Source of the DNA: Oikopleura dioica
Lineage: Eukaryota; Animalia; Chordata
Assembly: GCA_907165135.1 (NCBI GenBank)
Contig: OU015569.1
Coordinates: forward strand, 9,796,001 to 9,860,000
Reading direction: 5' to 3'
DNA: 64,000 nucleotides
The notes under the pieces were generated by a model. The model saw only the letters and a list, made by a program, of their open reading frames with translations. It searched no databases and was not told the origin of the DNA. Both the position numbers and the translations under genes were made by a program. This document shows, in pieces, positions 1-64,000 of the stretch. Positions within the stretch are counted from its first letter, which is position 1, and the number at the start of each line of letters is the position of its first letter.

Positions 1-1935
1 AGCATATTCTTGTACTTGGCTGCTTTTGGCACGTAAATCTGTGTAAGGTTCGCATACACATGGCCATTGTTAACGTATTCCGGAAACTCTTCACGAATGC
101 CTTCGACATCTGACGGAACGAATTCGTCCACCGTCGAAAGAGTAAGGATCTGTCGGAAGAGCTCAGATGTCTTCATTACTTCACTTTGCTCTGGAATCAT
201 TCTTATGTGCAGAGAAGCTCTTCCCAACGAATGCTGCTTTTCCTTTCCGATTTTCGCCAGCATATCCTCCAGAGAGGCGTAATCAGACGGAATCTTCCTG
301 TTGAAGTTGTATCTTATCATTCCGAGGTCTTTGATAAGTTTTGCAAGTTTCTCGACTTGCTCGTCCTCTTCCTCGCGGTATTGCTCTTCAATCACATGTG
401 GCCCGCAATCTTGAAGAGGGATACGAACAAAGTCCGGATTGACGTGATGGGTACACCGCGGCCCATGTCGGGGTACCCAGTACTCGCCAAGTACATCCTT
501 AGATTTTGCTTGGAAACATCTCCTTTTGATTGGACGCTCATCCGTTTTTGCATTTTAATAACGTCAATTTGAGATATCTTTCGCAATTCAGCCAAATCAG
601 CTGCCTGTTTCGCCATTAAAACTCTCTCCGCAAGTTTTGCTTTCTCAAGCCAGACCGGCTTCGATGGGAACATATCTTTTGCTGTGAACGTATTGTGTCT
701 GATTTTTGATTATGAATATTTGTCCAATAAATTTTCTACATTTAAAATCACATTTAGAGTGAAAGAACACTGGCATTGTAATACATAATAACCATTTACT
801 TCTAGCATTTGCCATTTCATTGGTTGCAAGCTTCATCAGGTGCACATTGTTGTTGTACTTTTCCATAGTTGATCGAATAGTAAACAGAATGCCTTGAATA
901 AACGCATCCCCACGAATATCCTCCACTCCGAAACTTAAGACAAGCTGATTGAGCTCATTCTTCGCGTTCATAAGTTTGTGCTTGTAGAATTTGTGAGTGT
1001 CGTAGTACCAAGAACTGAGCTCATCGAAGTCCGCGTTGTTGTAAGAAATGTTTTGGCTTATTTCGTCCATCAGATCTAATCCTTCCAGCTCTTCATAAGG
1101 TAGTTCCTTTGCCGCCCTCTCTGCGTAATTGTCAAGCGCTTCCTTTAAAAATGACTCAGTTTTATAAACAAAAATCATAAGTACCTGAATGTGAGTGAAC
1201 TTATTAGCAAGTCTGAGGCTACTCTCGAAGCTGTCATGGGCAACATGACTTAGAGTTTTAAAGAAATGCACGATATGATGATAGCGATGCTCTAGAAGAA
1301 ATTTAGAAAGAGATTTATTAAAAAATCTACCTTGGCAAGTCTGCCGGGCAGTCCATGGTGCATCTTCGGCAAATTGAATAAAATTTTGCAATTCATCAAG
1401 AATATCGTCTTTTGCCCGTTTGAGGAACATTTCGAAGTCCTTGAGAGAAGTAAACACGTCGCTGTAATCGCGTGGAACATACATATAAGAATGACGAAGA
1501 GCATCCAAAACTTTTAAATAATTTTGTCCCTTTTCGAAGAGTGCAGAGCCGAGGGAAAAATCCTCCACAGCCTTGACCAGACGTTTGATTTCCGAGCTTC
1601 CAGTCGAGAAAGAGGGTTAAACATCTGTTGAGTTTCTAAATAAATACTTTTTGCTGATCAACCCTCGCCGATAAGGGTCCAAAAGAAGCATCTCTCATCT
1701 CTTGAACGCTATCTACATAAAGCTGCATTAATTCATCCAGCGTTTCATTTGACATCTGCGGTCTTCGTTGATTCCATTGTCTGCTCTCTCTTTCCAAAAA
1801 CGGCTCGAAGTTTTCCAAGTCCGGAAACTGATCCTTCAGCTGGTCGATCTCTCTCTGCATGTAAAACTCTGGAGAGTCATCTCCTGGCTGAGCCGCGGAG
1901 CAGAGCAAAATTGTCGAAAAACGGAAAATTCTCAT
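1..1935 (-). CDS. Unknown multi-exon protein, probably secreted; 3' end runs off the window
   Basis: ATG at 1935 (MRIFRFSTILLCSAAQ, signal-peptide-like) lies downstream of an acceptor-like ...TGTCAG. Long open exon 645-1568 is helical/acidic. A further open frame runs from about 540 to base 1. Exact splice sites not resolved. Confidence 0.5.
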
Positions 1936-2175
1936 CCGGGTATTAGGCGCTCGCTCTGTCACTCTACTGTGGGCACTCTGACAAGTAATTAAGTTTGTTT
2001 ATCCCCCTCACTCTTTTCAACAGTTGACTTTCGTACACACATTTTACACTTTGTAATGGAGTATTCTTGAATCGATTGAAGATACGCATTACGGCATAGA
2101 CGGGAATCATTTTTATTCGGGAATTTGACAGTGACAAATGCTTTCTGGCAGTAAATGCTTGAGTTTCTTGTGTTG

Positions 2176-3800
2176 CTAGACTTTGAACATAGTGAGAGTA
2201 TAGTTTCTCGCTTTGGCGTAGTCCACCACTGGCTTGACGTAGTCCATCTTGTCGAGGTTGTAAAGTTTGTGCTTGTCATCCCAAGAATGAAGGTGTGCGG
2301 CGCCGACTTTCTTGAGAAACGGAAGCCACTTTTGGATGTACTCGCCACTTTTATCGAACTTTTTGCTTTGGTTCCAGGGGTTGTAGATATCGGGTCGATG
2401 CGCGATGCCAGTGCCGGTGCCACCGCAGTACTGCCAGTTGCCGTTATTTACAATCGGATCGTAGTCGATAAGGTGAAGGGCGAAGAATTTTTCGCCCTTG
2501 CGCCAGTCCACGTGGAGGATCTTCGTCAGAAAGTTTGCTAAAAGATTTTGAAAAGCGAAGAATGAGAAAAATATTACCCAAGCAGAGTCGGGCCCAGTGA
2601 CGAACGTCGCCACGCGTCTTCAACTCCGTCACCATCGCATCGATGAATGGGAAGCCAGTGCGAGCATCTTCAAACGCAGCGAACAACTCGTTTTGGCGTT
2701 CATTCCACTTGACGTCTTCAAACTTGAGTTTGAGACACTTACCGGGCTCCCCGATGCCCATCTGGTGTGGAAAGTTATGGAACATGTGTACCCAGTAGTC
2801 GCGTCGAATCGTTTGGGTGATCAGCATACGTTTGTTAAGCTTTTCCCATTCCTCAACAACTTCCCTGAAAATTACAAAAGTATATATCCATATCTATATG
2901 GCCATGCACCTGCTAGACACGCATCCGAATCTTAGATACGCCGCCAGTTCTGTCGTCTTCATTTTCGGAAATGTTCCCTCTCGAAATGCTGTGGGCACAC
3001 ATCCGTACTGCTTTTGAAACTTGTCCGTCTTTACTCTCTCGATGATCTCTAGTGCGATAGATCGCCCTCCCTTGAGCTCAATCTTGTCGTTCGGATCGTA
3101 GAAGTTCATCGTTCTTTTCCAGTCAATTGAGTATTTCGATTTCGGAATCTTTTCAGTAGGCACTTCTGGAGCCGGTCGCGACTTGGTCTTTCTCAGTTCC
3201 ATCACTGAATTGAAGTTAAATGACTTTTCTTTTTTTCTTTTCTCCTTTTAGACGGTTAAAGTTATACCTTTGTTGAAAAAAGAAGGCTCAAATTTTGTGC
3301 CTTCCTTGAGAGCGATTTTTCCTGGATCAACGAGACACATGTCATGAGATGAGACAAAGGGAATGCCATTCTTCTCGCAAATTCCTTCAATTTCACGATC
3401 GCGTTTCTTCGAATAGGGAGTGTAGTCTGCGTTGACGTAGACAGCTTCGACTCCAAACTCGTCAATCATGTGCGAAACAACTTCTGCATTGTCTCCGTAG
3501 AAGAGGTTCAAGTTGCCGGAAAGCTGTTGGTCAAGATCCTTGAGCGACTCGATCATGAATTGCACGCAGTTGTGATTCTTGTAGCTGTTCTTCGAATCAT
3601 CTATCTGTTCAGGGGTGAAGATGAAGGCTGAAAGATATTGTGAACAAAGGAGCAGAATAACTTTCTGAAAAGCTTTCAGTGAAAACACCATAAGGAGTAA
3701 CCCTAAGAAAAAATTAGCCATTTCAGAAAACGCCTAGAATGATACCAATTGTTAGTGATAAAAATTAACGTCCCTAGTGTCTCTATTGGCAAGAATACGA
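2176..3800 (-). CDS. DNA photolyase/cryptochrome family flavoprotein (class I/III-like); 5' end unresolved
   Basis: Motifs FIFTPEQI, VQFMIESLKDL, NADYTPYSKKRD, LAAYLRFGCVS, RTGFPFIDA, VDWRKGEKFF, LIDYDPIVNNGNWQ, YNPWNQSKKFD. GT-AG introns, e.g. 2538-2577. Stop TAG 2176-2178. Confidence 0.9.
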
Positions 3801-4581
3801 GCACGTACAGTTAAATTCAGACTAAGAATATTGAGTCTACTGTGCGCTATTTTCTGCCAAGAGAGAACCTTCGGAAAGGTCGACACATCGTGCCTAGTTC
3901 AAACAGAACTTTTCAATCCCATATGGGATTGATATATCAAGCGTGGAAAAAGTTCATAAAGAGCGCCTCCTAAAGCTATTGGCCAAAACAAACACTACCG
4001 CGGGCGCTTTACCTGGAATGATTTTTTCCGACGCCTTCCCCGCCGCAATCCATCCTGTATTGTCGAAGAGTCTGTAGTCTCTGCGGAAGATAAAAAGTGC
4101 CTTGCTAAACTTGCCCATTTCTACTGACGATCGAAACCGATTGTGGAAGTTTTTGGCGGATAGGTCGGATTAGGAGAATCTTCCGCCCTGATTGGCCCCC
4201 AGCGATTACGGAAGATCTGCATCACTTCTCGAAAAACCCAAAATAAGAGGTTATCCAGAAGGTTATCCCTAAACTTCAGTCTCATTGGAATCGTTTCACT
4301 ACACAGACCACATGAATGAACTTATGATAAGGGATTTTCAGGGGAATCGACGGTCCCTTGATTTTTATGAAACTCTTTCAATAAATACAGATTTTTCTGC
4401 TTGTCAATCGGTTAAAATCTGCAATCTATGCTTAGCCGCTCGGCCCTAACGTGTGTTCAAGAGGGATGCTTTTTATGTACAAACAAGAGTACACATTTTC
4501 AGTAAATATATAGAAAGTTTTATTGTCAGTGCTTCACGTAAAATAATAAAGCTACTAGTAGAGTTCCTGGGCGTTATTTCT

Positions 4582-5718
4582 TTATCGCGTCTTGCGGCCG
4601 ACAGCGCGTGGCTCGTAGACGGGAATTGGGACGAGATGTTCCGAGGGCAGAAGAATCGGCGCCAGGCCAGCCTCAATCGGGAACTGATTAAAGTCTTGGT
4701 AGGAGAGGGGCTAAAACTTTTAAATTCAAAAAACAGAGGGAAGTAACTCACCCAGAATGCCCCGGCGTCGATGGCTACGGGGTGCGCGCCCATGGAGTGC
4801 GACTGGCAGTGGGGGAAGGGGGGGAGCGTGAACGGGTCCTAAATTTGAATTATCATTTACCCGCAATTCTATCAATATTCGATCTTTACCTGGAAAAGAG
4901 GAAAAGCAGTGGACACTCCCTGATTTGCTTCTGATCCGAGCGTCAATGAGAGGGGAGAGAGAGAGGAGGACTCCCGGCTACGGTAGCGGGATTTCGTATT
5001 CGCCTGAATCAAATGATTTACCCGAGCCGAGTGTGACAACAGTCTTACCTTTGCAAACTCAATCTTCATAACTAGATTGTCAACCGATGGATCGAGGGCG
5101 AACCCGTGGAACTTATCCTTGGCTTGTTCCGCGTCCTTGCGGCTTGCGAAAGTTAGAAAGGCCACCGGGCCAAGTGGTTGGTTGTTGGGCAATTTTACGT
5201 TCCTGACAGGCTGCTTTACGATGGCACACTCGAAACCTGAAAACGTCTCTCTCATAAATTGTAAGAAGGGAGAAGAAATGATCGCTTACATAAGTCTCCG
5301 ATCCGCACATATCTCTGTTTGCAAAAAACAAGTACTCACCGCTAAATCCCTGGAAGAGGAGGTAGAATTCACGCTCTTTGACATCCTGGGGTAAGCCGGA
5401 AACGAAGAGGGTTCGTAGCTCTTCCTGAAAAAGTGAATTCATGATTTATTTATTGTGAAGCGCCCAATTTTTTTTTTGTTTTCTCTTGGCGCGATTGACT
5501 TTTTGAATCGGCTCGAATGATAGAAACCTACCCGTGGGGAGTTTCTGATAGGCGTGCTGGTTGCGATTGGAACCTGAAGGAAATTTAAGCGAATTTCAAA
5601 AGGATATGGTAAGTTTCAGCGGTGTTTTCGATACCTGGTTGTTATTCTGGTCGATGCTATGCTCAGAGATGAGCGGGGTGCCACAGACGGATCCACTCTC
5701 AGACATGTCCGACTTCAT
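4582..5718 (-). CDS. RBPMS: RNA-binding protein with multiple splicing / couch potato-like single RRM protein
   Basis: [31 protein letters not shown] and KIEFAK-ANTK motifs of the RBPMS RRM. First coding exon modelled at 5635-5718; stop at 4582-4584. Confidence 0.85.
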
Positions 5719-6268
5719 TTTGGAAATTATTGCACAGTGCGGCCTTGCACGCGTGAAAAGTGAAAGTGAAGGAAGAAGGAGAAGAGTGTGTCTCGTGTGT
5801 CTTGAGTGCGAATGGACGGATTCAGCGGCGTGCGAGCTTTTGACCCTCTGGTCGACCCAGCCGGTCAGACCAGAAACAGCGAAATCTAAAAACATAAAAA
5901 TAAAAGACGCCACCTGGCTGCAAGACAATCCAGACTAAGTCAACAAGGTTCACCCGTTTCCGCCATTTCTATCTCTCTTTCATCAAATCTCAACTGTTCA
6001 AATTGCAGTATTAATTGACTCCCTAAAAATGCCCACAACATTGATTCCCTCAATTCTAGTCTAGAAAATGTCTGCAATGTTTAAAAAAGTACGCACACGG
6101 TCAATATAAAAGTATAATTTATTAAAGTTTAATATTTGAGGGTCCGTGATAAATGCTCGATTTTTTCGAATCAGGAAGGTATAGAAGATGGCAGTGGTAG
6201 GCCCGATCTCGTTAGGATTTCCGAATTGTGCTGAATTGTCTTGAATTGAAGACAATATAGAAGATACA

Positions 6269-8690
6269 TTATGAAAATCCATTCCTTAGTTGAAGTTGAG
6301 CTCCTTGATAGCCTGGATTCATCGCGGCAAGAACAGGCTGAGTGAATTTGTCGACAAATGTGAAAATCTAAAGAAGTAAATACGTCTTTCGTAAGGAACT
6401 TAGTGCGAACCAATTTGTTATTATCGACGTCTACAAAATTTATGCGCCCAGAGTCGCAGTCCATTAAGATTCCAAGTCTCTGCAAATGGATGTTTTCCAG
6501 CTCGATGATCTTCGTTAGTTCAGCTGAGCGCGCTTTCAGGAACTTTTATACGGATGCAAAACTGCTTACATAGCTCGAGATGAATATATTGTACCGATCA
6601 TAATTGCGTCCTCATTCCTTGGGAGTGTGATGGAGAACCCATGATCCTTGGACTGCTCCCAGCCAAGCATTTCTTGGAATTGAGTGATAACTCACTCCGA
6701 TGATCCAGTTTGCCGACTGTAGCATCTCTTCAGGACCTATTAGCACTTCCCAGTAATGTCTTCCTGTTTTGAATTGCGCTCCACCCAGGATATTTAACGC
6801 TTGGGAGAAACGAGCAGGACTCATCATCGGACTCGCTAAGGACCTGAAACTTTGTACACTAGTTTCGTTTGAGTAAGTTTACCGGGAGTTGTCTGACTTC
6901 GTCGAAACATTGCAACTGGTATCCTCACCTTTGTAGCGCACGCGATTCAAGGAAGAGCTCTTTTTATAGGATAGAATCAATATTTTTAATGTCTAGTCTT
7001 ATTGTTGAAGGTATCCGTGTCAATGTCAGTTTGTGATGGGCAGTTTCTGGGTCAAGTGTAAATTGATTGTTTGTGGGCAACGGAAGACTTTGGACGCTAA
7101 TAGGAGCTTGTTTTAGAAGTCAAAGAAGAAAAAGATCCAAAAAGACAAGCCGATCCTGAAAAATTGGGATGGAGCGCTGTCAATGGCCCCTCGGGCAGTA
7201 ACCTGAAATGTGACAATGGAAGAAGGCTTGTATCAAGCGCTCGATTTCTCATTCATTAAAAATGTAAGAACATGATACGAATGGAAACACTCCATTAGAA
7301 GGCAATTACGTTTAGGCGCTTTGAGCACTTTCCTGCAAATCGGTCACTTCAAAGTGATTGTCCTTCGTCGTGCAAGCGTACTCCTCGGGGCAGCTTGAAC
7401 CTCGGATTATCCAAAATCTAGCAATACAGTAGTAATTAGGTGATTAACCGATGAGCAGCCACTTTTTAATGACTTGCCTTATTAGATAGTCTTTGGCGCC
7501 GGGGGAGTGCGCCCAAGACAAGTTAACGTAATCGAAGGAGATATCGCCTTCGCTGGGTCTGTAGACCCTTGGCACATCAGGCTGAGTGATCAATTTCACC
7601 TGTGAAATGATGCGCTCGAGTCCCTTAAATTGGATCAGTGCTAGTCGATTCCTTATAATACCTTTGTGTCCAGCACTGGCTTATCCACGTCTTTGAGTAC
7701 GTTCGGCTCGGCGATGAGCGCACCAAGCTGCTCCAGTCGGCATTGAAAATCTCTAATCGTCGTATGCCTACATTTTTCAATTAAGAGCCCCATTTAATGA
7801 TTGATAACGATATAATCGTCGTTGTGTATATCTAATGAATCTACTTGTACGGGTCTTGCGCGTCTTCTGCCGAGGCAGCTTTGGCATGCTGCTCCAGATT
7901 GTCGATCATGCGCTCTCGTTTGCGCAGTTTCTCCAAGTGAACTCGGATGCGCTCCTCCTCAGCCGCCTTCATCTTGCGTATCTGGCTCGTCAGTTCCACG
8001 TTGCGCGACGTCAATCGTTTTTCACTGAAGAGAACACTAAGGGCACATTGCAATCACAGCGTTGCGACCTGATGTGATTTCTCTAAAAGCAGTCGCCTCT
8101 AGGCTGGAAAAGTAAACCGCGCTCTCAGACTTCATTTTTTCAAGTTCTGCAATCAGAATACGGCTTTGGCATTTTTTCGCGTCGAGGTCTCTTCTAGCGT
8201 TTCCGAGCCAAGACCTTTAAAATTTCGTTACATTCAAGAATGTTTATACCACGCACCGGAACATTCCCAAAACATCAAGGAAAAAATCCACGTCTTTCGT
8301 CGAATCCAAATTTTCACTGGGCTATTTACAGTTCTTTTATGATTGTGCTTAAAATAATCAAGATTTTTTAATAAAAAATGGAGGTGTAAAAGTTCTGCTG
8401 GTTGGATCAGCTAAAATAGCCAGTGAGGAATCCTCGCTGAAGATTATAATGAACTCATTCATCGACAGACTGCGCACGCACGCAACTTGAACATATTTAA
8501 TCCTTCGCAATGATTAAACGATGCATGAGCTCATTGCTCAAGCAACTTAGCATGTCTAAATACTCAAAAGACCTGTTCCTGGAATTCTGAAGACGTCGAC
8601 AGACGCCGGTCTGCAGTAGATACAGATCGAGTTCTGGAACCAATTGAAGACACATCTGGAGAAGATGGACCAGCAGAGCCTAGAATTCAA
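6269..8690 (-). CDS. Coiled-coil + fibronectin type III + PRY/SPRY (B30.2) protein, FSD1/TRIM C-terminus-like; 5' end uncertain
   Basis: FTLDPETAHHKLTL (PRY), FKTGRHYWEV, WIIGV, RLGILMDCDSGRINFVDV (SPRY). FN3-like exon near 7500-7600 and coiled-coil exon 7841-8053. Last exon ends ...LRNGFS* at 6269. Confidence 0.75.
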
Positions 8691-10692
8691 ATTCAAAAAT
8701 CGCAAAAATCGCAATTGCACGTAATTGAGTTTTATCATGTAAATCACGTGTTTTGAATACTCCTATGCTTACAAAATGAGCGATAAAAGCTTTCGATATT
8801 GCTACGGAAATATGATTGCAAAGAGTTACTTACCGAAATATCTTCTCTCTTGGTTATCAACAGGTTTTAAGTGGCACATTTCATTTGAGGGCTTTAAAAA
8901 CAAGAATTTGTAAAAGAATCTGAAAATGCGAAATCGTATATGGAGCCCTCTAACCTAATCTCTTTGAAATCATGGAGGACGGTTCTTCGTTGGACTGGAT
9001 TAGATTTAGCGGATCATTATCGAAGGCATCGCTGGTTTTCGCCTCCGCTGAGGACATCGATTACAGGGAGGAGAGACAGGATCGTAACAGGAATCGCCGC
9101 GAGGACTCTCTTTGCCGTACTCACTGAGCATAAACTATAACCCGGCTAAGTGCGGCTTATCTGCTCTGTGTGAGTCTGTGTGGCCAAGGGTGGCGTCAGC
9201 AGCAGTGAAATTAATTGAGCCTCGAATTCGGCCTTGGCGTCGCACTCGCCCGAGGGCAGCGCGATCGATCCAGGCCTCGTCCGCCCTTCAGAGGACAAAT
9301 ACTGAACCTACTGTCCAACAGTCAGATCTGTCAGCCACACTGGCAGCCTACCCTTATCCGCACGCCATTTATAACATATAAATTATATCATGCTACGGCC
9401 GTCCCAGAAAACGGCTCTGACATCGATCAATTTAATTTGTCGCTTTTGACTTTGCTCAACTCTTTTCAATCGCAAATTCGTACTTACTAACGTATCCAGA
9501 AAATAACCCATAGAGTAAGATAAACTCGATATTTTCTACGAGGCAGATCTTTAGAGACGAACATCGTTCATCGAGTGAAAATTAATTGCTTATCGATCAT
9601 TTATTTGAAAGAAACAAATGGCCTTTCCGATGGAGCTATCGCCCAAATTGATGTACATGATTGTGACACCTTTTTCTGCTCAATAAACTCATTTCTACAC
9701 TCATTAAAATCCTAACTACCATTAGCTTGACCTGCAACATTTTGTCTTGTTACTCACGCTTTTTGGAAAATTAAAAGATTTTTTAAAAAATTTAAAAAGT
9801 AGTGGTTCTTTGTGCTTATGTCAAAATAATGAATCATTTATAATGATATAATACGAACTGTAATTTTAAAAATACGTCAAACGTAGAGGTCTTTCTGCTG
9901 AATGAAGAACTTATTATCAAAAGGGAGGCGTCGTGCATGTGTCAAAGGTCTATTAAAGGAAACAATGCTTGCAGACTTCTGTCACTCGGGAGTAGGCCCA
10001 TTAGTCGGACTCACTTACTGTCAAAAAAAAAACAAGAATCGCTAACCAAAGAGTCAATTGAAAATCAGAAAATTGCTTTCAATATATTTTATAAACGAAG
10101 ATATAGGAAAAAAATCAAATAATAAATTTCTCTCACTGTTTTAGACGAAATTCTTACGATTGAGTATTCATGATTTAAAACTGTATGATAGATATTTTAT
10201 ACTGAATATGGATGTGGTCATTTTAATGCGTGAAAAGATAACCACTAATTGCGGCATCATGCATTGCAGTAATTAGCTAGATTTTATTCCTTATTATTCA
10301 AAGCTTATGGAAATAAATCTTATTTGATACAATGCAAAAATATCAAGGATTGTGCTTTGCTCACTTCTTTCATGCCACTCTTACTCAGGATAATTTCAAG
10401 CAGGTCGACATTGAATTCTTCGTCGACATAGCTGGAGCTAGACTTGCAGAGGAAGACAACGAGGACGATGAAGAAGGCTCCGCAATGGGTTGTGCCAGGT
10501 CATTGTAGTCAAAGCTGATCGATGTGTCATAAACTCCGACGAAGTAGAAGAAGAACTACTTATTTTTTCGAGTATTGAGTCTATTCGATTTCGAATATCG
10601 GCTTTTTTATTAAAAATGTGAATTATGAATTTTAATTTTATTACAAAAATATAATGTTGCGATACGATGAGGAGAAATAAGTAGGGTTTTTA

Positions 10693-11580
10693 TCACGCGA
10701 GGATGCAGGATTCGTACGTCGGCACCATGTACTTGATGTTGATGAAGGCATCGGGTCCGCCGTGACGCTCGAACGCGCCCAAGGTCTCCTCGATAAGGTC
10801 CCCTACGTTTTCGCGCTTCTGTTGAGAGTAGTCGATCGCATCTCCTCTGTTCGCGTTTGCGTTCTGAAGTCATGTTTAAAATCGCTGCTTGCCAGCTATG
10901 CATGCCTTGAATAAATTTAAAACGGGCAAGATCTGGCGATAGTAAGGCACGAGCGCTTCTCCAACCATATCTCCAGCCACAACCAAGTGTTGCAGAATCT
11001 TCAGCGTGGTACAGATCACTGATCGGTCGCGTGTGTTGAGTGCATTCTTGATTGGGATGATCAACTGGGGAATTACGGGGAGGATCTTTGCACCACCGTG
11101 TTCAAGCATATCGTGGATTCCTAGCCATATTTTTTCACAATTTTATTCACAAAAATGATATTTTTAAGAATTTTATCACCTTGTCTCGCGAAAAACTCAT
11201 AGGGATGTTTTGTCTCGCAAAGCCCATCAAAAAGAGTGGCAAGTAGTGATGATAGTCGAGCTTTTCAATCTCGACCTTCCAGGCGATTCGGTTGCCCTTC
11301 GTATCGTGTTCAAGCGCAACAGGAAAATCGCCACGCTCGTAGAACTTTCGGAATTGGGTGGGTCGACTTTCTCGCTTCTTGAAAGCGCCGGTGGAAGGTG
11401 GACCAACTACTTTGACACCTGCTTGTCGGGATGAGACCTTGACATTTTATTATTTATAAAAAAGGGATAGTAATATCTGGAGATTTCAAGCTTTCCCAAA
11501 GTTATTAGTTTCGGGGCAACTAATTGAGTTACCGTAAAGCCTAGTGTAGATCTCTGAGGCTTAGTCTCGGCTGGCGCCAT
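10693..11580 (-). CDS. PACRG: Parkin co-regulated gene protein (ciliary inner-junction protein)
   Basis: [73 protein letters not shown]. Three introns, the last GC-AG (10864-10905). Confidence 0.97.
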
Positions 11581-12279
11581 TCTCTCCGAAATAGAGCAAG
11601 TTCTCTTTTAAAAATTTAGAAAAATAAAATCGTCAAAATGAGACACTTGAGCGTAGCAACGCGAGCCCGTTGCCAAGCTTTCTCAAACACCACAGCTACG
11701 AACTCAGAATAACTCACAATTAATCTTTGATTTATTCATTTCGAATCAAATGTTTTAACGTAAAATAACGGAATATACTTTATTGGCTGCATGTTTGAAA
11801 TTGTATTTTAATCAATTCTCACAAGTGCCCGAGAAGGCTAATTCGCTTTCGCTCAATAATTTCAAAAGTGCACTAAATCTAAAAATAATCTGCAAGTGCG
11901 AAAATGAGCTCTTACAAGTTGCTATTAGAATTACATAAAATCTCCTCCTCACACATGTTTCCCGCTAAAGATAGATTTAACGAACCTTTAACCTATTTAA
12001 TTGCATCCGCTCTCCTCCAAAGCATATAAAAAAAAACACTTTTTACGTTGCTCACTAAAAATCAATGTGGGACTTCGTCTATTGCATAAATTCTTTCTTG
12101 TCTAATATAGAAAGTATTTTAAAAATTGAACGGTAATTGAGAGGCTTGTCGAAATAGGAAGTGATGATTTGCATTCTCGGGCTGAACCTGTTAAGCGCTG
12201 CATCAGTGAAAAGTGTCGAGGCTCACACCTGCTCTCAGAAAGTACTCAGAATATCTTGAGAAATAACTCCAAAAATATT

Positions 12280-12554
12280 ATGCAGGCTGAACAGATGGAG
12301 GTTGATATGGACTACGAATTCACCTATTCACCTGAAGACGCGCCAAACACCGAAGAGGAACTGTTTCAAATCAATGAACTCATGACGTTCTTATACCAGG
12401 TATGATTTAATTTGATAATCAATGCCTTAATTTTGCTACTTTATGATTTAAGCGACTTCCTGGCTGCTTAGGAAACGAGAAAATGGACGAAATGGGTCTC
12501 ATTTCGGCTGCTATTGAGTATATAAATTCCCTCTATGGATGCTTATCGAACTGA
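12280..12554 (+). CDS. Small helix-loop-helix protein lacking a basic region (Id/emc-like architecture), about 73 aa
   Basis: Exons 12280-12399 and 12453-12554 joined by a GT-AG intron give INELMTFLYQRLP-GCLGNE-KMDEMGLISAAIEYINSL, matching the HLH helix1-loop-helix2 pattern. Confidence 0.65.
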
Positions 12555-12664
12555 GATCAATCCTAGAATTTCTTTGCTGATTTAATAAATGTGTATTAAA
12601 GTTGTATATCCATTTATTTGGCAGGCAGTGCAGATAGAAGCGTACAAAATTGTCGAGTAGCGGG

Positions 12665-12976
12665 TTAGTCGCCTTGAAAGTGTCGCCTGTGGTGGGGCGA
12701 GTTCAGGGTGGCCTTGTGGTTTCGCTCTTGGGCCAAGTATCTGGCCCTATTTTTCTGGCTGCGGGGAGCGTAATTCTTCCTCAGCCGGTGGAATCTTCGG
12801 TAAAGTTCGCTCTCTATCCGTATATTCGAGTTGGCACGCACGCTCCTGCTCAGCTCGTTCTCTTCGTTGTCTTCAATAGTTTCTATTTCCGGCATCTCTG
12901 GCTGGGCTCTGTTCACGTTGTAACCGTTAACAATCTGTGCTAGACAGAAAAATAAAAGAAATCTGCGTATTTCCAT
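12665..12976 (-). CDS. Small single-exon secreted protein, candidate prepropeptide
   Basis: 103-aa ORF with hydrophobic N-terminus (FLLFFCLAQIVNG), acidic segment, then RSVR, RR and RK basic sites. Confidence 0.45.
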   Translation of the reverse strand: MEIRRFLLFFCLAQIVNGYNVNRAQPEMPEIETIEDNEENELSRSVRANSNIRIESELYRRFHRLRKNYAPRSQKNRARYLAQERNHKATLNSPHHRRHFQGD

Positions 12977-13599
12977 TTTTTTATCGAAAGTGGCATTGGC
13001 GATTAAGGGAAGGGCCTAAACGTAGAGAAAACGCGCGACACGATGGAGAGAGTGAGCTAGAGCACTCCACCGCAGAGCAGCACCAGCGGCGCGCTTTCGA
13101 ATCGGACGATCTTAATTTCTCTAATTACCTGCTCTAACTTACTGGTTTTGCTCGGTGACAATCATATGGCTTCACAGATGACTATTGCTTAAAGATCAAC
13201 GCGCAAGAAGTGTCTGTTGTCTTTGAATCGAACATTATCAAGGGTCAAGGTGCTGTCTTTAAAAGAGAATCCACTGTCAATGGTAGCTTACCATGCAGTC
13301 CAAAAATGTAATGAAAAAGGGACATTGTTTCAATCAAGATACAAAATAAACTTGAGTAAACGAAATTGAGTTTCTGGCCATTTTCTCATTACAAATACGT
13401 TTTTTCCGAAGTAAACCTGTTCGTCTTTGACAAAGAAATCGCCCATAAGATGAGGGTAAGTGTATTAAAATATTCATAATTTGCATTCCTTTTTGAAACT
13501 TTTATGGAGTCAAAGAATTGGAATGTGTCAACACTAGATTATCGTCGATAGACATTATATAGAAGTGATTCAGAAAAAAGCTGATTACAAGGGAGCGTG

Positions 13600-15170
13600 A
13601 TTAGTACTTTATTCTGGAATGGAGCTGTGACGTTGTTTCCGTCGCGTATCGACGTGGAAAAGACGCTCTTGATTTGTCATCTGGCGTCGAAGGATTTACT
13701 CAGGCACACGTCTGGACTCAGAAAGTGCTTCTGCCAGTTCTATTTATAAGACATTGACATTCACTCATTTCCACTTATTAGTCCTCAAAGATAAGGAAGG
13801 AGAGTTTTACAATTCTATGCATTCTTGCAGCTTCTGCTAAAATTTGAAGAACGCATCAAGCTATTTTTAAGCTCGGGTCTCTTATTCTGGTTCAATCTAG
13901 TTTATGGATTGGCATTCGTAGTCTGCTTTCGTCTCTTTCGGAATTCGGAGTTCTTTCTGAAAAGGTGCCACCATGAGGGCACGATCTAAGGGCGCCCTGT
14001 CAAATAAACATCTGTAAATGTGTAAAAATACTTCCGATTAACTTATTGCTTTGACGTCATGAATATAAATTATGATCACTTTCTAGACATATTGCGATCG
14101 TTTTATATTAGCATAATCTAATCTTTTCGAAAAACAGCAATTAAAGAGCAATTAATAACAATCTCAAATAGGCCAGGAAAAGGTTAATCTTCCAAAAATA
14201 ACTTCAAGTAAGCTCACGCGCCTCCAGCTGCGCTCACACTTAGTTACAAAAAACAACATATTTTTTATAAAAGCCAATTTTTTTATCTTGGAGACCGATG
14301 ATGAACTCTCTGGAGTAACATACCTAGTAGTTGTTTGTCCACATGAATGCGGCGAATAACATCTGCCGTTTTCAGCTTTGGATTTTTAACTTTTTTCGGT
14401 TTCTCGTTTTTTTGAAGATACTGCTTTTGGTTACTTTCTCGAACTTACGTATGCAATATTATCATCTTCGTGTTGCAGTCTGTTCTAAGAAGTTTAACTT
14501 CTCAATACACGGGCGCGCTACTAAGCGCTCAAAACACGGGGTCCAATTATTGGACCACAATGCATTATCCAGCCCCGCGCGGCGCGCCGAATTCAGAGTG
14601 TGAAAAACAGCGCTCAGGACTTTTGGCTCTAATTGACGTTTCCGTCGGGTAAAAAATCTCGTGAATATATTGCTAAAAAGCTTGAACCCTCTTCTATAAA
14701 AATAAACAATTGTAAATCGTAAAATCCGTTCCGATTTTTCACCAGAGAACGAAAGAGAAATCTGGCGCAAAACGCCACCACTTTTGAGTTTTCATTCGAA
14801 ACTTCACAGAGGGGTTCGTTTTTGTCCTGTTAGCTCACATTACAAAATTCAGGTCAAACAGATAATTACAACGGGAATTACAGGGGGTCAAAGTCGCCGT
14901 GGTCCAATGATTGGACCACGTGCATTGAGAAGTTAAGAGAACTTGCTTTTCTACTTTCTTCTGACGCAAGTTGCTCTTTGCGTATACTATGATGATTATA
15001 GCTTGAGGATGACCTGAATCGACATACCAGGCAATGACTGCTCAATGGTAGCATGCTACCCATTGCTATCATCAGATTTCGAACTCTGTGCGAGAACCTT
15101 GGCGAGTGTAGCGTTACCCTTTGCCCGTACTTTTTCGATTAGAACTAGAAATGGATAAAGTGAGTGTGGC
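13600..15170 (-). CDS. Probable multi-exon gene of unknown function
   Basis: Several short open segments bounded by AG/GT with protein-like composition (e.g. 14462-14640, 14878-15000, 14330-14380). No family recognised; boundaries approximate. Confidence 0.3.
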
Positions 15171-15279
15171 GTTTTATCCGAGATCTAGGGGTGCGCCACG
15201 TTAACAGAGAACTACAGTTTCTACCTAAGGGTAAAAGTTAAAGCAAAAATGAAAAAGGATTGCATTGCCTAAATAAAAG

Positions 15280-15285
15280 AAAAAA
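15280..15285 (-). terminator. Pol III oligo-T terminator of tRNA-Ala
   Basis: T6 run on the minus strand 3 nt downstream of the tRNA 3' end. Confidence 0.75.
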
Positions 15286-15288
15286 GTG

Positions 15289-15361
15289 TGGAGATGCCGG
15301 GTATCGATCCCGGTACCTCTCGCATGCTAAGCGAGCGCTCTACCATTTGAGCTACACCCCC
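15289..15361 (-). tRNA. trnA-AGC: tRNA-Ala (anticodon AGC)
   Basis: GGGGGTGTAGCTCAAATGGTAGAGCGCTCGCTTAGCATGCGAGAGGTACCGGGATCGATACCCGGCATCTCCA folds into a 73-nt cloverleaf with the G3:U70 Ala identity pair and anticodon loop TT-AGC-AT. Confidence 0.95.
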
Positions 15362-15846
15362 TTGAAATTGGTTCCTTGATCTGACTAATTTATTACTCCA
15401 AATAATAAAATTATAGAATATGACTACGGCCGACGCGCTAAAAATCAACCCCAAGAACCCGTTGAAGTAAAGGCCTGAAACTTCGTGAGTGTGTGTATTT
15501 TTGCCCAACTAAAAAAATGTAATTGAAAGTTTTTTGGTCGAATCACGTGATCACGTACTACGGACCCTTGAAAAGCTTGAAAAGCTTGCCAACCTAGAAA
15601 TTTTTGCGCAAGGCCTGGCTCTATTTGGGTGTGGACCGACAATCTGGACCAGTTTCTACAAGTAATAGAGGATACTACTAAAGGTGATGTTTATGAAAGG
15701 GGTCTGCGAGGGTGTGACTTTGATTCGTTGTTTTTATTTTGCGAATAAAATTGGTGTTGGTCCTAAAATGGACGCTCCACCCCTTGGTCATTTACGAGTG
15801 CCGCGCAGCTAATTTCGCATTGGAGAGAAATTTTTCGAACGAGAAA

Positions 15847-17605
15847 ATGTCCGCCATCCAGGTATTTTTCATTTTTGCTTTTGAGTATGAGCTGCTAACT
15901 ACTTGTAAAAAAGACGAGAAACGGAATCGAAGAGAATGTGTTGAACTGCATCGGGTCTACTCCCCTCGTGCGGGTCAACAACATCATCAAGGCCGAGAAG
16001 CTCAAATGCGATTTATTGGTAAAATGCGAGTTCTTCAACGCCGGTGGATCGGTCAAGGATAGAATTGCAAAGCGCATGATCGAAGAAGCCGAAAAAGCTG
16101 GCAAAATCACTCCGGGAGTTACAACTATCATTGAGCCTACTTCTGGCAATACAGGAGTCGGTCTTGCTCTCCAGTGCGCCGTGAAAGGATACAGGAAGCG
16201 GATAATTTTTAAAAACAAGAAGTAAATTTCAAAATAGAATAAATCATCGTTCATTTTTGAATTGTTTATATTATCCATTAACAAGATGTATCATCTGTCT
16301 ACCGGAAAAGATGAGTCTGGAAAAGATCCGAGTTCTCAAGGCCCTTGGTGCCGAGATTATTCGAACTCGAACATCAGCTGCTTTTGACGATCCTGACTCG
16401 CATATTTCAATTGCCAAGGATCTTGAAAAGGTGCCTTGTCGAATTAATTGATATTTATTTTTTTGTCAGAGCATTCCCAATGCCTGGATTCCTGATCAAT
16501 ATACAAACATGAACAACCCCGACGCTCACTACTACGGCACCGGAGCTGAGTTGATTGAGCAGACCGGTGGCAAGATCGACGTGTTTGTCGCTGGCGCTGG
16601 AACTGGTGGTACCATCGCCGGAACTGCCAAAGTTCTCAAAGAGAAGATTCCAGGAATCAAGGTTGTCGGCGTTGATCCATACGGTTCGATCCTCGCGCAG
16701 CCAGCAGCGCTCAACACGATGGATATCACTGGATACGAAGTCGAGGGTATCGGTTATGATTTTATTCCCGATGTTCTCAACCGAAGCTGTAAGTTCTCTT
16801 TTATGGATCGTATACTCGAGTTTTGCTATTTAGATGTTGATGAATGGAGAAAATGCACTGATGAGCAGGCGATGCCAATGGCTCGACGACTTTTGAGAGA
16901 AGAAGGACTTCTTTGCGGAGGTTCATGTGGATCAGCATTCTACCACGCTCTCGGTATTCTATTCTCTTTGCAAAAGATATCAAATCATTTATAGAAATCG
17001 CGAAAACCATGCCAGAAGGAACTCGTGTCGTCTGCATTCTACCAGACTCGATTAGGAACTACATGACAAAACACCTAATGGATGAGTGGATGTGGGAGCG
17101 AGATTTTTTCACCCCTGAAGGTAACTTCCGTCCAGAAAATATAAATGTTGATAACACCATTCAATAGTTCCTGAGCAAAATGCTGAGTGGTACAACCAGA
17201 CTGTCAGATTCCTTCCCTGGAACAGAAAGACCCAAACCATCTCTGAATCCGCTACTATTCGATGCGGCTTGAGTGCAATGAAGGATGCTGATGTCGAATT
17301 TATCCCAATCGCCGATGAGGAAGGAAACATCAGCGGTGTATTCAGCCAGGTTAAAGCGATGGAATATCTTTTGGGTAAGAACATAGCAATTTACTGTGCT
17401 TACATACATTTTAGCCGGTACCGTTAATCTCGACACGAATGTTCTTAAATGCTATGAGACTTCATTCAAGTCAGTAAACCAAGATGACTCGATCGGTCTC
17501 GCCTCTCGAAAGATCCAGAACAATGGTTACGTTTTCGTCGTCGAGGACGGAAAATTTGTCAGAAGTCTTTCGCGTAAAGACATTTTTGCCCAAATCATGC
17601 AATGA
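15847..17605 (+). CDS. CBS: Cystathionine beta-synthase (PLP enzyme with C-terminal CBS-like region)
   Basis: [23 protein letters not shown] (PLP lysine), [50 protein letters not shown]. Multiple introns, including GA-AG 16195-16285. Confidence 0.95.
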
Positions 17606-17784
17606 AGTTAGAATGGAGTTGAAAATAAATTGAAATCGTTATATTAGTTTGATTTTATTGATAAATATTATACAGCGTGTACTTTTGTCTTGGTAGAAAG
17701 CGCTCAAATGATGGAGCAGAACAGTGTTTTGGTGGCAGGAATCGATGACTTAGGTTTGTTGTTCATAATATTGGTGAGCTGCTG

Positions 17785-18995
17785 CTACTTCTGCAAAACT
17801 TCAGGCAGAGAATACTCGAACAACTTGAAAGTGTTAGCAATGGAGAGCCAGTAATTAGTAATTACCTCAAAGTCTGACTTATAGAGGTCGTAAAGAGCTG
17901 AAAAATGTTCTTGATGGAAGCCATGGTAGTAGAGTCGCACGTAATCAGCGTTTGTGGTTACATCTTTTCTGGGCCAAGACACACCGAGGTTGAGTTTTTT
18001 CAGCAAGTGGTCCATATCGTAGTCGATCGTCTCCATTTTTCCAATGAAGTCGTAGTCGATTGAGCACGGGCGACAAAGGTCAAGGACGCGCATTTCAGAC
18101 CTGATAAGTTCATTTGCTAAATACACGGTAAAACCAAAGCAGAAATATGATTTTTACATTCTTCTGCTATTTCCTCTCCTTCCGCAAGCGGTCGGGGTGT
18201 TCTCGCCATAAGAAACTGCAGAAATTGGTGGAAACTTTCAACATCGAAGTAAATGTACTCATCAGCCAAATCGCGATCTTTGAGAGCGTCCATTACTTTT
18301 TTGTTGTAAAATGTGTAGGAAAGGGGGTCAGTCTTATCTCTATAAGCAGAAAGAAGTCGCTCTAGAGGCGGCCTGACGATCATGAACTTGAAATAGTCCC
18401 GAATGATTCCTTTTCTCTGCTCGACTGGGTATTCGTGAAGATATTTCAGATCCTGGCCGTGCGTAGTCGACAGCTTTCCGTTCGGTCCGTCTCGGATCTC
18501 GTCTAAGGGAACGTCTTTATAACGAGGAAACGACGATTTCAGAAATATTCTCTTCATCAAAGTTGTTGCCGCTTTCGGGACACCACAGAACATTATGCGT
18601 CTTAATTTGATAAAAGAAATGATACGATTTGTCGAGCTTACTTCTCTTCGTCTACCACAACATCCATAAAGGTATCTCTGTCATTGGCCCAGTCCTCGTA
18701 AAGATTATCCGAAAAATGAACGCATCGTTCTTTTACGTGTTCCACTCTCTCGTTGTATCGCTTCTCAGATGGTCTGAATTTCTCCTCTGAGGATCCATGT
18801 ACTTCCCAAGGATCCACTTTCTCATCTGCTAGGTACTGAGAGCCTGTTTCTCGAAAAGATCGTAAGTGAACTTGATAAACGATCGCAAAAACAAGGACGA
18901 ATGCGAGAACTGCTGTTAATAACTAAAAGCGTTTAAAATACATTTCAAACATGTTCATTTACCTTTGATCGAACTAATGCTCCGCAATTTGCCAT
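17785..18995 (-). CDS. Carbohydrate sulfotransferase (Sulfotransfer_2, CHST8-14 family), type II membrane protein
   Basis: N-terminal TM LLTAVLAFVLVFAIVY; 5'-PSB CGVPKAATT; 3'-PB VRPPLERLLSAYRDK; LCRPCSIDYDFIGKMET. Confidence 0.85.
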
Positions 18996-19237
18996 AATGG
19001 GCAATTTCTAATCATAGAAACTTCTCTGTGTCACAAATGCTATCAAATTTGCAAGCAATTGCTTCACCGACGAGTCCCAATTTTGGCAGAGCAGCTTTGG
19101 TGCTTTCTAGGTTTACTTTGCCTGGGGGCTATTAGTGGTAGCTAAGAACGACCGGTGACTCTGTCCGGGATTAGTTCGAACAGCTTAGATTGCAGTGATA
19201 CATGCTTAATCTTGTAGTTTCGATGAGAATTTAAATT

Positions 19238-19564
19238 TTATTCAACAGTTTTAAAAACGTAGTAAAGATGAAGTCGAGGAAAATTCTTCTTGATTTGGAT
19301 ATGGGTCTTGATGTTGTGATTCTCGATATCGGAAATAAGCTCGTTGAAATATCGGATTTCATTTTGAATCTCTTCCATTTGTTCAAATACAGAAGCACAA
19401 GCTAGAAATCCATGCTGGGCTGAAATGAGCCTCGCAATTGAATCAAGTCGCGAGTGTTTCTCCCTCAATTTTTTCAGCATTTTTCGGGCCTTCTTTATAG
19501 CGTGCTTGTTGATTTTTTTCTGGAAAATCATATTTTGCCGTTTTCTTCCCGGAAATGAAAACAT
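19238..19564 (-). CDS. Possible small basic/helical orphan protein (5' end uncertain)
   Basis: 108-codon ORF with amphipathic-helix-like composition; no homology recognised. Confidence 0.3.
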   Translation of the reverse strand: MFSFPGRKRQNMIFQKKINKHAIKKARKMLKKLREKHSRLDSIARLISAQHGFLACASVFEQMEEIQNEIRYFNELISDIENHNIKTHIQIKKNFPRLHLYYVFKTVE

Positions 19565-20181
19565 AACCCCTTTTATGTAAGCTGGACGTGGCGGAGCTGT
19601 TCTCGGAAACAGCTGCTTTCGCGCAGCTATCCCTTTGTTACCACCTGAAGGTCATTTTGCTTCAAAGAGAATGTAAAGACTTCGATCGCTTTGATTAAAT
19701 GATTTGATGTTCAAGATCGGAAATTAATTTTGGCAAAGTTAGAGCGATTTAAAACAACGCGAGAGTCGACAGTCAACTTGAAGTGTTCCAATTAAAGTGG
19801 TTTCCTTTTTCTGTTGGCGAGAGAGGGTGACTGCTTCTTATTCAGAATATAAGCAAAGAGCAGGAATGATCAAAAAGTGAATGTGTTTTTAGCTTTATTT
19901 GGCTCTAGTGGTCTTTCTTGTGAGTAATTAGGCTTTTCAGCTGCTCAGTTGTTATCACTTCAGTGCAGCAGCGAGCTCCCTAATCCGTCCTGTAACTGCA
20001 AATCATCGCCCCTCTCATCTCTCTGATCTCCCAGATGCCAAGCCAGAGCATTTTAACATAGTTTTCAAGAGAAGAGCGGCACAACTAGAGGAGGACGAAA
20101 TGAAAAAATAGAAAAATAAGCGATTGAGAGAGTGAAGACAAGAGAGAGAGTTCAAGTGGGAGCAGAAGAAACGGCGAGTAG

Positions 20182-23100
20182 ATGTCCATTCCGGATAGAC
20201 AAGCATTTCGGATTGGGAGCCCGATGAGGAGTCCCTCGCCGATACGCCATACGAATCGAAGCCCTGCTCCTTTCTCTGGAAATAAAATCACCTCGGTTCG
20301 TAGAATATAGAAATGTATACACGCTGAACTATGTTGAGAGGTATTTAGATAACAGTAAACAGCATATCTCGCCCTGGAACCCCAAGTGAGCGCGCGGACT
20401 CCCGCATCGAAGTAATAACACCTGACGTCCATTACTACGATCCGTCAAGCCGCTATACTCCCGACCTGCCGAACAGAAACCTTGTCCAAGCACCAACAAA
20501 CTACAGGTTCAAGTGGCAATTAGAATGATCACTATTATAGCTTCAGAGATTTTGTACAAACAACACCGCCAGCTGGTAGACGAGCAGAAAATCCCCCTGA
20601 CGGGGACGTCAAAGTCACGAAAATTATCCGCAAAGCCCCACCTGTAAGTCTATCAAATTCCTCAATTCAAATATTTTCGTCGCTAGATAATTGAATTTGT
20701 TCCCACAGCGCAAATAACAAATCTCTCATAGAGCCCTGGATCACACAGGAAGATCTCGACAGGCAGCCAGTCCGGACGACCGAGAAGAGTTCCTCCCAAG
20801 GAAAAGCAGCCCGTGCTTATTGCTTCAATAGCTAATTTCGATAATCAAGAACCGCGCAAATACTCCTCTGTGAAACCGCCAAGAATTAGTTCCGGTGCAC
20901 AAACTGATTTCTCCGATGCAGGCAGCGATATTGTCCAACCTGGTGCCGAAATATCCATTTCAATTCAAGCTGGCTTGGACTTTGCAGGCAGCCAAATATC
21001 AAGAAGAAAAGGCAGCGAAGGAAAGTGTCAAGTAGATCTGATCAATTCTCCGTCGCCAACTCCGCAGCCACGCACGCCTTCCAATGTGTCTACGCGGGAC
21101 TTTGTTCTTTCTCCGCCGCCAACTCCTCCTCCCCTAAAAAGAAAAACGTCAGATCTTGCGGACGAGATCATCAGCAAAAATGCAGATATGCTATCTTCCT
21201 TCCCACCTCCACCGTCAGACAATAACGCACCGAATCCACACGAGCTTCAGATTGGAAACGAGCTGGAAGGCCTGCCACCTGCTCAGGAACCTTCTTCTGG
21301 TAGTCCGAAAGTGCCACCGAAACCGCGTCTAGATAGAAGAACTTCTTTAAAATTGAAGCAAAGAGCGCATATCAGCTCACAAGAACTTCACAGATCAAAA
21401 GCAGGAGTTTTTGACCTGGAGAAGCCGGAAACGCCAATTTTCTCTGATGCCGAGAATTCTCACATTTCCGGAGCAATTATTTCCGATGGAAAGACTACTG
21501 CCGCGGAGGACACTGAGATTGAATCTGTCAGGGAAGGGATAAAACCACAAAAATACAGCTAGTTTAATATAGATTTCATAATAAGTAATGCTTGTTTCTG
21601 TTGTTTACTTGTCCCATGATAGAGTTCTTGACGATGATATGGATAGCCTTGCCGCTGTTTCAGTTTACCAGGAGTCTGATACTGAGAACCAGGAGCGGAT
21701 TGTAAATAACTCTTTTCATTTTGATTGACTCAACGTTTTTAATGAAAAATCTTTGCACATTATTGAAGCACTACTGAGCTATTTTTGGCAAGATTGCCCT
21801 CGTTTCATGAGTTTTTATTGAGCATCGGACGGGATAATAGTGGCGACCTTTTGAGAAACAATTCACAGCTTAGGTATAGCTTGTTGGAATGAGATAACTA
21901 GTCGGTAAACTCTGCTGAAAATAAGCGCAAGGGCAATTTCAAGCGATCTGTTGTTGCTAGAGGGCGCTTCTTCGGCCAAATTTTTTTCAGATTTCAAATT
22001 TCGACTTATTATTCATCACCTAAGACCACAGATCAAGAGAATCAGGCGAATACAAAAGAGTTATATGTGCTGCTCTTCACAGTATTTTACGAGCTGTAAG
22101 TTTATTTTATGATCCCCTTCATCCCAGGGCCGACTAAAAAGTAGCGAAATGCAAATAAGAGGTGGTAGATCTAATTGTCTTTGAACTCAAATATTACTTA
22201 ATTTGGGGCGATGTCAGAAATCAGAAACATGTGTCTTCAGAGTCTGGTATTGTTGGCAGGGTTCCAGTGTTTGAAAATTTTGTTAGCTCAGGCTCGTTAT
22301 CCAAATTTACTCTTTCATGTTTTCTGTAAATTCCAAATTCAGAATTCTAAATCCGTAATGAGACACCGCACCTGCTGACTCCGATACAGATTGGCAACAG
22401 TTCCTTGAGCACCCCAGGAGAACATCAGGAAGAAAGCACTCTAGCGAATCTTGACTGCGGAAATTTATCGACCAAATTTCTGAAAGAGGAAAAATCACGA
22501 AACACTAGACCAGGGGGAGTCAAGGAAGAGTATCTCAAAGAAGAGCGTCTTTACAGAGTCCTACACGAAAAACACTACGATGGAATAGGGCCCACGGTCG
22601 ATGAGATTCCACTTGCACTAAAGAGCACTGTAGATAAACCAAAAGACTGGTACAAATCTATGTTCAAGGCGATGCACAAGGTAAATAGACATTAATAGTA
22701 AATATTTGAAGGGAAGATCTGTTCCCACTGCCTCCTCTCTAAGTAGGTACCCAGATTTCGCGCCTCTGGATCAGTTATTTAGAATCTTTATTTTTGACAA
22801 GTAATGCAGAATATAATACATAAATTAAAACTACTATTCAGGCAGGACGAAGTGGAAATATTGCCGAAACTGGCACCGACATTTCTGACTATTTAGACGA
22901 AGAAAAGTTCAAGCAAAATGTGAAAATCCGTTCAAACCCTGGTAGTATTTCTAAGTGGTCGCCGGGTGATGCTTATGTGGCAGAAAATGACCCTAAACCG
23001 ACGTATTCGGAACTCATTTATCCAACAACCCATCTAGCAAGGTGCCGTTACATTACAAATACAGCTTATATGTTCTGCAATTTAGGGACAAAAAACCGAG

Positions 23101-24565
23101 TCTAAGAGGAGAATCAGCAAGGGATACTATCTCCGAGATCGCGTCAAAGCCATGGGCCGATTACCTCAGGTAAGAGACTTTTTGATTGATGGTGATGATT
23201 CGGGAAATTAGTCGCGAAATAAATATTAACGAATGAATTATTAGCGATGTGGAGTCTCTGCCTGTTCCGAAGAAATTGACCGACGATTTGCCGGCGAAGC
23301 AGATAAACGTCTGTAATCCTGCGCCAGTAGCCCCAATCAAGCCACTGAACATCCTCGAGGGAAGCATCATCACTTCAAAAAGGAACTATGTGACTCCCGC
23401 GCAGAAAGCTGTAGGCCAGTGGTCAAAGAGTCAAAATTATTATAAGCATTTTGCGCGTTGTTTTAAAGTCTCACAACGCGCCTGCTCAATGAGGACCACC
23501 TAGTCAGGTGCTTACATGCAAACGACCTCAAGACAATTAGTTCCTGAAACCGTGCACGACGCAGACCTATATATTTCAGGCGCAAAGAGTGCTCGGCAAA
23601 CTGCGAAAGCAACTTTTGATTTCAAAGGTCGCTCGGAGCGAGAACTCACTGTCGCCAAAAACGAAATTGTAAGACTCGCCCTATAGTTTTCAATTCCAAG
23701 CAGACAGAATTGGCGATCGAATGATTATTTAAGGTTCTCATAATAAACGATGTAGACGACAAATGGTACGAATGTGAGCTTCGTGGGCGCACTGGCTTGG
23801 TTCCCAAAAACTACTTACAATTTACTAATCAATTTCATGTTATTCAGTATGGTGAAGCGAGGGTAAACAAGTTTCGTCAAAAGATAGAAAGTAACGTTTG
23901 ATTTTCTCTAGGGCAAGCACAATTTCAAAAAGAAGAACAAGAACCAACTGTCATTCGAACGAGACGAAGAAATTCAACTGATCCGCGCAATCGATCAGAA
24001 CTGGTACGAAGCTAGAATCGGCTCAAACAAGGGATACGTGCCTAAAAACCACCTCGTCATCGTAAAAGAACCGATTACGAATCAGGATGACAAGATCGGA
24101 AAAGACCTTATTTCACCGGCGAATTCACGTTCAAGTAGCAGGACGAGCAGCAGACCCGCGTCACGAGCAATTTCAGAGTCTGAAACGCGCTCTTCGCCGA
24201 CGAAATCGCTCGCTTCTCAAGGTAATGCGGGAAATCTTCGGACATACGTTCCACGAAATGGTTTTCTGAATATTTAAGTAGCCATCTATGACCTTACCTC
24301 TGCCGCTGACGACCTCGCCAATCTATCCGCCTCTGTCACAAACGATTTGGGGGATGAAAGCACACGGCCAGAGTGGATTCCAAAGGACTCTGAGCGATTC
24401 CAAGCAGTTTACGATTTCACGCCGCAACACGACGACGAGTTAAAGCTGACGAGCGGAGACTTCGTTTATGTTTTCGAGAAATGCGCCGACGGATGGTTCA
24501 TCGGCGCGCACGGCTCCACCGGAAACATCGGCACCTTTCCCGGCAACTACACGGCCAAAGCTTAG
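20182..24565 (+). CDS. SORBS: Sorbin and SH3 domain protein (CAP/ArgBP2/vinexin family adaptor)
   Basis: SoHo motif GIGPTVDEIPLALKSTVDKPKDWYKSMFKAMHK, Pro-rich region, and three C-terminal SH3 domains (last: FQAVYDFTPQHDDELKL...DGWFIG...GTFPGNY). Start codon is tentative. Confidence 0.85.
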
Positions 24566-24735
24566 CTCTATCGCAAAACTTCTTATGCAAATATATAATA
24601 TCTCTTCTGCGAGAATTATACATGCGTTGATTGATCTACGACCCATTCGATTAATTCATATCTGCGAAAATAAGAATAAAGTTTCAACTTATAAAATGCG
24701 ACGCGTGTCCTAATTCTTATTACCAATAAATCACA

Positions 24736-27700
24736 TCAGATCATACTTTTCATGACAATGCCTGAATAATTAAAGTATCCGTATGCGCGAGTGAATAAAG
24801 TGAGAGCGCAACTCTTTTTCGTTTCATAAAGAGGATGAATCTTCTCGTTTTTGTTCTTTCCGGGGTAAGTGGAGAGCTCATTAGATAATAAGATTGGACC
24901 GCGCGGTTGAAATCGCATTTCTTATTTTTACGAAAAGACCAAATAGGGTCAATATGATCACAATACTGGCAACGTGTTACTTTCTATTCAGGTACTCGCC
25001 TTTCCCAACTTCTTCTCTTCCTATCAGCCTGTTCCCGCGCAGGTATAAAAAACCGCTTGATCTGATTACCGGTAGAACTTTTTCTAGGCTCCATCTGGCG
25101 AAAATCATGAATCTGAAAGTGCAGCTCCCCTTACAAATGAAATGGAAGAGGCGATCTTGACGCGACTTAAAAATATTCTAGCGCAGTGAAAATTCATATC
25201 TGTTGCTTAAAGAAAAACCAGTCCAGAACAATAAAAATCAAAAATAAAAGTAAATTTACTTGTTTTTTTTGGAATAGTTCATCTTGAGCGCTAAGCTTTT
25301 ACTGGAATTGGATCTAATCCCTCGGGTTACCTTAATTTGAAACTACAAAGCCATGCATTCATATTAAAAAGCCACATTTGATAGATAAAAAAAGAGAATT
25401 TGCCAAATGGAAATAATATTGCCAAAAGGTATTCTGACTGGGACTATTTTGGAAAGGGGCATTATGTTGTATCGATAGCCAAATTTTCTCGATGATATAA
25501 CTTGTTCAGATAACTTTTTGCATGTATTAAATGGCCCTCAAAAGGGTCTTCTATTTATTGCTATCTCGATATACTTCTGGATCGAGGGTGATCAAGTAAG
25601 ACGAAATTGTAAAAATTACTCAGCAAAATCGTGGTTCAGATCAGGGGTGGATATTTTGATATCAAATCATTATTTCAAAACTGTCGAATCATTTATTTCA
25701 TCGTTTCAAAAATTGAAATTTCAATTGAAATTGCAGGAAAAAGCCGATGCAATGGATGAAACCTATTGAAAATGAAAAAAAAGCGTTTTCAAAAGATAAA
25801 GATTCGTGCGGAGTTTTGAAATGAATTTGAAACTGCAATAATTGACATTTCAATCAGTTTTTCTTATTTGGCGACTTGAAAGGAATTTGAAAAATGAAAT
25901 TGAAAAAATGAATCGTTGCAAATTTGAAGAAGGCGCAAAAGGAAAAACTCAGCGCGCCTGCCATCCCTTTTTGACTCCAGCATTTCCCAAAATCCCGTAT
26001 TTTTAAAGTCCTAAATTTCTGAAAATCCCGTATTTCTGAAATCGCAAATTGTGGATTCTGCCGAATCGAGTGTTTGAAAAATGGCCAAAACTCTCGTGAG
26101 TGAGTGAGCGCGAGCAGAGGCCCCCAGATTTTTAACATGAGTGAGCGAGCGCGAGTAGACCCTTTTGATTTTTTTCGTGAGCGAGCGAGCGCGAGCGCAG
26201 ATACCGGAATTTTTCTGTGAGTGAGCGAGCATGAGCGCTCGCTCGCTCGCTCGCGCTCACTCGCAGCTTTTCAAAAACGTTTTGATTTAGTTCTTTGAAT
26301 GACTTTTAAATATAATAAATTAATATTGAGTACTCTAACGGGAGTAAAAGATAAAATCCAGGGTGGATTAACTGTGAGCAAGCGCGAGTGAGCGCAAGCA
26401 GGGAACTTTGAATTTTATGGTGAGTGAGCGAGCGCGAGCATAGGCTTCTCGAAATCACATGAGTGAGTGAGAAGGAGCGCTCGCTCACTCGCTCGCGCTC
26501 GCTCGTGGCTCGCGCTCACCATTTTTCAGACACTGCTGCAGATTCAGGAATATGGGAAACGCGGGATTTTTTTTCTTTTGAGTTAGTTGAGCTCAGCTCA
26601 ATGATTTTAACACAATTTTAGTTCTTAAAACACAGTAAAAACAGCTCAGCTCAGCTCTAATTAGGGTCCTCTCAGTTCAGGTCAGCTAAACTACCTTAAA
26701 AAAAGTCTGCTGAGCTCAGCTCAGCTCAGTCACCTCCGAAATAGGCCAGCTCAGCTTAGAGAAATTTTTACTCAGGTCAGCTTAGCTCAGCTCAGTAATA
26801 ATAAAGCAAACTCTGGAGGGCCTTATCTTTTTAAATAGCAGTTGCTGAGCTTAGATAGCGGAATTGAGAGGAAAGTTTAGCTAAGCGTAGTAGAGCTGGC
26901 GAAAATTTCGGCTTGAAGTCAACATCTTTGCCAAAATGGCCTATATAAAGGCTTGAATAACTCAAAATTTTTTTAGAATTGTGTATCAAAAATCTTTGGG
27001 GCCCTGAAAATTTCAGTGTTAAATCATCACGAGTGAGCGCTCTCATGAAAAAATTTTATAGCTTCTGCTCGCTCACTCACGTTAAAATCGGTGAACCTTC
27101 GCTCGCGCTGGCTCACTGACAAAATAATTTCAGGGGGGCTCTGCTCGCGCTCAGAGTTGCAAATTTTGTGAGCTAGCTGAGCTGAGCTATCTGAGCTAGC
27201 TGAGCTACAGCCAGCTAAGGCCAGGGACGTGATTTACACCAGAGTTGCAAATTTGGCTTTATTTTCGTAGAGCTGAGCTGCCCTGTGTGAGAAATTCTCT
27301 GAGCTGAGCTGACCTATTACGGAGCTGACTGAGCTGAGCTGACCTGAGCTGGCCATTTTCAGAGGTCATTGAGCTGAGCTGAGCTGAGCAGACCTTTTTT
27401 TAAGGCAGTTGAGCTGAGCTGAGCAGACCCTAATTTGAGCTTAGCTGAGTGAGCTGGGTTGAGCTGTTTTATTACTGTTTTTAGTAGTAAAATTGTGTAA
27501 AAATCATTGAGCTGAGCTGAGCTGAGCTGAATAATACTTGTCTGAGCTGAGCTGAGTTGAGCAGAACAGATCATGTTCGAGAATAATTGAGCTGAGCTGA
27601 GCTGAGTGATTATTGTCTGAGCTGAGCTGAGCTGAGCAGATAAATTCATTTTCGAAAATCAGTGAGCTGAGCTGATCTGAGCGACTGCTCAGCTCACTCA

Positions 27701-30000
27701 GCCAGCTCAGCTCACTCAGCTCACCAAATTTGGAACTCTGATTTAGACTGACTGAGGATTTATTTTACACAGATAAGGGCCTTTTTTCACACAGAAAGAG
27801 CCTTAATTTTAATATCAGTAGCTGAGCTTAGATAGCGGAGCTGGTCAGAATTTCCTTCACTGAAGCTGAGCCAAAAGTGTTTTTCCCGTAGCGGAGCCGT
27901 CAGCTCCGCTATCTCCGCTACGCAAATTTGCAACTCTGGCACCACATGTCCCAGTGTGTAGCCCAGGCTATGACGGTAATTTTGAGCGCAAGAATTCCTT
28001 GTCCCGGGGGTCTAGGAGGTGGTACAAAGTTCGGGAAGCCGACCAAAAATTGGTACCTTTGAAGAAAATTTTCCTATTTTCTATTATTTATGAGTCCAAC
28101 TTCACTTTTTATACCTCTTCAACACATTGTGTCCTCTAGTGTCCTCCAAGGCTCAGCAATTTGAAATTGATTTGAAAAATGAAAAAAGATTGAAAAAATC
28201 GAGTGGTCTCCGTTTGCCCAAGTCGCCGTTTGCCCAAGTCGCCGTCTGCCCAAGTCGCCGTTTGCCCAACTTGGGCAGACGGAGATCTTAGGCAAACGGC
28301 GATGTGAATTTTTTTTAATTGATTGATCATAAAATGATAGAAGTAAGGCGACAATTTCATTATCATCACTTAGTCTGCTGGTTGCGCTCTGATTTGCAGA
28401 AACTTTCAGGTAAAAACAAAGGTTGTCCTGTTATGTCTTTTGAACGATTATTAACCCTGGATTCTTGACAAGACCACCACAATTTTCTAGTATTGTTTTT
28501 CAATAGTTGTATCCGATTTTCGAATAAATTCTTGAGCATAAACACATAAATAAGAGACGAAATGAAAAAACAGTATCGTGGACTCTACGGAAGCTTTCCG
28601 AATTATGACATCGTTTACATTGATAACGAAGAGCCTTCGTAATGGATGGTATAATTATGAAAATCGCTAAATTCTCAATAAAAGTCCTAATAAACTATTC
28701 CCGGAAGAGTAAATCATTCATTATACTTGAAGTATATTCGGTCGGTCATTAGGTCGGTCATTAGGTACCATAATATAATAGGTATATTCGGTCCATAAAT
28801 AGTTTCCTCACACTGCAGCCGCGGAGCGGACATTAGTTTTTTGATGAGCCAGAAATTATGCTTGACTTTGGTACCGGGTACCAATTTGGTTCCGGCGCCG
28901 TCCGTCTCCCGGAGGTTTCGGGACGAGTTTCATCAGTTTTTCCCTTTTTCTCACTTCTCACAATGACTGTTTTCCCTCAGTTTCAATCAGAAACAATTCC
29001 AAAAATAGAACGGACCGAAAATGAATCACAAGAAACAGATCAATTCAACCAAGTTGGGGATTAGCGCTTGTGAGGACTCAGCGCATCCATCGTTTCCTCA
29101 ATGTGTAGGCCTCGGACGTAAAACTAGCGATTTAACTTTACCACTTAAAATCTATCCTATCCTGCAAATTTTGATTTCATAATTAATTTCTTTAAATTGA
29201 ATAATTATTATATTTTCAATTTGATCGCCGTCTGCCCAAGTCGCCGTCTGCCCAAGATCGCCGTTTGCCCAACTTGGGCAAACGGAGACCACTCGAAAAA
29301 ATCTGTCCAAATTTGAAACCCTTTCGCAAAATGCAAAATGAAACAGTTGAAAATTTCAAAAAAGGTTCCGCGCCATTATCATTTGAAATGAATTTGCAAT
29401 TGCGAAAATGAATTGAAAAAAGGCTTATCTTTTGAAATTTCAAATCAAAAACGGTTGAAATAATGATTTGATATCAAAATATCCACCCCTGGTTCAGATA
29501 CAAAAAGCATTGGTGAATGAAGGATTCAAACTTCATGGATGACGCGAATGTCTACAGAACTGACCTTTTGATCATAGTTTACATCATGCGAAGTAAATCA
29601 TAATTACTGCATAAAACATGTTCAAATGTAGAGCGGTCGGTCTCAAACATGCCTTGCCGAACTTGTTATTCGCTGCAGGGGAGACTAACACGTTAGCCAT
29701 CAACTGCAATTTACTGTTTGTCCTTCTTGAGAAACAAAATATACGACTTCAAGAAGCGTATCAGATGCTCGATAGCTGTAAGATGCGATATTCACGCATA
29801 GCTGCGGTAGGCTTAATCCGTGGGAACTATGCAGTGATAGTAAAATTACGTGAGGCCGAGTCTTGGAGACCTTGGTATATTCGAAATACTTGGCAGGCAT
29901 TTTTAATCGCATTACTGCTTTAGAGTCGCGTTCTAGAGGGAGAAAACGATGAATTACCTTCGACTTGAATCGGGAATACTGCCAGGTAAACTTGGGCATT
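24736..30000 (-). CDS. Possible multi-exon unknown gene, apparently interrupted by the transposon stack
   Basis: Short open exon-like segments with AG/GT ends at about 24736-25630 and 29500-30000. Removing the hAT element rejoins an open segment. No family recognised. Confidence 0.25.
26068..26535. mobile_element. MITE with GTGA/GCGA subterminal repeats
   Basis: Terminal inverted (G/C)AGTGT(T/C)TGAAAAATGG and arrays of GTGA/GCGA that switch orientation. TSD not clean. An inverted partial copy lies at about 26995-27151. Confidence 0.65.
26580..26817. repeat. Truncated inverted copy of the (GAGCT)n MITE
   Basis: (AGCTC)n arrays and spacer sequences are the reverse complement of about 27240-27510; ends in a deleted TIR AATAAAGC-AAACTCTG. 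Confidence 0.65.
27152..27938. mobile_element. hAT-like MITE with CAGAGTTGCAAATTT ends that hosts a related MITE
   Basis: Perfect 15-bp inverted termini; flanks do not form a TSD, so the pairing is less certain. Confidence 0.5.
27240..27740. mobile_element. hAT-like MITE with (GAGCT)n pentamer arrays (501 bp)
   Basis: TIR CAGAGTTGCAAATTTGG / CCAAATTTGGAACTCTG (1 mismatch); 8-bp TSD ATTTACAC / ATTTAGAC (7/8). Confidence 0.8.
28201..29294. mobile_element. Mutator-like non-autonomous element (1094 bp)
   Basis: TIR GAGTGGTCTCCGTTTGCCCAAG; perfect 9-bp TSD GAAAAAATC (28192-28200, 29295-29303); 16-bp subterminal tandem units CG(T/C)TGCCCAAGTCGC-like at both ends. Confidence 0.8.
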
Positions 30001-32668
30001 TGTAGGATCAGTTTGATCCAGGGCTGTCGATGTGGGCCAACACTTAATGGACCTAATTAGGAGAGCGTGAAATTCTAACCACTCTAATAGCAGCCACTAT
30101 GAACACCGAAATTAGCCAGTGGTCGCCCGTTTTAATCAAAACAAAAACCATAATCAGCGTGCTCTCGCTAATTTCCCAGAAATCCGTTTGCTCTTCCAGT
30201 AAGCAAAAGAAGAAAAAAATCGGCGTAAATCAAACGGAAAGAAAAGTCGTTAGATTCTGCGGCGGAGAGCATGAATTTGTGGCTGCCACTATGCGCCAGG
30301 GATCGGAACACGTCACCTCCCACTGTGGTAGAAAATACACCTCACAGAATTTCTTCAATAGCCGCGGATTTGAGCTAAATGTTTAATTCAATTAGTCAAT
30401 TAGTAGACCAGTGAAAATTCGCTGGCTACGCAATCGATTTCTCTCCTTCTCTCTCTTTTCTCTGCGTAAATTAACCGCATTCTATTTCTTCCCAATAAAT
30501 ATTGCTTCCTCGAAATCTTGTCACATCTAATCCAGAAGACATGAGTCCGGGATTTTTAGTTTAGAAGATTGATCGTACCGATTTTACCGAGTTGTAAGAG
30601 CGCTCGGATCCGTCACAATTCAAGCGACTTTCTCGATGGCCGACTAATTTTCAATTTCCGACATAAATTATCCATTTTCTTCGGACATCGGCGCCGCTTG
30701 TCCATTTTTCAAACACCTGATTGATGATCAGCAAATTATTATTTAGCGAAAACGCCCAAAGTATGCTCAGGAGATAACAGAGTCAAGAATAAGTTCCCTA
30801 ACCCTAAATTTATGCGGCGATATAAACCCTCATCACTGATGACTCATCAGCCCTAGCCCTAACCATTCGTTCTTTAAGAATGGTTAATAACAAAAAATTT
30901 TTCTAACTCATATTTGAAGATGTATGCTTATTTATAGGGTGGCCATAGAGAAGACAGCTTCGCAAGTCTTTATTTTCATAGCTTATGAAATTTGCTAGAA
31001 AGGAGTGGTTCCTAAGGGGCCCAAACCCAAACAGAAGACAGAGCGCGTGAAGTCGACATTAGCTCCTGGAAATAGAATTAGGTCCATGTGGAGATTTATT
31101 TTTTCAAGGGCGAGACTTGTATTTGTTAAAAATTTGGCTTATCGGTAGAATTATCAGTTTCTGCGCTGCGCGACCTCATGAGCGCCCCCGCGCTCCCGAT
31201 CGCTCAAACTCGGAGAAAAGGAAAACCTTCGCTAGAATTCCGCCATTTCTAAGGTAGACAAATCCGCCCTTACAATCTTTTTGCCCGTCGAAAACAAGAA
31301 ATACCAGAGTCGAGAAAAGATAAAGCTGACTTTGGACGATTTCGGCCGAGAAAATAGAAAGGACGACGCTCAATTTGGATCGAGGCGCTCTTTGAGTAAG
31401 TTTCTTCTTCCGGTGTTAGGTCTGACGATCAGATGCCGAAAAATGCCTAACCCAAATTAGAAAAGCGTTTTTTTTACAGCACACAAAGGGGAACAGCCGG
31501 ACAATATGCTCGCTCACTCATCAACTAATTAAATTAACTCGCTTTTTGGACGATAATCTACTATAATGCCTTATTGTGGATCAGATTAAGCAAAACAGAG
31601 ATTCCCAGAAGAAGACTGGATATTACTGGAGTATTGCCTGTAGTTAGAGAAAAAAGGTCTAAAGGAGCAGCCAGTAAATCACAAGTTTTTATCAAGTGTG
31701 AGAGAGTCCCCTGCTGAGGAGAAAAAGGTGATTGCTATAAATTTTTATATCAAAGAGGGCAATAGGTTGCGCGGGCGATACTAATTCAATTCTGATTTAT
31801 AGAAATAGGGCTACTACAGCTTGGGCCGGGCGATGGCATCGGTTCAATTCTAATCCAATATTTTTTAATTAAACTAGCGCTTCTTTTGCGAAAACACATT
31901 TTCGATCTGTTCCATTTTCAATCGCCATGAAATTAAACTGAAGAAGAATTGAGAGAAATTGAGCCAAGTCGAGGTAATCAGCAACACCGTAGTTTTTGTT
32001 TTTATTTGGAGTGATCATCAGAGCGATGGGCGTCTGCTGCTTATTTTATGAAAGAGTGGTATCTTCTGGCATTGTGCCCTCGGGCGCGTGTGTGTCCAAA
32101 ATCACCCTTGTTTCGACAAGCTCTTCAAAAAAGAGAGCTGTTTGATCTTTTCTGAAGACTTTCATTGTGCTCAGGGTCAAGGTTAACCCATCTTCGGAAG
32201 GAGAGCTCGCTCACGTGCCCTTTCCGCGGAAAGAAAAGAGACAAAGCGAGAGTTTCAGAAGGGTAAATAGAAACAAGCCACGGTTTATGACAAATAATGC
32301 CAAGAATATAAAATTCAACGCTCATAAAAAGTTAAACTGGGGAGACGTAATAGATCACGTGAAGCCTCTCTTTGAAATAATCAAAAGTAGGCGATCCAAG
32401 AGGATCTCTCGAGATGTGTTTTTTATGAAGATATTTTCAAACGAGAATTTTTCGAGCGAAAAAGAGTTATTAACTTCAAAATCGATACTTTCTTGAATTC
32501 GCGTAATAGACACAGGTGTGAAATTGTGTACATTTGTTGCTAATCACTGTTAAATTGTGGCGAACACGTTGTTGTGCGACCACCGTGAATGAAAGACGCG
32601 GCCGCTGTATGACCGTTTTACACGGAAGCTTTTCTAATCGAGGGTTGGTCTGATCTTTTCTTTCAGAA

Positions 32669-35600
32669 ATGGAAACTTCCACAATGACGACTTGGTTGCC
32701 CACGGAATGGGCACAGCTTGGAAACCGATTTCCTCATTTCACTTTCAAATTTCAAATTCTCCAGAATCCCTCCTTCGAGCCTTTCCTGCCTGCTTACAAA
32801 GAAGTAACTAAACTCAAACGAAGCGAGAGAGCTATTTTTTATCGTCAATTTTAGTCGCTGCTTTTTTATGCTGTTTTCCCGCTCAGCCTGATGCTCCTGC
32901 TACTTTTAGGAACCGGCTTTGAGAAACCCTCTAAGGCGATAGTCTCAAGTTGTAAATGACCTGTTGGTTTCTTATCAGCTCGAGTATTTTCGATTGACCT
33001 AAAGAGAGCGTCGGGATCATGAAACCACCTGTTGCATCAAGCACATTCATGCCTTTAGAAAGCAACCAACTTTATCGCTCATTTTGTACCTCTTTTCAAA
33101 GCTGGATAAGTTTATCTTCTTTACTATTGTTGCCGTGATTGGACGAAAACCGTCGTCTCGAGCAATAAATGCAACCCATCACTCTTCGTGAGCAATGTGA
33201 TTCTGGTGCTGATCACGACGTGCATTCTCGTAGGTGCCTACAGCTGCTTTGGTGCGATGAGAAACGACTATCGCAACATTGTGAACTCTTCCAGGGAGCT
33301 AAAGGTACACAACTATTCAAAATATTTAAAATTTATCTCGCGCCTTCCAGTCCAAAAGTCAGTTTCTAAAAGGACTACTTAAATTACGCGCAGTCTTAAA
33401 TCTGCTTTTCTGAAATAACGAGGCTTATAAATCCAAAAAACACGGCGAAGCTGGTTCGAAAGAAAAATAAAGAGCGCTTTCTCAAACAAATGGGATTGAT
33501 ATGCTCGCGTCTTGAGCGAAGTTTTCAAGTTGTATTTTAGAAACTGGTCGATGAAGTTAACGCGGAGCACATGTTCAAAGAGCAGACGAAAGCCATAACG
33601 GTAAGAATAGACGGAAACTTAAATGATCAGTTGATAATTTGGAGCTGGAAAAAAGTTGGGCAGCGGAACGTGTTGCCGCCAGCCGCAAACTTTCGGCCAT
33701 CAAATTCAACCGTTGACATGTTCCATCATCTTTCGTGGTTGCACTAGGAAAGTGCATGAAATCGCGCCAGTTTTTAATATCCATTTCAACGTCTCATCTC
33801 CGCCTTTGCATAATTTGATAAAAAAAAAACACGTTTTTGAAAATTTATTCATTTCCGAAGCTAGAAAGTTGCCTCTTTCTTACTTCAGTGATTGATGGCA
33901 CGAATTTTCAAGGCGTCACCGAATTCCAGCAAATAAATTACATGCGTAGTTGTGAACATAAAATTCAGAAAGTGCTGCTCAATGCTGAGAAAGGTCTCTC
34001 GGGCGAATTCCAAGAGCGACTTTACAACTTTCGCGTCGCATACCCTTATGTTGGTAAGTAACTCGTGTTCAGAACTGATAAATGCAAAATTTACTGTTCA
34101 GAGTGGCTTCCTCTGCGAATCGGAAACTCGACAATGAACGAAGAGTACGAGCCTGTGATGGAGCGCGCCCAGGAGATCGAAAACTATCGCCTCATAGCTA
34201 GTGGCATCGTCTTCGGCTACCTTTTGTTGCTCGTCGTTATCTGCGTGGCTTCTACCTGCGTCAAGAACTCAACGCTCTTTGTTGGTAAATAGACTCTAAC
34301 GCTTCAGCACTGATATAATCTAAATCTTCAAAGGGAGCATTATTTTGGGATTCCTGGGCCTGCTGATTCTCCACTTCTCCCTCGGCATTCAACTCACCGC
34401 TTCCGTGGCGCTATCCGATCTTTGTATGAACCCAGGAACGTTCACTAGAATCGTCTTTACTTGTATCAGTCCTGTTTGGCTCAATTCCGCGCAGCTGATA
34501 TTCTTTTAGCGCTAATTAATATCGGCCGCTGTCAAATTGGCCTAAGCATGGAACAAGAATTAGTGAACGTGCTAAGCTTATTTTGTGGAAAAGACACTTC
34601 TCGACGAAGGCTGGCTCAATCGCAACGAGATTGACGTGGTGCTGCGTTGCGACCAGGATTCCGAAAAAGTCCAACGCTTTGAGCAATTGCTCCGCGAGCT
34701 GGAGAAGCGCGACGTAAGTCTACTTCTTCCGGGAGATGCGTACACGCGATTCCGTGTCCAAATCAAATGCACCTGATTAATTCAGCTTAGTGAACGCAAT
34801 TTGTACCCTTGAACTGCGATAACAAGCTGGCTATATTTTGTGTTGAATTTCGTTCAACTGAGGAACATGACATCTTTTAAAATCACTCTATCTAGCGGGA
34901 GTTGGAAGAAATAACGCAAGGAATCAATCTCAAATATACAAAACCCGCGAAGAAAGTTCTCCAAGCACAACAACTGCACAACAAGCTCAAAAACAACGTC
35001 GAAGGTGTCCACGACTTGCTTAGCTGCAAACGAACACACAAAGAATACAAGGAAAAGGCGCAAAAAGGCAGACTAAGAAATAAAGAAAAATTGATCGTTA
35101 TTCATGATATCTGAAATAATGAGCGTTTTGGGACCTTGAGAGCAGAATATTATTGATCTTTCGTGTGGAAACTACTTGATGTATTGGTGGATAATGACAG
35201 GAATAACTACTGTCTGTTTGATCCTCGTTGGTGCACTGCTATTTGTCTTGCCAGAAGTGATGTCGACTGTTTCCGTCAATCATCACGAATCGCTGCGGGA
35301 TGAAATAAAAGCTCAATATTCGTAAGTGAACAACTAAAGGATCATGATGATTGACCTTATTTTTTGAAGAAGTCTTTTCTAACTTCTCAATCATTGTGAA
35401 ATAAATATAATTCAGGAAAGAGAACACCCTAAGTTCGTTAAAAACGGGCGTCAGCGGATCTCGCCAGAGCTCTCTTCGTCATCAGCGGCGGCTTGCGCGG
35501 CCCCATTCTCTCGTGACGCTTTCTTTTTCATCTGCCGAAGCAGATCTCTCGGTAACCCCTAACGAAGGAAAATTTGGAACCCCAAATTTAGGCGAAGTCA

Positions 35601-35704
35601 AGAGCGTCTCATCGCCGAAATCAGACTCGAGCTATGAGTCTGGTTTTTGCGAGCTCGACCCAGTTGAATCTTCTTATACCACCGACTGGTCAAGTGACCA
35701 TTAA
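32669..35704 (+). CDS. TTYH: Protein tweety homolog
   Basis: N-terminus WLPTEWAQLGNRFPHF...AYKESLLFYAVFPL, several TM exons, ALSDLCMNP (cf. GLSDFCxxP), LLSCKRTHKEY, and a Ser-rich tail ending at 35704. Some internal splice sites unresolved. Confidence 0.8.
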
Positions 35705-35947
35705 AGAAGGTGTCCCACTACTCTTAGCCGGTGTTTAATTTTGGTGCCCCTTTTTATCAAATGATACTTGATATTTTACGGTGATAATGACACGTTCTTT
35801 TTGCTGATGAAAAAGTTAAACATTCCCTTTCAAGTCGGTATTCGAAACAAAATACTCAAAGTGAAAAGAATGAATCTGACGCCAAAAAAGACGTGGAGGT
35901 GTTCTGGGTGAATCTATATTTTAATTTTTAAGACCTCTGGAAAGATC

Positions 35948-36330
35948 CTATGGAACGATGCAATCTGCTCCGCTCCCAAAACATGATACGCTCAAGCGCG
36001 AAAAGAATACCTTCGTCACATGTACCTTTAAACACTCATTCTCAAGGCTAAACATATTTAGTTGATGGAGAAAGCCGGTCTTACCTAAACGATGTGCGTT
36101 ATCCGTCTCACGCAACACTCCTTTCCAACTATCACTAACCGACAAGAACTTGGACCGGAAACTCACGAAAAATGTGAGCTTTCTTGTTTATGTTTACCTG
36201 AAAATCACACTGCCATTCATTTGTACTTTTTCTGACCCTTCTCCATATTCCACCGAATTTCTTCAAACCATGCAAATAAAATACGAGTTTCGTAAAGTAC
36301 TAAATTCACTTTTGATTTATTCGTCATTGT
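35948..36330 (-). CDS. Possible small unknown gene
   Basis: Open segments MTNKSK...WNMEK and the 35948-36166 ORF; no family recognised. Confidence 0.25.
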
Positions 36331-36404
36331 AAAGTTTAAACTCAGATGATCCTCGTTAATTTCGCCGCAAAGAAAAAAAAAACACGGCTAGAGAACAACA
36401 AAAA

Positions 36405-36862
36405 ATGGACTGGGACTATAGGTTTGTTAGAGGCACTTTAAGTGAGATTAACTAAAAATTTAAGCTTCGATAAGCGTTTAGAAAAAGATGATACGGAGTA
36501 TAGAGAAATTCTTCAAAGACTAGAACGTCTTGCAGGAGAACTGAAAGAAGAGCGACTATCAAAGTGTTTTGAAAAAGGAAGAGATCTTGAACTAAATTTT
36601 ACTTGAATGTTAAATGTTTTGAGTTGCAGGTGAATTAATATCTCTTGCCGAGCCTTTGAAATCAAGGAAGAGGCCCGATTAGAAGATAACACTCCGATCG
36701 AGCTAAAAGCGAAGATATCGCCAGAGATACTCAAAATCACCGAAATCAATATTGAAAATGTTATCGAGAAGCAGAATAAAAAACGAGAGGTTTGATATCA
36801 TTAGATAGCTTGAGTTTGTTATTTTAGTTCAAGGAAAAACGGCGAAAGAAGCCACGAAGTAA
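36405..36862 (+). CDS. Small acidic/helical unknown protein
   Basis: ATG 36405 (MDWDY), then exon-like open segments (DDTEYREILQRLERLAGELKEE; FEIKEEARLEDN...), stop at 36860-36862. Confidence 0.35.
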
Positions 36863-36959
36863 AACAGAAGAGTGCTTCTTTTCTTATGAGTAAAATCAAT
36901 TTAGTTGAAGTTTTGATACGGGAAATCGAAAATCTAAAATAATATTTCGAAAAAATAAA

Positions 36960-37839
36960 TAAAACTACGACAAAGTATGCATACCATACGCATCACCTCT
37001 GCGTCTGAAGTAGTGAGTGCGATTTCCGAAATTCACAGCTGCGTTCCGCACGACTATCTTCTGACACTTTCGCTTCAAAAACGCCGAGTTTACCGATCAA
37101 CAAGCGCTCCCCTTTTATGAGCATTTATAGCTGGCTTGTCCGATTTGTTTAGTAAATTTTAAGAGTTTGCTCTCAAGGCGTTCTGCTCTGTGAAGGCGCA
37201 TATTGAAGCATATTGAAGTCTTCTTTCCAAACAAGCTAAACGAGAAACAATGTCAACTCGAGTATTAGTCAGTCTTTAATTGAGCGATCGTCTTTTCATC
37301 CCACCGGGTGAAGGAGTACTCAAGTACCGCCTCAAAGCGATATGAATGCTTCCGGAAAATCTTGCCAAAACAACGATCTTGTTGAGATCCCCAGCAATCG
37401 TTCTTTGAAAGCCTAAAAAAATACTTTTCTATCTTCTTCGCCTTTCGATCATTCCAACATTTTTGTTCACAATGGTCAATAGTCTGTTTGTGTCAAATCA
37501 CTGAAGTCTAAAATTTGAGATTCGGAAATTGCTGACGACGTTTGTTTAACCTAGGTTTGTTGTTCTTTCGATGGGTTAAGCCCACAATATTTGAATTTTG
37601 GAGTTTTTGATTTAAGCAATTTGAGGTTTATTGTTTCAACCTGGAGTGTGCATGGCCCAATTCAGCTCATAAATTACCCCATGCATCGAATCGACCCGAA
37701 TTTTGGCAGTTTCAGGCTGTTCTTCTTGCGCAGGCGTGACCGCGTAATTCACTTGTCTCACGTGATGAGCCATAATTATACGTAGCGACCTATTTGACCC
37801 ATGGGAAAACGCATAGCGGATATGATCAGTAGATTTCAC
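36960..37839 (-). CDS. Possible multi-exon unknown gene
   Basis: ORF 37636-37839 plus an exon-like segment AFKERLLGSQQ...FTRWDEKTIAQLK; boundaries approximate. Confidence 0.3.
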
Positions 37840-40119
37840 GCAAAAAGTGTCACAGTAATAGTTCTCATGAAATTCGCGCGAACGTCTCCTTCTCTCCTCT
37901 ATTTCGCGATCGGAAGCGCACTTCCTGAAAGCGATCCTATATTTACACTTGTTTGTAGTTTTGTTTTGTGGAGTTAGTACCCGGCGCTATCAACTTCCGA
38001 GGCGCTTATCCCTCACTCGCATCAGTACACAAAAAAGGTTTCGGACAGTAATTGTTGTTAGCTTTTCGCAAAATACTTCCAAATGTCTCAAGAGCCTCGA
38101 CCGAGTGGCACTTGAGAAGCAAGATTCCGAAGTTAGACTATTTCCGCTCACTCGACAAGTTCTCCAATTTTTTAAGAAGAACGGAATTTTCTTTGAAGGC
38201 TTCAAATTTGGAAGTTTCGAACAATATGATTTCAATCATAAACTCAGCTCAAATTAGAAAAGCAAACAATTTTGCATTGTCTGGCTCGGCTGGAGTTCAA
38301 ATGCATTTGTGTCTGTATCCCACTGAGGAGCTAAAAATAATTTCCTCCAGCCAATAACGCTTGACATCTACAGCTGGCATTGTATGGCCACCCGCTGGGA
38401 CACAAAAGAATAAGGAGAGGATTAGCTGCTCACCAAAGTTCTAAAATTGTAGGGAATTTACACGGGTTCCAGCGGTGCCTGAAATTTTCCAAATTTTAGG
38501 AGTTAGATAAGCCGATCTTGTGGAAACTTAGATTTAGGCCATCGACCAGTTGTTATCAGAGAGATGTAATCCGCGCTGATGAGCAGTGATGCGGGGAAAT
38601 TTTAAAATTTAAATCTTTACAAAAAAATGAGTTTTTGATAAAAAAATATATTTTTCATTAAAATTTCTTATATATATAAAGTCTTCTCGAATATTTTCTG
38701 CTAACTACTTAAGAAAACATCATTTTCGAAAATGGCCATGAAAGTAGATAACTTGAGTGGCGTTCTCTTTTTGGTCCATGTGGAGAGCATTCTTCTGCAG
38801 AAAATTGAAATTGATTTATCACGTGATCGAGATACGATCAAAGGGAACTTTCAATGGGAAGGTGCATCTTGTTAATTGAACGCGCGGCCTTCTGACTTTG
38901 ATCGCGCCTGCTGAGCTGCCCTCCAACAATGTCTACCAAAGAGAAAGCACAGCATGCTTAATGGCTTCTCTGACGGATTGGGTTGAGTGGCTTCCCCGGC
39001 TGGACTCTGCTTTTATCTTTCCGGTGGAAGTAGGCTACGGCAAATGCTCCTCTCATAAACGATTAATATGAGCAAGATCTTTCGCTGTTTATGCATCGCT
39101 TCGACAGCTTCAAAATTTGAATCAAGACTCGGGAAAAACAGGTTTGTTTGGCTGAATGTAGAGGACAAACCAAATCAGCGAAATTAGCGGTCACCGGCAT
39201 GCTATGCACTCCAGTAGTCGCACTGCGGTAAGCAGACCAATATAATCCGCTCAAAAAGATCTGTTGCCGTTGAGCTTAGCAACTAGCTGGGAGCCAGAAT
39301 AAACCGACACACCTCTGACCTCGTAAATCTACTATAATCCTCCGATTTGCAAAAAATTTGAATTTCTCTCGCTCCCAGCGTCAATAAGTCTTCACACCAA
39401 GATGTTTTGTCGGAAATGTTCACGTTAATTTTCTATGAAATGAAAAGGTCTGTCAAATGATGAAAAATAACACGAAATGGAACAACAAAATCAAACAAAA
39501 AAAAAACTTTAAAGCGAGTCTTAATTATTTACGTTCGTCTAGTTTTCGTTCTGCAGACATTCTATTCTAGGGTACACGCTTTTTGAGACATTTCAATAGA
39601 CTAAGTCTATCTTCCTTCACGCTATCGTCAATTACTATTCTCCGGAAGGTGATGAAGATCTGAAAAATTCGCGGCGGGGCACCAGCCACGACCATCTGAT
39701 CAGGTGGTGGGGTTCGCTCGCGTGCGCCATCAGCTGGCCATGCGCTCTCTGCCAATAAAACCATCCATGCCTAACAATTCGGCAGACAATACTTTTCCAG
39801 CATTACAAAAGTTACAAGCAACCTCGAATTTTTACAAGGAAAAAGCAAAAATAAGAGATTTGATAAAACAAGGAAGACTCTTTCAACGTCGAAAATGAAC
39901 ACAGAGGTAGGTTGAGTAATTAAAGCTGTCACTCTTAATCGAAACGCGGATTTATAAGCAGCAGTGGTTTAATAATGTGCTTCGATATATATTATATCAT
40001 GATGATCGATATGTTGCACCTATGAGATTACTTTAACTGCACCCTTTTCACATTTGCGATTCAAAAAGTGAAAACAAAATTGGTTAACATTTTTATCTTA
40101 GGCACACCTCCGACACATC

Positions 40120-40729
40120 ATGCTGACCCACGAGCTCAAGAGAAACAAGTCACAGGTAAATATACATTTGCATTCAACCATGATTATCAAATTTGACTTT
40201 ATCCTCAACAATTTTTAACAAAGTAATTCAGGTTAAATGCGCACTGGGTTTGCTACTCTTCGCCGGCTTCCTCGCTATCGTCATTGGATGCTCGGTGCTC
40301 TTTTTAACTCTTCGTTCTGACAGCACTAGCAGCTCCCTTGGTCTTCGTTCCGTAGGCATCCTTTTCTTGGCTGCAGGTTTTTTTGGACTCCTCACCGGCT
40401 CCATGGTCCGTTTTTCTGCTAACAAGACTACGCCAGCCGTCCCTACAAGAATATCCCGCTCGAGTGCAAATAGAAACCACCGAATTCCTGCAAGTCGTTC
40501 TTTTCACCGTGAAGACTCCATCTACGTAGAAATCAACGGAGCCGTCTCCCTTCTTCCGAACCGCTTCCCAATGTACCCACAAGAGTTCTTCGACATCGCT
40601 CGACGAGTGAAAGACGAACAAACGAGTTTCGTGGCGAAACTTCCATCTTACGACACTGTGCTCCGCGATTCGAGTGGATCAAAGTTCGAGATCATCCCCT
40701 GTGAGGCGCCCCCACCATATGAACCATGA
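40120..40729 (+). CDS. Two-TM membrane protein with cytoplasmic LPSY and PPPY motifs
   Basis: Exons 40120-40155 and 40232-40729 joined by a GT-AG intron; two hydrophobic helices; tail ...KLPSYD...APPPYEP*. Confidence 0.65.
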
Positions 40730-40949
40730 ATACTTATCCAGATTATTTATTTCACTGCCGTCGACCCTATGTGAATATATGTCTTATACATGTTGATATC
40801 TTCGTTGTTTTTGTCAAGAATTAAACTCGATTCGCCGAAATCTATCTCTCACAGCTGGCAGCAAAAGACTTTAATAGGAGTATATTTGTAGTTTGATTTC
40901 TGTTTCATTTAAGAAACAACGAGGAATGGCAATGAACAGTTATAAAGTG

Positions 40950-43251
40950 CAGTTTTCTCGATTACATCTTTGCCCTTTGCAGCAACAAAACGCAGCGCCT
41001 GAAGGCGACTCTAGAGACCAGCTACCCATAGCTTCTGGACACTGAGATTTCTCCCTCGTTAGACATTTTGAACGGATTATAAACTCTTCTTTGTTGCGAG
41101 TCGATACCCTCTTCTTAGTTACACAAACTTCGAACTCAGAGCAGATCGTTTCGTTGAGCTGTAAATATGACTATTTTGCTTTCGAATTTTCGCTTACTTG
41201 ATCGTCTGTACACGATGTTCTAACCACTGGCTCCATTCTTGCTTTTATCCTGGTAGCATCGAAGAAGCAGCCCTCTCCATAGTCGATTTCGAACTCCAGG
41301 GCTTGGTAAGATTGTTCTTCCAGAAACCGCTGTCGCTCTAGTCCGCTGTTTGCTGCATCGAAAAGCATACCAACTGCTTCCTCAATTGGCTCTGGTTTTG
41401 GAATGGAGACAAAGAATTTGTTATTCAATCCGTCTACTGTCGCTGATCCATAGGCCTAATAGTGAAAATTCAAAATTCATTCGATTTCTCAATCGATTTT
41501 ACCATTCTTGCGAGATTTTGGGCACCGCTCGTGACATCATTCGGATACGAGACAAGAGACAGGTTTTTGATCATGCATGGAAAATGAAGCCCCAACTGTA
41601 AGTTTGGACTATCTTGCTTCGAAATCTGTCTTCTCCTTCTCTCTTGCCTCCTTGAACCAAACAGATGATCATGAGACTCTTTCCAATCATTTCCGATGAG
41701 CTGCTCGTAGAGATCAATTGCTTGCGAGTCGACATATAAGAGTCCCTTTTGCGGACGAACTGCATCGTTTTGCATCGTTTCGCTATTTCTAGCGATCGAG
41801 CCACTTTTATGCTTGAAATCCGTCACGATCTCCTGTATTTTTTCAAGTCAGCTTTATTTTCTTTTCTTACTTACGGATATTTGGCGGCGGTTCATATGTG
41901 GGATCGACGATACTTGTGGGAACTTCTGCGAAGGAAAGGACTCATCCCAAACGATATCAATGTCGGACTTTTTGAACTCGCATTTCTTACTAAAAAGAAC
42001 CTCGAAGGCAATGAAATTCTTTGTTCCTGTGCTTTTGCTGAGAGAAGAGTGAAAAATTACAGTCTAACGAAAAGGAATTCAGACAGTTCTCGGACCAATT
42101 CAGTCCGAATATTCTAATTTGTTATACAAATTTTTCACTCTAATTTTGAGTAACGGAGTAAGATTTTCCGCCGGAACCAGTTTCATCAGTATTGACACAG
42201 AAAGCGTTTTTGTACGTGAAAAGCGGAGGCTTACAAGGAAGCTTTACTGTCAATGCCCACCAGTTTCCAGGACGCTTTTTCGCTAACAGGGTTATAATTA
42301 CTCGATCAATAATAGTTTTCAATTATCATTAGAAATTTATAACCCGTCGGTAAACGAATACGCCATTTCAAGAGCTGAGTAACCGGTTAGATATTGCAAT
42401 AGAAAGGATTAAATATAAATGAGTAGATGTTTTGCAACGGAAGCGCTAACCGGATCTTGCGGTCTTTGATCGAGACTGGTTTTGACGAAGCGATCTCAGG
42501 CTCCGTGGCGTCAACGTGTGCTGGAACATAAGTTTGTATGCACCTCTGAATTAATAAGACTGTACTTTTTGTTCTCAAAATATGAATCCCACCTCTATGG
42601 TTTCCTTGTATTCAAAAAACGAGTACTGCGTTGTGTTGCGGGCTCCTGGACACTGTTCTTCCTTCATCGACCAATTGCAATAAATGTCGTAGAGTTGAAA
42701 GGAGTTCTTCGCGATAGAGCTCCAGCAGTCCGCACATTTCTCTGAGTCGATGCTAGCTATACAAAACTCGTCACAAGTTCGGCTCGCAACGCGGTAGAAC
42801 TGCGACTCAGATACTTCCTTTTTGAACCCTCTGTAGTATACTTTCAAACAAAGAGATATCTGCGCCCACCATGGAGCGCATCCCCAGAACGTCTCTTTTA
42901 CTTTTCCTTCCGTTCTCACTTTTTCTTCCTCTTCTACCTGCGTTTCTCTCCGTTTTCGTCCGATAATTCCACCGCACAGGACTCTACATGCGTTCGATCT
43001 TTGCAAAAAGGAGCCCAGTAAAAAAAGAAAGTTTATTATTTGCATTAAAAAAACAAGTCGAACTATACGAGCAAAAAAATACTCTCGTACTATTGAATGA
43101 TAAGGAGCAAATCTAGATATCCGCCGAGGCACTTCAAACAGCGCCACCAAGTCATGATGAATCGATAAGGCCATTTGATAAATTACAAGTTTATATAAAG
43201 CTACCGAACTACAACTAAGACGACCAACGAAGATAAATGGCGAGGACGCAT
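40950..43251 (-). CDS. One or more unknown genes; first exon signal-peptide-like, Cys-containing
   Basis: ATG 43251 MRPRHLSSLVVLVVV followed by a GT donor; coding-like ORFs 42575-43174, 41470-41826, 41171-41428. Structure unresolved. Confidence 0.35.
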
Positions 43252-43439
43252 CCTGTAATGCAAGTAAACATGTATTCTAAACATGTTGGATAAACGTGCT
43301 GAATATAATAATCAACAAGGACTTTTCTAAAGGAAAAACTCCTCCGCGACGACACTTTTTTACACTGATCCGTGTGCCTCATTTTGATAAATAGTTTGAA
43401 TTATATTTGAATAAATACATAAAAAAGAAGTAAGATAGT

Positions 43440-44830
43440 TCATTCTTCGTCATTTTTGTCCTGCCAGCTGAATCTTTTCTTCAACAAATTAGCAAAGTGC
43501 TGATCTAAAAGTACTATAGACCTTAGTCGTTGGTTTTTCTCTCACCGAAAGGTTTAAAGAACTTCATCAACTTCTTCTGAAGATAAGGTTCGAACTCCCA
43601 CCCGTTCGATCGCCCTTTGCCTTTTCCAAGACAATTTGGAACTCCGTCTTTGTTGAGGCAGTAAAGTCCGCGTTCCTCGGACCACTTGAAAGAGTTTTCT
43701 GATAGCTCGACAGGAACATCGAGAAAATTTTGTATTCGCTCGAGCTCTGTCCAAGGCGAATCTTTCATCTAAACATATGATGAGCTTTTTTTATTATTGA
43801 GGGTTGTTCTTACGGTGGAACCATCAACGACAAGAACTTTTTCGGGCGAGAAAAACTTCAGATATGTCATGTGATAGACCGAATACAATCCGTCAGTCAA
43901 GATGAGTTCCCTCAGAGTAGAATCTTTTGTTGAGAACGGATACTTTCTTTGATTATACAAGTCGTAGAGATCTTCGACGAAACGGTAAAAATTTCCAAAA
44001 CGATTTGCCAGCATCCCTTTGAACTCGATGTTGAGGTCGTCTATTGTGGCATTCAAGCGTTGTTGGAATTCTTCGAAGTCTTTTCCAAGATCGTCGATCT
44101 AAAGAAATACATGCTTAAGAAATACACGATTAATTACCTTGTGCTCCTTCTGCTGGCGTTGTAAAGAGTTGGGACTCAGGTGCAAAATATGAAGATATCG
44201 GGACAATGTTCTCTGCACATTGTCGCACACAATAAGTATTATCTTCGTGTCTGGGCTCATCGCATGAATCCGTTCGGCTGTTGGCAGTGTCTTAAATTAC
44301 GAAAGCATGAGAAGAGGTCTAGTTCTTGTTGATGCTCACTTTGTAGTAAGTTGGAGTCTTTTCAAAAACAATCTTGTGCTTGCCTGCACTTCTGCGAGTC
44401 AGCAAAGCGTCATAATAACTGTATCCTTTTTCGTAGTAGCGATTGAAGAAATAAGTCTCGCCGATGTCGTAAACTCTTGAGTGTTGAGAAAGAAACTTCG
44501 ATACTGCCCCTGTTCCGCATTTCATTACTCCCGTAATGATAAACTAAAGAAGGGTTAAATTAATCTTGAGCCAGGACTGTAAAATACTTACGCCAGGCAA
44601 GGTTCCATTGTAGTGTTCTTTCAGAACTTTGTTTGGGCGAAAGTAACTAGTGAGAAATCGAGGCAAAGGGTAAAACCCATCATTTGCAGTTGAAAGATCG
44701 TAGTTTATAAAAGAAGAAATGGCAAGAAGAATGAGTATGACTGATAAAGGCTCATTTTGTTTCGAGTTTACTAGGGCTTCCAATAATGATCTACGTCTTG
44801 TTTTATGATTCCAAAGCCTAGCCTAGAACT
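43440..44830 (-). CDS. HS3ST: Heparan sulfate 3-O-sulfotransferase-like (Sulfotransfer_1 fold); 5' end approximate
   Basis: IITGVMKCGTGAV (5'-PSB), GETYFFNR, FEKTPTYY, DGLY, LVVDG, CLGKGKGR, and C-terminal FKPFDQHF...FSW. Confidence 0.75.
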
Positions 44831-46046
44831 AGATATGTATTCAATTCCATCGCTCTTCATTGCACTGCATCATAATCTCTCTGGAAAAAAAACAAGTTGC
44901 TTCTTTCACTAATGTTGCGCTTCCAGAGTTCTTAAATCATTTTGAATATTGAATAAAAATCAGCTTTGTCCGCCCGGAGGCTCAGATCGGTATCGATGGA
45001 TGTCCCGTGAAATCGCAATTTCTCTTTCCTCCTTTCCGAAATGCATGTTTCATAATTTCAAATCATTGGAATTTTTTGTCACACTTTAGAAATCCTTTCA
45101 GAAGCTTCAGAAAGAAGGGAGTCATAAATTTCGTTCAAAAGGGCATTTTCGGCACAAACCAAGAAAAGGAAGTGATTTTTTGGAAAGCCAATAAGATTGC
45201 TGTACTTGGCCTACCGGCCAATCAAAACTCAGATCCAGAAAATCACTTCCTTTTCTTGGTTCTGCCCGCATTTTCAAAGCGACTAACCTGTTTTATATAA
45301 AAGAAACCTTCTTTATCTGTATAAAGTACATCGCCAAATTGTTGAATCAAAGTGAACAAGAGTTTTCTCTCTCCTTTTCTGACGTAAGCTTCCAAAAATG
45401 ACGTTGTTTGTTTCCCAAAGGCTAGAATAATTGAACGACTGCCGCCGCTTTTAGTGCGTCCTCGTAAAAGCAGAGGTGCTGATGAAGAGTAATGACGGTG
45501 ATCGCCGTTGCAAAGCCCTGGTCGGATCAGGTATCATTACCAGCAGGCTTTTCATGTGCACGTTGTTCCTCATTTCCTGTTTTTAGAACGATAATCGTAA
45601 TTTAGGAAATAGTTAGCAATCTTATGAATTGCACGCTGCGAAATTTTAAGTCATGCAAGACTAAATACTCAATTAGTAGTACTACAGATTCTGTAACCCT
45701 TCTGAGGAGAAAAGTATTTTTCAGGAAGCATCATTACATAAATCTTTTGCCTTCGGATGGATGCCATCCCCTTTTTATGCTTTGAATCGCATTGAATTGC
45801 CAGTAACAAGTCAAGTCTAAGCATGAAAAGAGTAGTCAACGTCCACGTCGTCGATATCGTTAAAATAATCGTCTATAGAATTCCAAGTTTTGTGGAGTTG
45901 TGGAAGTTAACTTCTGAATACTCGACTGAATAAACTTGAATGAGAATCGTTTGGCTTTTTATTGGCGCGTCGTCATCGTTTCAGCCAATGGGCGTCCCTG
46001 CTCGAGAAATCCTTTTTCCTATTTCCAGTGTAGTTTCCTAAATTTA

Positions 46047-48254
46047 ATGCGAGAAGTCCTAGTTTTTCTGACGATATGCGCAGCAGAGACCTTCCGCGAG
46101 AAACTCACTGTCCAACCGCTTGAAGAAGAAAAGGTTTTCACCGAAGTGGAGTTCTTCTTCCAGCGCGACGATGCACTGCCGAAGCATTACAGGCACGGTG
46201 AAGCTATTTTGCGTCTCTTCATTTTACAGCGTGATTTTTGTGAAAATGGCTTATCCAAAAACAGAACTTATCCACGAGCTATTCACGAGGTGACTTCAAA
46301 ACTGAAAATTGAAGAGCTGCATCTTTCCCTCGCAAAAGGAGACTCTTCGGACTACCAGGCGGCAAATTCTAAACTAGCATCGCCCGTCGGCGCCTTCTTG
46401 GTCGCATCTTTTCAAGAGGATGAAATCCCAGTTGAAGACAGATGGAAATCCTTGGTTGGCGTTCTCGCCGGCCTCTTTTGCATTTCGCTGAATCAACTTG
46501 ATACCCGCTCGGCCGTTACTCCTCCTATTCTTCTTCCGTCATTTGCTCAAGGTTTTATTTCACTTTTAATAATTTTTGAGTCCCATTTCTAGTGAGCAGT
46601 CCTAGCTTACGAAGAGTAGGATTTCTTCCCCGGGAAGTTGCATGCACTGAGAACTTGACGCCGTGGAAGAAGATCATTCCTACAGGATCAACTCATGGCC
46701 TCGCATATTTACTTGACAATCCACACTACGTTCAGCAGAATAGTGTCTTCTGGTCGCTTGGATTCGACTTCAAGAGCGGCGACGAGCTCATTTTTTGGCA
46801 ACGAGCGATCATCGATGTGAGAACTCGTTCGTCCTTGCAGCTGCTGAGTGCACAAGAGCATTCGCAGCCGAAAACAGTGTTGACTGCAGAGTTGCTCTTT
46901 GGAATTCGAAACTCAACAACTAGTTCGATCGCCGAAAAGACAGAGTTTTCTTTAGTGCAGTCGAGTCAATATTCAGTTTTGTCTGAAGGAATGGTTTTTT
47001 TTTCGCTGCAATCATAGAAGACTCCTTTTCCAAATAGCGTTAATATAAAACCTGTTACAGAGATTCTTACCAAATTCGAAGATGATATTCGATTCAACAT
47101 TCCGATCTTATGGAACTCCAGCAAAACAGAAAACTTGCATCTTAAAATTTCTCGAAAATCGGGCGGCGGTCAAGGCGAGGGTTCCATCAAAACAACGATC
47201 TTCAACCCACGAGAAATTGAGGAAGAAGTACTTACTCTGGAAGTCGTTCCCTGGTGGCTGAAACCTAGTCTTTCCTCAAGAAGAGTGAGAGGCTGCGAGG
47301 AAACTGCTTACAGTTATAAAGCGGCGCACGATGCCGAACGAGTAACAGGACTCATTGTCTTTGGTTTCAAGATCAAACCAAAGTCAGCATGTATCGTCGA
47401 ATACGATTTCAAGTAAATTTTTTTTACAGGATTATAAATGAACCGATTAAGAACCGCTTGGCCGAAATGGAACGAATATCCAGCAGATGCCAACCACGGG
47501 CGCTATCTTCCATCGGTCATTCTTTTTTTCCAAGATGCTTTGACTTCTTCTCCAAGGCGCATCTTTTCAGGTTGGGAGAATCCTTTTTCAAATTCGTCAC
47601 CAGAAATTTAGAGTCGGTGCTAATTTACGTCCCAATTCCTGATTTTTCCATGCCTTATAATGTCCTTTGCTTGGCATGCACTGTCCTGGCCTCGGCATTC
47701 TGTCGGACAGTCTGTCCTATTATTTAAAATAATAACTTAAGAAAACAATTTATTTTTCAGGCCTGCATCTGTTGTTTTTTTCAGGACAGTATTTTTTGAC
47801 AGACCTGTTTCTGTATACAGTCATACAGACCTGTCCAGGACAGTATTTTCTACAGACCTGTTTCTGTATACAGTTATACAGACCTGTCCTGTTCTGTTTC
47901 CTGTGTGAAAATCGAGAAAAAAATTTTTTTGACCTGTTTCTGTCCTGTTCTGCTTGACAGGATGCCGAGGCCAGGCACTGTCGTCGCCATGGCTATTGGC
48001 TCTGTTCATAACCTGACTACAAGGTCGATTACAAAAACAATAGTTGAAATTAACTGGTATTTAGTACTGTAGTGCCCGCCTCAAGCGAAGCTCCACAAAC
48101 TAACTTAGGAAAAATCATTCATTTCGTCAAAGGACTTCTGAAAAAAATTCTTCGAAAATCCTCAAAAGATGTAACAAAATCTGAAAAAATTGAGGAAGTT
48201 GCCGAATCTGAAGAAATACAAAGCAGCAACGCCGCGGATAAGAAAACTCAGTAA
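46047..48254 (+). CDS. PIGT: GPI transamidase component PIG-T (Gpi16)
   Basis: [40 protein letters not shown], and [29 protein letters not shown] after removing 47678-47974. Lys-rich tail ends at 48254. Confidence 0.92.
47686..47974. mobile_element. 289-bp MITE inserted in a PIGT coding exon (introner-like)
   Basis: TIR CTGGCCTCGGCAT(T/C)CTGTC (18/19); perfect 8-bp TSD GCACTGTC (47678-47685, 47975-47982); internal tandem duplication of about 54 bp (from 47784 and 47838). Confidence 0.9.
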
Positions 48255-51200
48255 ATTTACTGTAGATTAGAAACTAGAATTAACTGACCTTTTTCATTCC
48301 TACTTCAATACTTCACGCACAGATAATACAAGACAAGATATTTATCCATTGATTTTATTATGAAAACTTATCAATTGCAGCATTTTCAATGAATCGGAAA
48401 ATAAGTTTTTTAGCAAGACCATTATCTCCTGTATAGACTCGAATCTATAATAATGTCATTTACAGTAATATGTCTGTGGAAACCATAAAAAGCAGGAAAA
48501 GCATAAGATTTGGGTTTTTTTCAACAGTTATATTTCCACAAATCTCAATGCAACTCTATTTGCTCGGACGTTTCTCGAATACGGGCCGGGCCATGCCGGG
48601 TATGCTAAAACATCGCCTGCGTAATTACTATAATGAGGTACAGTGATTGCTTCTGCCTATACGTGATTCCAGTACAACCAGAAGAACCTACCGACTAATC
48701 TCGAAAAGAACCTGTTACAGCGTCACTACGGGAGCGAAGTCCTGTCGGCAGCAGTGAATGGTAGTCCGACTTTCTTTTTATGAGTAATTCGAAATCTGTC
48801 TGTACCTTCCCGCCCGTCCTGGAACAGAGGCTTGACCGGCAAGATTGGCGACCGCGCTAAAAAAACAAAACGGTGCGCCAATTTTTATAGGCGCTCTATT
48901 ATTTTTACTTTTTCGTGTTTTCGTTGTGCGGTTAGATAACTGCGACTGGCGGGAGGTCCGAGCTGCCAAGATCTTCCCTTCTGCCGAGACAATTTTACGA
49001 AAAATATCATTTTATTTTATCAGAAAGTTCGTGGGATAAGAGCGTTGCTTGCAAAGTCGCCTCAGCGAAGAGGAGCATAGTTGCTCTTTACACGATTGTC
49101 CTGTCTGAAGCGGAAGTCAATTACAACATCCGGATTTTAGCTGGCAAAGAGGGAGCAGGCTGCACCGGATTAAAAATAATCGTCGGGTCAAGGCAACAGT
49201 AATGTTCTGGTTGAGCGGCGTCTCGCTACTGAGTTGCGTAATTGAATCTGTGACGGGGCTTTGGCAGCTGAAGCGAGCTTTTTCTGCCGCTTGCCTCCTT
49301 TGGAACTTCATTTGGAGATTTCAGCTTCCGGGGCGAATTAATTTTAGATATTCTGATTAGGCCTAATCATTGATGAGTAGATAAGTACAAAACGCTCTGA
49401 AATGCCGAGTAAGACATTTTGTAACCCAAAGCCACCGTTTTAGATAAAACCTCAAAGACAACTCCACGCATCAACAATTGCTTACTGCCAGGATGCAACT
49501 TTGAAGCTTGCCTAATAAAACAAGTTGCTGAAAGTAAATGAAGAATTTTCAGAATGCGAAAGCATCAAAGTAGAATAGACAAAGATAACTTTGAAGATGT
49601 ATGAGCGCCCTTTCACTGCGAAAACACTGGCTGCGATAGTGACTGAGACTTCTTTTCGATAATTTTTTTAATCATAATTGTGGTTGATAGGTGGTCCTTT
49701 GGGTGCTTGTGCCGCTGGTGGTTGAAAGAGAAAATCTGTGTTGACTTTGCACTCGGCGGCGGCGGAGTGGGCCCGAGCACTGCGCTGCCGGATAAGCCGT
49801 CTCCGCCACGATTTTCGATCCAAAATCTATCTTGCACCGAAATCGGCAGCAATCTACGTAAATTCAAAATTATATGCCACTACCATTCATTCTAGCGCGC
49901 ACCAATTGGCTTGGTCTCGGCTAAGCGGATATAAAATTGAAGTTTATTAGTTTTGGGCTTATCCGAGGCAATCCGAGCTACTGAGGCTCCTTTTCTACAG
50001 TAGAATCAGGAATAAAATGGATCTGATTCAAAGGTTTATTTGAAATGAGCGTTTATTTATAATTAAGCGGCATTTGCATATTGCGTACTAAGGAGACACC
50101 TTCTAAGCTTTCTTTTGAACTTTTTCCATCATTAAATATTTTTTCCCTTTGGTTGCCCTTGCCTCAGCTGCCCTTTACTTTAGCTAGGTGCTCTCTATCT
50201 GGTTTTAATGTTATTCTGGCGGTGGTGTTTGGAGTAATCGTCTTGATCCCGGTGTAATCATTTTCCATCGGGCGCGACCTGCAATAACAACCTTTGCCAA
50301 TTTTTTCAAAGATTTACTTTCAAAGGGAATGGGAAGTCGCGAAATGGGAAATCCGAAAATATTTTCCCTGGTTGTAGAAAAGACCGCCGACAAGAGGTTA
50401 ATCTCGAGGTCGTTCTTTTTTTCCTTTCTCGATAAAATAATATACTCTTACAGTAATTTTTTTATAATTATTTTAAACGAGGGAAACCAAATATTTTCCT
50501 GCAGTGTTTCTTCACGCGATCTCACACTGGGATTTCCGCCCCTGTGAAAGAAAATGTAGGGAAAGCTTGTTTGCGATGTCACGCTGAGTTTGATGAAGGA
50601 AATGACACCAGCGAATTAAGGGTGCAGCCGTGCCATCTCTGCCCCAGTTTACGAAAACACCCTTTATGCTGAGCGTAAACAGCCTTTTCCCGACGCCGCG
50701 CATTAAATTTCCGGTGGCGATTGATTGATTCTAGCTTTTTTGATTTGAAGAGTTTTTTGTCGATAATTGCTAGCTTTGCTGAGTTAGGCAATTAATTGAC
50801 TCGCATTAATTGACTTTGAATAGCAAATGAGCGCTGATAGCTAACGACGATAGGCTTTAAAATGGCTGAGGATGAAATATTCACAGTTACACGATTTTAA
50901 TTTAGTGAGCTGCTAAGATGTGCCGCTTTCTGATTGAGTGTTGTTTTAAGTGTAGTAGTAGTCATCATCACCCGTCTCTCTAAGATTCTAGCTCTGGACG
51001 CTCCGGTCTAGTATCAACCCCTCAGCTTGATGTAGTGCCTGCTCACGCTCAGTGAAGATTGCAAGTTCCAAATTGCAATTATAGAACTAATCCCATCGAG
51101 ACAGAGCAAAATCATCGGCTTACTCGAGATCAAGACTACCCGGAGTCTTGAGTGTAGAGTTGTTTTTTTGCATGTGAGCTATTGTTGGAAATTCTTTTGT

Positions 51201-52416
51201 CCAATTTATTTGCTGTTTGAAATGGCCAGATAAAGTCAAATTTTCAGGGTCTTAGGAGTATTTTATAATTGCTGTAAAAATTAATTTAATTGCAATGTTA
51301 AGTGCTTTAGGTGTGTACGTATTGATAGCTCGTTCACGTAACAAATGCGTTTATTGTAATAGCTGTGAAATGTCTTCTTCACGTTGTTTGGCGAGCTTTA
51401 TTTCTTCTTCAACTTGATAATTTGGCCCTTTGGTATTACGTGAGCAAATATTATTTCTTGTGATACCTGTTTTGATACGTACTCAGGAGGTAATGACCAG
51501 CGCCACCGTTTATTTTCTCTGTTCAAGTTATAAAAATTCGAAACGTTGACTTAGAAAACATACAGCCGAGAGTTCACACTTTGTTTCTCAGACTCCAAGA
51601 CATTAATTAGCAACTTGAATACCTCAAATCTGCATTATTAACAGTCCATTTAATTCGACAATTAAGCTCTTATCATAATAAAGTCATTTTTTCTACTGAT
51701 CACTCGAAAGTAAAATTCTTTCTTCATACTACTTTCCTCGTACAATCAAACTTATGAGGAAAAAATGGTTATTCCATTGTTACTGCTACGTTTTTTTCTG
51801 TGAAAAATTTCGTGTTATATTTGAAATTGTCGCAGTCGGAAGGGTCAGCTTCATTTTTAGACATTTTGATAAACTGGCTGGTAAACGATTTGAAAATAAA
51901 TAATATTATTTTAAATAACTTTTCGGATGTATTATAATTGGTCTCACTTCCGCTTTGAGTTTTTATGCTATCTATCGCTTTGAGTCAGATCGTCTTCTAA
52001 AGTAGCATATTTAGGAAAGCGTAAGCTTCTATTTCCTTTCGATTGACCAATCTGATACACTGGCGATTATGTGATGAAGCAGGCGAATACACAAACTGTT
52101 CATTATTCTAGTGGCATGGCGAAGCGCGCTGCCGATTGGTCGGATAGGAGCAGCTCGTGCGCCGCCCAGCGAGGGAAGAATTCCTCGACGGTGGTGGTGA
52201 CGCTAGAGCGCTCCGTCTTTTTCTCTTGATAGGACTTGCAGGTCTCTCCAACTCATTTTTTGAGAAAACACCTTTGCGCCTTGCAATCACAATATTATCT
52301 CGACTTTTGGCTAAACGAAACAAAACATAACAACTACAAATACAAACATACAGATAGACAGTTCCATCGTCGGCTAATTGGCCCCTGGAGCAAAGAGAGA
52401 CTCTAGAAAGAGCAAA

Positions 52417-57595
<5,179 letters not shown>

Positions 57596-57848
57596 GCGAT
57601 GCCTTTATTTGGAAGAAAAAATCGACTACCGTAACGACAACTGACGACTATTGTAACTATTTACTATTCGAAAACGATCAAGCATGTTTCATTTTATTAT
57701 CTGTAGTTATACCTTTTTGTCCGACCCTATTTTTGTATAATCAGAATATATCGCTTAATCGATTCTTTGAAATCTCATTCGTTTATTCATTTGGCAGGAT
57801 TATCTTTCGACTTTTTAAACGGATTAAACCTCTGAGGCCTTACAATCG

Positions 57849-58349
57849 CTATCTTCGGTGGCGGCTTTTCGAAATCAGGACGTTTTCTGAAAAAAGAGTG
57901 AAATCAAGGAAGAGACTTCTAGGTAAATACCTAAGTTCTTCACGCAGATATGAAATCGTTCGTTGCATGCTTGCAACGCGCTTTTCCAACTTCTCTGCTA
58001 CTTCTTTCGATTGACAACAATGCTCGTTAGAAGCTTGTAAGAGAGTTATTAATGATATGCTTAAAAATTTCACCTTGGCAGGCGACTGTTTTTCTTTGAT
58101 ATCGCATCTTCAATACATCTTCCAGCGACTTTTCAGAAATAAAGTGATCTCCATGAAGCTGGGACTCTGTTTGACACACTTTATCTAAATATCACGTAGA
58201 ATTTGGCACCAATAGAGCAAAAATACCTGCCGTATCTGCATCGTTCTTCAACCACTTCGAGGACAAATCTTCTTTGAGCTTTTATTCGCGATTGTTTAAT
58301 GCTGAAAATAGGAGAATAAATACCTGATCGTAGCTTTCTCTGTATCCAT
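57849..58349 (-). CDS. Small multi-exon coiled-coil unknown protein
   Basis: ATG 58349 (MDTEKATI...), short GT-AG-bounded exons, and a heptad-like segment EVAEKLEKRVASMQRTISYLREEL. Confidence 0.35.
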
Positions 58350-59492
58350 TTTCGCGCAAATATCTCAAAAGAAAAATTTCACAAGAACGCATGATCTGTA
58401 TGGAAATCTAATACATCTGTCACGTTTCGCAAGTTGATTAGTCAAACTAACTTGGCAATGGACCCGTAGTGGACCCTTAGGCACAAAAATGGCAAAAATA
58501 TATTTCCTGCTCAAAGAAGAACAAATAATTGGGAAACAAAATCAATTTAAATGAAGAAGATAACAAGGACAATCAAAAATATCAAATTTCATTAAAAAAT
58601 ATAACTCAAACTTGCTCATATTTATGATCAGAATGAACAATTTGTTCATAGATAAAAGTGGCAAAGATAAGCCCAAGGTGTGGCCGGGACAATGATTTTA
58701 AAATTAATTTATTCGCCAAGGCCGATAGATTCAACTAAAGAGAGAAAGAGTTTCGTAAAAATTGTTACAAAATGGATTGGTTCAAGTGAGAATGAGACGG
58801 TAAATGAAATAAAAAAGAGAGTTGGCTTAGAAATTGAAAGTTTGGCATTCCAGTATTTTCTCTTTCTCACCAACGCGGATGCATTTTTATGTTGAATTAT
58901 TTATTTTTTACCTGAATATCGGAGATATCAAGATAAGGTCAACTCGTTGCTCGAAGCGGCGCTGGGGAGAAAAGTTTTTTCTATTATCGAATGGGTTTGT
59001 TTTGTCATAGCCGTTCTGCCCCAACACTCATTCAAAAATCCAGATCAAAACGAACATCATCTGTGTTCTATTATTTTTAGAGCCTTCTATTAACGATTTC
59101 CTGAAAAGAGGGTAGGGTAAAAGAGAATACTTATTGAAGAAAACCCATATTTGTTTTGTGACAGTATTGAAGAGGGAAAGAGGCCGAAAAGAATGTTCTT
59201 TTTTTCTAAAAATGAGCCAACTCTCTTTATAGCCGAACTAGTAGGCAATCTTGCGGACAGTCTGATAGAATTTTTCACGCACTTATGTTATTTCTTTATT
59301 TCCTCAAGAGTCTACTAGGAGATAGTGATTTTTAGAGAAGAATTATCTAGGTCTCTAGCGTTTCAAAGTCAAACAATCAAATGTCACTCATTTTTTAATT
59401 TAGATATTAAGGCTGGCACATAGTTTCTGATGGGGATTAGCGCTTACTCTCAGTACAAATACCATCGCCTTACAGATATCACTAAGAGAAAA

Positions 59493-60840
59493 ATGACGTT
59501 TCAAGGCTGGTGCACCAAAGTTTCTCTGAAGCCCGCTCTTTCAGAATTTAAAAAAGAAAAAACTTGGTAAACTTCCAAAGGCATTCCATCATGGACTGGA
59601 CTTTATATTACTCTATTAACTATTCTTGCTTGCACTGGCATTTATCATCAATATAGAAAATCACAGGAAAGGGTCAAAGATACAAAAAACGACCATAGAA
59701 CATTTCTAGTTGGAATTTCTTGACCGCAAAAAGCTAGATCAGATTAATTTTTCACAACTGACGATGGATAGAGAGCTAAAACTGTCCGTAGAAGAGAGAT
59801 TTAAGTTGCGAAAATTACGAGCAGAAAAAGTATGCGAAGCAAATCAGTGGACGGGACTGGACCAGTACTTGGTCGAAGAGGGCGTGAGAAGACGGCCGAA
59901 TATTCTCTACGTAGACAAGTACAAAATGCTTTATTGTGTCATCCCCAAAGTTGGCTGCACAAACTGGAAGAGGGTTCTTCTCTATTTGAACGGCGATTTA
60001 GACGAAGAAAAAACAAAAGCTGTCGAGAATGGGGAGCGTTTAAAAATCTAATAATTCGCAATAAAAATAGAACCTGAAACGTAAATTTCTCAAATTTTAA
60101 AACGCGTTTCAAAGAAACTGGTTCAGTATAGGCGGTTCTTACGCTAACAATCCAGATAACCTAGAAGGCATGAACTTCTGGAGTCTCAATAAAACAGAGC
60201 GACTGAGAAGGCTTGACTCGTACACCAAATTCATGGTCACTAGAGATCCGTTTGAAAGACTATTATCAGCGTTTAGGGAAGTGGCTTAATTTTATTCTAT
60301 GAGCTAATACTTCTTTCACGTTATTACGCCGCAAAAGAAATAAAATCCAAACATTTCGCGAACACGACACTTTTGGAGACATTTCGAATAAGATCCATCG
60401 GATATACAACCGTAGATCAGAACGATCGAGCACAACTCCCGCCAATTTCGAAGAGTTCTTGCGCCACATCATCGACAAGAACCCGACAGCTCCAACGGTT
60501 CCCAAAAACGAGCATTGGGAGAATTACTGGTCACTATGCTACCCCTGCGACATTGATTACGACTACATTTTGAAACTAGAGACGATTGAAGAAGATTCTA
60601 CCTGGCTTTTCAATAGGCTGGGCCTTAAAAATATCGTCTATCCTACTGGAAGCTCGAAACCGTCAAACCATGATTTATTGGAAGAGTTCCTCAAAAGGTT
60701 GATTTCCCACATTTCTCCATCTTCATTTTTATATTTCTAGCGTTGATAAGCACCTGCCGAAGTCCGTCTATAAACACCTGCAAGTGGATTATAAAATATT
60801 CGGATATGACATTCCAAAATGTATACGAGATCTTTTCTGA
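59493..60840 (+). CDS. Carbohydrate sulfotransferase (Sulfotransfer_2, CHST8-14 family)
   Basis: [16 protein letters not shown]; [17 protein letters not shown]; [16 protein letters not shown]; [26 protein letters not shown]; stop TGA 60838-60840. Start tentative. Confidence 0.88.
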
Positions 60841-61435
60841 ACATCGAGAAAGACGCAATAGATTATTAAAATTGCACTTATGAAATGTTTTTATCTCTTC
60901 CGTGCCTCCAACTTGATTATATAAATGGTTAGACAATATAGCAACACAGCAAACAGTCAATTATCTGTGCATGGAAGACAGTGACTCGCCTAAGGGTCAG
61001 AGCAATTATTCAGAAAGCCAAATAAACTAAAGGCGAAGGGTGATAATTTAACTTGATTTAGGGATACCGAATTTGGAAGTCACTCGTGTTAATCTCTTTT
61101 TGCCCACAAGAAACACATTTGCGTGAGAACTCAGCAAGATCTATTCGTAAAACAATGAAAGAGAATCCAGAACAAAATTCATTATTTTCATGCAGCCAGA
61201 GCTTTCATCAAAAAGAAAAAAAATAATGATGTTCAAGCTCTACTTAAAAATTGATCTTATTTTCCAGTAAAAATTCAATATTATTTTCCCGCGATATAAC
61301 GCTCTATCAGCCATTTGAGAAAAGACAAAATGATTATCAAGACAAAGCAAAGGTCTGTTAGTTGACTCAGGGTTATATTTGCGCAGTGGAGTACGCGCAG
61401 AGAATTTGCAAGTGAAAGTCAAGAATTCATCCGTG

Positions 61436-62134
61436 TTATATTAAATGTTTCATTTTGGCGAGTTCAGAGAAGCAAATGAGATAGGTCGAGATTCGTAAGT
61501 CAAAGGCAAGATGAGGGATAAGAGCGACCCCGAGCTGGCCTGGGCTCGGGTTCAGAAGATAAAACTGCTTATAAGGTACTAGTGAGTGTTGAAATTGCAA
61601 TATTCGCTTGGCAATCGACAGTAAAAACCGTGTTGTATGCCACATTTAGGAAGCGTATAAAAATCACGACGAGAGCTGATCTTCATCGCCAATTTGGAGC
61701 AGTTGCTTCTCTCGCGCAAGGAGACTTGCAGCCTTTGCGGTAGGCTCTCGCAGTCCATTATGTGATTAGTAACTCAACCCTAGAATGCCGACGAAAGAGC
61801 AAAAGGTTCAATTCTCCGGGCCACCATCAAGCGGTATATACAGTGACTCTTGTACGCTCTGTAGAAAGCGGCTAGAGCAATTTTTATTGTAAAATTAAGC
61901 TGATTCAAGCTCTGATCAGGAGTCAATACAGCGTGTTACAGACGCCATCGATGACACTTTGGACAGGGTGCGCCTTAGGCTTGATCGAATGCTCAACAAT
62001 CTCAGGTAAAACGAAATAACTAGCAAAAGAAAGACTCTAAAGAAAAATGAAGGTCCCAAAAAAGTCCAGAAGAAGATCTGGTGGCAATAAATAGAATCTT
62101 GCACAACCTTCATATCATTGGCAGTGAGGGCCAT
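61436..62134 (-). CDS. Possible unknown multi-exon gene
   Basis: ORFs 61916-62134 and 61436-61645 with intervening exon-like open segments; no family recognised. Confidence 0.25.
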
Positions 62135-62242
62135 TCACCTGTCGATGACATCAAAAAGCATAAGTAAGCTTTCAAGTTGGTATTGTTATTCATTTCGAGT
62201 AGGTTTACATCAGAGAAGTCGACGCAAGTGTGTCCCGCTCGG

Positions 62243-62967
62243 ATGAGCGTCAGGAGAGGTTCTCAAAAGTCAAGTGCGAGTATCTCCGAGAGTAGCTCTT
62301 TTCGAACCAAGAAAAAGTACACACTGTGATTTTCCGAGTAACTCCGTAATTAAACCGACAAAGGTGGCGCTCAAGAACTCGGCCAAGCTTGTAAAGAAGG
62401 AAGCGATTAACCTCTCTCGGTCTGCTTCAACGAAAATATCGCGCGCTTCTACACCAGCGAGCTTCACGAGGTGATATTTATGTTTGAGGTCAACTACATC
62501 ATAGCTTTACTAAATCAGAATCTCAAAACAAATGTAAATACTTGTACTTAGCTTGAATTTTCGCAGTTTTCTTTGTGGCCTAAGTGGGCAACCCCAAGAC
62601 GTAGAGGTATGAAATAGAGGAGTTCTGCCAATGTAGAAAAAGAAAAATCACTGATTTGACTTGATTGGCAGAAAAGGTGGAACCCTAGTGATTACCATCA
62701 AATGTAGAATCCCGGTGGCGTGGATTTGGAACACCAAAACTAGTAATACCCTCCTTTTTGTTCTTATTCTTGCAATTTTTCACCTAAATACCGGAAGTTA
62801 ATCGAGACTAAGTTTTCGTATTAAGAAGTGCGACACCCTCCGGAAGCAATCCGAGTGAAGATAGCAAAAGCCGATCAAGCTTCCGTGGAGATTCAAAAAA
62901 GCTGCTAAAAGGAGTCAAGAGCTTCACTAAGTCGGTGTACAAAGATGCCAAAACCAAATTTCAATGA
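62243..62967 (+). CDS. Possible Ser/Lys-rich unknown gene
   Basis: ORF 62274-62474 ends at a GT donor; a final open segment RSATPSGSNP...KTKFQ* ends at 62967. Confidence 0.3.
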
Positions 62968-63580
62968 CATGTTCTCGGAGTTCCTCTATTTCTAATTACT
63001 GAAAACTTCTTCAATTTTTCATGAAGCTAATAAACTGGACCTAAATCTTCACCTGCTTTGTTTCTTGACGAGAAAAGCGTAAATAAGAACAAGTAAATCG
63101 GTAACGAATATATATTTTACTGCATTATAGTAATTAAGTTACATAGAAAACGTCAGACCAGAAGATAAACTTTTCCAGAAGGCCTGAAACTGAAAGTAAT
63201 ATTTACAGAAGTGGTAATCAATTACAATTACAGGCGGTTCAAATAGCGGGAGGCCGCACCGGCCCTTCATGGATACACCATTTTAGTAAAGTGATGTTTT
63301 TCAGAGCAGATGCACCGTCTTCGCAAAACGGAACTATAATGTAAGATGGAACTGGATGGAAAAAGTCGGTTCGATTATTATAGAAAGATAATAACAACCT
63401 TTAACAATATATAAATATGTATATAAATTATTTACTTCATAAGTTATATACTTGCACTTGAAGAAAAACTAACCGCGGCCAGTGAGGCGCAAAAACCTGG
63501 CAAAATGTTAAGTTGATGGCTTAGATAATTTAGGGTCGAGGACCTCAAGACGAGGAGAAATGAGATTATGAAATCGTACA

Positions 63581-64000
63581 TTAAACTTTTTCTTCGGAGG
63601 GTGGTGGTGGCGAATTGATTGTGTTCGGTGGTTTGGGATTACAATCGGAGACGATCTCGCGCCAGTTCATGTCCTCGCCCTGCGACACCGCGCTGATGAT
63701 GGAGACGCCACTCGCCGCGCTAGCATTTCGTGAGTGCACTTGGTACGCCTTCCGCGATGTTCCCTTGATCAGATCATCGACCAACTGCGCTTGTCCGTTG
63801 CACACGGGCGTGCTCTCAGACGTTCCATTTTCTACTATTGCTCCAGATGAATTCTCTAAGTCCAGTGTTTTATCGAGTTTGAGTTTATCAAGCTGGATTT
63901 CTTCGTCAACTTCCGCAGCTTGCACTTCTTGGGCACGCTCGTGGGAGTCCTCGATCTCTCGAGCTACAGTTCCTACGAGCTTCTGGTACTGTTCTCGTGC
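63581..64000 (-). CDS. 3' end of an unidentified gene entering from beyond the window
   Basis: Frame is open from base 64000 to the stop at 63581; acidic, low-complexity C-terminus ending in PPPP. Confidence 0.55.
   Translation of the reverse strand, partial: AREQYQKLVGTVAREIEDSHERAQEVQAAEVDEEIQLDKLKLDKTLDLENSSGAIVENGTSESTPVCNGQAQLVDDLIKGTSRKAYQVHSRNASAASGVSIISAVSQGEDMNWREIVSDCNPKPPNTINSPPPPSEEKV

Follow-up and report, generated by a model that had tools for sequence, protein, structure and literature searches.

Cryptochromes are thought to have derived repeatedly from photolyases, with lesion binding lost and flavin photochemistry retained. A gene in the window analyzed here (64,000 nucleotides of contig OU015569.1 from the chordate Oikopleura dioica) raises the question of whether such a change has also occurred in this animal: does it encode a CPD photolyase, or has the protein kept its flavin photochemistry and given up the CPD? 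A first-pass annotation had favored a photoreducible flavoprotein that may not repair CPDs.

Gene structure and family membership

The gene is larger than initially described. The earlier positions, 2176 to 2830, lie inside it and hold merely part of exon 4 together with exon 5, i.e., the last 1.3 exons. According to a script run on the window sequence, the coding sequence comprises 1407 nt and is interrupted by four introns, all of them GT..AG. The splice junctions are backed by the unbroken 469-aa open reading frame of an orthologous transcript contig (L003). The gene and its parts are as follows:

4187..4197, minus strand: GGCCAATCAGG, CCAAT-box-like motif 5' of the ATG, recurring at the 5' end of orthologous transcripts
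2176..4118, minus strand: complete gene from start to stop codon, five exons with 469 codons, member of the photolyase/cryptochrome family by sequence reading
4013..4118, minus strand: exon 1, start codon at 4116..4118, beginning of the alpha/beta domain, aligned with orthologue residues 1-35
3628..4012, minus strand: intron 1, 385 nt, GT..AG, missing from transcript contigs L003, L087, and L088
3268..3627, minus strand: exon 2, DNA_photolyase alpha/beta domain PF00875 (Pfam 2.7e-21)
3205..3267, minus strand: intron 2, 63 nt, GT..AG
2910..3204, minus strand: exon 3, interdomain linker, then onset of the FAD-binding domain
2865..2909, minus strand: intron 3, 45 nt, GT..AG
2578..2864, minus strand: exon 4, first half of FAD_binding_7 (PF03441; Pfam 4.6e-12)
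2538..2577, minus strand: intron 4, 40 nt, GT..AG
2179..2537, minus strand: exon 5, second half of FAD_binding_7 (Pfam 4e-33); TAG stop at 2176..2178
2112..2117, minus strand: AATAAA, about 60 nt 3' of the stop codon

GGCCAATCAGG may serve as a promoter element, and AATAAA at 2112..2117 is likely the polyadenylation signal. No C-terminal tail, N-terminal extension, or obvious nuclear signal was found in the 469-residue protein.

For full-length searches and the fold model, the spliced orthologue (L003/P0281) was used as a stand-in, and the window gene was searched exon by exon. Both family domains were found in this orthologue: PF00875 with 1.1e-28 and 100.7 bits (cut-off 26.6) and PF03441 with 2.1e-52. 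Its AlphaFold model (pLDDT 87.8, pTM 0.90) is of low confidence at residues 221-233 and 394-398, which correspond to a loop and a lid discussed below. The best fold match of the model is the S. tokodaii enzyme 2e0i (TM 0.85/0.93), which is also the closest solved structure by sequence (5.4e-66, 31% identity). The PDB sequence matches of exon 5 include 2e0i (2.9e-24) and 1dnp (1.1e-23). Judged by sequence, class I-type CPD photolyases are the group nearest to the protein.

Conservation of the flavin site and the electron-transfer chain

Residues are numbered throughout as in E. coli photolyase. They were assigned by alignment to the photolyases of E. coli (1dnp) and A. nidulans (1tez) and by MAFFT alignments with E. 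coli Phr plus 120 and then 319 relatives. The roles of FAD-contact and Trp triad residues follow PMC8476157, those of further residues PMC5812317. The alignments bore out the initial observation that the Trp triad (W306, W359, and W382), N378, and the R344-D372 pair are conserved; the equivalents of D374, Y222, T234, and R278 are likewise kept in the window gene and the orthologues. By alignment, two of the triad residues are encoded at the following positions:

2705..2707, minus strand: Trp equivalent to W306, outer Trp of the triad
2503..2505, minus strand: Trp equivalent to W359, middle Trp of the triad

Also kept are the R226 equivalent and the NQSKKFD motif, both typical of DNA-binding photolyases; in the A. 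nidulans complex, Q and K of this motif contact phosphates of the DNA. The FAD site itself carries two changes, W338D and S238A. As the FAD-holding residues and the Trp chain are kept, we infer that the protein binds FAD and that light can reduce the flavin via W382-W359-W306 in the fashion of photolyases.

The lesion pocket is remodeled

The changes around the lesion pocket are found mainly in the following elements:

2942..3007, minus strand: YGCVPTAFREGTFPKMKTTELA, lengthened loop of the Y222..S238 region; Y222, R226, and T234 kept, S238A, 4+2 extra residues; within a 37-residue run identical between lineages
2792..2815, minus strand: QTIRRDYW, with Q at E274, R at W277 (codon 2804..2806), and R278 kept
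2585..2611, minus strand: GDVRHWARL for GWMHNRLRM, with W338D, M339V, H340R, N341H, R342W, and M345L; R344 kept; within a 21-residue run identical between lineages
2374..2448, minus strand: NNGNWQYCGGTGTGIAHRPDIYNPW, with N378 and W382 unchanged, W384Y, and a remodeled lid; within a 39-residue run identical between lineages

Every substitution listed in the first-pass annotation is present, as judged by reading of the sequence, the 1dnp and 1tez alignments, and the MAFFT alignment with relatives. As a list of replaced CPD contacts, it holds for W277R, N341H, R342W, W384Y, and the lid, which are anomalous, but E274Q and M345L are ordinary for the clade (Q in 80/120 and L in 48/120 relatives). 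With these two exceptions, the structural part of the interpretation, i.e., retained cofactor and triad residues next to replaced CPD contacts, can be upheld. Among the 120 relatives, position 277 is W in 118 and F in the remaining two, N341 is found in 119, R342 in 118, and W or F at position 384 in 111. The lid changes are D391G, P394H, Y395R, F396P, R397D, and F399Y, with GIAHRPD replacing D..PYFR. Not listed before were W338D, M339V, H340R, S238A, M330V/R331T (DAMVTEL for DAGMREL), and the longer Y222-T234 loop.

The substrate-binding set E274, W277, N341, M345, and W384 of CPD photolyases therefore reads Q, R, H, L, and Y in this protein. The cavity above the flavin, in which the flipped-out thymine dimer is normally clamped, is left without its aromatic walls (W277R, W384Y), without the Asn and Arg contacting the dimer and its phosphate (N341H, R342W), and without the Arg of the lid (R397D), and the pocket gains the charged or polar residues R277, R340, H341, D338, and D397. 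In the A. nidulans complex, Arg342 and Arg397 contact the lesion and the DNA backbone; our literature search on the roles of these two residues returned nothing usable. Class I CPD photolyases are marked by Arg342, Arg397, and a PYFR lid, and R342W, R397D, and a GIAHRPD lid were found in their place. Non-aromatic replacements of W277 in the E. coli enzyme reportedly lower specific binding by orders of magnitude.

We then compared the pocket with those of the relatives. Ten of 12 near-invariant pocket positions are changed in the window protein; the next most deviant of the 319 relatives has five changes. W277 is lost in 0/319 relatives (with F in two of the 120-relative set), and N341 or R342 in one or two, never jointly. 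Among the 66 columns that are at least 90% conserved in the 319 relatives, 14 deviate here (median of the relatives, 2), and 10 of these 14 sit around the pocket. The pocket is neither conserved nor typical of a known repair-active clade across the 319 relatives and the solved enzymes, and its pattern of CPD-contact replacement is without equal in the 319 nearest relatives or the solved repair-active enzymes compared. In a tree of 320 sequences, the protein has a terminal branch of 0.91 (median 0.40), and its sister group (P0049, P0037, and P0062), in which W384 and the lid vary too, is supported at 0.62. Because of the long terminal branch and a sister support of only 0.62, we assign no firm origin or rooted donor. 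A word search with exon 5 returned three short, unrelated fragments; the best of them (P0153), from a 4-kb contig on which a TnpB-type gene is its neighbor, keeps W277, N341, and R342 and was therefore dropped.

Selection, expression, and database record

Between the window gene and its orthologue in another lineage, identity amounts to 84.5% for the protein and 76.6% for the nucleotide sequence. In this comparison, synonymous sites are saturated (pS 0.79), pN is 0.09, and pN/pS is ∼0.11; exon 4 has the lowest pN of all exons (0.059). The three longest fully identical runs between the lineages coincide with the three remodeled elements for which run lengths are given above, and all odd motifs are the same across three haplotypes or lineages. 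The gene is under strong purifying selection.

JGI data and two SRA runs contain full-length transcript contigs free of introns, which confirm all splice junctions. The sole differences in a metatranscriptome contig over exon 4 are three synonymous sites. Three bulk RNA runs labeled O. dioica contained one or two partial reads at <90% identity. This near-absence of reads probably reflects another lineage or low expression and is no sign of gene absence. In GenBank, the gene is represented only by two split, nameless O. dioica models (CBY23271.1 and CBY23272.1), whose split is explained by an element that has inserted into exon 4 in the Atlantic lineage. No paper on this gene was found by a literature search that included these accession numbers. 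The nameless models and the near-empty RNA runs would also be expected if the gene were a duplicate in decay or an artefact of annotation without function, but the 469-codon frame is intact despite saturated synonymous sites at this low pN/pS, several data sets contain full-length spliced transcripts, and the Atlantic insertion accounts for the split models. This explanation is highly improbable and close to refuted already; the pseudogene reading was rejected on the grounds of purifying selection and transcripts.

Comparison with known photolyases and cryptochromes

With the class I-type enzymes E. coli Phr (1dnp), A. nidulans (1tez/1owl), and S. tokodaii (2e0i), the protein shares the two domains, the fold, the FAD residues, the Trp triad, N378, NQSKKFD, and a tailless length of ∼470 residues. 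It differs from them by W277R, N341H, R342W, W338D, H340R, W384Y, the new lid, the longer loop, and DAMVTEL. In the S. tokodaii enzyme, residue 341 is G and the lid is shortened, without PYF. Since this enzyme itself lacks N341 and this part of the lid, some such changes may be tolerated in working enzymes. The NCBIfam class I models, which are prokaryote-built, score below their cut-offs (PRK10674, 189.5 vs. 506 bits; TIGR03556, 182.5 vs. 884.6 bits).

The nearest sequences are metagenomic class I-type photolyases (P0155, P0156, P0049, and others) with 42-44% identity. This group shares the N-terminal domain pattern (FIFRRDYRL..., ADYTPYSKKRD) but, unlike the window protein, keeps W277, N341, and R342 throughout. 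The 43-kb contig of P0155 also carries XRN, chitin synthase, and many ORFans; it looks viral to us, and the metagenomic relatives probably belong to giant viruses.

In plant cryptochromes, the place of N378 is taken by Asp, and a C-terminal extension is present; the window protein keeps N378, stops at the end of the photolyase homology region, and scores 121.6 bits with the plant cryptochrome model TIGR02766 (cut-off 603.85). Plant CRY1 has Y at the W384 position. The principle shared with plant cryptochromes and CRY-DASH is that FAD and the Trp triad stay on a photolyase scaffold while pocket residues differ. The CRY-DASH model TIGR02765 gave 175.9 bits against a cut-off of 317. CRY-DASH proteins keep W277 and N341 and have Q345 and Y384, of which just Y384 matches here (for W277, N341, and Y384, see PMC5812317). 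For PCRY-like proteins of aquatic animals and algae, Deppisch et al. (2022, PMC9498864) define the motifs pl1 VGLR, pl2 WRDLAY, and pl3 MWQNxG; neither the window exons nor the orthologues contain any of the three.

A regular-expression search of the window exons and orthologues for HHxxRH, characteristic of (6-4) photolyases, found no match; the site reads R-H-W-A-R-L. The (6-4) photolyases and animal-like cryptochromes (3cvu; CraCRY, 6fn0) share with the protein His at 341, Ala at 343, Thr in a ..MTQL-type helix, and Tyr two residues ahead of a conserved Pro. It differs from (6-4) photolyases by L instead of the second catalytic His at 345, by replacement of both Trp walls, and by a lower similarity (∼1e-40 vs. 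5e-66 for the class I-type enzyme). Membership of the PCRY-like, DASH, plant cryptochrome, and (6-4) groups was rejected because each fails a defining feature. In the second half of exon 4, the best PDB match is the animal-like cryptochrome CraCRY (28.2 bits vs. 26.4 for a class I enzyme); gene conversion from an animal-type cryptochrome may have occurred there, with scores too close to part it from convergence.

Deppisch et al. (2022, PMC9498864) list another class I-type photolyase of O. dioica, CBY34235.1, under CPDI. On reading of its printed sequence, its pocket is near-canonical (GWQHNRMRM, W384, PYFR) with F at 277, and its N-terminal domain resembles that of the window protein, which lacks the N-terminal extension with KRKK present in CBY34235.1. 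It was not among the 120 best matches of the orthologue. CBY34235.1 could serve as the CPD repair enzyme. The survey table gives for O. dioica only CPDI and "other", and no (6-4), class II, or DASH protein (PMC9498864), which leaves a repair niche unfilled.

Function of the remodeled protein

The gene is a working, expressed, and selectively kept CPF member of the O. dioica species complex, from class I-type CPD photolyase ancestry. As the CPD-contact set is replaced in a way unmatched in the relatives and solved enzymes compared, the gene is expressed, and purifying selection is strong, the initial interpretation has not been overturned and is supported in part. The residue pattern suggests that the protein probably has a different light-dependent job. 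We favor a cryptochrome-like, non-CPD photoactive flavoprotein, to which we assign a probability of about 0.4, and rank it above a photolyase of new specificity. Canonical recognition of CPDs in duplex DNA would have been lost, and the rebuilt, more polar pocket would bind another ligand or partner, just as plant cryptochromes bind ATP in this cavity. The role would be light-dependent signaling or regulation and not the animal's CPD repair. Several observations argue against it: two of the changes, W338D and S238A, reach the FAD site, and both remodeled loops are of low confidence in the model; the R226 equivalent, NQSKKFD, and the photolyase-type N378 are retained; the C-terminal tail found in most signaling cryptochromes is lacking; 2e0i, without N341 and part of the lid, indicates that such changes need not end repair; and the O. 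dioica repair niche is unfilled according to the survey.

Some of these observations speak for a photolyase with a new substrate, a possible but more doubtful explanation. Such an enzyme would dock to nucleic acid and use electron transfer from FADH- on a lesion other than the duplex CPD, for example, the (6-4) photoproduct, where it would fill the missing role, the Dewar isomer of this photoproduct, or damaged single-stranded DNA or RNA. His341 aligns with the second His of HHLAR in the (6-4)-repairing CraCRY, and the PDB entry names H365N and H369M fit an equivalence of N341 with His365 and of M345 with His369. Q274 and Y399 match what we take to be Gln299 and Tyr423 of the (6-4) enzyme (fly sequence), in agreement with the aligned coordinate ranges. 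The kept R226 equivalent, NQSKKFD, and N378, the missing tail, the survey's entry of only CPDI and "other", and the strong selection on the pocket point in the same direction. But the second catalytic His is absent (L345), HHxxRH is not present, and W277R and W384Y remove Trp walls that (6-4) photolyases keep. Moreover, R397D and the loss of R342 should weaken backbone binding around a flipped lesion, and there is neither an N-terminal extension nor a clear nuclear signal. An ordinary CPD photolyase of a fast-evolving lineage, in which R277, R340, or Y384 compensate the pocket changes, appears unlikely. It would agree with class I-type CPD photolyases as nearest sequences and structures, with G341 and the shortened lid of the S. 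tokodaii enzyme, with clade-normal Q274 and L345, and with CPD repair in single-stranded DNA by CRY-DASH proteins that have Y at W384 (PMC5812317, PMC9498864). However, four of the main dimer or backbone contacts are lost together, the loss of W277 is without example in the 319 relatives and that of N341 and R342 rare and never combined, and a near-canonical protein, CBY34235.1, is present in the same species. The binding defect reported for W277 replacements of the E. coli enzyme is also difficult to reconcile with ordinary repair. Less likely still is a light-independent role of the vertebrate cryptochrome kind, with FAD bound weakly or not at all and protein-protein contacts as the function. 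W338D and S238A at the FAD site would be in line with it, as would the best match of the second half of exon 4 and the DAMVTEL helix, which has Thr, as in animal cryptochromes and (6-4) photolyases, for the Arg of class I, class III, plant, and DASH proteins. But nearly all FAD contacts and the full Trp triad are conserved across lineages, N378 is retained, and constraint is strongest in the pocket over the flavin, as would suit a flavin-centered function.

Implications

The public annotation can be corrected: CBY23271.1 and CBY23272.1 are one 469-residue protein. Since this protein is small, tailless, and well modeled, spectroscopy, binding, and repair assays should be straightforward, and the near-canonical paralogue of the same species is a natural control for comparison. 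For the family, it is an intermediate-looking case, a tailless photolyase scaffold with intact cofactor and electron-transfer sites in which the rebuilt pocket is the most conserved part. Tentatively, a chordate class I-type CPD photolyase may have turned into something new, apart from the known origins of cryptochromes; it might be a fourth independent cryptochrome-type photoreceptor, in an animal without most of the standard family members, or a convergent (6-4)-type or new-lesion photolyase that uses the CPD scaffold with only one catalytic His (341) and Tyr (399). O. dioica is a transparent, surface-dwelling chordate; apart from a class I-type CPD photolyase, the survey lists for it a single protein, which is cryptochrome-like and unassigned. 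With so few family members surveyed in this animal, the gene bears on how it senses light or copes with UV.

A five-exon gene, split in public annotation

The first-pass annotation had placed a photolyase-family gene at window positions 2176 to 2830. Such a gene is indeed present there, but this range covers only the end of a larger minus-strand gene. Sequence reading combined with a script, and domain searches in which each exon served as its own query, resulted in the following model:

4118 to 4013, minus strand: exon 1
3627 to 3268, minus strand: exon 2, matching the photolyase alpha/beta domain (PF00875, 2.7e-21)
3204 to 2910, minus strand: exon 3
2864 to 2578, minus strand: exon 4, matching the FAD-binding domain (PF03441, 4.6e-12)
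2537 to 2179, minus strand: exon 5, matching the FAD-binding domain (PF03441, 4e-33)
2178 to 2176, minus strand: stop codon

The four GT..AG introns measure 385, 63, 45, and 40 nt, and the reading frame comprises 469 codons (both by script). The gene is present in a single copy within the window. Its upstream neighbor on the same strand (4872-5442, minus) consists of short ORFs resembling an RRM-type RNA-binding protein (..LFVSGLP..), and further ORFs lie downstream (645-1962, minus). On contig L004, ORFs on the opposite strand follow 3' of the orthologue.

A scan of metagenomes with exon 4 returned four contigs. The transcript contig L003 (1581 nt) has an unbroken 469-residue ORF, to which all five window exons align gap-free, each ending precisely where the junctions were predicted. 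The genomic contigs L005 and L006, near-identical in haplotype to L003, carry introns at the same positions. Therefore, L003 represents a spliced transcript. The two proteins are 84.5% identical (76.6% at the DNA level), suggesting that the window derives from another deep lineage of the O. dioica species complex than L003. A CCAAT-box-like motif, GGCCAATCAGG (window 4187-4197, minus strand), is kept 5' of the start codon across lineages with saturated synonymous sites. It recurs at L003:1-12 and L087:1-5, and the transcript contigs begin at or just past it; their 5' ends show no spliced-leader sequence.

Two SRA runs contribute full-length products of 469 residues to the 90% cluster of the orthologue, which also includes CBY23271.1 (361 aa; UniProt E4X0H2) and CBY23272.1 (168 aa; E4X0H3), both named 'unnamed protein product [Oikopleura dioica]'. 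Since both cluster with the 469-residue orthologue, public annotation has split one gene in two. In the Atlantic-type lineage, the orthologue of exon 4 is broken by a repeat-rich insertion (L005:1531-1660, L006:1-20; approximately window 2700-2712) whose terminal inverted repeat is 8 nt long (CAGAGATG / CATCTCTG) and whose target duplication is 8 bp (ATCGAGTG). This interruption accounts for the split models. The insertion is absent from the transcript contigs and from the window lineage, and no plain GT..AG pair excising exactly the element and one target copy was found.

Cofactor residues are kept and the lesion pocket is replaced

The window exons were aligned individually with Phr of E. 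coli (K-12 record; its numbering is used here) and with the nearest full-length relatives. These had been collected by HMMER across all 1.84 billion representatives, by an orthologue word search, and by a prokaryotic species-genome scan. The residue equivalences agree with those in HMMER alignments to the solved enzymes of E. coli and A. nidulans. The Trp triad (W306, W359, W382), N378, and the R344-D372 pair, noted earlier from a manual alignment, are all kept, as are Y222, R226, T234, R278, D374, N400, and P401. According to two papers (PMC8476157, PMC5812317), R344, D372, A377, N378, and G381 are FAD sites, while E274, W277, N341, M345, and W384 form the substrate-binding set. The reported pocket changes W277R, N341H, R342W, W384Y, and those of the lid were borne out. 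E274Q and M345L are present but are ordinary in the clade (Q in 80 and L in 48 of 120 relatives) and do not count as anomalies.

Changed positions and their state in 120 relatives
W277R: W in 118
N341H: N in 119
R342W: R in 118
W338D: aromatic in 112
H340R: H in 103
M339V: M in 108
W384Y: W in 104, F in 7
D391G, P394H, Y395R, F396P: lid residues, near-invariant positions
R397D: R in 112
S238A: S in 111

Two further changes had escaped the first-pass annotation: the helix preceding the pocket reads DAMVTEL versus DAGMREL, and the Y222-T234 loop is longer by six residues.

Compared with 319 relatives and with solved repair-active enzymes, the pocket is neither conserved nor typical of a known repair-active clade. 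Of 12 pocket positions, 10 deviate in the Oikopleura protein; among 319 relatives, 226 deviate at none, the worst at five, mostly in the lid, and none has lost W277. The protein also deviates at 14 of the 66 columns that are at least 90% conserved in relatives (median 2, 95th percentile 8). Ten of these 14 surround the pocket, and the cofactor and triad columns are all kept. The best non-Oikopleura relatives reach 42-44% identity overall and 48-54% over exon 5, and no close family with the same pocket was found in the collections searched.

The replaced pocket is under constraint

The window and L003 have diverged to saturation at synonymous sites (79% differ), against 9% at non-synonymous sites (summed over exons, with four split codons left out), which indicates strong purifying selection. 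The longest identical runs between the two lineages (39, 37, and 21 residues) coincide exactly with the three remodeled elements, namely the segment from N378 to the lid, the lengthened Y222 loop, and DAMVTEL..GDVRHWARLCL. Moreover, every odd motif is identical in three haplotypes or lineages. Judged from these sequences, the rebuilt pocket is thus the protein's most constrained part. Compared with the window, a metatranscriptome contig on exon 4 (246 nt) has three differences, all at synonymous third positions by codon reading. Three bulk RNA runs under the species label contained almost no matches; we take this to reflect low expression or another lineage rather than absence.

Comparison with known classes

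A model of the orthologue (28-sequence alignment) showed the photolyase fold (pLDDT 87.8, pTM 0.90), with low confidence only in the two rebuilt loops (residues 221-233 and 394-398). The S. tokodaii photolyase (2e0i) was the best match both in structure (TM 0.85/0.93, 31% identity) and in sequence (5.4e-66), followed structurally by the A. nidulans enzyme and then various cryptochromes. NCBIfam scores fell far under all curated cut-offs tested: photolyase (189.5 versus 506), 8-HDF-type photolyase (182.5 versus 884.6), DASH (175.9 versus 317), and plant cryptochrome (121.6 versus 603.85). None of the three PCRY-like motifs described by Deppisch et al. (PMC9498864) occurs in the protein.

The HHxxRH motif of (6-4) photolyases is also missing. 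The second His of HHLAR in CraCRY, a (6-4)-repairing animal-like cryptochrome, aligns with the His at 341, and PDB entries named H365N and H369M fit N341 as His365 and M345 as His369. Hence, one of the two catalytic His is present (H341) and the other is Leu (345). The Tyr at 399 presumably corresponds to Tyr423 of the fly sequence, consistent with the HMMER alignment ranges.

The O. dioica CPDI photolyase of Deppisch et al., CBY34235.1, is a different gene: it has GWQHNRMRM, W384, PYFR, and an N-terminal KRKK stretch (supplement of PMC9498864), and was not among the best 120 matches of the orthologue in the word search. The tree gave no firm sister group. A small class I-type group (P0037, P0062, P0049) is a weakly supported sister; it keeps W277, N341, and R342, with G or Q at position 384 and another sequence in place of the PYFR lid (..TSRPLEQTILNPW, ..SEARPVSQTVFNPW). 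The closest outside relative, P0155 (~44% identity), lies on a 43-kb metagenome contig together with an XRN exonuclease, a chitin synthase, a second photolyase-related gene (DPRP), and many ORFans; this contig looks like that of a giant virus. P0153, a 164-residue photolyase FAD-domain fragment without TGTD..PYFRIFNP, is unrelated; on its 4-kb Logan contig (L002) it adjoins a TnpB/OrfB_IS605 gene.

Possible function

The gene is expressed and encodes a photolyase fold in which the residues of the FAD site and Trp triad are kept and the lesion pocket is replaced and strongly constrained. Decay of such a gene seems very improbable. The protein would bind FAD and be photoreduced via W382-W359-W306, with N378 beside N5 as in photolyases. 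A light-independent role seems improbable, if somewhat less so than decay. Because the Trp walls are now Arg and Tyr, a flipped-out CPD would no longer be clamped between them, and the dimer-touching Asn and Arg as well as the lid Arg are gone, one of them reversed to Asp. Retained CPD repair is in our view unlikely, even with the closest solved enzyme, 2e0i, likewise lacking N341 and part of the lid.

The main rival, a photolyase for another lesion, is a possibility to which we give less weight than to our own reading. It would fit the R226 equivalent, NQSKKFD, and N378 being kept, the absent tail, the presence of H341 and Y399, and a survey table that gives O. dioica only 'CPDI' and 'other' (PMC9498864). 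Our tentative preference, at a probability of about 0.4, is for a photoactive flavoprotein resembling cryptochromes; its pocket, polar and charged (R277, R340, H341, D338, D397), would take another ligand or partner.

The sequence is public, but as split, unnamed models. We found no published discussion of the protein in the literature searchable here, and the survey covering O. dioica (Deppisch et al., PMC9498864) does not include it. From its sequence, we rate it as a lineage-restricted member of the photolyase family whose pocket appears unlike that of any described class.
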